Source: Hemiscyllium ocellatum (taxonomy: Eukaryota). Taken from it: DNA of 64,000 nucleotides. The DNA lies in the NCBI RefSeq assembly GCF_020745735.1, contig NC_083446.1, positions 6,558,433 to 6,622,432 of the forward strand, read 5' to 3'. The first letter of the stretch is position 1. Every line of letters begins with the position of its first letter. Positions 1 through 64,000 of this stretch are shown here, in pieces. Position numbers and translations under genes: made by a program. The notes under the pieces were generated by a model. It ran no database searches, was not told the DNA's origin, and saw only the letters and a program-made list of their open reading frames with translations.

Positions 1-61
1 TATTAAAAACAGTTAAGTGAACATTAGGGGAAGCTACCCAGAAGCTCGGTCCAAGAGTTAT

Positions 62-152
62 TAGACTAGATTAGATTAGATTACTTACAGTGTGGAAACA
101 GGCCCTTCGGCCCAACAAGTCCACACCGACCCGCCGAAGCGCAACCCACCAA
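62..152 (-). mobile_element. V-SINE (HE1-like) 3' fragment with (TAGAT)n tail
   Basis: Near-identical to the 3' ends of the copies at 3598-3866 and 33378-33685. Confidence 0.85.
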
Positions 153-466
153 TGAGAGAGCAAAAGAGAGAGAGTAGCAGAGAAGTTTCATGAGGGGAAC
201 ACAGAGCTTAAAGTCCAGGCAGCTGAAGTTACAGTTGCCAATGGTGAAGTGAAATGCTGGCTAATTGGACTAGATTAATTTAGGATATCTGGTCAACATG
301 GACAAGTTGGACCAAAGGATCTGTTTCTGTGCTGCACAGCTCTATGATGGAAATCAGCAACGCTCAAGAGGGCTGGATTGAAGGTGCCACAAGGTCTCAA
401 CAGCATTTGATTCACCAGTCACTGATGGTATGCAGAACCACGAGGTCAATAAGAGGGCTGATGTAC

Positions 467-569
467 CTTGAAACCTGTGTATTGCCGCCATGTCCAGACC
501 CACAATGGAGATAGCATCGAGACGATCAGGACGCTGGTGAACCGCCGTTTAATCACAGTCGGATGATCC
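467..569 (-). CDS. RCE1: RCE1 (CAAX prenyl protease 2) coding exon 2; gene continues beyond the left edge
   Basis: AG/GT-bounded 103-nt exon encoding (R)[34 protein letters not shown]; matches recalled human RCE1 [22 protein letters not shown]; phase-compatible with exon 1. Confidence 0.95.
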
Positions 570-671
570 CTGGTGAAAAAAAAGGAATTTGTTCAGACAC
601 AAACAACTTTGTGGAGGGACCTGTATTCCAGGTACAGAAGACACACATTTTGACAATCACAGTATACGAGG

Positions 672-1003
672 GCCGGCAGGTTGATTCAGTGGTTGGCACT
701 GCTGCCGCACAGCACCAGGGACTTAGGTTCAATTCCACCTTCAGGTGACTGTGTATGTGCAGCTTGCACATTCTCCCTGTGTCTGCATGAGCTCCCTCTG
801 TGTGCTCTGGGTTCCCCCCACAATTCAAAGATGTGCAGGTTAGGTGAATTAGCTGTGCTAGAGTCCAGGGACGTATAGATTCAATGGATTAGCCCATGGG
901 AATTGCAGGATAGGGTTGGGGAGGGTGGGGGGGTTTCTCTTTGGAGGGTCAGTGTGGATGCGATGGGCAAATGGCCTGCTTCCACACTGTAGGGATTTTG
1001 TGA
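672..1003 (+). mobile_element. V-SINE (HE1-like), diverged
   Basis: tRNA-like head (GGTTCAATTCC B box), V-domain, CR1-like tail. Confidence 0.85.
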
Positions 1004-2809
1004 TATCTTCTGACCCACTTCAGGGGGGAGCTAGGGAAATGTTCAGCATGTAGATGAGGAAACAGAAGGGACTGACATGAGATCTTGGACAGTCTGGCAA
1101 TGCAGGTGCACAAACAGAAGCCAGTGCTGGAGAAGTCCTGGCTACAATTAAATGGTTAATGTCAGAAGAAAGTGAGGACAACGTACTGGTGTGGAGAATG
1201 GACGAGGGTTGCTGGATGAGGAAGATTTATCCCTCTACCAAAGGCTGGAGTCAGCTCAAGGAGAGACAATGTTCCATAGTCACAGATGTCGAGTGCTATT
1301 TTGGATGCAGTCAGAGGAAGTCGATTGGAACAGTTCCAAACAGGATGCCTAAATTTCTCCAGTTCATTTCCTCCACTCCAGAATATTCCAAAGAGCACAA
1401 ATTATAAAAAAACTAATCTTGCAATAGCATATCTTTTAAGATTTCTAGCATCCACAGTTCTTTGTTCAATTATACTAACCATTATTGGTTTGAAGGACAG
1501 AGACAGATTGCTAAATCTCTGAAACAGAAATATCTTAAGGATTCAATCACAAAAGCCAGAAACTTCTATAGATAATCATGGGCTTGCAAAACTCTGCCCC
1601 GAAGAAGGTGGAATTCATTTTACAAGTCTGGTATTACTTAGATAGTTTATTTTGCACCAGCTAACCTAACCACCACATACCATTGTGCAAATTTTTTTTA
1701 GTGCATTAAGGTTTGCAATTCTGATTGACTCAACAATTATGTCTCTTCATTCTTGGAAAACAAGCTACGTCATGATATTCTCTCTCAGACAATCTAACTC
1801 CCAGTCACTGACCACGGTTTGCATGTCAGAGGGCAGGCTCTGAAACCTTTACTCTGTCAAACAACAAACCAGGAGTGATATACCAAAAGGATTGAAAATA
1901 AAATCATGGTGTCATAGTTCTTTTTTTACAGTACAGAAAAAGGACCTTCAGCCCTTGTGTCTGTGTTGGTCACATCAAACATCCATCCATTCTAAATCCA
2001 TTTTCCAGCACTTGGGCTAAAGCCTTGTATACTATGGTGTTTGAGGCATCTATCTAAATAGTTATTAAATGGCCTAAGGGGGTCCTGCTTCTAGTACCCT
2101 TTTAGGCAGTGAATTTGGGGTACCCATAACCACCCAAAAGTTTCCTCAAATGCTCTTCTGAACCTTCTGCTCCTCCCAGTAAAACTGCAGATAACAGTAA
2201 GAGGAAATGTAAGAGGAGGAGAAAAAAAATCTAGAAAAGAGATATGTGAAAACACTCAAATTAGCAGCTGGATTAGGCCATTCAGCTCTTCAAGCCTGAT
2301 CCATCATTCAATAAGGTCATGGCTAATATAGTCATAACCTAAAATCAACATTCAGATCTATTAATAAGCTTTCACAACTTGGTTTTTAAAAAATTCATTC
2401 ACAGGATGTGGACCTTGCTGGCTGGGCCAGCAGTTTTTTCCTGAACTCTTGTTGCCTCTGTGAAAGTGGTGGTGAACTGTGTTCTTGAACCACTGCAGTC
2501 CATTTGGTGTAGGTACACCCACAATGCAATTAGGGAACCCAGAATTTAGATCCAGTGAAGATTAAGACATGGCATATAGTTCCAAGTCAGGAGGGTGAAT
2601 TTACACACCTCTGCTTAAAAATATTCAAGGACACCACTCCCATTACTTTTTTTCAGGAAGAGCTTCCCAAGGAGTCATGGCCCTCCATAAGAAAACATTT
2701 TGCCTCATCACTTGAGTGGGCAACTCCTGATTGTTAAAAAGTGACCACTAATTCTAGATTCTCCCATAACTGGCAAACCACAGCCATTCTGTCAAAAGCC
2801 CTAAAGATC

Positions 2810-3510
2810 ATAAACAAAAACAGAAATTATTGGAAAAGCTCAGCAGGTCTGTGGATAGAAACCAGGGTTAGCGTTTCAGGTCAAACCCTGAGTTCTGAGG
2901 GTCACTGGACCAGAAACATTAACTCTGCTGTCCCTCCACAGACGTGTAGGGGCGGCTGTTGGCCTGGGGTGGACAAAGTCAGAAGTCACATGACACCAGA
3001 TTATAGTCCAACAGGTTTATTTGAAATCACAAGGTTTCAGAGTGCTGCCCCTTCACTAGGTAAAAGACAAAGGAGCGGTATTCCAAAGGGGCAGCACGGT
3101 GACTCAGTGGTTAGCACTGCTGCCTCACAGCACCAGCTACCTAGATTCAATTCCATCCTTGGGCGACTATCTGTTTGGAGTTTACATGAGCTCTCTGCTT
3201 GGGTGTCTGCCAGGTGCTATGGTTTCCTCTCACGGTCCAAAGATGTGCAGATTAGGTGGATTGGCTACGCTAAATTCACCTTAGTGTTCAGGGATGTGCA
3301 AGTTAGGTGCATTAGCCATAGAAAGTATAGGGTGGGGAATGGGTTTGGGTGGGATGCTCTTCAGAGGGTCCATGTGGACTTGTTGAGCCGAATGGCTTGT
3401 ATCCACACTGTGGGGATTCCATGATTCTGTGACTATAACCTGGTGTCGTGTGACTCCTGACTTTCCCTGCAGATGCTGAGCTTTTCCAGCAATTTCTGTT
3501 TTTGCTTCCC
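2810..3510. mobile_element. Nested Penelope-derived foldback elements containing a V-SINE (3089-3430, +)
   Basis: Outer inverted arms 2815-2850/3470-3508; inner inverted arms 2972-3010/3430-3465; degenerate hammerhead motifs. Confidence 0.7.
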
Positions 3511-3597
3511 CAATTACAGCATCCACACTTCTTTCTGATTTTATTCACTACGGTTCAGTCAAATAATAGATTTGTTGCGACTCGTCACTTCAGATGT

Positions 3598-3866
3598 TGC
3601 CTGGGTTCAATTCCCGACTCAGGCGACTGTCTGTGTGGTGTTTGCACGTTCTCCCCGTGTCTGCGTGGGTTTCCTCCGGGTGCTCCGGTTTCCTCCCACA
3701 GTCCAAAGATGTGCGGGTCAGGTGAATTGGCCAAGCTAAATTGCCCGTAGTGTTAGGTAAGGGGTAAATGTAGGGGTATGGGTGGGTTTCGCTTCGGCGG
3801 GTCGGTGTGGACTTGTTGGGCCGAAGGGCCTGTTTCCACACTGTAAGTAATCTAATCTAATCTAAT
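3598..3866 (+). mobile_element. V-SINE (HE1-like), young, 5'-truncated
   Basis: V-domain TTTGCACGTTCTCCCCGTGTCTGCGTGGGTTTCCTCCGGGTGCTCCGG; (TAATC)n tail. Confidence 0.9.
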
Positions 3867-4189
3867 TCACTGCGAATTTCTTTTTCCCAACGGGAGTTTA
3901 ATTCTTCCACTGGTTTTTAATACGACCCCTTTCTGAGGAAGTGTCAACGCGCCCAAAACGCCAACTCTGATTTCTCTCTTCACAGATGCTGCCAGACCTG
4001 CTGAGATTTTCCAACATTTTCTGCTTTTATTTTTATATTCTTATCGCTCAAAAAAGAAATTCAATTGATGGAATTGAAACTCTTTGCAACTTTCTTTTTA
4101 CATGCATGGATGCTAATTGTGCAAATGCTTAGCAAGCACAGATGAAGTTGCTCTCCCTCTCTCGCCTTCCTATGCACAGCATTGCAGTG

Positions 4190-4530
4190 GGAGAGGACCC
4201 CGGCGTTGCCCTGGCAACAAACTCCCCACCACGCGGCAAGGGTAGCCCACCGCGGGGGGACGGTGAGGGGATGTGGAGGCGGACGCGCTTTCAACACGGG
4301 GAGTTACCTGGGCAACTGGCTCCTCCACACGTACAGGCTGCCCACGTAGCCGCAAGCCAGCAGCAGGCAGGAGACCACGGAGACGGAGCAGAGCTCAGCG
4401 CCGCCATCGAGGTCCGCCATCATCGACATGCCAGCACATCCGGCGCAGGTACCGTCCGCTGCGGCGCGTGTTTAAGACGTCACGCTCCCGCCTCCATTCA
4501 TTCATAAATCCCAGAAGCGCGGCAATAGCG
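4190..4530. promoter_or_regulatory. CpG island / RCE1 promoter with CRE-like GACGTCA (~4475) and RFX X-box GTTGCCCTGGCAAC (4205-4218)
   Basis: High CpG density against an AT-rich background; motifs read directly from the sequence. Confidence 0.75.
4308..4429 (-). CDS. RCE1: RCE1 coding exon 1
   Basis: [40 protein letters not shown](R) then AG|gtaact donor; matches human [22 protein letters not shown]; lies in a CpG island; alternative ATGs at 4423 and 4420. Confidence 0.93.
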
Positions 4531-5310
4531 TAGAATCGTAAGAGCTGTACTGTACAGAACGGAAACAGACCCTTCGGTCCCAACCCGTCCATGCTGACCA
4601 GATGTGCTAAATTAATCTAATCCCACCTGCCAGCACTTGGCCCATATCCCTCCAAACCCTTCCTATTCCTGTCCCCATCCAGATGCCTTTTAAATGTTGT
4701 CATTGTACCAGCCTCCACCACTTCCTCTGGCAGCTCATTCCATACACGCACCCTCCACCCCCCCCCCCCCCATGAAAAAAGTGCCCCTCAGGTCCCTTTT
4801 AAATCTTTCCCCTCTCACCTTCTATGCCCTCTAGTTTTGGACTCCCCCACCCCAAGGAAAATACCTTGGCTATTCACCCTATCCATGTCCCTCATGATTT
4901 TATAAACCTCGATAAGGTCATCTCTCAGCCTCCGACGCTCCAGAGAAAATAGCCGCAGCCTATTCAGCCTTTCTATAGCTCAAACCCTCCAACCCTGGCA
5001 ACATTCTTGTAAATCATTTCTGAACTCTTTCAAGTTTCACAACATCCTTCCTATACAGAGAGATCAGAATTGCGTGCAATATTCCAAAAGTGGACTAAAC
5101 AATGTCTTGTACAACCACAACATGACCTCCCAATTCCTCTACTCAATACACTGTCCAATGAAGGCAAGCATACCAAACACCTTCTTCACTGTCCTGTCAA
5201 GGAACTATGAACCTGCACTCAAAGGTCTCTTTGTTCAGCAACACTCCCCAGGACCTTACCATTAAATGTATAAGTCCTGCCCTGATTTGCCTTTCCAAAA
5301 TGCAGCACCA
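4530..5310 (-). mobile_element. CR1 LINE 3' end
   Basis: ORF2 C-terminal remnant plus 3' UTR shared with the other CR1 copies. Confidence 0.85.
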
Positions 5311-5454
5311 ATTTTGGGCAGTTTTCAATCAGCAATGCTGCAGCCCCTATTCACTTCACTCACTCAATCATCATTACACCTATTTTTTTTCTCTAATAAA
5401 AAGGGATTGCAGGGCAAAAACAATACTCACGTTTAACAAAAGGATTGAAACCAC

Positions 5455-5822
5455 CTTATAGAAATTTATAATATTATAAGAGGCAAGGATAAGGTAAACA
5501 GTCAAGATATTTTTCCCCAGGATAGGGGATTCCTAAAGTAGAGAGCATAGGTTTAAAGTAAATGGAAAAAAAATTAAAAGGGACCTGAGGGGCAACCTTT
5601 TCAAGCAGAGGGTGGTGTGTGTATGGAATGAGCTGCTAGAGGACGTTTGTGGTGTAATTACAACATTTAAAAGGCATCTGGATGGGTATATGATTAGGAG
5701 GGGTTTAGAGGGATGTTGGCCAAATGCTGGCAAATGGGACTAGATTAATATAGAACATCTGGTTGACATGGACGAGTTGAACCAACAGGTCTGTTTCTGT
5801 GCTGTACAACTCTATGACTCTT
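5455..5822 (+). mobile_element. CR1 LINE 3' end
   Basis: Same family as 4530-5310, opposite orientation. Confidence 0.85.
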
Positions 5823-6169
5823 TGTAGCTCCTTTAACTCTCATGCTAATCACTGCAATATGCCCAACATTCTTTCACCTCTTCCCTCAGAGGTCTGTTTG
5901 TAGAATGCTACAAACGTCCAGTGACAAGTACCCTTTTATCAATTCCACAGTATGAGTTTGGGTTCTTTACAGATTGGTCAAGAAGACAAAGTCAAGAACT
6001 ATCTTCAGACTTCAGAGTAACACTATTGTTTATATGTAAATACTAAGTATTGCTATCATTATAATCATAGATCTAGCACAGTCTGAATTATAAATGCCTG
6101 AAATGTTGATTGTCCTGGTCCTTGGATGCCGCCTGACCTGCTGTGCTTTTCCAGCATCCCACTCTCGAC

Positions 6170-7335
6170 TCTATCTTATCATAGTCAATTAAGCGATAGC
6201 GACCACAACATGGCATGGTTCAAATTTGTTCTGGACAAGGCAAAAGATGGCCTGCAAAAGAGAGCTTTGGATTGGGGGAAGACTGATTTTATTAAAATAA
6301 AGCAGGATCTGGCCACAGTAGACTGGCAAGAGCTCCGTGCGGATAAGTCTGCAGCAGAGAAATGGGGTCATTCAAAAAGGAGTGGGGAGAGTATAGATTT
6401 AACATGTATCCTTTAGAGGGAAATGTACAAGCAATAAGTTCAGAGAGCCCTGGATATCTAGGACCAATCAGGACTAGATAAAGAAGAATAGGGCTTTTAG
6501 CAAGTTCAAAGGGAACAATTCAGCTGTGGTCCTAGAGGAATTTAGAAAGTGCAAGAGGGAACTTAAAGCAATTAAAAAGCAAAAATGAGCATGAAAATGA
6601 ACTTATGAACAGGGTTAGGAAGAATGCTAAGATATTTTACAAATATGTTAAAGAGAAGAGGTTAACCAGGGAAAGAGTAGGGCCAATTAGGAACCAAGGG
6701 GGCAACCTGTGTGTGAAGCCACAGGATATTGGAAGGGCATTGAATGAATATTTTTCTTTGGTTTTCAATCTGGAAAAGGAGAACATAGGTATGAAATTCA
6801 GGAAAAGGGACTGTGAGAAACTTGCAGTTTGACATAGGAAATGGAGAGGTATTGGAGGCTCTGTTGGGCTTAAAAACAGACAAATGGTTCAGATGAATTG
6901 CATCCCAGAGCAGGGAGGTCAGGCAGGAAAGTTCAGGGGCTTTGACACAAATTTTTAATATCGCCCTTGCCACAGGGAAAGTACCAGAGGACAGCTAATG
7001 TGGTCCCACGTTTTCAGAGGGGTGGTAGAGATGAACCAGGAAATTAGAGACCAGTGAACCTCACATAAGTGGTAGGGAAATTACTGGAGGAAATTCTGAG
7101 GAGCAGATTAATTAGGGATTGTCAGCATTTGTCAGAAGGTGGTCATTCCTAACAAATTTGTTAGAACTTGTTTGGAAATGTGATCAAGTGTGTGGATGAG
7201 AGAAGTTCAGTTGATGTAGGTTATATAGATTTAAACAAGGTCCAATATGGGAAACTGATTGAGAAGATTAAAGCACATAGAATTAAGGGAAAGTTGACAA
7301 GATAGATCTGAAACTGATGGGCCAAAGGGCCTTTT
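6170..7335 (+). mobile_element. CR1 LINE ORF2 fragment, degraded
   Basis: SDHN endonuclease-end motif, KNAKIFYKYV...LNEYFSLVF, N*RPVNLT remnant. Confidence 0.8.
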
Positions 7336-7889
7336 AGATATGGTGTGATTTAATAAATCTTTGAATCGTTGTGTGTTCATGTCTGTTCTGGTGTGAGTGG
7401 TTTAATATTATCCAGGCTGTTTTATTTATATTCAGCATTGTGCAGCTGTGACATCATCATAAGCTTGCTCCAGGGTCCCAAAGCCCTTACACAAAACCCT
7501 TCTTCCTCTTTCAATTCCAATTCATCTGCACTCTCTGTGGAGGGGAGGTTCTGGGGAGCACTACGGAGCAACCTTCCTCTGAGCCTGAAGCTGTAGTTTT
7601 TAAAGTGTATTTTTAACGGAGCCAGATTGAGGATCAATCAACAAATCCTTTACCATTACATTCATGGCAGGCATGTGATGGACAGAACATTGGAGCTGCT
7701 ACCACCATGCATGTAAAAGTATGTTCTGTCACAGCAACTCAGGCTCTCTGAGTGAATTGCATACACCACCACTACTGTATATAGACAAGCAATTAGTATC
7801 AAATAAGATGAATCAATTGATCTGCCTTGAGAAGTGGAGGTTGAGAGAGAAGTATGTTGACCAGGATTCCCTGCTCTTCTCTTTTGTCA

Positions 7890-8182
7890 GCATAGAATAG
7901 AACCCCTATACTGTGGATGCAGGCCATTTGATCCATTGAGTCCACACCAACCCTCCGAAGAGCAACCCATCCAGAACTTCCCCATCCCTGTAACGATGCA
8001 TTTCCCATGGTCAATCCACCTAATTTGCACATTTTTGGACTGCAGGAGGAAACTGGAGCAGTTGAATGAAACCGACAGAATGTGGAAATTCCACACAGAC
8101 AGTAGCCTGACAGCAGAATTGAATCCAGGTCCCTGGCACATTGAGGCAATAGTGCTAACTACTTAGCCACTGTGCCACCCCA
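7890..8182 (-). mobile_element. V-SINE (HE1-like)
   Basis: Full head-to-tail copy, diverged. Confidence 0.85.
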
Positions 8183-8854
8183 CTCTAACATTTGAATGTG
8201 GAACAAAAAGATATATTGACAAGGTTCAATTATGTAACTAGGGCAGGAGGAAGGTTCGTGTGAAACATAAACAATGTCAAATGAACTGTTTCTATGCTGA
8301 TAATTCAAAATAATTCAAAACCAGGGTTTTATAAATACAAGATAAAAACTAATAAACTTAATTTCTCTGAGAAATTCATTCCTCCAAATGGGGTTTGAAT
8401 GTGGAACTTTACCCTGTGGCATACTTGAGGTAAATTGCATGGATGAATTTAATGAAGAGCTCATTAGTTCATGAGAGAGAAAGGAACAGGATATATTGAC
8501 AAGATGGGATGGGATGAATTAAGTAAGGTGAGAGGAGACTTGACTGAAACATAAACACTAGAACAGACCATGGACAAATGGGAAAAGGGCAAGGTGCAAG
8601 CACGTTTAGATAGCTCTACCAACAAACATTCACTATGGGCTGAATTCCCTCATCTGTGTAACATTCTATGAGACGAACATAAGAAAACTTGACTAGTTAT
8701 CTGATTTTCCTTTCTCAGGGGTCGCCAGGGCCATCTCTGGAAATAAATTGCCTAATTCAAAGTCAGTTTAAAAGACTTTGTCATCTGTCTGATTTTATAA
8801 ATCTCCTGCTGCTGACATCTCTGTGAGCAGTGAGAATAGTAATAGCTTTTTCCA

Positions 8855-10420
8855 ATCCTTCTACACCTCCATCCGCTATGACCAGGGCCTCCAAGCCCTC
8901 AGTTTTTTCCTCTCCAGACGTCCCCAACAGTACCCTTCCACCGACACTCTCATTCATTTGGCCGAACTGGTCCTCACCCTTAACAATTTCTCCTTTGAAT
9001 CCTCCCACTTCCTCCAGACCAAAGGGGTAGCCATAGGCACATGTATGTGCCCAAGCTATGCCTGTCTCTTTGTTGGCTACGTAGAACTGTCGATCTTCCG
9101 TAATTACACCGGCACCACTCCCCACCTCTTCCTCCGCTACATTGATGACTGCATTGGCGCCAGCTCATGCTCCTGCGAGGAGGTTGAGCAATTCATCAAC
9201 TTCATCAACACATTCCACCCTGACCTTAAATTTACCTGGACCATCTCTGACACCTCCCTCCCCTTCCTGGACCTCTCCATCTCCATTAATGATGACCGAC
9301 TTGACACTGACATTTTTACAAACCCACAGACTCCCACAGCTACCTGGATTACATCTCTTCCCACCCTACCTCTTGCAAAAATGCCATCACGTATTCCCAA
9401 TTCCTCCGCCTCCACCGTATCTGCTCCCAGGAGGAGCAGTTCCACCATAGAACACACCAGATGGCCTCCTTCTTTAGAGACCGCAATTTCACTTCCCACA
9501 TGGTTAAAGATGCCCTCCAACACATCTCGTCCACATCCCGCACCTCCGCCCTCAGACCACACCCATCCAACCGTAACAAGGACAGAACGCCCCTCGTGCT
9601 CACCTTCTACCCTACAAACCTTCGCATAAACCAAATCATCCACGCACCCCTACAACCTACCCTCCCATCCTGGCACTTTCCTGTGCCACCGCAGGAACTG
9701 TAAAACCTGTGCCCACACCTCCTCCCTCACCTCTATCCAAGGCCCTAAAGGAGCCTTCCACATCCATCAAAATTTTACCTGGACATCCACTAATATCATT
9801 TATTGTATCCGTTGCTCCCAATGCGGTCTCCTCTACATTGGGGAGACTGGGCGCCTCCAAGCAGAGCGCTTTAGGGAACATCTCTGGGACACCCGCACCA
9901 ATCAACCACACCACCCCGTGGCCCAACATTTCAACTCCCCCCTCCCACTCTGCGAGGACATGGAGGTCCTGGACCTCCTTCACCGACGCTCCCTCACCAC
10001 CAGTCGCCTGGAGGAAGAACATCTCATCTTCCGCCTCGGAACGCTTCAACCCCTGGGCATCAATGTGGACTTCAACAGTTTCCTCATTTCCCCTTCCCCC
10101 ACCTCACCCTAGTTCCAAACTTCCAGCTCAGCACTATCCCCATGACTTGTCCGGACTTGTCCTACCTGCCTATCTTCTTTTCCACCTATCCAATCCATCT
10201 TCTACTCCCTGACCTATCACCTTCATCCCCTCCCCCACTCACCCATTGTACTCTATGCTACCTTCTCCCCACCCCCACCCTCTTCTAGCTTATCTCTCCA
10301 CGCTTCAGGCTCACTGCCTTTATTCCTGATAAAGGGCTTTTGCCCGAAACGTCGATTTCGCTGCACTTTGGATGCTGCCTGAACTGCTGTGCTCTTCCAG
10401 CACCATTAATACAGAAAATA
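8855..10420 (+). mobile_element. Penelope-like retroelement (RT + GIY-YIG), 5'-truncated and frameshifted
   Basis: QTKGVAIG..PSYACLF, FLRYIDD, PFLDL; NIIYCIRCSQCGLLYIGETGR..RFREH; hammerhead motif at 10326-10353. Confidence 0.92.
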
Positions 10421-11914
10421 GCTTTTTCATAATCAACGGAGAATTTCTTGAAGTGAGCTTCAGAACAGCAAATGTAACTGCTTTATAGAGATCCTCATAT
10501 AACTGAACTGTCACTATGGCGAGAACTGCTACTTCAGTGAGTGGTTGAAGTAAATAGCCTTGATAAATTTAAGAGGTAGCAAATGAATGCAGGAAGGAGA
10601 AAGACATTGAAGATCGATATTTTAATTGATCTACTCAAACATTTAATGATATGTATCTGGGACTGGTGCGACTTGATTCTGATAGTGTAAGATCAATTAA
10701 GTAAGAGAAACAAAATTCAGGGGTCTGTCATATAATTGTAGTGTCTCTATCTCTGGACCAGAAGTTCTGGTCACAACTGTGCCAAGGGGGTTTAGAAACA
10801 TCTCTGTGGAGGTTGATTAAGGAACAAAAACAAATTGCTCAAGAAACTCAGCAGTTCTGACAGCATCTGTGGAAAGAAAGCAAAGTTAACATCTCAAGAC
10901 TAGTGATCCTTCTTCAGTGACAGAAGACTCGTGCGGAGAATAAACACAGACGGATAATCGGGCTGAATGAATGGCCTGTTTCAGTGTTCTAAAATTTAAC
11001 ATAAAACTATACCAACTGCTTTACGATAGTTACTACACAGGAAAATTGCAGTTACCTTCACGGAGCACAGAAGGTCATTGTTCTTCTTAAAGCATGATGA
11101 CCGTGCACACTGTACTGATCTGGGTGACATCTTCAAACCACACTGGCAGGATCTGGTGCTGTGGTTTCCTCTGGTAGTCCAGAGGAAAGAGTTGGCCCTC
11201 CTATACATCCACCATATCCTCTGTTAGCAAAGCACAGAGTTAATTTCCTCGTTACACCATCACGAGGGCAGTTTATGGATATTGTGGCAAGTACTTCAGT
11301 AGCTAGTGTGAGGGAAGATAATGTGAATGGTGCCATACAGTCATAGTGCAGTTAATAAGATGAGTAATTCACAAAAGAGAAATCCTTCATGAAATACCCG
11401 AATTGACATTGAGCCAATCTTTAGTAAAATTTAGCCATCTTTTATGTAAAGCATTTTAATTGCTATCATTAAGAGCAGAAGTTGTATGGTAAGCCAGAAG
11501 TGGAGGGGGTGGGGGGAGGTGTTAAAAAGCATTTCTCCAACATGAATGACTTGAAAAGATTGCATTGAGTGGGACAAAATTATTAACATAAAACAAAACT
11601 CCTTTAGTTTTTCATATGCAGAGTGAGTATATTTCACCCCAGAATAGCAAAACCTGATATGGCTGTTTCACAACAGTGGGGAAGGAAGAGAAACTGATGA
11701 AACATCAACAAGTTCAGGAAATGAACCACCCATTAATGAGTTGCCTAATGTTACTTGCAGCAAGTTCATGAATATAAGTCCCTTTTTTATTTATACATGG
11801 AAAGGATAAAGTTGGGAAAGAAACTTCAGATATTCACGTCATGAAATAAACTAAATAAGCTATAAAACGATCATGTGACACTTGGCATAACATGATGTTA
11901 ACACAGTAACTAGT

Positions 11915-12870
11915 TTATCTGAAAATACTAGCTTTCAGAGCACTGCTCTTTCATCAGGTAACTAGTGCGAGTATGTAAGACAGAGTGTGTGTATGTGCAG
12001 TGTAGTGGGGTTACCTGCAGTGTAACATAAACCCAAGGTCCTGGTTGAGGCCATCCTCATGGGTACTGAACTTGGCTATCAGCCTCTGCTTGGCCACTCA
12101 GTGTTGTTGCATGACCCTAAATCTGCCTTGGAGGATGGTCACCTGAAGATCCGAGGCCAAATATCCCTGACCGCTGAAGTGTTCCCCGACTGGGAGGGAA
12201 CATCCCTGTCTGGCGATTATTGTGTGGTGTCCATTCATTTGCTGTTGTAGTGTCTGCTTGGTCTTGCCAATGTAATCGACACAAACACAAATACTCACAC
12301 ATTCAAGCAGATCCTCTCTCATACACATGTCCTCTCTCAGATAGACAGACAGACACACACACACAGATATAAGTCTATGGGGTGAATTTGCATTTGCAGA
12401 TACATTCTAATTTTGATCAAAAAGCACACAACTGGCAGCCAGTCAGTCCATACAACATTTTATAAATTCTTAACTTGGAAATAGAACCAGTCTGACTCAA
12501 GATTGAGATACAGACAGACTCTAACCTCACAGCTTTAATATATCACTTTTTTCTTTTAAACCTTAAGGTTTCTTGAGAATGTGACTTAAAAGAAGTTCTG
12601 GGATTTACATATTAATGAACTGAAACCTGTAAACCATTGTAAAAGATGAAAGACTTAACAGCAATCTAGGTTTGTTCAATTTATCCTTTTAATTACATTA
12701 CACTGTGATTGTTTGCTATAAATTCTGTGACTTGTGATCCCAGTTACCTGATGAAGGAGCAGCACTCTGAAAGCCAGTACTTCCAAATAAACTTGTTGGA
12801 CTATAACCTGGTGTTGTGTGATATTTAACTTTGTTCACCCTAGTCAACACCGGCACTTCCACATCAACAC
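11915..12870. mobile_element. Penelope-like remnant with inverted hammerhead-bearing termini
   Basis: GIY-YIG remnant YIGKTKQTL on minus (12030-12290); inverted CTGATGA..GAAAG motifs at 11926-11961 (-) and 12745-12780 (+). Confidence 0.75.
11926..11961 (-). ncRNA. Minimal type I hammerhead ribozyme, intact core
   Basis: UAC-CUGAUGA-A-AGAGC(AGU)GCUCU-GAAAG-CUA-GUA: catalytic core, stem II, palindromic loopless stem III and 3-bp stem I. Confidence 0.7.
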
Positions 12871-13149
12871 AGTAAGTGACACTGAGAAACATTGACAAGA
12901 AAGCCTGACCAAAACCTGAGGTAAATAACATGTATTTCCTGACCATAAATTTTATCTTAAGACTTTTAATAGCATATATGTTGAACTGCTCAAGAAAAAC
13001 AGCAATACCATGCTCCCCACTCTGACTGAGAGGGTAAAAGGCAAAGCCTGTAGGGTAAAAGTGTCTAGTTGGATTTTACTTGTTCAATAAATTCATTAAA
13101 CTACTTTGTTAAAGCAAAGGTACAACAAAGTCACTCGGTACACAAATAC

Positions 13150-14045
13150 CAAGCGCCACTACATATTGAGGTTCTGCCTCTCCCTGCTGTTGTGAAAGGT
13201 GGGGTTGGCCTCATTGCCTCAACACTCCAAGTAATTGCACTGTTCTATATCATCTATATGTTCTATATCTTCATGGAGAAACTGGCAAAGAGTTTGATCA
13301 CAATTCCATTAGGAAGTGGTCAGCATGTAGCATCCTCAAGACCTTGTTGGAAAAGGAGAGGGTGGATTTTGTCATGTGGTTTTCTGAGGAGACAGTCAGT
13401 CATTTGGCAGAATGCCTCATCACCGGACATCACTTGACTGGCGGTAAGAAGGGCACTGCCTGTCATATCCTTCTTGTATGGGGGGATTGAACTGTTGCAC
13501 ATCTTCTGGAATGTGCCTTTGCAAAGTAAATCTGGAGAAAGATGCAATGTTTTTCATCAAGGTTCGTAATGAGCAGTTCCATGATACAGGACTCTGTGCT
13601 CTACAGTCTATTTCCTGGAACACACACCGAGACAAACATCGGCAGTACCTGGAGGACCATCAACTCACTGAAAAAAGTTCTTTAGTCTGCCCAAAACATG
13701 TTGGTCTTCCAGAACAATGAGTTGACCTCAAATGAATGTTGCAGACTGGCACATTCCGAGGTCCAGGACTACATGCTGAGGGATGCAGTGAAGCTTGGGG
13801 AAGCTGCTACAAAAGTGCAATGGGAAAAGATCACTGTCTAAGATCTTCCTGCTGAAGTTAAATGGGGTTCCATTCAGTTCTCAGATTCTCCTCATGTCTC
13901 AAATATAGTCTTGTTCAAGTAGGAGATGCCTTTGGTTTGTTTGAATAGGGTCTAAGATTTGTTTGTTTCCTTGATATGACACTTGACTATGTATGAATAT
14001 AAAGATATTTTTAACGAATAAAGTATATTTTAAAAATAAAAAATG
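13150..14045 (+). mobile_element. L1/Tx1-type LINE 3' end
   Basis: LAVRRALPV, AHLLECAFA zinc-binding remnant, QDYMLRDAVKLGEAA..QWEKITV*, then AATAAA and an A-rich tail. Confidence 0.7.
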
Positions 14046-14689
14046 ACACTTAAAAAAGACACAACTAAACTGATAAACTGCAATTTCACCAATCTGCTGA
14101 ATAATGTTTGCAGTGATACTAACTTATTTTTGCTTCAAATCTGTACGTTTACATTTTTGTAATGCATGACTCAACCCAAGTGTGTAATCACTACAATCTT
14201 TTAAAACAGAGCCTCACAATTTCCAGTTATAACATATGAATTAAGAGCAGGCCACTCAGCTCCTCAAGCCTGCTGTCATTTATTTAGCCCATTGTTGATG
14301 TGATTACTCCACATTCCCTCCCACCCACCCCAGTAACTTATCACACCTCGCTTATCAAAAATTTATCTATCTCTGCCTTAAAAATGTTCAAACACTGCTT
14401 GCACCATCTTTTGAGGAAGGAAGTTCTAAAGTCCCATGACTCTCTGTGAGAAAGAAATTGCCCTCATTTCTGTCTCAAATGGGTGAGCACTTATTTTTAA
14501 GCAGTGACCTTAGTTGTACATTCTCCTACAAGAGGAAATATCCTCTCTATATTCACCCTGTCAAGACCCCATGTATTTAAATCAAGTCACCTTTTACTGT
14601 TCTAAACTCCAGTGGAGACAAGCCTAGCCTGTTCAATGTTTCTTCATATTTCCAATGTTTGAGGCCAAGTGAATGACATGAGACAGGCC

Positions 14690-15312
14690 ATGTTTAGCAG
14701 CGCTGCCAAAATCGTGAAGCCTAATGGTAAAAAGCTGTCCGAATTAGAGTCTGGTATTTTCCAGTTCTTCTGGAGTTAGAAATGAATTATGACTTGAAGA
14801 CTCAGTTATGAAAGCTGAACATTACAGCTGCCAAGGAAATTGGCAATGGTAGAAAAGCAACTATTATCTTCATGCCAGTACCCCAACTGAAGTACTTTTA
14901 GAAGATCCAAGTGCAACTTGTGCACGAGTTTGAAAATAAAATTTTGTGGTAAGCATGTTGTCTTCATTGCAGAGAGGAGCCTTTTGCCAAAATCCAACCA
15001 GGAAAAGTAGAAACACGAACAAACAGAAGCATCCCAGAAGCCATACATTGACTGCAGTGCGTAATGCCATTCTTGAAGATTTGGTTTGCCCCAATGATTG
15101 TGGACAAGAGAATTCGTGTGAAACTAGCTGGTACAAAGCTCAAAGTACATTTGAACAAAGCTCAACGGCACAATGTAGAACACAAAAAAAGATATATTTT
15201 CAGCTGTCTACAAGAAACTAACTAGCTAGGATGTTGTATATGAATTACCAGAGTTCCAATGGTAGATTGTAAAGAATGGTTCAAATAAAAAAAGTCAATA
15301 CTGATAAAAAAA
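14690..15312 (+). pseudogene. RPS7: Processed pseudogene of 40S ribosomal protein S7
   Basis: Intronless MFSSAAKIVKPNG...ITAAKEI...KIQV.LV...GKHVVFIA...PRS.TLTAV..AILEDLV...KRIRVKL...PEFQ with stops and frameshifts; AATAAA at 15284; short A-tract at about 15305. Confidence 0.93.
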
Positions 15313-16362
15313 GACATGCAAGATTGTGCTGTTGACCATATATGAAACTCAACAATTCAGTACTGTTGCTTTCCTTTTCACTTTATCTTACTCACTTTTT
15401 GCTTTATCTTTTCCAGCACAACCAAACTATCCGTGAAAATATAAATAAAGCTCAAGCTTCCACACTCAACTACAACGTAGCTCAGAAATAAATTCCAGCT
15501 GTGGTAATTCCCAAGCTAATAGAGATGAAGGCAATGCATGAGAAATGAGCTTTGATTGCATCAGAAACGACGAGTTGTTGTTGACAAATTTCTTTAAATT
15601 ATGGTCCTTATTGCGAGCTCAACAAAATGTCAGGTTATTAATACATTGAGAAATGAAATCCTCCCAACATGAGGTGCTGTTAGATGCAATAAGTTGATAA
15701 TCAACAGACTTTCAATTTCACTTCAATCAAAACATGCACAAAATACTTGCCATATGTGCTGAGAAATGGAGATGTGGATTCACAGCCAAGGTTTCCCACA
15801 AAATGGGTTCAAGAGTTCGGGCAGGATTAGATGTGGATCACAGTCCAGGAACTTTCTTACCAAAGGAACATCTAATGGTTCACATTGTGGGATAGATTCT
15901 CAGTAAATGTCAGTGATTATATTTTAACAATGAAGAGATTGTGGTAAAAAGAAAGCAATGGGCATGCAAGACATATAAACTTAAGAACAAAATAAATAGC
16001 AGCAGAGCTGGATGAACTCTGTCTCAGTCTTTAGATATGGCATATCCTTAAAACAAGTAGGTGCTTATGCAATTCTATACAACAGAATGATTTAATGGGA
16101 ATAGTTTTGATCCCTATTCAGATAGTTCTTTTGTGACGTGCAGTGTGCCAAAGAACAGCAATTTCTGTAAATGAATGATGCACTGTAAACTGTACTCTCA
16201 CGGTACCATATCAAGACGGACTATCCATTGGACACTCAATAAAAATTGTAATGAAAAAATATAATATACTAGCTTCTAATCCTCGCCATGTCACCCTCAG
16301 CTACATTAGAATATAGACCAGATCTTAAGTGTAAGAGAAAGCTCCTTTTATGCAGAAACAAC

Positions 16363-16368
16363 TTTATT
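16363..16368 (-). terminator. Candidate TOP6BL polyadenylation signal AATAAA
   Basis: AATAAA on the minus strand about 170 nt after the stop codon. Confidence 0.55.
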
Positions 16369-16538
16369 TCATAAATTTTCCCTTTTGCTTTACTAAGTGA
16401 TCCACTTAGTAAAAGTTATTTGTTATTACTATTTCATACTGTATATGACTTTTACATTACTGTTATTAATACTCATTTCTATCTTGTTTGGATTGATGGC
16501 CTGAGGGATGCATTCAGCTCTCTCTCATCTGGTGGAAA

Positions 16539-16592
16539 TCACTGTGTCCAATCAGACAAATTGGAAACTTCCTGAAGCCACAGATATTCCTC
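16539..16592 (-). CDS. TOP6BL: TOP6BL last exon, REC114-binding C-terminal peptide
   Basis: EEYLWLQEVSNLSDWTQ* vs human EDVLWLQEVSNLSEWL. Confidence 0.93.
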   Translation of the reverse strand, partial: EEYLWLQEVSNLSDWTQ

Positions 16593-19500
16593 CTGCAAAC
16601 AAGAGAACACAGAATACTGCCATTATTGTAGAAATCAGTACACATACTACAATTACCATAAAACATTTCATATTATGATTTCCCGATAAAGACACAGAAA
16701 CAGCAGTTGGTGCCAGATCTGCTGTTAGTTTTAAATCTGAGATAAATTTTTGTTAAGCACAGGTATTAAGGGATATAGATAAAAGACAGGTATATGGAAT
16801 TAGGTCACATATCAGCCAGGATGTCATTAAATTGCAGAAAAGGCTTGAGGGGCTGAATAGCCTACTTTTGTTTCTATGCTTCAATGTGGAATAAAGTTAA
16901 CTCATACTCATTCTATTTGTTTGCAAACCACATCTCGCCAATTGAATAATTCTTACTACGATTTTATGATTATTTTAGTGAATCTGTCACTTGGTGGTAG
17001 AAAGCATTTGGATTCAGATAATTTAATAAGGTGCCTAAATGGGTAATGTGATCTTTGCTGAATGTTCAGTTATTATGCTAAACATAAAAAATGCAAGCTT
17101 TGCTAAATAAATTCCAGCAACAGTCTTTCTTTCGTTTCTTCCATAGCTCCACTCAAAGTGACTCTAAGCTTATCTTGTCCATGAAACCCACCTCCTATTC
17201 CATTGAACCTATTCTCAATATACAGCTGTTCACCTGACTTCCCCATCTGTTTCCTTGTAAATAAATATTATAAATGTTTCTCACTTTTCAGCCATGGTTC
17301 CTCTTTCTTTAAATCATTGTCATAACCCATCCCCTCAAAAAATTCCTCAATTGCATCAACTTTGAAAATGACCATTCCAATTCTAACATTCCTTTTCCTG
17401 TTCAAAGTCCTTGAATATTATTGTCACCTCTCAAATCTGTTTCATCCCTGAGGAATGCAGGACTCTTATGATGTGGGTATAATGTCTCTACCGCTGGGCC
17501 AGGGGGCACAGGTTCATCCCCCGTTCCAGTTTTGAACAGTTTGATTCGAAAATATTTAGCCTGAGAAACTCATAGCTTTTGTGGTAGTGTCCCAACCTCT
17601 GGGCCAAGAGTCCCAAATTCAGTCCCACCTGTTCCAGAAGTGTGTAATGACATCTCTAAATAGGTGGATTAGAAAATATCTACTCTAAGGAACTCCTGCA
17701 ACTATGTCCTGGGACTGAGACAACAGATCTTGTACTAGGTATGACTCCAATCTGCGAAGAGTGTGCCTCCTGATTTCCATTGGCTCCAGTTTTGCCAGGG
17801 TTCCTTGAAGTCATTCTTAGTCAAATGTTGCCTGATGTCAAAGACAATCATTCTTACCTCGCCTCTGAAATTTAGCTCTTTAGTCCATATTTGGACTAAG
17901 ACTGTAATGAAGAAAACAGGTGAGTGGCCATTGTAAAATCCAAACTGAGCATCATTGAACAGGTTATTGCCAAGCAAGTGCTGCTTGACAGCACTGTCAA
18001 CAACATCGTCCATCACTTTGATGATTGAGAGTTGTTTGATAGGGTGACAAGTGAAGAGGATAGATTTGTCCTACTGATCAGGACTACCTAATAGTTTTTC
18101 ATATTGTTGAATAGATGCCAGTGTTATGTTGTACTAGAAAAGCTTGACTAGGGACATGGCTAATTCTGGCACACAAGTCTTCAGTATGATTGCTGGAACA
18201 ATGTTGGGGCATTTGCAGTTTCCAGTGTCTTCAGTCATTTCTTGAAATCACTGAAGAATTGAACTTGTGATGTTGGGACCTCAGGAGGTGGCTGAGATGG
18301 AGTTTCAACTTTTAAGGTATTACTTAAAACCGACCTTTTTGAGAAAGCTTTTAGTCATCTGACCTAATATCTCAACATCACACTCTGATTTATAACGCTT
18401 ACACGAAGTGTCTTGGGATTTTTTATGTAAAAGGCATATATAATTTGTTGCTGTTGTTGGCAACTTTGTGCTGAGAGTTGACGGTTACATGTTGATTTTT
18501 TTTTATTTAAAAAGGTGCACAACACCACCATAGCTATTTGTTGTCTATTTCCAGATATCTCAAGAAAATATTAGACCTTCACAATAACTATTGTTACATT
18601 TAGTCATTTTAGAGGTCAATGAGACATCGTGTGCACCTTACATGTATAGTATATATAATGACAGTTGGAATGACAGGTTTCTTTCTCTGCAGGATATTAA
18701 TGAACTTACTTTGCTTTTATAACAAACTGAAAAATTTCATTGCCATCTTTTTTGATGTTGACCCACAAATGATCAGATTTATCTGATTAAACTTCACAAC
18801 ACATTGTGATGGATTCTGAACTCAACCTTTGGGTTCCTATATCTTTTAGCATGAATATAGTGATGGTTTCCATATTTACCAAATGCTTAGTTGAGCAAAA
18901 GATATGAATTTTCATGAAAATAAACTGGGATCCAAATGCTGGATACAAGCACAAACCTTATTATCGGTTGTTTTACCACTGATCGTTTGCTCAGTGCTCA
19001 TTGTACTGCACTGTACCCCGAAGGTGCCAATCGTCTCAGATGTTAATCTTATTGGGAATGATGCTGAGACCTGCATATCTGTTTTCAGCAAGGAGACATG
19101 GCTTGTGTTAAGATTTTCCATTCTTGGATATTTATATTCCTTTTCCACTGTGTTTTTGAAAGGGCTGCTATGGAAATTTGGAGAGGTCTTCATTCCACAT
19201 GCATCCAGCTGTCTTTTCTTTGCACCTATTTCTTGTTCAATGCTGTTGGAACTACAGGCTGTTTCTACTGTCAATTTTGGAGATTCAACACCCCAAAGCG
19301 CACTGTCCAAACCTGACAATGTGAATGATAGATCTGCAATACAATATTGCATAAAATTTAAAATTCCAGTAATGCCATCTCAAATCTTCCACTAAACATT
19401 TAAAAGGGCATCAGTTAAAGTCCTTATTTATGCTTATCTATGTAATCTACTGAGTTTAAAATTACTGAAAAGGTCGGAAAACAAATCTCTAGAATTTAAT

Positions 19501-22500
19501 TCCTTTTCAACTCTACACTGTTCATTCTTCATTTGTAGGAATGATCTGACTCTGCCATTCCACACAGTATAGTGGATTGTAAGGGTCTTGTTTGTGCAAA
19601 TGAAGTGGTCATGGAATCAAAGCGTAAAACTGGTGTGGCACCAATTGCCATCCTGTTTACACTAGTACCTTACTTATGTGGAAATCAGGCAGTGACGTTT
19701 TGGGTGAGCCAACATTTATGAGAGGCAAATAATTGCAAGTTGACAAGGAAACATTGGAAGAGTTAAGAATGGTGGCAGGAAAAACATGGCTGAGGGTTTC
19801 AGCAACAGATGAACAGAAACAGGGATGGAACCAGGTTATATTACAGAGGGGGAAAATGTGGTCTTAGCGATGTACATGATATAGCATTAGAAAAGAAATT
19901 CAACTCCGAGTCAAATAAAGCACAAAATTCGAATTTTGCCAGTTCCAGTGGTTAGAGAGGCGAGAAAGGAGTTTGTGTTGGAGGCCAAAGACATGGTTAA
20001 TTGAAGGATATTTTGATTCATTCAATGCTGGATATCTGACAATAAGAAAGCAATAAAGTGATCAGAAAGCTGGATGTCACCAGCGTACATTTAGAGGTTG
20101 ACATATTTTCAGGCGATTTCATTAAATGGCAGCAAATAATGAGAGCTGGGAGCATGTCAAACATTGGGGACTTTAGAGATACTGCTGTAGGGGTAGAAAT
20201 CAGAGGCCACTGAAGAAGAGATGGGGAACAGGACACAGAAAGAAGAACTGCAAGCCTTTCATATTATATTAAATCTATTTGGACAATGTATTAGTTAGGA
20301 CATATAATTAAGTTCATACATAACAGCAATATGACCTGACCTCACTGAGAGACACAGAGATGAAGAGACCCAAGAAACATAAGGCAGTAGTGAGGTCTAA
20401 AACAGAGATTAGGACTTCAGTATTTAGAAACAAAAGTCATAGGCACATAATTGATCAGATATTTTGTTCTAAATGAACCTATACCTGATTCAGAACCATC
20501 AAGCTCCGTATGGATTTTCTGGGATTTATCTGCATCATACAGACTGTCTTGACTGGTCTCTGGGGCAGCTGAATCAGTGCTAGATAGCACCCGGTCACTA
20601 TCTCCTGAATGAATCTTAAGTCAAAACACAATCAACTTTAAGTCTGTGCAGTTAAATTCGTTTAGAATCAATCACAATTTCAACCTTAATGGCCCAACAT
20701 AATGAGTGCCCCAAATCCACTTTATTGAATCATCTAACTGAGGATTAAATGAAATTTTGAGATAATGTTACAGAAACTGTTGCCTTTCCAGGATCATGCA
20801 TTTTTTCATACTCCATAATACATAAATTATTAAAGAATGTCATTTTTGAGTAATACAAACAGATCATAGTAAGATTATGAAATATCCAGGAAACAAATTA
20901 TATTAAATCGAGTCTTCTGAATCGCTCAGACTTAATCAATTTTCAATTTATGTAAGAACATACTCGTTTCATGTCACAGACTCTGCTCAGGAGAAATCTA
21001 TTCTGGATAATATTCTGTAGAGTATTCTGAAGTGACGTCTTAATTTCTTGTGTGTTTGAGACCTAGAAAGTCAATAATAAATATCTTTTAAATTAAGTTA
21101 CATCTGTAATAAGTTAGGCTTTCAAGTAATGAAAATAAATGATGGAAACAAGTAGTGCAATGGAGGAGCATGTGAGAACTGCAATAGCTGCAGCATCTCA
21201 CTGATGCCCAACCAAAATCTGCTAACTCAATAAAAATTACAGAATATTAAGTAATAGAATAGAAACAGCTCATTTGTTTCATCAGGATTGTGTCAAAATT
21301 ATTATTTTTTGTCTAGTACTATAGAGAAATACCTTATCTTGCCAAACCATGAGACACAGCACAATGAAGAAACTAAATGATGCTTTGACGCTTACATATT
21401 TGGTAAGGTGCTATCTATGTTGTCTCAGTGCAACCATTGCTGCTTAAAGTAGTGCATGCTATTTGCCAACCACAGTGCACCCCATGTATACCTTCAGGAG
21501 CTGTAGCGACTTGATTCTAAAATCACGATTTGTACTGCTTGACAATACACTGTGAATTGCATCACAGATGACAGTGGTTGCAGTCTGCATCTTCCTCTGA
21601 TCCTATAGACAAAAAAGTTAAATAGCCACTCATTCACAGCAATTATAAAGTGTTCCTGCTCTCAAATTAGTAAAATCAAATAGAATGTTAAACATGCAAG
21701 AAACTGTTTCGTAAGAATGCTATTTTTTGGGATTGTCAGGAGATAAAGGTAAGGTTGTAAATGGTACTCATTCTGAGCTTAGCTGATGACATTTAGAATC
21801 ATCTACATGATGTAGGAGTAGAATTATTATCAGGACAGATCAGACAGAAGTTCATATATGTCATTGAGGACACTAGTGAATTTGTTGGGTTTTTATAACA
21901 ATCTAAGAACTGTCACCAAGTTATTTTTCTAATATTAGCCCTTGAACAAGCAGATTTATTCAATTAATGTTAAAGAGGGGCAAATACATATCCAGAGTGG
22001 ATCAGGTATTTGTAACAAATTCTTCTTTTTCCTTCTCTCTTCTCCAAAAATTCCCGAGTCTCACTAAGTCTAAGCTGTCCTTTCATACCTATGATGTATT
22101 ATTTACATGACAAGCTAGACAATAAATTTTGAAAGGCTAGCTATTCTGAGATAACTCCTAAGAGATTGGAATCCAGTTTTAGTGCATTTTCTCCCTTTTA
22201 AGTCCACCTTTACAAAGCTTGCTTGATACCTCATCAGGTGTAACATTCCATGATCTTTCACTCAAGACAGCTGCTGAATTTACATCCACAGTCATTTTGC
22301 TATTTCAGTCTTTGTTTAAAAGAACACATATGGTAATTAATATGGTCCATGGCCAAGATACCCAATATTGTAATATTGACAGAATACATTACAAGGAAAT
22401 ACCAGATGAAATCCAAAATCTATATTTATTGTAAAGCATCAGGTAATTATGTTATCAGTTCATCACTGCCAAAAACTAATCGAAGTTCCTATGTCTTTTG

Positions 22501-25500
22501 AGTTTGCTTCTGATACCTTTCTGTAATGTAAGCATTCATCCAAGACTTGATGGAGCACAGGTTGAACTGATTTCCTCACAACATCTTTATTATAATGAAG
22601 AATCTGGTCCAGATGTTCAACAACTGTTTTCTGTCCCGCTGTCCACAAAAAAAAGAACATTAGAAGTTCTCACCAAAAACAAAACCTTTGAATACATAAC
22701 TTTTATCATCATTTTGCCAGTGGCAATCCAAATAGCAAACAATTGGACATACTAGTTGCAAAACCAAGACCAGCGTTTCACCAACAATAGCATTTATGTT
22801 TTCTTAAAAGTTTTAAATATGGATGACATAATTAACTTCACAGTAGTGATAGAAAGGAAAGTCAAAGTAAAAGATGGCTTTGTCACCGTAATTATTTGTG
22901 TCTTTTTTTTAATGGGTCAATAATGTAAATACACTTGATAATAAAAGCTTGTTGACCAGGCTTTGTGAAAGTACCTATTACATCCAACAGCTCGAAGTGG
23001 AAGTCATCCCAGTATTGGATGAAAAGGAAAAGAAGCAGCATCTGTTCTTGGGCTCTACCAGATTCAAACCAGTCATCTTCCAGGATTGATTGAAGTTTGT
23101 AACTGATATCTGGACAAGCTAATCCTGTGATAAATACAAATATGTACAATGTAACTGGCTCTTAAAAGTTATTTTCAGATTTCTTTTCCCTGTCTGGCAG
23201 ATGTTTACTTTTATGGAGGTGCATACCAATGAAGTCACTAGTCCTTTAGTATCACTGAAATGGCCATTTTCTTGCATGATCTGGTGATTATCGATGCATA
23301 TTAACCATACAGTGCATCATATTTGAGGTAGACCCAATCCTCACCAAGCAGACACATGCAACATAAATTACTGCATCGTGATTCAGAGAGGGAGCCTTAG
23401 TTGAATGTTCTGTTCCATTAATCAAAGTTATTGGGAGTTCTATCCTATAGCTAAGCATGGCACATCTAGAAAGTGTGTCCAGTGACCAATCAGCAAGATG
23501 TTTAGTTTAGGCTTTGCTGCAACAATGCACAACTAAGTTAAATAAAACAAGTAAACACACAAACATTCAGAACAGGACCCAAAGTAAAACACCTCCTGAG
23601 TTGATTGAGAGCAGGTGTTTATCATTGAACTTTGTGGACTCTCTTGTTGTGTAGTAGTACAATCTCTACCCCTGAAATGAGAGACCCAGCTTCAAGTCCC
23701 ACCTGCTTCAAAAATATGCAATAACATCTTTGAATAGATTATTTCAAAAAATAGGTTAAATAAAACTTCTGTGACCACTTGGTCAGACTGAAGGAGCAGC
23801 ATCGGTGAAGGTGCCAACCATTTCAAGTATCTCTGACAGGACCAGATAGAGGTCACATGCAAACTTCAGAAAGAATGTGCAGCTTGGTGCGGGAGTGTGT
23901 GGTAGCCAGCGGTCAGACCATGTGGAGGCCCCTGTGCTGGTCTGATGCAGACAGCCTTTGGAGAGAGACTGTGATGTTGTCTTTTTAACTTTGCTTCTTG
24001 TTTTTTTCTGATACTGTGTATAGTCTTTGTTTTTTTCTTCATTTCCCCACTCTTTAACTAAGGATTGTACCTAGAAACCTTTGTACCTAAGATGGCAATG
24101 CAATGTGGTGACTTTTAAACCTTTCACTGTTCTCATTTGAGTACGTGATCATAAAATTCCAATCCAAATATCAATCCAAGCTGTTCATCAAATACATCCT
24201 TTGTTATCTACGGCAGGGAGTTCCAAATCTAGCATTGGACTATTTTGTTACTTTAGGACCTACAATTTCAGAATGGAAGGAAGTCACACTAAGGAAGCTA
24301 AGAAAACAGGAGTACTTCTGGAGTGGTTGTAAAAAGTTATTGAGTATGAGGTCCTCGGTTGGGGCTGTTAACCCGGGCCAATCAGGGAGCCCTGTCTGAC
24401 ATATAAACAGGAGGTTCGGAGAGTCTCCTCACTCTAGGGACTGGATCTGAGCTGACTGATCAGAGCCCATGTATATTGCATATGTAAATAAAGGGTAATT
24501 TGGTAATGGTACACTGGCCTCTGTTCAGGTATTTCAACTTCCCTTATCTAAACATCCGTTTTGCTGTCACTATTGTCTACATATTAAGTTGCATTACAGG
24601 TATACAAGGTGGTTAAGAAGGCATTTAGCATGCTTGCCTTCATTGCGCAGACTACTGAGTATAAGAATTGGGGCATCGTGTTGAGGCTGTATAGGACACT
24701 TTTGGAGTACTGTGTATAGTTCTGATTGACCTTCTGCAGGAAGGATATTATTAAATTGGAGAGGGTTCAGAAAAGATTTAGCTGAATGGTGGGTTTACTA
24801 AAATCATGAGGGATAAGATAAGGTGGGGGAGTTCAAAACTAGGGGGCATATTTTTAAGGTGAGAGAAGAAAGATTAAAAAGGGACCTGAGGGGCAACTTT
24901 TTCACATAGAGGATGGTTTGAGTGTGGAATGAAATGGCGGACGATCTGGTAGATGCAGATATCATTATAGCATTTAGAAGACATTTGGATAGATACATGA
25001 ATAAGAAAGGTTTAGAGGATTATGAGCCAAATGCAAGCAAGTGGGACTACTTTTACTTTGCAAAACGTGGCTGGCATGGATGAGTTATACCAAAGGATAT
25101 GTTTCTGTGCTGTATGACTCCATAACTCTAATTAAGAAACAAGCTTACAGGGCCCTCTTGTGGTATAGCAGTAGTGTCCCTACCACTGGACTGATATGCC
25201 TGGGTTCAAGTCTCAGAGATGTGCAATAACAACTTTGAACAGATTGATTAGAAAAATAGGCTAAATGTAAAAAATTCTAAAAGCATTTAAGAAATGGGCT
25301 TAAATGCCACAGGTAATTTGCTGGTGGGGATAAAAAGCCATTTGGTTGCCAGTGACAATGGCTCTAGATATTAAAAAAAATTAAGAGGTAGGCCTGCTAG
25401 AGGTGTGCAATAACAAACCTGAAAAGATTGATTAAATGCATTTACACTTGTGAATGTTTCTAGGAGTACTCGTGGTCTAGTGATAGTGTCCCTGTTTCTG

Positions 25501-28500
25501 AATGAGGAGGTCCAGGTTCAAGTTCTACCTGCTCCAGAGGTGTGTAATAATATCTTTGAATAATATCTTGATTATAAAATATAAATAGGTAGGGTCTTGT
25601 TCAGCAGGAAAATCCCAGCATTGTTGGGAGCTACCCTTTCTGTTCCAGTGGCCACTGGTATTGGAGGAGGAATCAGACGAAAATCATGGACAAGTCCAAG
25701 GACCACACCAACCATATCTAGTCTAGCAAGTGGGCCAGAACAAGGATACAAAAATCAGTGTTATCAATTTGAACATCTGAAAGGGGTTGATCCCAAATTC
25801 CTGAGGAACATCTGGCACAGCACAGTGACTCAGTGGTTAGCACTGTTGCCTCAAAGCGCTAGGTTCAATTCCAGCCTCGGGTGATTGTCTGTGAGGAGTT
25901 TGCACATTCTCCCAGTGTCTGCGCGAGTTTCTTCCCACAGTTCAAAGATGTGCAGGTGAGGTGGATTAGCCATGCAAAATTGTCCATTGTGTCCAGGGAC
26001 GTGCAGGCAAATTGGATTAGCCACGGGAATGCAGGGTTACAAGGACAGGGTAGAAGGGTGAGATGCTCTTCAGAGGGTTGGTATGGACTTGAAGGGCTTC
26101 CACACTAGGGATTCTTTGAAAAAGGACAATAACAAAGGAGCTGGCAAGGTTGAACGCTAAAATCAAATCAATTTCTACAAGAAGCACCAACAGTCTTGAT
26201 GATTTAACATCTGTTCTTGAGGATGGCATCCCTGTGGTATATTGCATTTAAACTGCGTATTTTAAATAAAATTCAAGATGCAGAAAAAGAAGAGGTAGGC
26301 TCTTCCCCAGCGGGGAAGTTGGCTACAGCGGTGTTATCTTCTGGGCACGGAAGGATCTGTTTTGGGGCCACTGCTGTTTGTCATTTTCATGAATGACCTG
26401 GATGAGGATGTAGAAGGATGAGTTAGTAAATTTGCGGATGACACTAAGGTCGGTGGAGTTGTGCATAATGCTGAATGATGTTACAGGTTGCAGACGGACA
26501 TAGATGAGCTGCAGAGCTGGGCTGAGAGGTGGCAAATAGAATTTAATTTGGAAAAGTGTGAGATGATTCACTTTGGAAGGAGAAACAGGAATAGAGTACT
26601 GGATTAATGATAAGGTTCTTGATAGGATAGATGAGCAGAGAGATCTCGGTGTCCATGTACATAGACCGCTGTAAGCTGCCACCCAGGTTGATAGGGTTGT
26701 TAAGAAGGGCTATGGTGTGTTAGCTTTTATTGGTAGAGCAACTGAGTTTCAGAGCCAAGAAGTCATATAGCAGCTGTACAAAACTCTGGGGTGGCTGCAC
26801 TTGGAGTATTGTGTACAATTCTGGTCACTGCATTATAGGAAGGATATGGAAGTGTTGGAAAGGGTTCAGAGGAGATTTACTAGGATGTTGGAGGGAAGGT
26901 CTTATGAGGAAAGATTGAGGGACTTAAGGCTGTTTTTGTTAGAAGGTTGAGAGGTGACTTAATTGAGACATATAAGATAATCAGAGGGTTAGATAGGATG
27001 GACAGTGACTGCCTTTTTCCTCAGATGGTGACGGCAAGCACGAGGGGACAAAGCTTTAAATAGAGGGTGATAGAGTTAGGACAGATGTCAGAGGTAGTTT
27101 CTTTACTCAGAGAGTAGTAGACGTGCCAACTTTAAGGGCATTTAAATGGTCATTGATAAATATATGGATAAAAATGGAATTGTGTAGGTTAGATGGGTTT
27201 CAGATTGGTTTCATAGGTGGGCACAACATTGAGGGCCAAAGGGCCTGTACTGTGCTGTAATGTTCTATGGCAATTGATGTTTGTGCTAAACTATGGATTT
27301 ACAATAAAACTTTAAATCGCTGGAAGTTTTTTGCTGCCTAATTCAAGATATGGATATAGTCTTTAAAACACTTTCCACATCCACCTTATCAAGACCATTC
27401 AGAACCTTATACACCTCAATCAAGTTACTTCTCACTCTCCTGACCTCCAGTGGAAACAAGCCCAGCATATCCAATCAATCTTCATAAAACAATTCACTTA
27501 TTTTAGAAATTAATCTTGCAAACCTCCCTTGAACCACGTCCAATGTATTTACATTCTTCCTTAAAGGAAAAATCAGAACTATACACAGTACTTGAGATGA
27601 ACAAGAAAGACTCTTATGAAAAGGGGTAAATAAACTCGAAACATTAACTCTGTTTTCTCTTCACAGATGCTGACATAATGGTTGTGTTTCTCCAGCAACT
27701 TGTTTTTGGTTTGTTTCAGATAACTAGTATTTGTATTTGAGATGTAGCTTTGCCTACGTCCTGTACTGCTGAAGCTTAACATCCTTACTTTTATGTTCAA
27801 GTCTTCTTCCAATAAAGTATACTATTCCTTGAGCTTTCTTAAGCGCAAGCTGTACCAGCATACTAACTTTTTGCTGTTCATTAATACTCAAATTCCTAGC
27901 GTTTTGGAATTATGCAGTTGTTCTCCATTTAAACAGAATTTTCTCTCCTTTTTTTTAATCTTCCTACTAAAGAAATTTTTTCACATTATACTTCAACTGC
28001 CAATTTTTTGCCCAATCACAATCCATATACAGAGGAACCTCGATTACGTGACCGACAGGGGCGGTAGTATTTTGTTCAGATAATTGAAAGTTCGAGTAAT
28101 GGAATGCCAGATAACACAGTTTAGCCAAGCATTGGGACCTTGCGATCTTGTCCGGATAATCCAAAATTCGGATAATCGAGGTTCCTCTGTATATCCACTT
28201 GCAACTTTCTTATACCTTCTTCACAACATACTTTCCAAGCTATTTTGGCATTCTTTGAATTTAGCTCCAATGCTTTCACTCACCTCATCTAAGTCATTGA
28301 TGTGAATTATAAATGGTTGTGGTCCAACGCAAACCTCTGTGGAACCTCACTGATCACATCCAGATACAGACTCTGTACATTCTATTTTCGGATAGCTAGC
28401 CAATATTCTAATCATTCTAAAATATGTTATCCCTTACATCATGAACTTTTATTTTCTACAATAACATCTGTGGCATCTTATCAAATGCTTTCTGGAAATC

Positions 28501-31500
28501 CAAGTGCAGTAAGTCTACAGGCTCCATGCGCATGTTACTCCTTCAAATAAATTGGTTAAATATGATTTTCTTTGACAAAACCTTGAGCAAGTCTATAGCT
28601 CCTTGAAAATAGCAACAAAAGTGGATAATGTAGTAAAGAAAGCATATGGCATGCTTGACTACTTCAGTGGTTTACCAGGATGTTGCCTAGATTGTAGTGT
28701 ACTAGCTATAAGGAATTCCTGAAGAAGGGCTCATGCCCAAAACGTCGACTCTCCTGCTCCTTGGATGCTGCCTGACCTGCTGCACTTTTCCAGCAACACA
28801 TTTTCAGCTCTGATCTCCAGCATCTGCAGTCCTCACTTTCTCCTAGCTATCAGGAGAGGTTGACACCCTTGGATTGTTTTCACAAGAGCATTGGAGGCTA
28901 AGGGGCAACATGATAGAAGTATATAAACTTATGAGCAGCGTGAATAGGGTGGATAGCGGAGGGTTTCTTTTCCCCAGGATGGAAACCTAGGGGGCATAGG
29001 TTTAAGGTGAGAGGGGGAAAGTTTAAAACAGATGTGCAAGGGAAGTTTTTTTACACACTGGGTGGTAGGTGCCTGGATCACACTGCCAGGGGAGGTGATA
29101 GAAGCAGATACAATAGCAATGTTTAAGAGGCATTCATACAAACACATGAGCAGGTAGGGAAATAGAGAGATGCAGACCATGTACAGGCAAAGTGGATTAA
29201 TTTAAAATTGCATCATGACTGGCTCAAAGGGCCTGTTCCTGTGCTGCACTGGTCTATGCTATATAGCTACAACAGATTGACTAAACTGTTTTACTACTGT
29301 AACATATCAAAAGTTAACTGTTAATTTTAATTACTCATAATGTCTCCTAATGGGTTTTACTCAGCATTAAGTAATTGCAAAAATTCAGCAAAGACGGAGA
29401 AAAATTACACCCTACAATTATACCGAGGGGAACTATAAATGCTCAGTGTAATGTATTTTACATGGACCATGCCTTCTGTTTATAACTTCAGTTTTTTTTA
29501 GAAAAGCTCCCTCATTATTAACGAGTTGACTAGCTGAATTACACAAATCAGGCAGATTTCTAGTCTGTGTTGTCAGATGATTTGAGCCAAAGCAATGATT
29601 GAGATGCTACAATCTGGGGAAAGGAGTAAGATCTGCCATATTCCTGACCCTAATAAAGGGAAGACACAAGTAATAGCTGCAAATAGGATCATTGTATTTA
29701 GGATACAATTGTAAGAGTTAAATAAAACATCTCACTGTAAACTGAAAATATAATGAATAGCCAGTTGGGAAAGCATTGCATATTCCTGGAGCCTTATCAG
29801 AGATTAGGGAAACCACCTCAGGGGAGAGTAGAGGAGAAATTGTTGGTAAGAAGGGCAAAGAAGATAATGAAGTGGACAAATACAATACACATTTGTATTG
29901 CCAGGAAGCTATTTACAGCTAACTAAATGAATCTATAAATTCTGTTTTATTCATGATAAGGGTTCTCTGAACAGCTTTATCTTTGTCATATTAGAGTTTA
30001 TCTTTGTGTCCCACAGTTTTGCTAACCCAGGGAAAATGAAAAGATTTTGTAACTATATTATCCACTTTGTCAGTTTGTAACTGAAAATTACTGCAGCTCA
30101 AATAAAGACATTCCACTGAATGTGCACAGCTCATATAAACAATATTTTAGCCACCCTAAGGCAATTAGGGATAGACAATAAACTCCAGCTTAGCCAGCAA
30201 TGTCCAGTGCTCATGAGCAAATAAAAACCCTTAGAATATCGCCTTTTGATAAACAAATAAAAACTTTCCTTCTGTAGTCCTTTCATCTGTATTTTGAGTC
30301 AGACGTTGACCATATTGCTTCCAGTTTGCTAGATGAGATGGATCCATCATGAATGACAAAGAATTTATGTTGTTTTTGAATAATATTGGCAAGTCAGCTG
30401 GTCCATATATAAATATATGTGTTAAGTCAAGGAGAGCTGTTTTGCAGGTATTATTGACCTGAGAGCGATTTGCTAGTTCCAAAATGATATCCTGGAGGTT
30501 AAAGTCCTTTCCACCTCTACTCCATGATCTAATCGGTAAATTGCAAACATGTTCCTCCACCTGCTGTTTGAAGACAGGGATCACCCAAAATCTGGTGATG
30601 GCTATTCTGCCACCTACCTTCTTGCCTGTAATCTTTTTGAATTTTATTCATGGGGGGTGGGGGGCGCGGGCGGTACAGAGAAAATATTGCCCGCAATCCC
30701 TTAATGCTCTTAAGAGGTTAATTCATGTCCTTTTATGAGTCTCCCTCCACTGTCACCAGTCTTTCATCTTTTTGGAGCAGGGAGCCCCACCACATGTGGG
30801 ATGTCTACCAATTTAATTTCATGAGCTGATGTCAGATCAGCTAGTGGTAGTGGCGGTAGTTGCGTGTTGGGGTTTCACTCAGGACTTTCAGCATCATTCA
30901 TGACAAAGTAACCCTGTTAATTGGCAAGTTATTCACTACATTATCATTTGCTCTTCATTGCCACCATATTGTACATGGTACACATTACAGATAAGATTCA
31001 ATCACTGCAGCAACTCACCAAACTTTCTTCCCAAAGACTACCTTGGAGGACTAGGGCAGCAAATGTATGTGAGTTTTAAAGGTCATGGGTTTGGGAGGAA
31101 ATGTTGGAAAAGCCTTGACAAATTGTTGCCAAGATTACTGGCTGTACCTGTAAGTACCTGACTGGGTCACACATAATCCTGGCTTGAAAACATGCATCCC
31201 TCCATTATCGCTTGGTAAATAGTTTGGAACTTCTACCAATCAGCACCGTGAGAGTACATTCACCACATGAATTACAGTGATTCAATACATCAATTCACTA
31301 CGATCTTCTTAGGCCATTTAGGGTAGGGCAATAACTGTTGTGTTCCTAGCAAATAGGAATGTTCCATAAATTACCAGCATCATGTCCAATTTCATATTAA
31401 TATATTATTCATTTGCGTGCCTTTGCAATTCAATGTGTGTCGTTAAAAATAATATTTTCATGGAGCCTCAAAAGGAAGGCGCAGTTCAAGGGCTAGGCTG

Positions 31501-34500
31501 TCAAACCTATTCAAACAAAGCAATTCTCTGGGTACTAATTAGGGAAAAATGAAAGCTAATTTGCATTATGACAAATTATTTGCATTTGCTAGGATCACGC
31601 TTATTCATATCAACCACGATAGCTATCCTCATATAGTACACGATGGAAGCATGCCGCAAGATGTGCAAATTCCAGCAAGAAACTTATCTTCCATTTACAT
31701 CCACATGTTATATACACTCTTTCTGTTAAGGATACAGATATATTAGAAACTCCAGCAGGCTTGTTAGGATAGTTCTTAAGGCAAGGGCAAATAGCAGCTA
31801 TTGATAATATCTCAAGCACTCCACACAATCCTTCTTCAGCCAGTTTGTTAGGAATCGAAAGAGGAAACAACTTCCCAGCAACAGGATGGAGTCTATAGCA
31901 ATGTGAATCAGCTGCACATTCAAAATTTCTGATCAGAAAAAAAGTAGGTTAATGCACAACATAAACAATATATATTTACAAGATAACTTTTGTTAAGCAA
32001 AATAAAACTGCTGGTGAAATTCTGGGAAATCCATTAATGTGATATGTTTGCAATATTTAAGAAGCAAATCTATGTAAGAACTTAACAGATAATGAGGTTT
32101 TATTATGTGATAGAACATTCCTGACAAAAATCATAGCTTGAACCAAGTAATTGTTCAGGACTTTTCGCTGATCATTTTGTACTACAGGTGACACAATTTT
32201 TCATGCATTAAAATTAACAATGGTCCATTGTGTGATACTTGTACTCAAACGTCAGATTCACAGTCAATTATTAGCATTTACAAAGCAGACGAGTGACTCA
32301 AGAGTTCAATTATAGAAAGTTGTGAATTAACACTAGAGAAAGCTTACTCTGCAAATTAACAATTTGAAATAAAAACACAACTTGTTAACTACTGTCCTTC
32401 AGGGAAGGGAGTTTGCTTGTTGACTCTTAATACCCATTAACTTTTATCTGGTAGCTTATAAAATAATCACTTGGCTCACCATCAATTTCTCAGGACAGCC
32501 ATAATAAAGGCTTTACTAGTTTTGTGCACAACTCAAGAACGAAAGCTTTATTCTGGCAAGTCATCATTTAATACTTACTTGATATAGTGAGTGCTGTCAG
32601 AAAGTACAGTATGTCTGTTACTGCAAAATTGGTCCAGTTTCTCACTCCTAAATTTAAAGTATTTTAGTTACTGTTAAATCAAATTTGTGCATTTTAATTT
32701 CTCATAGTTCTTGGTTTTGCTGGCAAACATCATTTAGTTATGTTCAGCAATAGTATCTTGTACATACATAATAACAATGCTGTGCAGCCAAACCCTGCTC
32801 ATGATACACCTTCTTTACTTTATGTAACCTTTTTGGGTAGTTCCATGGTTTATCATTTGTCTATGGGTTTTATGTTGCACTTAAACACTCAAATGCTGTA
32901 TCTACCATTCTTTCCAAGACTATGGGTAAGAAATTAGATCAGCAAAGTTGATGTACAACATTTAGTGTTATTGTAGCATTTCCGAGTATGCTATAGTATC
33001 TTTATCTAGATATTAACCCATTAAAATATGTAAAGAGAATTTGGCCATTCAAAAGCATGCCATACTGTGCATGTATGGCTATTTCAGCAGAGGTATCTTC
33101 TCCCCACTTGACAATCCCCTAATTTAAAAGAAACCAAGTTGCTTCCAAGATTCCCTGCAAAAGAAGAAGTAAGTGTAATTTTCCCCAGTAGTATTTACTG
33201 TCAACATCTGGGCATACTGCAAACCTGGAATCACAAAACTATTGAGGAAACGTGGATGGGGAATGCATGACAGTGACAATACTAAAATGTGGTTTCAATT
33301 TGATTCAAAGTTTTTGATTTCTATTGCCTTAAGGAGAGATTTGTCATTGGTTCTTTTTTTTTTAGATTACTTTTTTTTTAGATTACTTACAGTGTGGAAA
33401 CAGGCCCTTCGGCCCAACAAGTCCACACCGACCCGCCGAAGCGCAACCCACCCATACCCCTACATATACCCCTTACCTAACACTACGGGCAATTTAGCAT
33501 AGCCAATTCACCTGACCCACACATCTTTGTGACTGTGGGAGGAAACCGGAGCACCCGGAGGAAACCCACACAGACACGGGGAGAACGTGCAAACTCCACA
33601 CAGTCAGTCGCCTGAGGTAGGAATTGAACCCAGGTCCCTGGCGCTGTGAGGCAGCAGTGCTAACCACTGTGCCACCGTGCCGCCTTAAAGTGCCGCCGGT
33701 CTTCAGTATTCACAAATAACTGCAAATCTAGAATTGCATTATCCATAATCTCTTCCACATAAAAGCATAAACACTCATCATTTCATGTTGTTGTAGTTTC
33801 ATATGTCACAGGTAATTAATAACAAAATCCTCACTTCATCACCATCTTGACCATGCATACTGTCTGCTCCACTATGTAAAGTAAATCTTTCAGCCATTAC
33901 ATAGGGAATTGGTGAAACTGAAAAGTATGCAGTGACAATTTTCGGTCTTATACACAGTAGGGACAAGAATTATGGGGTTCTGGGTTAACAAAAGTTTGGG
34001 AATAGTAAGATAGTTATTTTATACTGATAATAAATAGTGATATTCTACATGCTGTTGCAGCGAATTCATAGTAAGTGAATATTCTTACTTGAAGACGTGA
34101 GTCGATAGATTACCATTTACTTTGACATAAAACTGGATTTTTACCTAAAAAATAAAGTTTTATCTTACTTAGTCTTGAGAATAATATTCAAAACTAATAC
34201 AACTTAAAAACTGACCCTGCAGTAACATTTAAAAACGTAACTTTTTAAAATCCAAATTGTTTTTTAAACCATATTAACAGTCAATTTTAATTTATCCCAC
34301 TGACTAATAGACTGTTTTCTTGTTTTTATTGATTTTAGTCTCTTGCACTTTTCTTCTATTTCGCTGTTGTATTTTCCATTTCTCTTACTCACCGATGCAA
34401 AATTATTCATATTGTTTATAATTTATCCCCAAACTACTCCTAATCAAAAGTACAACAATTATATTCTAGCAAACATCAAATTCTTTAAGGAGCTACACTA

Positions 34501-37500
34501 ATGTAGTTCTCATACTTGCACCCACTTCATATGCACCCATAATTTTGATTACATGACAATTATATATAACTGACAGAAAATAAAAGTTACCATTATACTT
34601 CGTTTCAACTATATTCTTCCCACCCTTCCATAAACAATGGCATCCCAGTTTGTCTTCCAAACCACCTAGACTCCAGATAAATCCACTCTATGGTGAAAAT
34701 ATAGGAACAGCAGAGTTTCAAAATTTAGATTTTGTCTGCGCAGATCACTGAAGTGTACCAGTAAGGTATAAAAATGGATCAAAAGAGCTAATGGATGGTT
34801 AGCCTTTATAACTAGAGGGCTACAAGATAAAATGAAGGAGATTTTGTACAGCCATTGAATAATTTGGTCAGACCACATGTGGAATATCTGTGTATAACCT
34901 TCAGCATCTTACTTTATATAAAGTTTAATGTCCTTGGAACCAGTGCAGTATGGATAACGTTAACATTATTATATTATGAGGGAAGACTACATAAACTAGG
35001 CTTGTATTTTTTACAGCAAAGAAGGTTAAGTGCAATCTAATTCAGGTTTTGAAAGGAATTAATAGGATAGACAAACCTCTGCCAGTGAGGAACTTAGGAT
35101 AAAGGAACGCACATTAATTTCATAGCCTTGCCAGTCAAGAAGGAAATTATAGAAAATATTTATTTACATAAAATGTAAATACTAGTTTAATTAAACTTCT
35201 TTTAACCTTTGAAGGATAGATAATAGCTTGTCAAGAGTATAACATATAGAGTGAAGGCATGTATATGAAGTCAAGATAAATATCAGTGATGATCTCATTG
35301 AATGAGGCAATATAGTCTTGATGGCCAGTCCTGTTTTTATTTTCAAGATTCCTAGTTGGCCAACTCATCCTTCATACTTGAAGGCTTAATATTTGGTTTT
35401 AGTGCAAGAGACAAAATTAGAATTTAATTTAATATTTTGTTCTTCTAGGTCACTGAGTTGTTTAATATTCAATACCTGTGCATGCACAATACTGATCCTG
35501 TGTAAGAAATTCTTGATTGTTAGGCAATCTTTCATCACAATGCAGCTTTGTTCAGAAATCTAATTAACACAGAAAAGAAGACTGATTTTGTCCACATTGC
35601 TCAATATTCAGCTGTATATTTGCACCCACAAGTGGAAAAAAATGATATTTTACAAAGAAACAAATTAACACAAGTAAGTTTGTCAAAGTTCTTTGTTAGT
35701 CCATGACAAAATGGAGCATCAGCCAACAACATGTGACTATTGCCATACACAATTATAAGAGTGATGTTAATTTTTGCTACTCTGCCTCTTACCTCTCGCC
35801 CTCCTAAGACCTTAACAAATAAAAACACTAATTTTTTTAAAAAATGGTGACATCTGTTGGAGATCAATTGCACTGTTCATACCTCAAATGTCAGCCTGAA
35901 ATCTGAAGAGATGAACTTCTCATTTAAATCAGCAGTCCCCAAGTCCACTTGCACCACACGTAAGGATAGCTGGAGCAAAAGCTTTTCTATTACTGATTAA
36001 AACAAAGACCAGAATTACTAGAACAAACATAAGTAACTCTGAAGTAATTTTATCTGAGCAAGTCTAAGGTCTTAGAATTGGAAACTTTTCTACTTTGAAT
36101 CAAAAACAGGAATAACATTGTCGCAAACAAAACATTTTGGTTTTTTTAGGGTTATGGTATTGGGAGGTGGTGGCATAGTGGTAATGCCACTGGATTAGTA
36201 ATTCTGAACTCAAACAAATGTTTTGAAGATGTGTGTTAAAATTTCACAATGTAAATGGGTACATTGGAATTCAAAATTTAAAACATCTGGAGTAAAAAGA
36301 TAACCTAATGGCAGCCATGATTGATTGTAAAAATAACATCTGGTTCACTAATATCTGCTGTTTTTAGCTGAACCAGCCTATATATGACTCCAGACCTACA
36401 GTAAGTGGCTGATTCTTAACTGCCCTCTGGGAAACAATTAGTGTCAGAAAATAAATGTTGGCCTAGTCAGTGACACCAACAGCCTAAGAACAAATGGAAA
36501 TGTGGTTCAGTCACTGAACACAGCAGTAGAATGTTACTTTGCACTTTTTTTGGTATTTCCAAAATTTATGCTATTTCAAACAATATTGTAACAATGTTCC
36601 AACATCATGTGCTTCTCATTTCATGAAAATGATGAGTGAATAAACATTATCACTCTGCTTCAACAGCACGTTGGCCAGAAGAAAGGCATCTCTCCCGATC
36701 CCATGAAGAATTACTGAGTTTTGGGGAATTACTGAGTTTGTTTATGTGGAGCAGAGACGGGAAAAACATGTCTGTTTACAAAACATCGAGAAACTGCCAG
36801 ACTTTCAGAAAAAAATGTTTACAATTCTCTTTTATCTACTGTAAACAGAGAAATCTTCAAATGAAATTAGAGGAACTGCTCCAACTAATTCTGAGTCCAT
36901 ACTAGCAGAAAGTTGGGGTGTCAAAAGTGCAGAGGACAGCAATGGAGCAAAGAAGATTTGGAAGAGATAAGAGTCATTCCTTTAAGCCCTTACCTTTGTA
37001 AAAGTAATATGTTTGATTATTGGAGATCCATTGTCCAGCAGCTGCAACTGGTCAAATTGTTATCATTAGAAAAAAATAACATTATGACTGAAAAGAAACT
37101 GAGCATTAACAGATTAAATTAAATGTTAGGCTTCAGTTTAGTTAGTATCAACTTTGAGCACTTATTTGTGTTATCATACACCTAGCTACCTGTTACAACA
37201 CAGATGAGATATTCCTTGTGGAACTGTAAGGTAGAGTTTACTGCATTAACCAATACAAGTAGATCTCCTTCCAGAGTTGATCTTCTAAATCTTCTGTTCA
37301 TGTTTTTAATATGAATAATAAGGTACTCTATAACCTAAAAAGAAACAATACTCCAGTATCCAATTGATATGAGTCATTTAATATTATGATTAATATTAGA
37401 CTAGTACCAGCAAGTTTTGAGCAGATTCGTAGCTCAGGTGCTTCTACACGTGCGTCTAGGCCAATTGGTCTTCCACACTGAGAACTGACAGGCAGTGGTT

Positions 37501-38461
37501 GCTCTTAAGTGCTTCCACAGTGTGACTATTCTTCTTGGGTAAACTTATATAAGAAGCATTTACAAGTTATCAGCCATAAATGACCCTACAACCTAACACA
37601 AACTTCATGGATTTGACATCCTAGCACATCTGTCCTGCCCAATGGAACATAAAATCCATTACAGTATGGCTGTTAGTTCCAAGACCTTTTTTTATATATA
37701 GTAGCATGGCCAGTGTGTTGGGTCGGGGTATAACCTTGGTGCATTGTTTATCTGCTAGGCATCTGCAGATGAAGTTGTAGGGATCTCTGTTCTTGGTGAA
37801 GACTCTGTAGAGGTGTCTTCTTCTCATTGCAGATCGATAATTTTGTAATTATCAAGGGAACAGAAGTTGAGAACACACTAGATTATCAACACCATGCTCA
37901 CAGGGATCAGATTTACAAGAGTGGAGGAAACCAACAACCATCTCCTATTCCCAGATGTGATGGTAGAAAGGACACAGAACGATGAGTACACTACAAGAAT
38001 GTACAGAAAAGCCACACACTGAACTCTGAATTATGCTCTGCTAACTCAGGGCAAAGGGAAATAGAAACTAGGGTTATTCATACACATGTCTCAGACATTA
38101 ACTGGATCATTTGAGTCTCTGCAAGCAAATGGTTTCAACAGTACAAACCCTTCAATCAAATTGTACCCTTGCTGATGGGGTGAGATATGGTGCTCTCATA
38201 AAGTGGACTAAAGACAGTTGGGCATGTGTTCATTTTACTTGGAAACACAACACAGCACATGCATGCATGCAAACGGCTTAATGTGGTCTTCAACTCATGC
38301 ACTAAATAGGCACTTCTTTTCTTTCCTCTTATGCAATTCATCGCCGGAGTCTTCTTTCAAAAAAAAATGCAGAATTATTGAGACCACTAAATGCAGGCAT
38401 TTTGTTGTCGGGTTTTTGCACTCTGCTTCCATTCCATTACCTGTCGGAGAGCGGTCTCCAT
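16539..38461 (-). CDS. TOP6BL: TOP6BL / C11orf80 (meiotic topoisomerase VIB-like, SPO11 partner), 16 coding exons, about 640 aa
   Basis: 16 phase-compatible exons collinear with recalled human TOP6BL from the N-terminus (YLIIH..LEG) to C-terminal WLQEVSNLSDW; upstream of and co-oriented with RCE1, as on human 11q13.2. Confidence 0.95.
17465..17685 (+). mobile_element. Two tandem short (~110 bp) tRNA-derived SINE-like units
   Basis: GTGGTAGTGTCCC..GGTTCA..CCCACCTG..CCAGA..GATTAGAAAATA; related copies at ~10735, 23645, 25160, 25470. Confidence 0.65.
17690..18300 (-). mobile_element. CR1/L2-superclade LINE RT fragment (second family)
   Basis: LFNDAQFGF...ELNFRGEVR..FDI reverse transcriptase motifs. 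Confidence 0.75.
18957..19333 (-). CDS. TOP6BL: TOP6BL exon 15 (disordered linker)
   Basis: 377-nt open exon DLSFTLSG...AKKRQL...KTTDNK; ttgcag| and AAG|gtttgt; phase 1-0. Confidence 0.75.
20485..20614 (-). CDS. TOP6BL: TOP6BL exon 14 (disordered linker)
   Basis: Open, acidic/Ser-rich IHSGDSDRVL...LDGSES; phase 0-1 bridges exons 13 and 15; no sequence similarity recalled. Confidence 0.72.
20964..21062 (-). CDS. TOP6BL: TOP6BL exon 13
   Basis: VSNTQEIKTSLQNTLQNIIQNRFLLSRVCDMKR (human DTQEFRTKLHKVFREITQHQFL..CEVK). Confidence 0.9.
21492..21602 (-). CDS. TOP6BL: TOP6BL exon 12
   Basis: DQRKMQTATTVICDAIHSVLSSSTNRDFRIKSLQLLK (human [35 protein letters not shown]). Confidence 0.92.
22517..22638 (-). 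CDS. TOP6BL: TOP6BL exon 11
   Basis: GQKTVVEHLDQILHYNKDVVRKSVQPVLHQVLDECLHYRK; AG/GT. Confidence 0.9.
22975..23124 (-). CDS. TOP6BL: TOP6BL exon 10
   Basis: (G)LACPDISYKLQS...QEQMLLLFLFIQYWDDFHFELLDVI (human PDVSYQVES...QTLLLFLFVDF). Confidence 0.92.
24328..24536 (+). mobile_element. Solo-LTR-like element
   Basis: TGT...TCA termini enclosing CCAAT, TATAAA and AATAAA in order; no clear TSD. Confidence 0.5.
24590..25130 (+). mobile_element. CR1 LINE 3' end
   Basis: LEYCV/LERVQKRF remnants and CR1 3' UTR. Confidence 0.8.
25815..26115 (+). mobile_element. V-SINE (HE1-like)
   Basis: Head, V-domain and tail present. Confidence 0.82.
26345..27270 (+). mobile_element. CR1 LINE RT and 3' end
   Basis: GPLLFVIF.NDLD, SKFADDTK catalytic motif, LEYCVQFW. 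Confidence 0.9.
28580..29265 (+). mobile_element. CR1 LINE 3' end interrupted by a Penelope-terminus fragment (28715-28845)
   Basis: CR1 sequence resumes after the insert; CTAGCTAT occurs on both sides, TSD-like. Confidence 0.75.
30269..30416 (-). CDS. TOP6BL: TOP6BL exon 9 (non-canonical boundaries)
   Basis: IFIYGPADLPILF...DPSHLANWKQY...TTE (human IFLYGPLGLP...DTSSLVDWKKY); boundaries set by alignment and phase. Confidence 0.85.
31736..31928 (-). CDS. TOP6BL: TOP6BL exon 8 (followed by a U12-type 5' splice site)
   Basis: NFECAADSHCYRLHPVAGKLFPLSIP...AAICPCLKNYPNKPAGVSNIS (human SHCSRIHPVLG...AAALCP); donor GTATCCTT. Confidence 0.9.
32579..32647 (-). CDS. TOP6BL: TOP6BL exon 7
   Basis: SEKLDQFCSNRHTVLSDSTHYI (human LLVDSQHYV); tag| and |gtaagt; phase 2-2. 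Confidence 0.85.
33378..33685 (-). mobile_element. Full-length young V-SINE (HE1-like) in TOP6BL intron 6
   Basis: GGCGGCACGGTGGCACAGTGG head, GGTTCAATTCC B box, V-domain, CR1-type tail. Confidence 0.92.
34089..34144 (-). CDS. TOP6BL: TOP6BL exon 6
   Basis: VKIQFYVKVNGNLSTHVF (human VRFHFSVKVNGILSTEIF). Confidence 0.9.
35476..35559 (-). CDS. TOP6BL: TOP6BL exon 5
   Basis: ISEQSCIVMKDCLTIKNFLHRISIVHAQ (human MTDCLVIKHFLRKIIMVHPK). Confidence 0.9.
35883..35992 (-). CDS. TOP6BL: TOP6BL exon 4
   Basis: IEKLLLQLSLRVVQVDLGTADLNEKFISSDFRLTFE (human PFQMIFE); AG/GT. Confidence 0.82.
36994..37047 (-). CDS. TOP6BL: TOP6BL exon 3
   Basis: (V)AAAGQWISNNQTYYFYK; cag| and |gtaagg; phase 1-1. Confidence 0.82.
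37190..37334 (-). CDS. TOP6BL: TOP6BL exon 2
   Basis: VIEYLIIHIKNMNRRFRRSTLEGDLLVLVNAVNSTLQFHKEYLICVVT; AG/GT boundaries. Confidence 0.88.
37667..38022. repeat. Direct duplicate of 40360-40714 (Penelope inversion junction)
   Basis: About 355 bp nearly identical, including the junction CTTCTCATTGCAGATCGATAAT. Confidence 0.9.
38441..38461 (-). CDS. TOP6BL: TOP6BL exon 1 (METALRQ)
   Basis: ATG in CpG island, CAG|gtaatg donor, phase 0 matching exon 2. Confidence 0.75.
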
Positions 38462-38479
38462 GTCCTTTGGAGGTTGGAG

Positions 38480-38645
38480 GGGGAAGGGGTTCGCGCGCGG
38501 CCAACGGAATTTCAAAACAACTTTCCCGCGTGCCAGTCGTTTCCCGCCCAAATGCCTCCAGCGCATGCGCCGAACCTCCATCTTTCTCTTTTTAACGGCA
38601 CCGGCCAACCGTTCTTCGTGCGCACGCGCCGGACAAAGGTTGGTT
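38480..38645. promoter_or_regulatory. TOP6BL CpG-island promoter, possibly bidirectional
   Basis: CpG-rich; NRF1 GCGCATGCGC 38561-38570; E2F TTTCCCGC at 38522 and 38540; CHR TTTGAA (minus, 38511-38516); MYB-type YAACNG at 38502, 38593, 38606. Confidence 0.8.
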
Positions 38646-39789
38646 GGTAGGTCAACCGAGTAGGAGGGGAATGGCTAATTGCCCTTGAAAAGAAAATAGC
38701 ATGGGGGTTTATTCCTGGCGTGTGAGTGATGTTGGTAAGGTTATCATTCAGTGCCTGCATGGATGTCGCTCCAAGAAGCTGTCTTGGCAGCAATGCCTAA
38801 TCACTAATGTCAACCACGGCTCCATTGGTAGTCTCTGGTTCAAGTCCCAATCCAGGTATTTGAGTGAAAACATCAGAAAAAAAAAATTGCAGCAGTTTAG
38901 TGCTGATGGAGCAATTGCATAGTTGGAGGCCCTGTTTTCCGAATGAGATGTTGAACTGATCCATCTGCTTGGGTTGATGTAAAATGCCCCTCCTTGGGAA
39001 GACCAGGAAGGTCATCTAGAGTGCCCTAGCTGATGAATCCCAGAATAGTTAGGGCACAGTAGGAGGCCTTTCAGTCTGTTGTGTTCATGCTGACTCTCTG
39101 GAGGAGCAATTCTCCCACCTTTCAAAATGGGTCAACATCACAAAACTGGAATAGGTAGCCATCATCATGTTGCTGTTTGCAGGAACTTGCTGTGTGCTTA
39201 TTGCCTATAGTGTTTCCTGCATTGCAACAATGACTATACTTAGTTGGCTACGATGTGATGACTAGTTGCTGTGATAAATGCAAGTCTTTATTCAGTCGTT
39301 CTGGGTTAGGGGTGAAATGCTATTGATGCATTGATGATGAAGGAATGGAGGTAATTGCTTGATGTGGAGAGAAACGAGTGCATTCTGTAGGTTATGTGAT
39401 TATAGAAACATAGAGTTCAGTAGGAAACCATTCAATTCATCATGCCTATGCCGGCTTTTTGAAAGTCTCTTTTCCCTATAAACTTGCACATGTTGCTTTC
39501 AGGTATTGATCCCAACTTCCTTTTGAAAAACCATATTCAATATACCTTTTAAGGCAGCACATTCCAGATGACAATAACTTGCTGTGTTTCAAAAATTATC
39601 ATTATTCCCTTTACTCTTTTGCCAATGATCATAGCATATCAAGAAAAAAATGTACAGTTGCTGTTAATCTTCCCCACCAGAAGTCTCCTGATGTTTGCAC
39701 CTATGCCTTGTTTCCAAATCTGTTTATTCCTTTCCTTCAACCAACTATTTAAGTTATTTTTAAATGTTGAATATGGTTTCTGCTTCAAT

Positions 39790-41580
39790 TGTTATCTGTG
39801 GGTATGCTTGCTGTGTTGGGAAGTTGATTTGCAAACGTTTTGTCCCCTGTCTATGTGACATCTTCAGTGCTTTGGAACCTCCTGTGAAGCACTGCTATAG
39901 TGTGTCTTCTGGTATTTATTTGATTCCATTCCTGCTGCTTCCAGTTACCGGTTCTGGTTGTTTGTTGTAGTGGCTGGTATGTTGGATCTAGATCTATGTG
40001 TTGATGAAGTCCATGGATGAGTGCCATGCTACCAGAAATTCTCTGGTTGTCCTATGTTTAACTTGTCCTTTGATTGTTGTGTTTCCCAGTCGAATTTGTG
40101 GTCCTTGTCATTTGGGCGTGTATGGCTACTAGGGACAACTGGTCATGGTGTTTAGTGGCTAGTTGGTGTTCGTGGATGTGGATAGCTAGTTGTCTGCCTG
40201 TTTGTCCTATATAGCGTTTCATGCAGTCTTTACATGGAAACTTGTAAATTACATTAGTCTTGCACATAATGAGTATAGGGTCTTTTGTTCTGGGTGAGTT
40301 GTTTTCTGAGCGTGCTGTCGGTTTATGGTGTGTCATGAATCCGAGTGGTTGGAGAAGTCTGGCTGTTAGTTCCAAGACCTTTTTTATATATAGTAGCATG
40401 GCCAGTGTGTTGGGTCGGGGTATATCCTCGGTGCATTGTTTATCTGCTAGGCATCTGCAGATGAAGTTGTAGGGATCTCTGTTCTTGGTGAAGACTCTGT
40501 AGAGGTGTCTTCTTCTCATTGCAGATCGATAATTTTGTAATTATCAAGAGAACACAAGTTGAGAACACACTAGATTATCAACACCATGCTCACAGGGATC
40601 AGATTTACAAGAGTGGAGGAAACCAACAACCATCTCCTATTCCCAGATGTGACAGTAGAAAGGACACAGAACGGTGGATACACTACAAGAATGTACAGAA
40701 AAGCCACACACTGACCAGATCCTGAACTACAACAGCAACCACCTGAACACACGTGAGAGGCTGCATGTTCAAAAGGGCTACAATATACTGCAGCATTCCT
40801 GTCCTGCTAAGAGAAGAAGAAGAAGATTCTACAGAGTCTTCACCAAGAACAGATATCCCTGCAACTTCATCTACAGATACCTAGCTGACAAAGAACGCGA
40901 CGAGGACATGCCATGACCCAACACACTAGCCTCGCTATGGTATTTTTAAAAAAGTCTCAGGGCTAACAGCCAGACTTCTCCAACCACTCTGGTTCATGAC
41001 AGCCTATAAACCTGACAGCCATGTTCAGACAACAAATCACCAGAACAAAAGATGCTATACTGATTATGTGCAGGAGCAATGTAATTTGCAAGATTCCATG
41101 AAAGACTGCATGAAACACTAGATAGGACAAATAGGCAGACAACTAGCAATCCACATCCATGAACACCATCCAACCACTAAACGACATGACCAGCTGCCTC
41201 TTGTAGCCATACACACCCTAATGACAAGGACCACAAATTTGACTGGGACAACACAACGATCATAGGACAAGCTAAATATAGGACAACTAGAGAATTTGTA
41301 GAAGCATGGCACTCATCCACAGATCCCATCATAAAACAGACCTAGACCCAATATACCAGCCACTACAATGAACAGCTGGAGCCAGCAACTGGAATGAGGA
41401 GGAATGGAATCAAATAAATTCCAAAAGAGAGAGTACAGCAGTGCTTCACTGGAGACTCAAAAGCACTGAAGATGTCACCTAGACAGAGGACGAAACTTCT
41501 GCAAATCAACTTCCCAGCTTGGAAAACATACCCGCAGCTATGGCAACCAGCATCCAAGCTACAAATATTTACACAAACCT
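39790..41580. mobile_element. Penelope-like element with inverted structure (minus arm 39790-40518, plus arm 40519-41580)
   Basis: NVIYKFPCKDCMKRYIGQTGR GIY-YIG on both arms; hammerhead motifs at 39831-39870 (-) and 41463-41502 (+). Confidence 0.88.
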
Positions 41581-42319
41581 TGATAAATTGTTATCTCTCT
41601 GTGTCTCTGCCTTGTTGACAGACAACATTAACCTCCCTTTGGGGACTTGCAGGACATGCGATCTTTGATATAAACGGTAAGACATGTCTGAGACCGTTTC
41701 ATATGATAATTTTCATTTGGTGCTGCAGGAATGGTGTGTTATCCCAGTGTCTGAAGGAGTCTGAGCAGAAGTTTAAAGGAGAAACATAAGATGTTATTTG
41801 CAAACTTTGAGAGGTAGTGTGAAGAGTTCCAACTTGCTGTTTTCCCATGCTCTAGTACCTCCATGCAAAGAACCATTGATGCTTTCCTCTTATAAGGAGT
41901 CATGGTTGCAGCATTTTGTGAACCTTTTTCTAGCAACATGTTATGCCTCCAGTTATTTGTATTCTCACCCTATATGCAAAATACATCTGTTGGAAAGACG
42001 AATGTGCAACATGGCATGTAAAACCTGAGTGCCCAAGTAACTATAATTGCATTGAGGGACCTTATGGTCAGGGTATATGATGCTTCGAACAATGTTTAAT
42101 GCCCCGTGTAAACATATCTGGAATGATTTCATGACATAATGCTCTGCTTCAGTAATAGGATGTTTTGGAAGATTTGTATCACTATGTGTACGACATTGTC
42201 CCTCTTGAATAAAATAACTTCATAAAATATGTAAAATATTTGAACAACGTAGTGCACGTCTATCCACTTACCATGTTAAAATCACCAAATTACAGCACAT
42301 AGTTAGACCTAGGACACTT

Positions 42320-43245
42320 AGTCTTCAGCTGCACCATCATTAGCCTTCCCTCCATCATAAGCTTAGAAGTGGGATGTTTGCTGATGATTGTAAAATGTTC
42401 AGTACCTTTTATATCTCCTCAAGTACTAAAACAGCCCATGTACACATGCAGCAGGACTTGGATGCGATCTAGGCTTGAGCTGATATCCAGTAAATAACAT
42501 TTGTGCCATGCAAGTACCAGACAATGACCATTTCAAGTACAATAATATCTAGTAATTTCCCTTTGCTGTTCATGGCATTACCGTTGCTGACTCCCACACC
42601 ATTCACATCCTTAGAGTCACAATTAAGCAGAACCCAAACCGGACAGTCGTACAAATACTGTGGCTGCAATAACAGGTTATAGACTAGAAATATAGTGACA
42701 GGTAACTCACCTCCTGTCTCTCCAATGTCCCCATCTTCATGGAGTAAGTCAGAAGTGAGATGGATTATTTTCCACTTGCCTGATGGATGCAACACCTACA
42801 ACATTTAAGAGGCTTAACATCATCCAAGGCAGTCCATTTGATTGGCACCACGTCCACCGGTTTCAACAAGTTTCATCACCATTGCACAGTGGCAGCAGTG
42901 TGCACCATCCACAAGATGCATTATAACAACTCACCAAGGTTCTTTCAACATCATGTTACAAACCTGTGATTTCTACCACCTCGAAGGACAAAGGCAGCAA
43001 ATGTATAGCAACATCACATCTGAGTTTCCCATTAACCCACTCACCACCTAATTTGAATCTCGCCATTTCTTCACTGCTAGCAGATCAAAATCCTGGAACT
43101 CCCTTCTTAAAGCACTGCAAATGCATCAATACCGGACCAGAGCTGCAGTTCAAGAAAGCAGCTCACTTTAGCCTTGACAAGGCAATTAGAGATGGGCAAT
43201 AAATGTTGGCCTAGCCAGTGTTGCTTAAATTGTGAATGAATTAAA
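42320..43245 (+). mobile_element. CR1/L2-superclade LINE 3' end (second family)
   Basis: MFADDC motif, QQDLDAI, and 3' tail GGCAATTAG.GATGGGCAATAAATG also found at ~2390, 30160, 54010, 55890. Confidence 0.75.
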
Positions 43246-44370
43246 AACTAAACACTTACTTCTAAATTATAGATCATAGGTTAAACAATAACCATTCTTT
43301 CTGTTTACTGCTGGGCAGTTGCTGCCTTTGCAAGACCTCTTAAACATTCCTTCAGAGTGATGTAACTGAGTCAGTCCATTCTGCCATCATCTGTTTTTGA
43401 TGAATTTTCAGCTGCCGAGCTTTAAATTGTAAATTAAAGAGCAGCTGAAATGGGTAACCTATTCTTCCCTTCCCCACCTCTGCTTTCCCCACATCCGTTA
43501 TACAAGGGGAATGCTGAAATGCTTGACTTGATTGTATGGACATCTTGCCCTGCATGCACTACTTCGCTACAGTGGTCTGACTTTGCAGTATTGGAAATAT
43601 TTTCAGCCCGTAGTCTTCAAAATTCTTTCTTTCCCTACCTGTTGTAACTGAAGACTTTTGATACCTCTCTCATTATGTTGACTTATTTTATATCCATTTA
43701 CAGTTGCAGACTGGAAGAGTTAATTTTGTGGAGGACTCATTACCTGCTGACATAACTGGGGAGCACAACAAGTTACTGCTCATTATAATCGCTGGGTGCC
43801 CTCTGTTCAGAAACAAGGACTGGTTTGAACAGTGATTATCACTGATAATGTTTTATGCTTAGAGTTAAGGAAGATATGATTGATTAGTATAGGAAAAGAT
43901 GCCAGTTTTTCTTCTAGTAGTGACCAGGCCAATACCAAGTACTGTTCAGTTATTACAAGGGAGATGTAATCATTTATATGGAGTTATACCTGTTTTCCAG
44001 CTGTTCAATAAGCCAGTTTAATGCACACCAGTCTCTCTGCTGTCAACTTAGCTCATTCTGCTCTCAAATATCATGTTCTTTTTCGTTCTGAGTGAACAAT
44101 TTTACAATTTGCAGAGTACATAATTCCAAAGGGGCGCATACATAAGCCATGCTGCATCAGATTTTTACAGATCATTAGCTATTCGCCAGTGTTCATTGTT
44201 ATATTTGATATTTTAACAGTATATACATTTAAATTGTTGTTTAATTAGCATTGGTCCTTAAGTCACTGAGATTTGCTGACAGAGATGCCTTCCAAGCAAG
44301 AAATTCTTGACACCACTGACTTTATGGTTAAAGTTTGCCTCCTATCATTTTAAGGTTCACATGATTGGTA

Positions 44371-45927
44371 TTAGACAGAAGGGATGGGGATATGTTTCGC
44401 TGAAGTACTGTCACAATCCTGCATGAAGTCTGATGTTTTTGAAATGTGGTAGTACATTCCAGTGTAGGACTGAACTGAACCAAAAGTATATCTCCTGGGC
44501 TGCAAATTTGTAGGGGTGCTGTCTTCCTGGGAGATGCTGCTGTTATAGATACTGTAGTATGGCTCCATCCTAGTGTTAATAGGGGTGGAGGCACTCTGTG
44601 CTTTTTGCTGGTACTCAACAGAAGTGAAGATGTCTTTTGAATTGCTTGGTCCACAGGCCTGGTCAACAAGTTTTTTCTGTGACTTGGGGGAGAGGATGTA
44701 GGCTGAATTGGTATCGTGGTGAGAAGACTTGTTCCTGTTCAAAACCAGGCTACCATCCCCAACTGCTTTCAGTCTTGTTTTCTGCTTGCAGCACAGCAGG
44801 AGGGCCATAAACTGTGTGCACCAAGCCACCTTCTTGCGGAGACCAGAGTTGTTGCGAGAATAGATAAATGGATTGAGGCCCGACCTAAAAAACACCAAGG
44901 TTAATCCACACAACTCAAATTGGTAAATGATGAAGCTGCTGTCTGAGGATAAGACATCATGCACCAGAGCTACACCCAATGGCAGGCAGCAGACCACTGA
45001 TAATAGTATCATAACACAGGTCACTACTGCTTTGGAATCCTTAACAGCTGAAAGGTTCACTGTGTGTTCTAGCTTCTTGTTGGAAGTAGTCACATTTTTG
45101 CTTTCATTGTGTGTATATAGGTGTGTTTGCACATGGGGTGTCTTGTTGCATTTCTGCCCTCTGTATAAAGAGGGCCCTGATCCATCTGGATGGACGAAAC
45201 AGTCGTGCTTTTTGGGGTCAACCACTGTAATCACAGGACAGCGCCGTACCTGTGCATTCTTGTGGAGAGTTTGAGCAATCATAGCATAAGAAATTGCAAC
45301 AATGCCCACACAGAGGGTAAAGTCCACCACGTATGTGTATAAAATGGCCTTGCCATCTTCGTTAATGAGCCCAAGCAATGGGACACAGATCTTCGAGCTG
45401 TGGTATTTAGTCATGGCTGACAATGTGGCTAGGGTAAAACTGATGACCCACAAAACAACAGTAAGGAGAAGTGTACAGACAAATGAGGAGGAATGATTTG
45501 TTCGCTGCCCTAGCACCATTCTTAGACGATGAAGAGCGATCACAGCCACTGTTTTCAAAGACATTATGACGAACCCTGTGCTAGTGAGGTGGAATGCAAA
45601 ACAGAAGGTATCTGACATATTGCTCCTGTTATCAAAGAACATCACAAAGCCAAACATGGGGACTGCAATGAGGCAGATGAAGAGGTCACAGAAAGACAGA
45701 TTCAGGATCATGAAATCAAAATGTGTCCTAAATTTCCTGAAAGCAGGATTGAAGAAGGAGGAAAATACAATTACATTGCCATAGGATCCCAGGCAGAAAA
45801 CCAGCATGAGCAGTAAGGTGCAGGTGGCCAGTGTAGCCTTGTGGATTGCTGTTTGTACTTCCGTTCGATTTTTCCCTGGAGAACAGTTTGTGAGCACTGG
45901 GAAAATACATTCTGGAGTTGTGTTCAT
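44371..45927 (-). CDS. GPR75: GPR75-like class A GPCR, single coding exon (about 518 aa from MNTT; in-frame upstream ATG at 45972)
   Basis: 7-TM protein with GPR75 signatures CLGSYGN, [19 protein letters not shown], [28 protein letters not shown] and C-terminal [12 protein letters not shown]; splice acceptor tttcag| at 46036-46037 implies a non-coding upstream exon; orthologue vs paralogue status unresolved. Confidence 0.93.
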
Positions 45928-47149
45928 ACTGAAGAGGAGTTTTTCTTTTATAAAGGATGGCTGGAAATCCATTGATGTAGGTAGCTTGCTTGGCTGATGA
46001 TTCTTCAATGAGTTTTGATCAATTTGTTATGGCACCTGAAATCAGAAAAGTGAATAATAGTTTTGTTTTGTGGATAGAGAATACTGTAAAGATACACAAT
46101 TTTTATAAAGTTTGTTTTTGTAAGTTTTTGCATCTGTAGGCATGAATTTCCTATCCATCTTCCAAGTGCCATATGCTGTTCCTGTACATATACAAGATTA
46201 ACAGTGCAACATGGTCTGTGAGTTCTCCTGCTGCTATTCAATTAACAATTATTGGAAGTCAAATCAAGTCAGGGCACAGTCATACATCCTACATCTTTTC
46301 AGTAAGAAGCTATTTGATGTCTATGGTATCTCAGCAATCAGAAGGGGCAGGAGCTCACTATGTGGTGAATCATGGACAATAGACCAGATCTGTTAGAGTG
46401 GAGGGTCTTTAATGTGGGTGCAATGGAACGTTTTTGGCAGCTGAGGGCTGATTTTACATAGCCGGCTGTTTGAATTGAAAATCTGGCATGATAGTCACTG
46501 AATCATTCATCCCTCCCAAATGCAATAAATGGGGTGCCTAGCCTGTCAACTGCAGATGTTAGGAAATCAGATGCACATCGCTCACAATCTTCCTCTTTTA
46601 AAACATCTTAAAATCTACATTCTTGACCAAACGTTTTGTCACCTGTCCAAATATTTGCTTATGTGGCTCAGTTGAGTTCTGATGACAAAACACATAATGT
46701 ACATTGGTATAATTTACTAAATGAATTCTAAAAATGCAAGTTGCCACTTTATGTTCTAATAGAAGGTACCCTAAGTTAAAACTGCTTGGTTTTTCAACTA
46801 AGTGTTCTATCCACTACTAGGTATTGCAGAACTCGTGATAAACATGTCCTTAGAAACTGCGTCAATACTGTGCCACACACTAAAGGGATGAACCCTTGAC
46901 GCACCAATAAAATCACGCCCCACTGTGAAACATATGACAGCGCATCTGTAAATAAAAATTATGGATCTTGAAATTGCTGCTGTCATTATCACTTATACAG
47001 GCAGTTACATTGTCTTCAGTTTTTTAATAATGTTTGTTTCCACATGCATGGCAGACTTTATGCGTTGTGTTTACACAAACTTCCATTCCCCTTTAACTGC
47101 CTTTTTTTTCACAAAAAGTATCTCAATTAGTTTTGTAGTTTTGGATATT

Positions 47150-47950
47150 GGTGAGCAGGTCATTGCTAAGTAGGTGCTGATTGATAGCATTGTTGATGGC
47201 AGCTTCCATCATTTTACTGATGGTCAAGAGTAGACTCATGGGGCAGTAATTGGGTGGGATTGGATTTGTCCTGTTTTTTGAGTACAGGACGTACTCTGGC
47301 AATTTTCCAGATTTTTGGTTCAATGCTAGTGTTGTAACTGTATTGGAACAGATTGGCTAGGAAATCGAGGGCAGGTAATAGGCCAGCGTGGGATGTCCAG
47401 GTGGATGGAGTGTGTTGGAGGTGAGCTAAGGGGTCCTCAGAAGGTGGGTGGGAGTCCTGATTGTGAAAGTAAGCTCGGAGGCGGAGGCAGTGGATCGGCA
47501 GATTCTGGAGCACAAATTTTCAGTACTATTGCCGGAATGTTGTCAGAGCCAATAGTCTTTGCAGTATTCAGTGCCTCCAATCATTTTTTGATATCACGAG
47601 TGAATCAAATTGGCTGAAGATTAGCATCTGTGATGCTGGGTCCACTAGAGGAGGTGGATCATCCAGTCGGCTTCAGCCTTCTCTTTTGCTCTGATGTGCT
47701 GGGCCCTTTCATTGTTGAGGATGGCGATATTTGTAGAGCCTCTTCTTCCAGTGAATTGTTTAATTGTCCACTGTTATTTATGACTGGATGTGGCAGGACT
47801 GCAGCAGTTAGGTCTGATCAGTTGGTTGTGAGATCGTTTAGTTCTGTCTATCACTTGCTACTTACATTGTTTTTCCACACAAGTAGTCCTGTTTGGTAGT
47901 CCTGTTAACACCTCATTTTTAGGTTATTCCTAGCATGACCGCCTGCACTT
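47150..47950 (-). mobile_element. LINE fragment (second family) with an embedded Penelope ORF piece (47365-47500)
   Basis: KIWKIARVRPVLKKQDKSNP / NYCPMSLL; insert encodes RLRAYF...STWT. Confidence 0.7.
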
Positions 47951-60632: not shown

Positions 60633-62060
60633 TTAGCGAGTTTTGAGAAGATTTGTAGTTCAGGTTGAGGTTTTAGATGCTGGTTTGTTCGCTGAGCTGA
60701 AAGGTTCATTTCCAGACATTTCTTTATCTTACTAGGTAACATCTTCAGTGGACCTCGTGTGAAGCAATGCTGAAAATTCCTGCTTTCGATTTACATGCAT
60801 GGGTTTCTTTGGGTTTGTGATGTCATTTCCTGTGGTGAAGTCACTTCCTGATCCTTTTCTCAGAGGGTGGCAGATGGTGTCCAACTTGTTGTATTTGTTG
60901 ATAGAGTTCTGGTTGGAATGCCATGATTCTAGGAATTCTCGTGCGTGTCTTTGTTTGGCTTGTCCTAGGATGAATGTATTGTTCCAGTCAAAGTGGTGTC
61001 CTTCCTCATCCATATGTGAGGATACTAGTGAGAGAGGGTCGTCATGTCTTTTTGTGGCTAGTTGGTGTTCATGTAACCTGATGGCTAGTTTTCTGCCTGT
61101 TTGTCCAATGTAGTGTTTGTTACAGTCCTTACATGGTATTTTGTAAATTACATTAGTTTTGCTCATTGTCTGTATAGGGTCTTTCAAGTTCATTAGCTGC
61201 TATTTTAGTGTGTTGGTGTGTATGTGGGCCACCATGATGCCAAGGGGTCTGAGTGGTCTGGCAGTCATTTCCGAGATGTCTTTGATATAGGGGAGAGTGG
61301 CTCGGTTTTCTGGCCGTGTTTTGTCTGCTTGTTTGGGTTTGTTGCTGAGAAATCTGCGGACTGTGTTCATTGGGTACCCATTCTTTTTGAATACATGGTA
61401 TAGGTGATTTTCCTCTGCTCTGGGTAGTTCTCTGTCCTGCAGTGTGTGATGGCTCATTGAAATAATGTTCTGATGCAGCTTCGTTTGTGGGCATTGGGAT
61501 GATTACTTCTGTAGTTCAATATTTGGTCTATATGTGTTGTTTTTCTGTAGACGCTGGTTTGAAGTTCCCCATTGGCTGTTCGCTCTACTGTGACATCTAG
61601 GAATGGCAGATTGTTGTTGTTTTCCTCCTGTTTAGTGAATTTTATGCCAGTAAGGGTATTATTGATGGTCTTGAAGGTTTCCTCTAACTTGTTTTGTTTA
61701 GTGATGACAAAAGTATAATCCACGTAGCGGACCCAGAGTTTGGGTTGGATGGTTGGCAGAGCTCTTTGCTCAAGTCTCTGCAGTACTGCCTCTGCTAAGA
61801 ACCCTGATATCGGAGATCCCATGGGTGTTCCATTTGTTTGTCTGTAAGTTTTGTTGTTGAAGGTGAAGTGGGTTGTAAGGCATAGGTCCACTAGCTTGAT
61901 GACATTCTCCTTGTTGATCAAGTTGGTGGTGTTTTGTGTATGTGTCTTTGGGTCTTCTAATAGTGTAGTCAGTGTTTCCTTGGTCGGGTTAATGTTGCCA
62001 GCTCTGCCAACCATCCAACCCAAACTCTGGGTCCGCTATGTGGATGACACCTTTATCATG
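60633..62060 (-). mobile_element. Penelope-like retroelement (RT + GIY-YIG) inserted into a V-SINE (60495-60632 and 62060-62105)
   Basis: QTNGTPMGSPIS, WVRYVDYTF, LPFLDV, VYRK; NVIYKIPCKDCNKHYIGQTGR; short inversion at the 5' end. Confidence 0.92.
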
Positions 62061-62607
62061 GGCTGAGTACCTTCTTTGTACAGTGTAGGGATTCTATGTT
62101 TCTATGATAATTCAACAAAAAATGAGAATTTATAAAATGGGAGCAGACTAGATAGGAATGTCCTCTTGAATGCAAATTTCTCCATTATAATGCATAAATG
62201 GACTAAATCATCAGAACCAATCATAAATACTGACATGGAAAAAAATGAAGTTGGTTACATTTTGAATGTTTTTGAAAGTGATCTGTTCAGGAAAGACTGT
62301 TTGAATCAAAAATGATAGGATTGAAAAGTGTAAATCTCTTCCAGTAGGATCATGGTGGTAAAGTCCTTGTAAGTATTTAGGAAACAATTTGGGTATTATC
62401 ATGAGAAAGCTGTAAACTTGTGGATCAATTATAAATGGAACATCCTTGTAAAGTGCAGTTTCTAACTTGACTGTGGAGAATATCTGTCGATTCACTTCAA
62501 TTTTATTTCAGTTAATTGCAGTGTCCCATAAACGGGAGGGTATTCCGAGTATATTGCTGAGTCTGCAATCTGTCCAATTGTCGTTTTCTCCCCTTATCCA
62601 TTTGTCA

Positions 62608-64000
62608 CAGAGTCATAGAAATGTACAGCACAGAAGCAGACCCTTCATTCCAACTCATCTCTGCTAACCAGATATCCTAAATTAATCTAGTCCCATTTGA
62701 CAGAACTTGGCCAATATACCTCTAAACCCTTCCTATTCATATACCCATCCAGATGCCTTTTAAATATTGTAATTGTACCAGGCTCCACCACTTCTTCTGG
62801 CAGCTCATTCCATACATGCACCACCCTCTGTATGAAAATGTTGCCCCTTAGTCCCTTTTAAATTTTCCCCTCTCACTGTAAACCTATACTCTCTAGTTTT
62901 GGACTCTCCTACCCTGGGAAAAGACCTTGTCTATTCACCCTATCTGTGCCCCTCATGATTTTGTACACTTCTATAAGGTCACCCCTCAGCCTGTGATGTT
63001 CCAGAGAAAATAGCCATGGCCTATTCAACCTCTCCCTATAGCTCAAATCCTCTAACCTTGACAACATTCTTGTAAAATGTTTTCTGAACCCTTTCAAGTT
63101 TCACAACATCCTTCCTATAGCAGGGAGACTAGAATTGAAAGCAGTATTCCAATGGTGGCCTCACCAATGTCTTGTACAGCTGCAATATGACCTCCCAACT
63201 CCTATACTCATTGCACTGACCAATAAAGGAAATCATACCAAATGCCTTCTTCACTATCCTACCTACTTGGCGAGTCCACTTTCAAGGAACTATGAATCTG
63301 CACTCCAAGGTCTCTTTGTTCAGCGACACTTCCCAGGACCTTACCATTATGTGTATAAGTCCTGCCTTGATTTTGTCTTTCCAAAATGTAGCACTTCGCA
63401 TTTATCTAAATTAAACTCCATCTGCCACTCCTCGGTCCATTGGCCCAGCTGATCAAGATCTCATTGTATTCTGAGGTAACCTTCTTCGCTGTCCACTACA
63501 TCTCTAATTTTGGTGTCATCTGCAAACTTTAACTGTGCCTCCTATGTTCACATCCAAATCATTTATATAAATGATGAAAAGCAGTGGACCAAGCACCGAT
63601 CCTTATGGCACACCACTGGTCACAGGCCTCCAGTCTGAAAAGCTATCCTCCACCACCACCCTCTGTCTTCTAACTTTGAGCCAGTTCTGTATCCAAATGG
63701 CTAGTTCTCCCTGTATACCATGAGATCTAACCTTGCTAACTAGCATACCATGAGGAATCTTCTCGAATGCTAAGTCCATATAGATCATGTCTACCGCTCT
63801 GCCCTCATCAATCCTCTTCATTACTTCTTCAAAAAACCCAATTAATTTTGTGAGATATAACTTCCCATGCACAAAGCCATGTTGACTATCCTTAGTCATT
63901 CATTGCCTTTCCAAATACATGTAAATCCTGTCCCTCAGGACTCCCTGCAACAACCTGCTGAGCACTGATGTCAGGCTCACTGGTCTATAGTTCCCTGGCT
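62608..64000 (-). mobile_element. CR1 LINE RT and 3' end, running off the right edge
   Basis: SQHGF...AFEKIPH...WRPVTSGVP, KFADDTK, HRLRGDLIEVYKIMRG, 3' UTR. Confidence 0.92.

Follow-up and report, generated by a model that had tools for sequence, protein, structure and literature searches.

Intron 8 of the TOP6BL gene in the shark Hemiscyllium ocellatum is very probably a minor-spliceosome (U12-type) intron with GT-AT ends, the excision of which would join ...SNIS to IFIYGP. Such an intron had been proposed in a preliminary description of the window (the whole 64,000-nucleotide stretch analysed here), and its donor, branch motif, reading frame and Pfam DUF4554 match all agree with the proposal.

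The identity of the host gene rests on profile and homology matches. Exon 8 scores 39.2 bits against Pfam PF15091 (DUF4554, TOP6BL/TOPOVIBL; cut-off 27), with further exons colinear, and the joined peptide of exons 8 and 9, which are contiguous in the profile, scores 37.7 bits. Searches with shark orthologues (tblastn) gave 15 matches of exon size that run colinear with the proteins of Scyliorhinus. The features discussed below are as follows (a slash marks a splice boundary):

31736..31928, minus strand: TOP6BL exon 8 (numbering of the preliminary description), 193 nt, ending ...GVSNIS; Pfam DUF4554 positions 65-128; found by tblastn
Upstream of exon 8, minus strand: its acceptor, canonical, with pyrimidine tract and AG, TTTTTTTCTGATCAG/AAAT
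30417..31735, minus strand: intron 8, 1319 nt, phase 0, putatively U12-type, terminal dinucleotides GT-AT
31728..31735, minus strand: U12-type 5' splice site, TCT/GTATCCTT, the same in little skate (L007) and electric ray (L008)
31688..31705, minus strand: conserved intronic block TGTGGATGTAAATGGAAG, intron positions +31 to +48
30426..30433, minus strand: U12 branch-point sequence TCCTTGAC, branch A at 30427, 10 nt before the last intron base, 30417
30417..30419, minus strand: 3' end of intron 8, CAT (terminal dinucleotide AT), placed by reading frame and orthologue alignment
30269..30416, minus strand: exon 9, 148 nt, coding for IFIYGPADLP...ERTTE and ending on base 1 of a Gly codon; Pfam DUF4554 positions 132-176
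30263..30268, minus strand: GA donor of intron 9, G/GAAAGT, U2 consensus except at position +2
23125..23126, minus strand: AG acceptor of intron 9, TTTGTATTTATCACAG/GATTAGCT; exon 10 begins at 23124

On the minus strand, exon 8 closes at 31736 with the codons GTT TCT AAT ATA TCT, followed by GTATCCTT at 31735-31728 and then AAC; the intron terminates in ...TTAACACAT, and exon 9 opens from 30416 with ATA TTT ATA TAT GGA (IFIYGP). The predicted mRNA joint from 31736 to 30416 would read ...AATATATCT/ATATTTATA, that is ...ATATCT/ATATTT... All sampled words (100%) of 30200-31950 are present in two DNA runs (S2 and S3), which may argue against an assembly error at the ends of intron 8, unless either sample is the source of the assembly.

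Signals of the minor spliceosome in intron 8

All eight donor positions agree with the U12 consensus /RTATCCTT, and the branch motif TCCTTGAC is complementary to the segment GTAAGGAA in the U12 snRNA of the same genome, in which genes for U12 (144.9 bits), U11 (116.1 bits) and U6atac (129.4 bits) were found. A U12 branch point of the form TCCTTRAY usually lies roughly 8-15 nt from the 3' splice site. The distance of about 10 nt given in the preliminary description is exact when counted from the branch A at 30427 to the last intron base. Its statement that the 3' end has neither a pyrimidine tract nor an in-phase AG holds as well. Pyrimidines make up a fraction of 0.59 between -25 and -4, with no uninterrupted tract, and much of that fraction is the branch motif itself, the sequence farther upstream being purine-rich. 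The nearest upstream AG (30438-30437) is out of phase with the intron 8 donor, and in-phase AGs occur at least 42 nt upstream of the intron end, ahead of the branch site.

The termini of intron 8 are neither GT-AG nor AT-AC, and its CAT end falls in a described non-canonical subclass. Given the GTATCCTT donor, the intron must end in CAT because orthologues join both exons without any extra residue. The RefSeq model of S. canicula reads NLS/IFIYGP with the exons joined without an indel, and the orthologues of a salamander, a turtle, a lizard and teleosts have the same indel-free join; the earlier argument that the SNIS/IFIYGP alignment demands this end is thus borne out by non-human vertebrates. 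The junction is ambiguous by 1 nt, as TG...CA would yield an identical mRNA, and the GT...AT placement was chosen because the U12 donor consensus fixes the boundary. Among canonical GT-AG, GC-AG and AT-AC pairs that are in frame and free of stops within about 120 nt around the boundaries in three elasmobranchs (shark, skate and ray), none yields the orthologous junction and none is common to all three.

Taken singly, both motifs are about as frequent in the window as chance predicts (GTATCCTT, 3 observed vs 2.1 expected; TCCTTRAC, 5 observed vs 5.4 expected). The probability of finding both exactly at the homology-fixed boundaries is about 1e-8 per intron, or about 2e-7 over the gene's 14 introns.

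We infer that the CAT/ site is actually used and that removal of the intron is U12-dependent. By the established model of U12 splicing, the donor GUAUCCUU would be recognised by U11 and later by U6atac, while CUCCUUGAC would be paired by U12 snRNA with the A at 30427 bulged. The second step would then take place 10 nt downstream, at CAU/ in place of the usual CAG/ or CAC/, so that the phase-0 GT-AT intron would be removed and ...SNIS fused to IFIYGP... Two nucleotides ahead of the proposed 3' end there is an AC, the use of which would shift the frame. A sequencing run (X1) that is probably RNA, its type being guessed, contains 92% of the sampled words of exon 9 vs 22% of those of the stretch from exon 8 through the intron to exon 9; as far as X1 is RNA, this fits removal of most of intron 8. 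A search of homologous proteins found no transcript-derived protein fragments with the 76-residue junction-spanning peptide. The genome holds no TOP6BL retrocopy carrying the spliced junction; the sole locus is on contig C189, and weak Pfam matches on C17 and C56 were not recovered with the shark protein as query. A conserved hairpin over the donor was also considered and set aside, as RNAalifold, run on three sequences, gives -10 kcal/mol and a covariation term of -0.88, too little for a structural claim.

Conservation of intron 8 and its orthologues

The layout in little skate and electric ray matches that of the shark, TCT/GTATCCTT ... CTCCTTRACTTRACACAT/RTATTT. Silent sites of the exons are near saturation between shark and skate or ray (dS 0.8-1.3), and dN/dS against skate and ray is 0.09-0.19 for exon 8 and 0.17-0.34 for exon 9. 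The latter value means purifying selection on exon 9, which must therefore be spliced in frame. The ACACAT at the 3' end of the intron is invariant in all three elasmobranchs (alignment A2), and the final 18 intron bases are nearly so. This near-invariance indicates selection for function, and, judged from the alignment, the region at the 3' end of intron 8 is under constraint since the divergence of sharks and rays. In the block from +31 to +48, 15 of the 18 positions are invariant in shark, skate and electric ray despite a dS of about 1 (alignment A1). The comparison covers these three species; the whale-shark locus (L016) ends short of exons 8 and 9.

The counterpart of intron 8 has AT-AC ends in the teleost Brienomyrus (ATATCCTTC...TTCCTTAATCATATCCAC/) and in emu (ATATCCTG...GCCTTGACCGGCGCCAC/), and GT-AG ends in the lizard Phrynocephalus (GTATCCTTT...TTCCTTAGCTAGCAATAG/). 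The donor at the equivalent position is ATATCCTT or ATATCCTG in the teleost and emu, and GTATCCTT in the lizard. The branch A stands 10 nt from the 3' end in five of six species (shark, skate, ray, teleost and emu); in the lizard, where the script had no motif match, a spacing of about 11 nt was counted by eye. Models or fragments from wombat, sturgeon, ropefish and tarpon contain a read-through 'ISF' or 'ISL', which is the translated ATATCCTT, and the wombat fragment reading ISF suggests an AT-subtype ATATCCTT at the orthologous intron in mammals. As read from these genomes, intron 8 is an old U12 intron of jawed vertebrates with a changed subtype, of which the elasmobranchs examined hold the GT-AT form. 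The ancestral terminal state was most likely AT-AC, from which GT-AT differs by two transitions, A to G at the first base and C to T at the last.

Introns of this kind are a known rare class, competent for U12 splicing, with four catalogued in human and three in mouse, DEADC1 and SLC24A6 being examples (Sheth et al. 2006, PMC1557818). The TOP6BL intron shares with these a G-initial U12 consensus donor, a branch motif near the 3' end, a terminal AT and conservation across species. It differs from the introns of DEADC1 (which we take to be the gene now called ADAT2) and SLC24A6 in gene and lineage; its GT-AT state is common to shark, skate and electric ray and is known from DNA, whereas bony vertebrates have AT-AC or GT-AG. 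Switching of U12 introns between the AT-AC and GT-AG subtypes has been described (Burge et al. 1998, as cited in Lin et al. 2010, PMC2831892; Sheth et al. 2006, Table 3). The likeness lies in orthologous U12 introns with lineage-dependent terminal dinucleotides. However, the TOP6BL intron has three states (AT-AC, GT-AG and GT-AT), and the non-canonical one is stable across a deep clade and not a transient intermediate.

Mouse Top6bl is on the list of minor-intron genes, and RT-PCR has validated changes in its splicing when U11 is lost (PMC12956336). It belongs to the same family (TOPOVIBL, Pfam DUF4554) and in germ cells relies on the minor spliceosome, as the shark gene would; the comparison stands at the level of the gene. 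Our literature search found no paper joining C11orf80 with a U12 or minor intron.

Exon 9 and the GA-AG intron 9

The preliminary description also held that a GA donor leaves exon 9 without a canonical boundary, and here homology agrees. The donor is placed by frame and by homology to the S. canicula junction VEG/LACPD, and its GA is kept in skate and ray; teleost and lizard have GT at the equivalent position. With an otherwise consensus donor and a normal acceptor, intron 9 has, at the DNA level, the makeup of a GA-AG U2-type intron, and at that level the lack of a canonical boundary on either side of exon 9 is confirmed. Because GT-AT and GA-AG are both common to shark, skate and electric ray, the two non-canonical sites had probably become fixed by the time the shark and ray lineages split.

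GA-AG U2-type introns have been reported in FGFR genes (references 8 and 9 as cited in PMC4176328). TOP6BL intron 9 resembles them in a G|GAAAGT donor that is consensus bar +2, in a normal pyrimidine tract and AG and in conservation across species; it differs in the gene and in adjoining an exon whose upstream intron is, on our reading, a non-canonical U12 one. An excess of RTATCCTT in intron 9 (four sense-strand copies) was rejected as a splicing feature, at least two of the copies (26847 and 24748) lying in copies of one interspersed repeat.

It is tempting to see more in this arrangement. The preliminary description speculated about a splicing bottleneck that could limit a protein licensing meiotic double-strand breaks (DSBs). 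In a further-reaching reading, the GT-AT acceptor and the GA-AG donor round exon 9, plus the block from +31 to +48, might form a selected, regulated splicing gate that sets the level of functional TOPOVIBL, and with it meiotic DSB activity, in the germ line, in which case GT-AT would not be an intermediate frozen neutrally on the way from AT-AC to GT-AG. In one variant of such a gate, exon definition would be coupled between the two spliceosomes, and the AC 2 nt upstream, which shifts the frame, would compete with the CAT end. We consider this gate improbable.

Other readings of the junction and consequences for TOP6BL

Somewhat less probable still, and in our view quite unlikely, is that intron 8 is mostly retained or exon 9 skipped, with a truncated main product like XP_043538934 or XP_055520748 and the intron ends representing a decaying splice site. 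In RefSeq, the bamboo shark and little skate models enter intron 8 and then stop, which could reflect retention rather than a failure of annotation, and the gene is split in two in most elasmobranch annotations. However, split models are what is expected when annotation software meets GT-AT and GA-AG introns, exon 9 and the exons after it are conserved at the dN/dS of 0.17-0.34, the last 18 intron bases hardly vary across the three elasmobranchs, and skipping of exon 9 (148 nt) would shift the frame.

The two remaining readings keep exon 9 and move the junction. RefSeq proteins reading ...V-Y-IFIYGP would require a CT...AC intron that starts 2 nt before GTATCC and has as its last bases the AC preceding the CAT end by 2 nt, with Tyr for Ser. 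Three independent Gnomon models (S. torazame, P. japonicus and N. bancroftii) have ...VY/IFIYGP, and in the Narcine DNA this protein is reproduced only by T/CTGTATCC...GACAC/AT, with an mRNA one base different. Yet cutting 2 nt ahead of a consensus RTATCCTT donor is not known for any spliceosome, and the boundary lies exactly at the codon preceding I/V-F-[IL]-Y in the S. canicula model and in every bony-vertebrate orthologue. CT-AC is GT-AG on the opposite strand, and an aligner penalising non-canonical junctions would presumably favour it at the cost of one mismatch (C vs A). We find this junction very unlikely. Our lowest estimate goes to removal of the intron chiefly by the major spliceosome at a cryptic GT-AG pair, with the donor GAT/GTAAAT at about 31698 and the acceptor AAAACAG/ at 30438-30437, which would add 19 residues (57 nt) in frame. 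This was the outcome named beforehand as contradicting the GT-AT intron, and in the shark the pair is indeed in frame and open (offsets +37 and -20), with its GTAAAT inside the conserved block from +31 to +48 and found in skate too. Nevertheless, the pair is not conserved, the donor GT being GG in Narcine and the acceptor AG being CA in skate; the acceptor has no preceding pyrimidine tract, and no orthologue compared has a 19-residue insertion. We regard its use as extremely unlikely.

The GT-AT reading of intron 8 adds a further example to a rare class; the kind of intron was already known, as was mouse Top6bl as a minor-intron gene. One orthologous U12 intron with three terminal states in jawed vertebrates bears on how far the minor spliceosome tolerates changes at the final base of an intron, and on the path by which one subtype turns into another. 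In the RefSeq annotations checked, both halves of TOP6BL were found for five elasmobranch species and the C-terminal half only for four more; at the orthologous intron, the ropefish and sturgeon models are truncated and the emu model translates straight across. The GT-AT intron and the adjacent GA-AG intron probably explain the truncated or split TOP6BL in the RefSeq annotations checked, and anyone working on meiotic DSB formation in these species would be dealing with truncated TOP6BL proteins.

The TOP6BL exons and the boundaries of intron 8

The open frames on both sides of intron 8 match the DUF4554 profile of the TOP6BL/C11orf80 family, exon 8 covering profile positions 65-128 (39.2 bits, cut-off 27) and exon 9 positions 132-176, and the joined exon 8-9 peptide gives a single unbroken match of 37.7 bits. 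With catshark proteins, tblastn gave 15 exon-sized, colinear matches between about 37334 and 16542, and exon 8 is 97% identical to a bamboo-shark protein. TOP6BL is single-copy in the genome, a search of which found no processed copy.

Features of TOP6BL (gene on the minus strand)
34091-34144 and 32578-32652: two further exons; the intron between them includes 33557-33608
31736-31928, minus: exon 8, with a normal AG acceptor and pyrimidine tract
31735-31728, minus: U12 donor octamer GTATCCTT
30433-30426, minus: branch motif TCCTTGAC; branch adenosine 30427, with the last intron base 10 nt downstream
30269-30416, minus: exon 9
23124, minus: start of exon 10

Both boundaries of intron 8 were set independently by protein homology. 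On the minus strand, exon 8 ends GTT TCT AAT ATA TCT / GTATCCTTAAC (31736/31735), and the intron ends AAAACAGCTCTCCTTGACTTAACACAT / ATA TTT ATA TAT GGA CCA (30417/30416), where exon 9 starts. Taken singly, neither the donor nor the branch octamer is enriched in the window relative to shuffles; the chance of finding both at two homology-fixed boundaries is about 1e-8 per intron. The orthologous exon 8-9 junction reads TVS/IFLYS in salamander, AVS/IFFYDP in turtle, SLS/VFLYDP in lizard, DIR/IFLYGP in the teleost Brienomyrus and NLS/IFIYGP in the RefSeq model of S. canicula, with zero residues gained or lost at the join. As the donor is set by GTATCCTT and the orthologues join without an indel, the shark intron has to end in CAT. 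The U12 donor, branch motif and CAT end noticed in the preliminary description are confirmed.

We listed all in-frame, stop-free GT-AG, GC-AG and AT-AC pairs within about 120 nt around the boundaries, and none yields the orthologous junction. A shift of the two cuts by 1 nt upstream (TG...CA) would leave the mRNA unchanged; the donor consensus settles the choice in favour of GT...AT. Another junction is implied by three RefSeq models that cross intron 8 (S. torazame, P. japonicus and N. bancroftii), all of which give VY/IFIYGP. On Narcine DNA this is possible solely as T/CTGTATCC...GACAC/AT, that is, from a CT-AC intron. CT-AC is GT-AG on the opposite strand, and the resulting mRNA is one base off the GT-AT form, which leads us to regard it as a probable aligner artefact; that VY/IFIYGP is the true junction seems highly improbable. 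Comparative evidence gives good support to the reading of intron 8 as a probable U12-type GT-AT intron. As a hypothesis, such an intron might throttle the production of TOPOVIBL.

The orthologous intron and its conservation

The orthologous intron was found in five other genomes, and its phase and position are identical in all six species.

Intron 8 orthologues (L numbers are the loci in each species; a slash marks the splice site)
Little skate, L007: TCT/GTATCCTTT ... CACTCCTTAACTTGACACAT/ATATTT, 1268 nt
Electric ray (Narcine), L008: TCT/GTATCCTTT ... CTCTCCTTGACTTGACACAT/GTATTT, 6690 nt
Teleost (Brienomyrus), L009: CGC/ATATCCTTC ... GTTCCTTAATCATATCCAC/ATTTTT, 278 nt
Lizard (Phrynocephalus), L010: TCT/GTATCCTTT ... 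CTTCCTTAGCTAGCAATAG/GTATTT, 1223 nt
Emu, L011: GCC/ATATCCTGC ... CGCCTTGACCGGCGCCAC/GTGTTC, 78 nt

The three elasmobranchs have GT-AT termini, the teleost and the bird AT-AC, and the lizard GT-AG. In five of the six species, 10 nt separate the branch adenosine from the 3' end; for the lizard, where the script gave no motif match, a by-eye count puts the distance at about 11 nt. Among the models or fragments that enter intron 8, those of wombat, sturgeon, ropefish and tarpon read ISF or ISL there (ATATCCTT), and lizard-like fragments read VSF. By parsimony, AT-AC would be the ancestral termini, from which elasmobranch GT-AT differs by two transitions, at the first and last intron base.

Comparison of the shark with the two batoids gives dS values of 0.9-1.1 for exon 8 and 0.76-1.32 for exon 9, so neutral sites are close to saturation. 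The final 18 bases of intron 8 (CTCCTTRACTTRACACAT) are nevertheless alike in all three elasmobranchs save for two A/G differences, so that the terminal T sits inside a constrained block rather than being a recent lesion. A further block, TGTGGATGTAAATGGAAG, at +31 to +48 of the intron (31688-31705, minus), has 15 of its 18 positions unchanged among shark, skate and electric ray, again with silent sites near-saturated; it contains a GTAAAT that is absent from Narcine. A weak hairpin is predicted over the intron 8 donor, without covariation support among the three elasmobranchs.

Exon 9 and the GA-AG intron 9

In the same comparisons exon 8 has a dN/dS ratio of 0.09-0.19 and exon 9 one of 0.17-0.34. 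It follows that this is the frame in which exon 9 is translated, and that the exon must join in frame on both sides. Exon 9 ends ACA GAA G, followed by GAAAGT (30268-30263, minus; about 24165 in L007 and 54265 in L008), and exon 10 opens GA TTA GCT after TTTGTATTTATCACAG (acceptor 23125-23126, minus). Intron 9 is a 7144-nt GA-AG intron, G/GAAAGT ... CACAG/GA. The remark that exon 9 would have no canonical boundary proved right by homology: the exon 9-10 join agrees with the catshark junction VEG/LACPD, and the GA donor is kept in skate and electric ray (GGAAG/GAAAGT); teleost and lizard have GT there. With GT-AT on one side and a GA donor on the other, elasmobranch exon 9 therefore has non-canonical splice sites on both sides.

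The sense strand of intron 9 also carries four copies of RTATCCTT in 7.1 kb (26847, 25749, 25100 and 24748, minus), against about 0.35 expected; at least those at 26847 and 24748 lie inside copies of one interspersed repeat containing ATATCCTTCCT.

Annotation, splicing machinery and prior knowledge

Of the elasmobranch annotations seen, nine have RefSeq TOP6BL truncated or split at intron 8 or 9; the exception is S. canicula, whose model alone spans both odd introns. In bamboo shark and little skate one model runs on into intron 8 and ends there, and another represents the C-terminal half; split halves also occur in S. torazame, P. japonicus and Narcine, and among the models seen Rhincodon, Heterodontus, C. 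punctatum and Heptranchias have C-terminal halves only. Ropefish and sturgeon models are truncated at intron 8 as well, and the emu model translates its own 78-nt AT-AC intron into 26 extra residues.

The genome holds one full-length U12 gene (144.9 bits) and one U11 gene (116.1 bits), each the only match, vs 38 U6atac matches above the Rfam threshold (best 129.4 bits), of which many probably represent pseudogenes or dispersed copies. In the shark's U12, the segment pairing with the branch motif is present as ATGAGTAAGGAAAAT; under the standard pairing scheme, the G of TCCTTGAC would make a G-U pair. Sequencing run X1, only guessed to be RNA, shares its sample with one assembly data set; it contains 92% of sampled exon 9 words vs only 22% for the exon 8-intron-exon 9 stretch. 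These percentages fit RNA without most of intron 8, and do not show the junction itself.

GT-AT introns are listed among non-canonical U12 introns (four in human, three in mouse), those of DEADC1 and SLC24A6 being conserved between the two, and earlier mutational work cited there indicates that GT-AT is capable of productive U12 splicing (Sheth et al. 2006, PMC1557818). Switching between the AT-AC and GT-AG subtypes is well described (PMC2831892). Mouse Top6bl ranks among the minor-intron genes, and RT-PCR validated a change in its splicing when U11 was ablated (PMC12956336). Neither the rare GT-AT class nor the reliance of this gene on the minor spliceosome is therefore new; what is new is the elasmobranch GT-AT state, kept since the shark-ray divergence, and the occurrence of three terminal states at a single intron.
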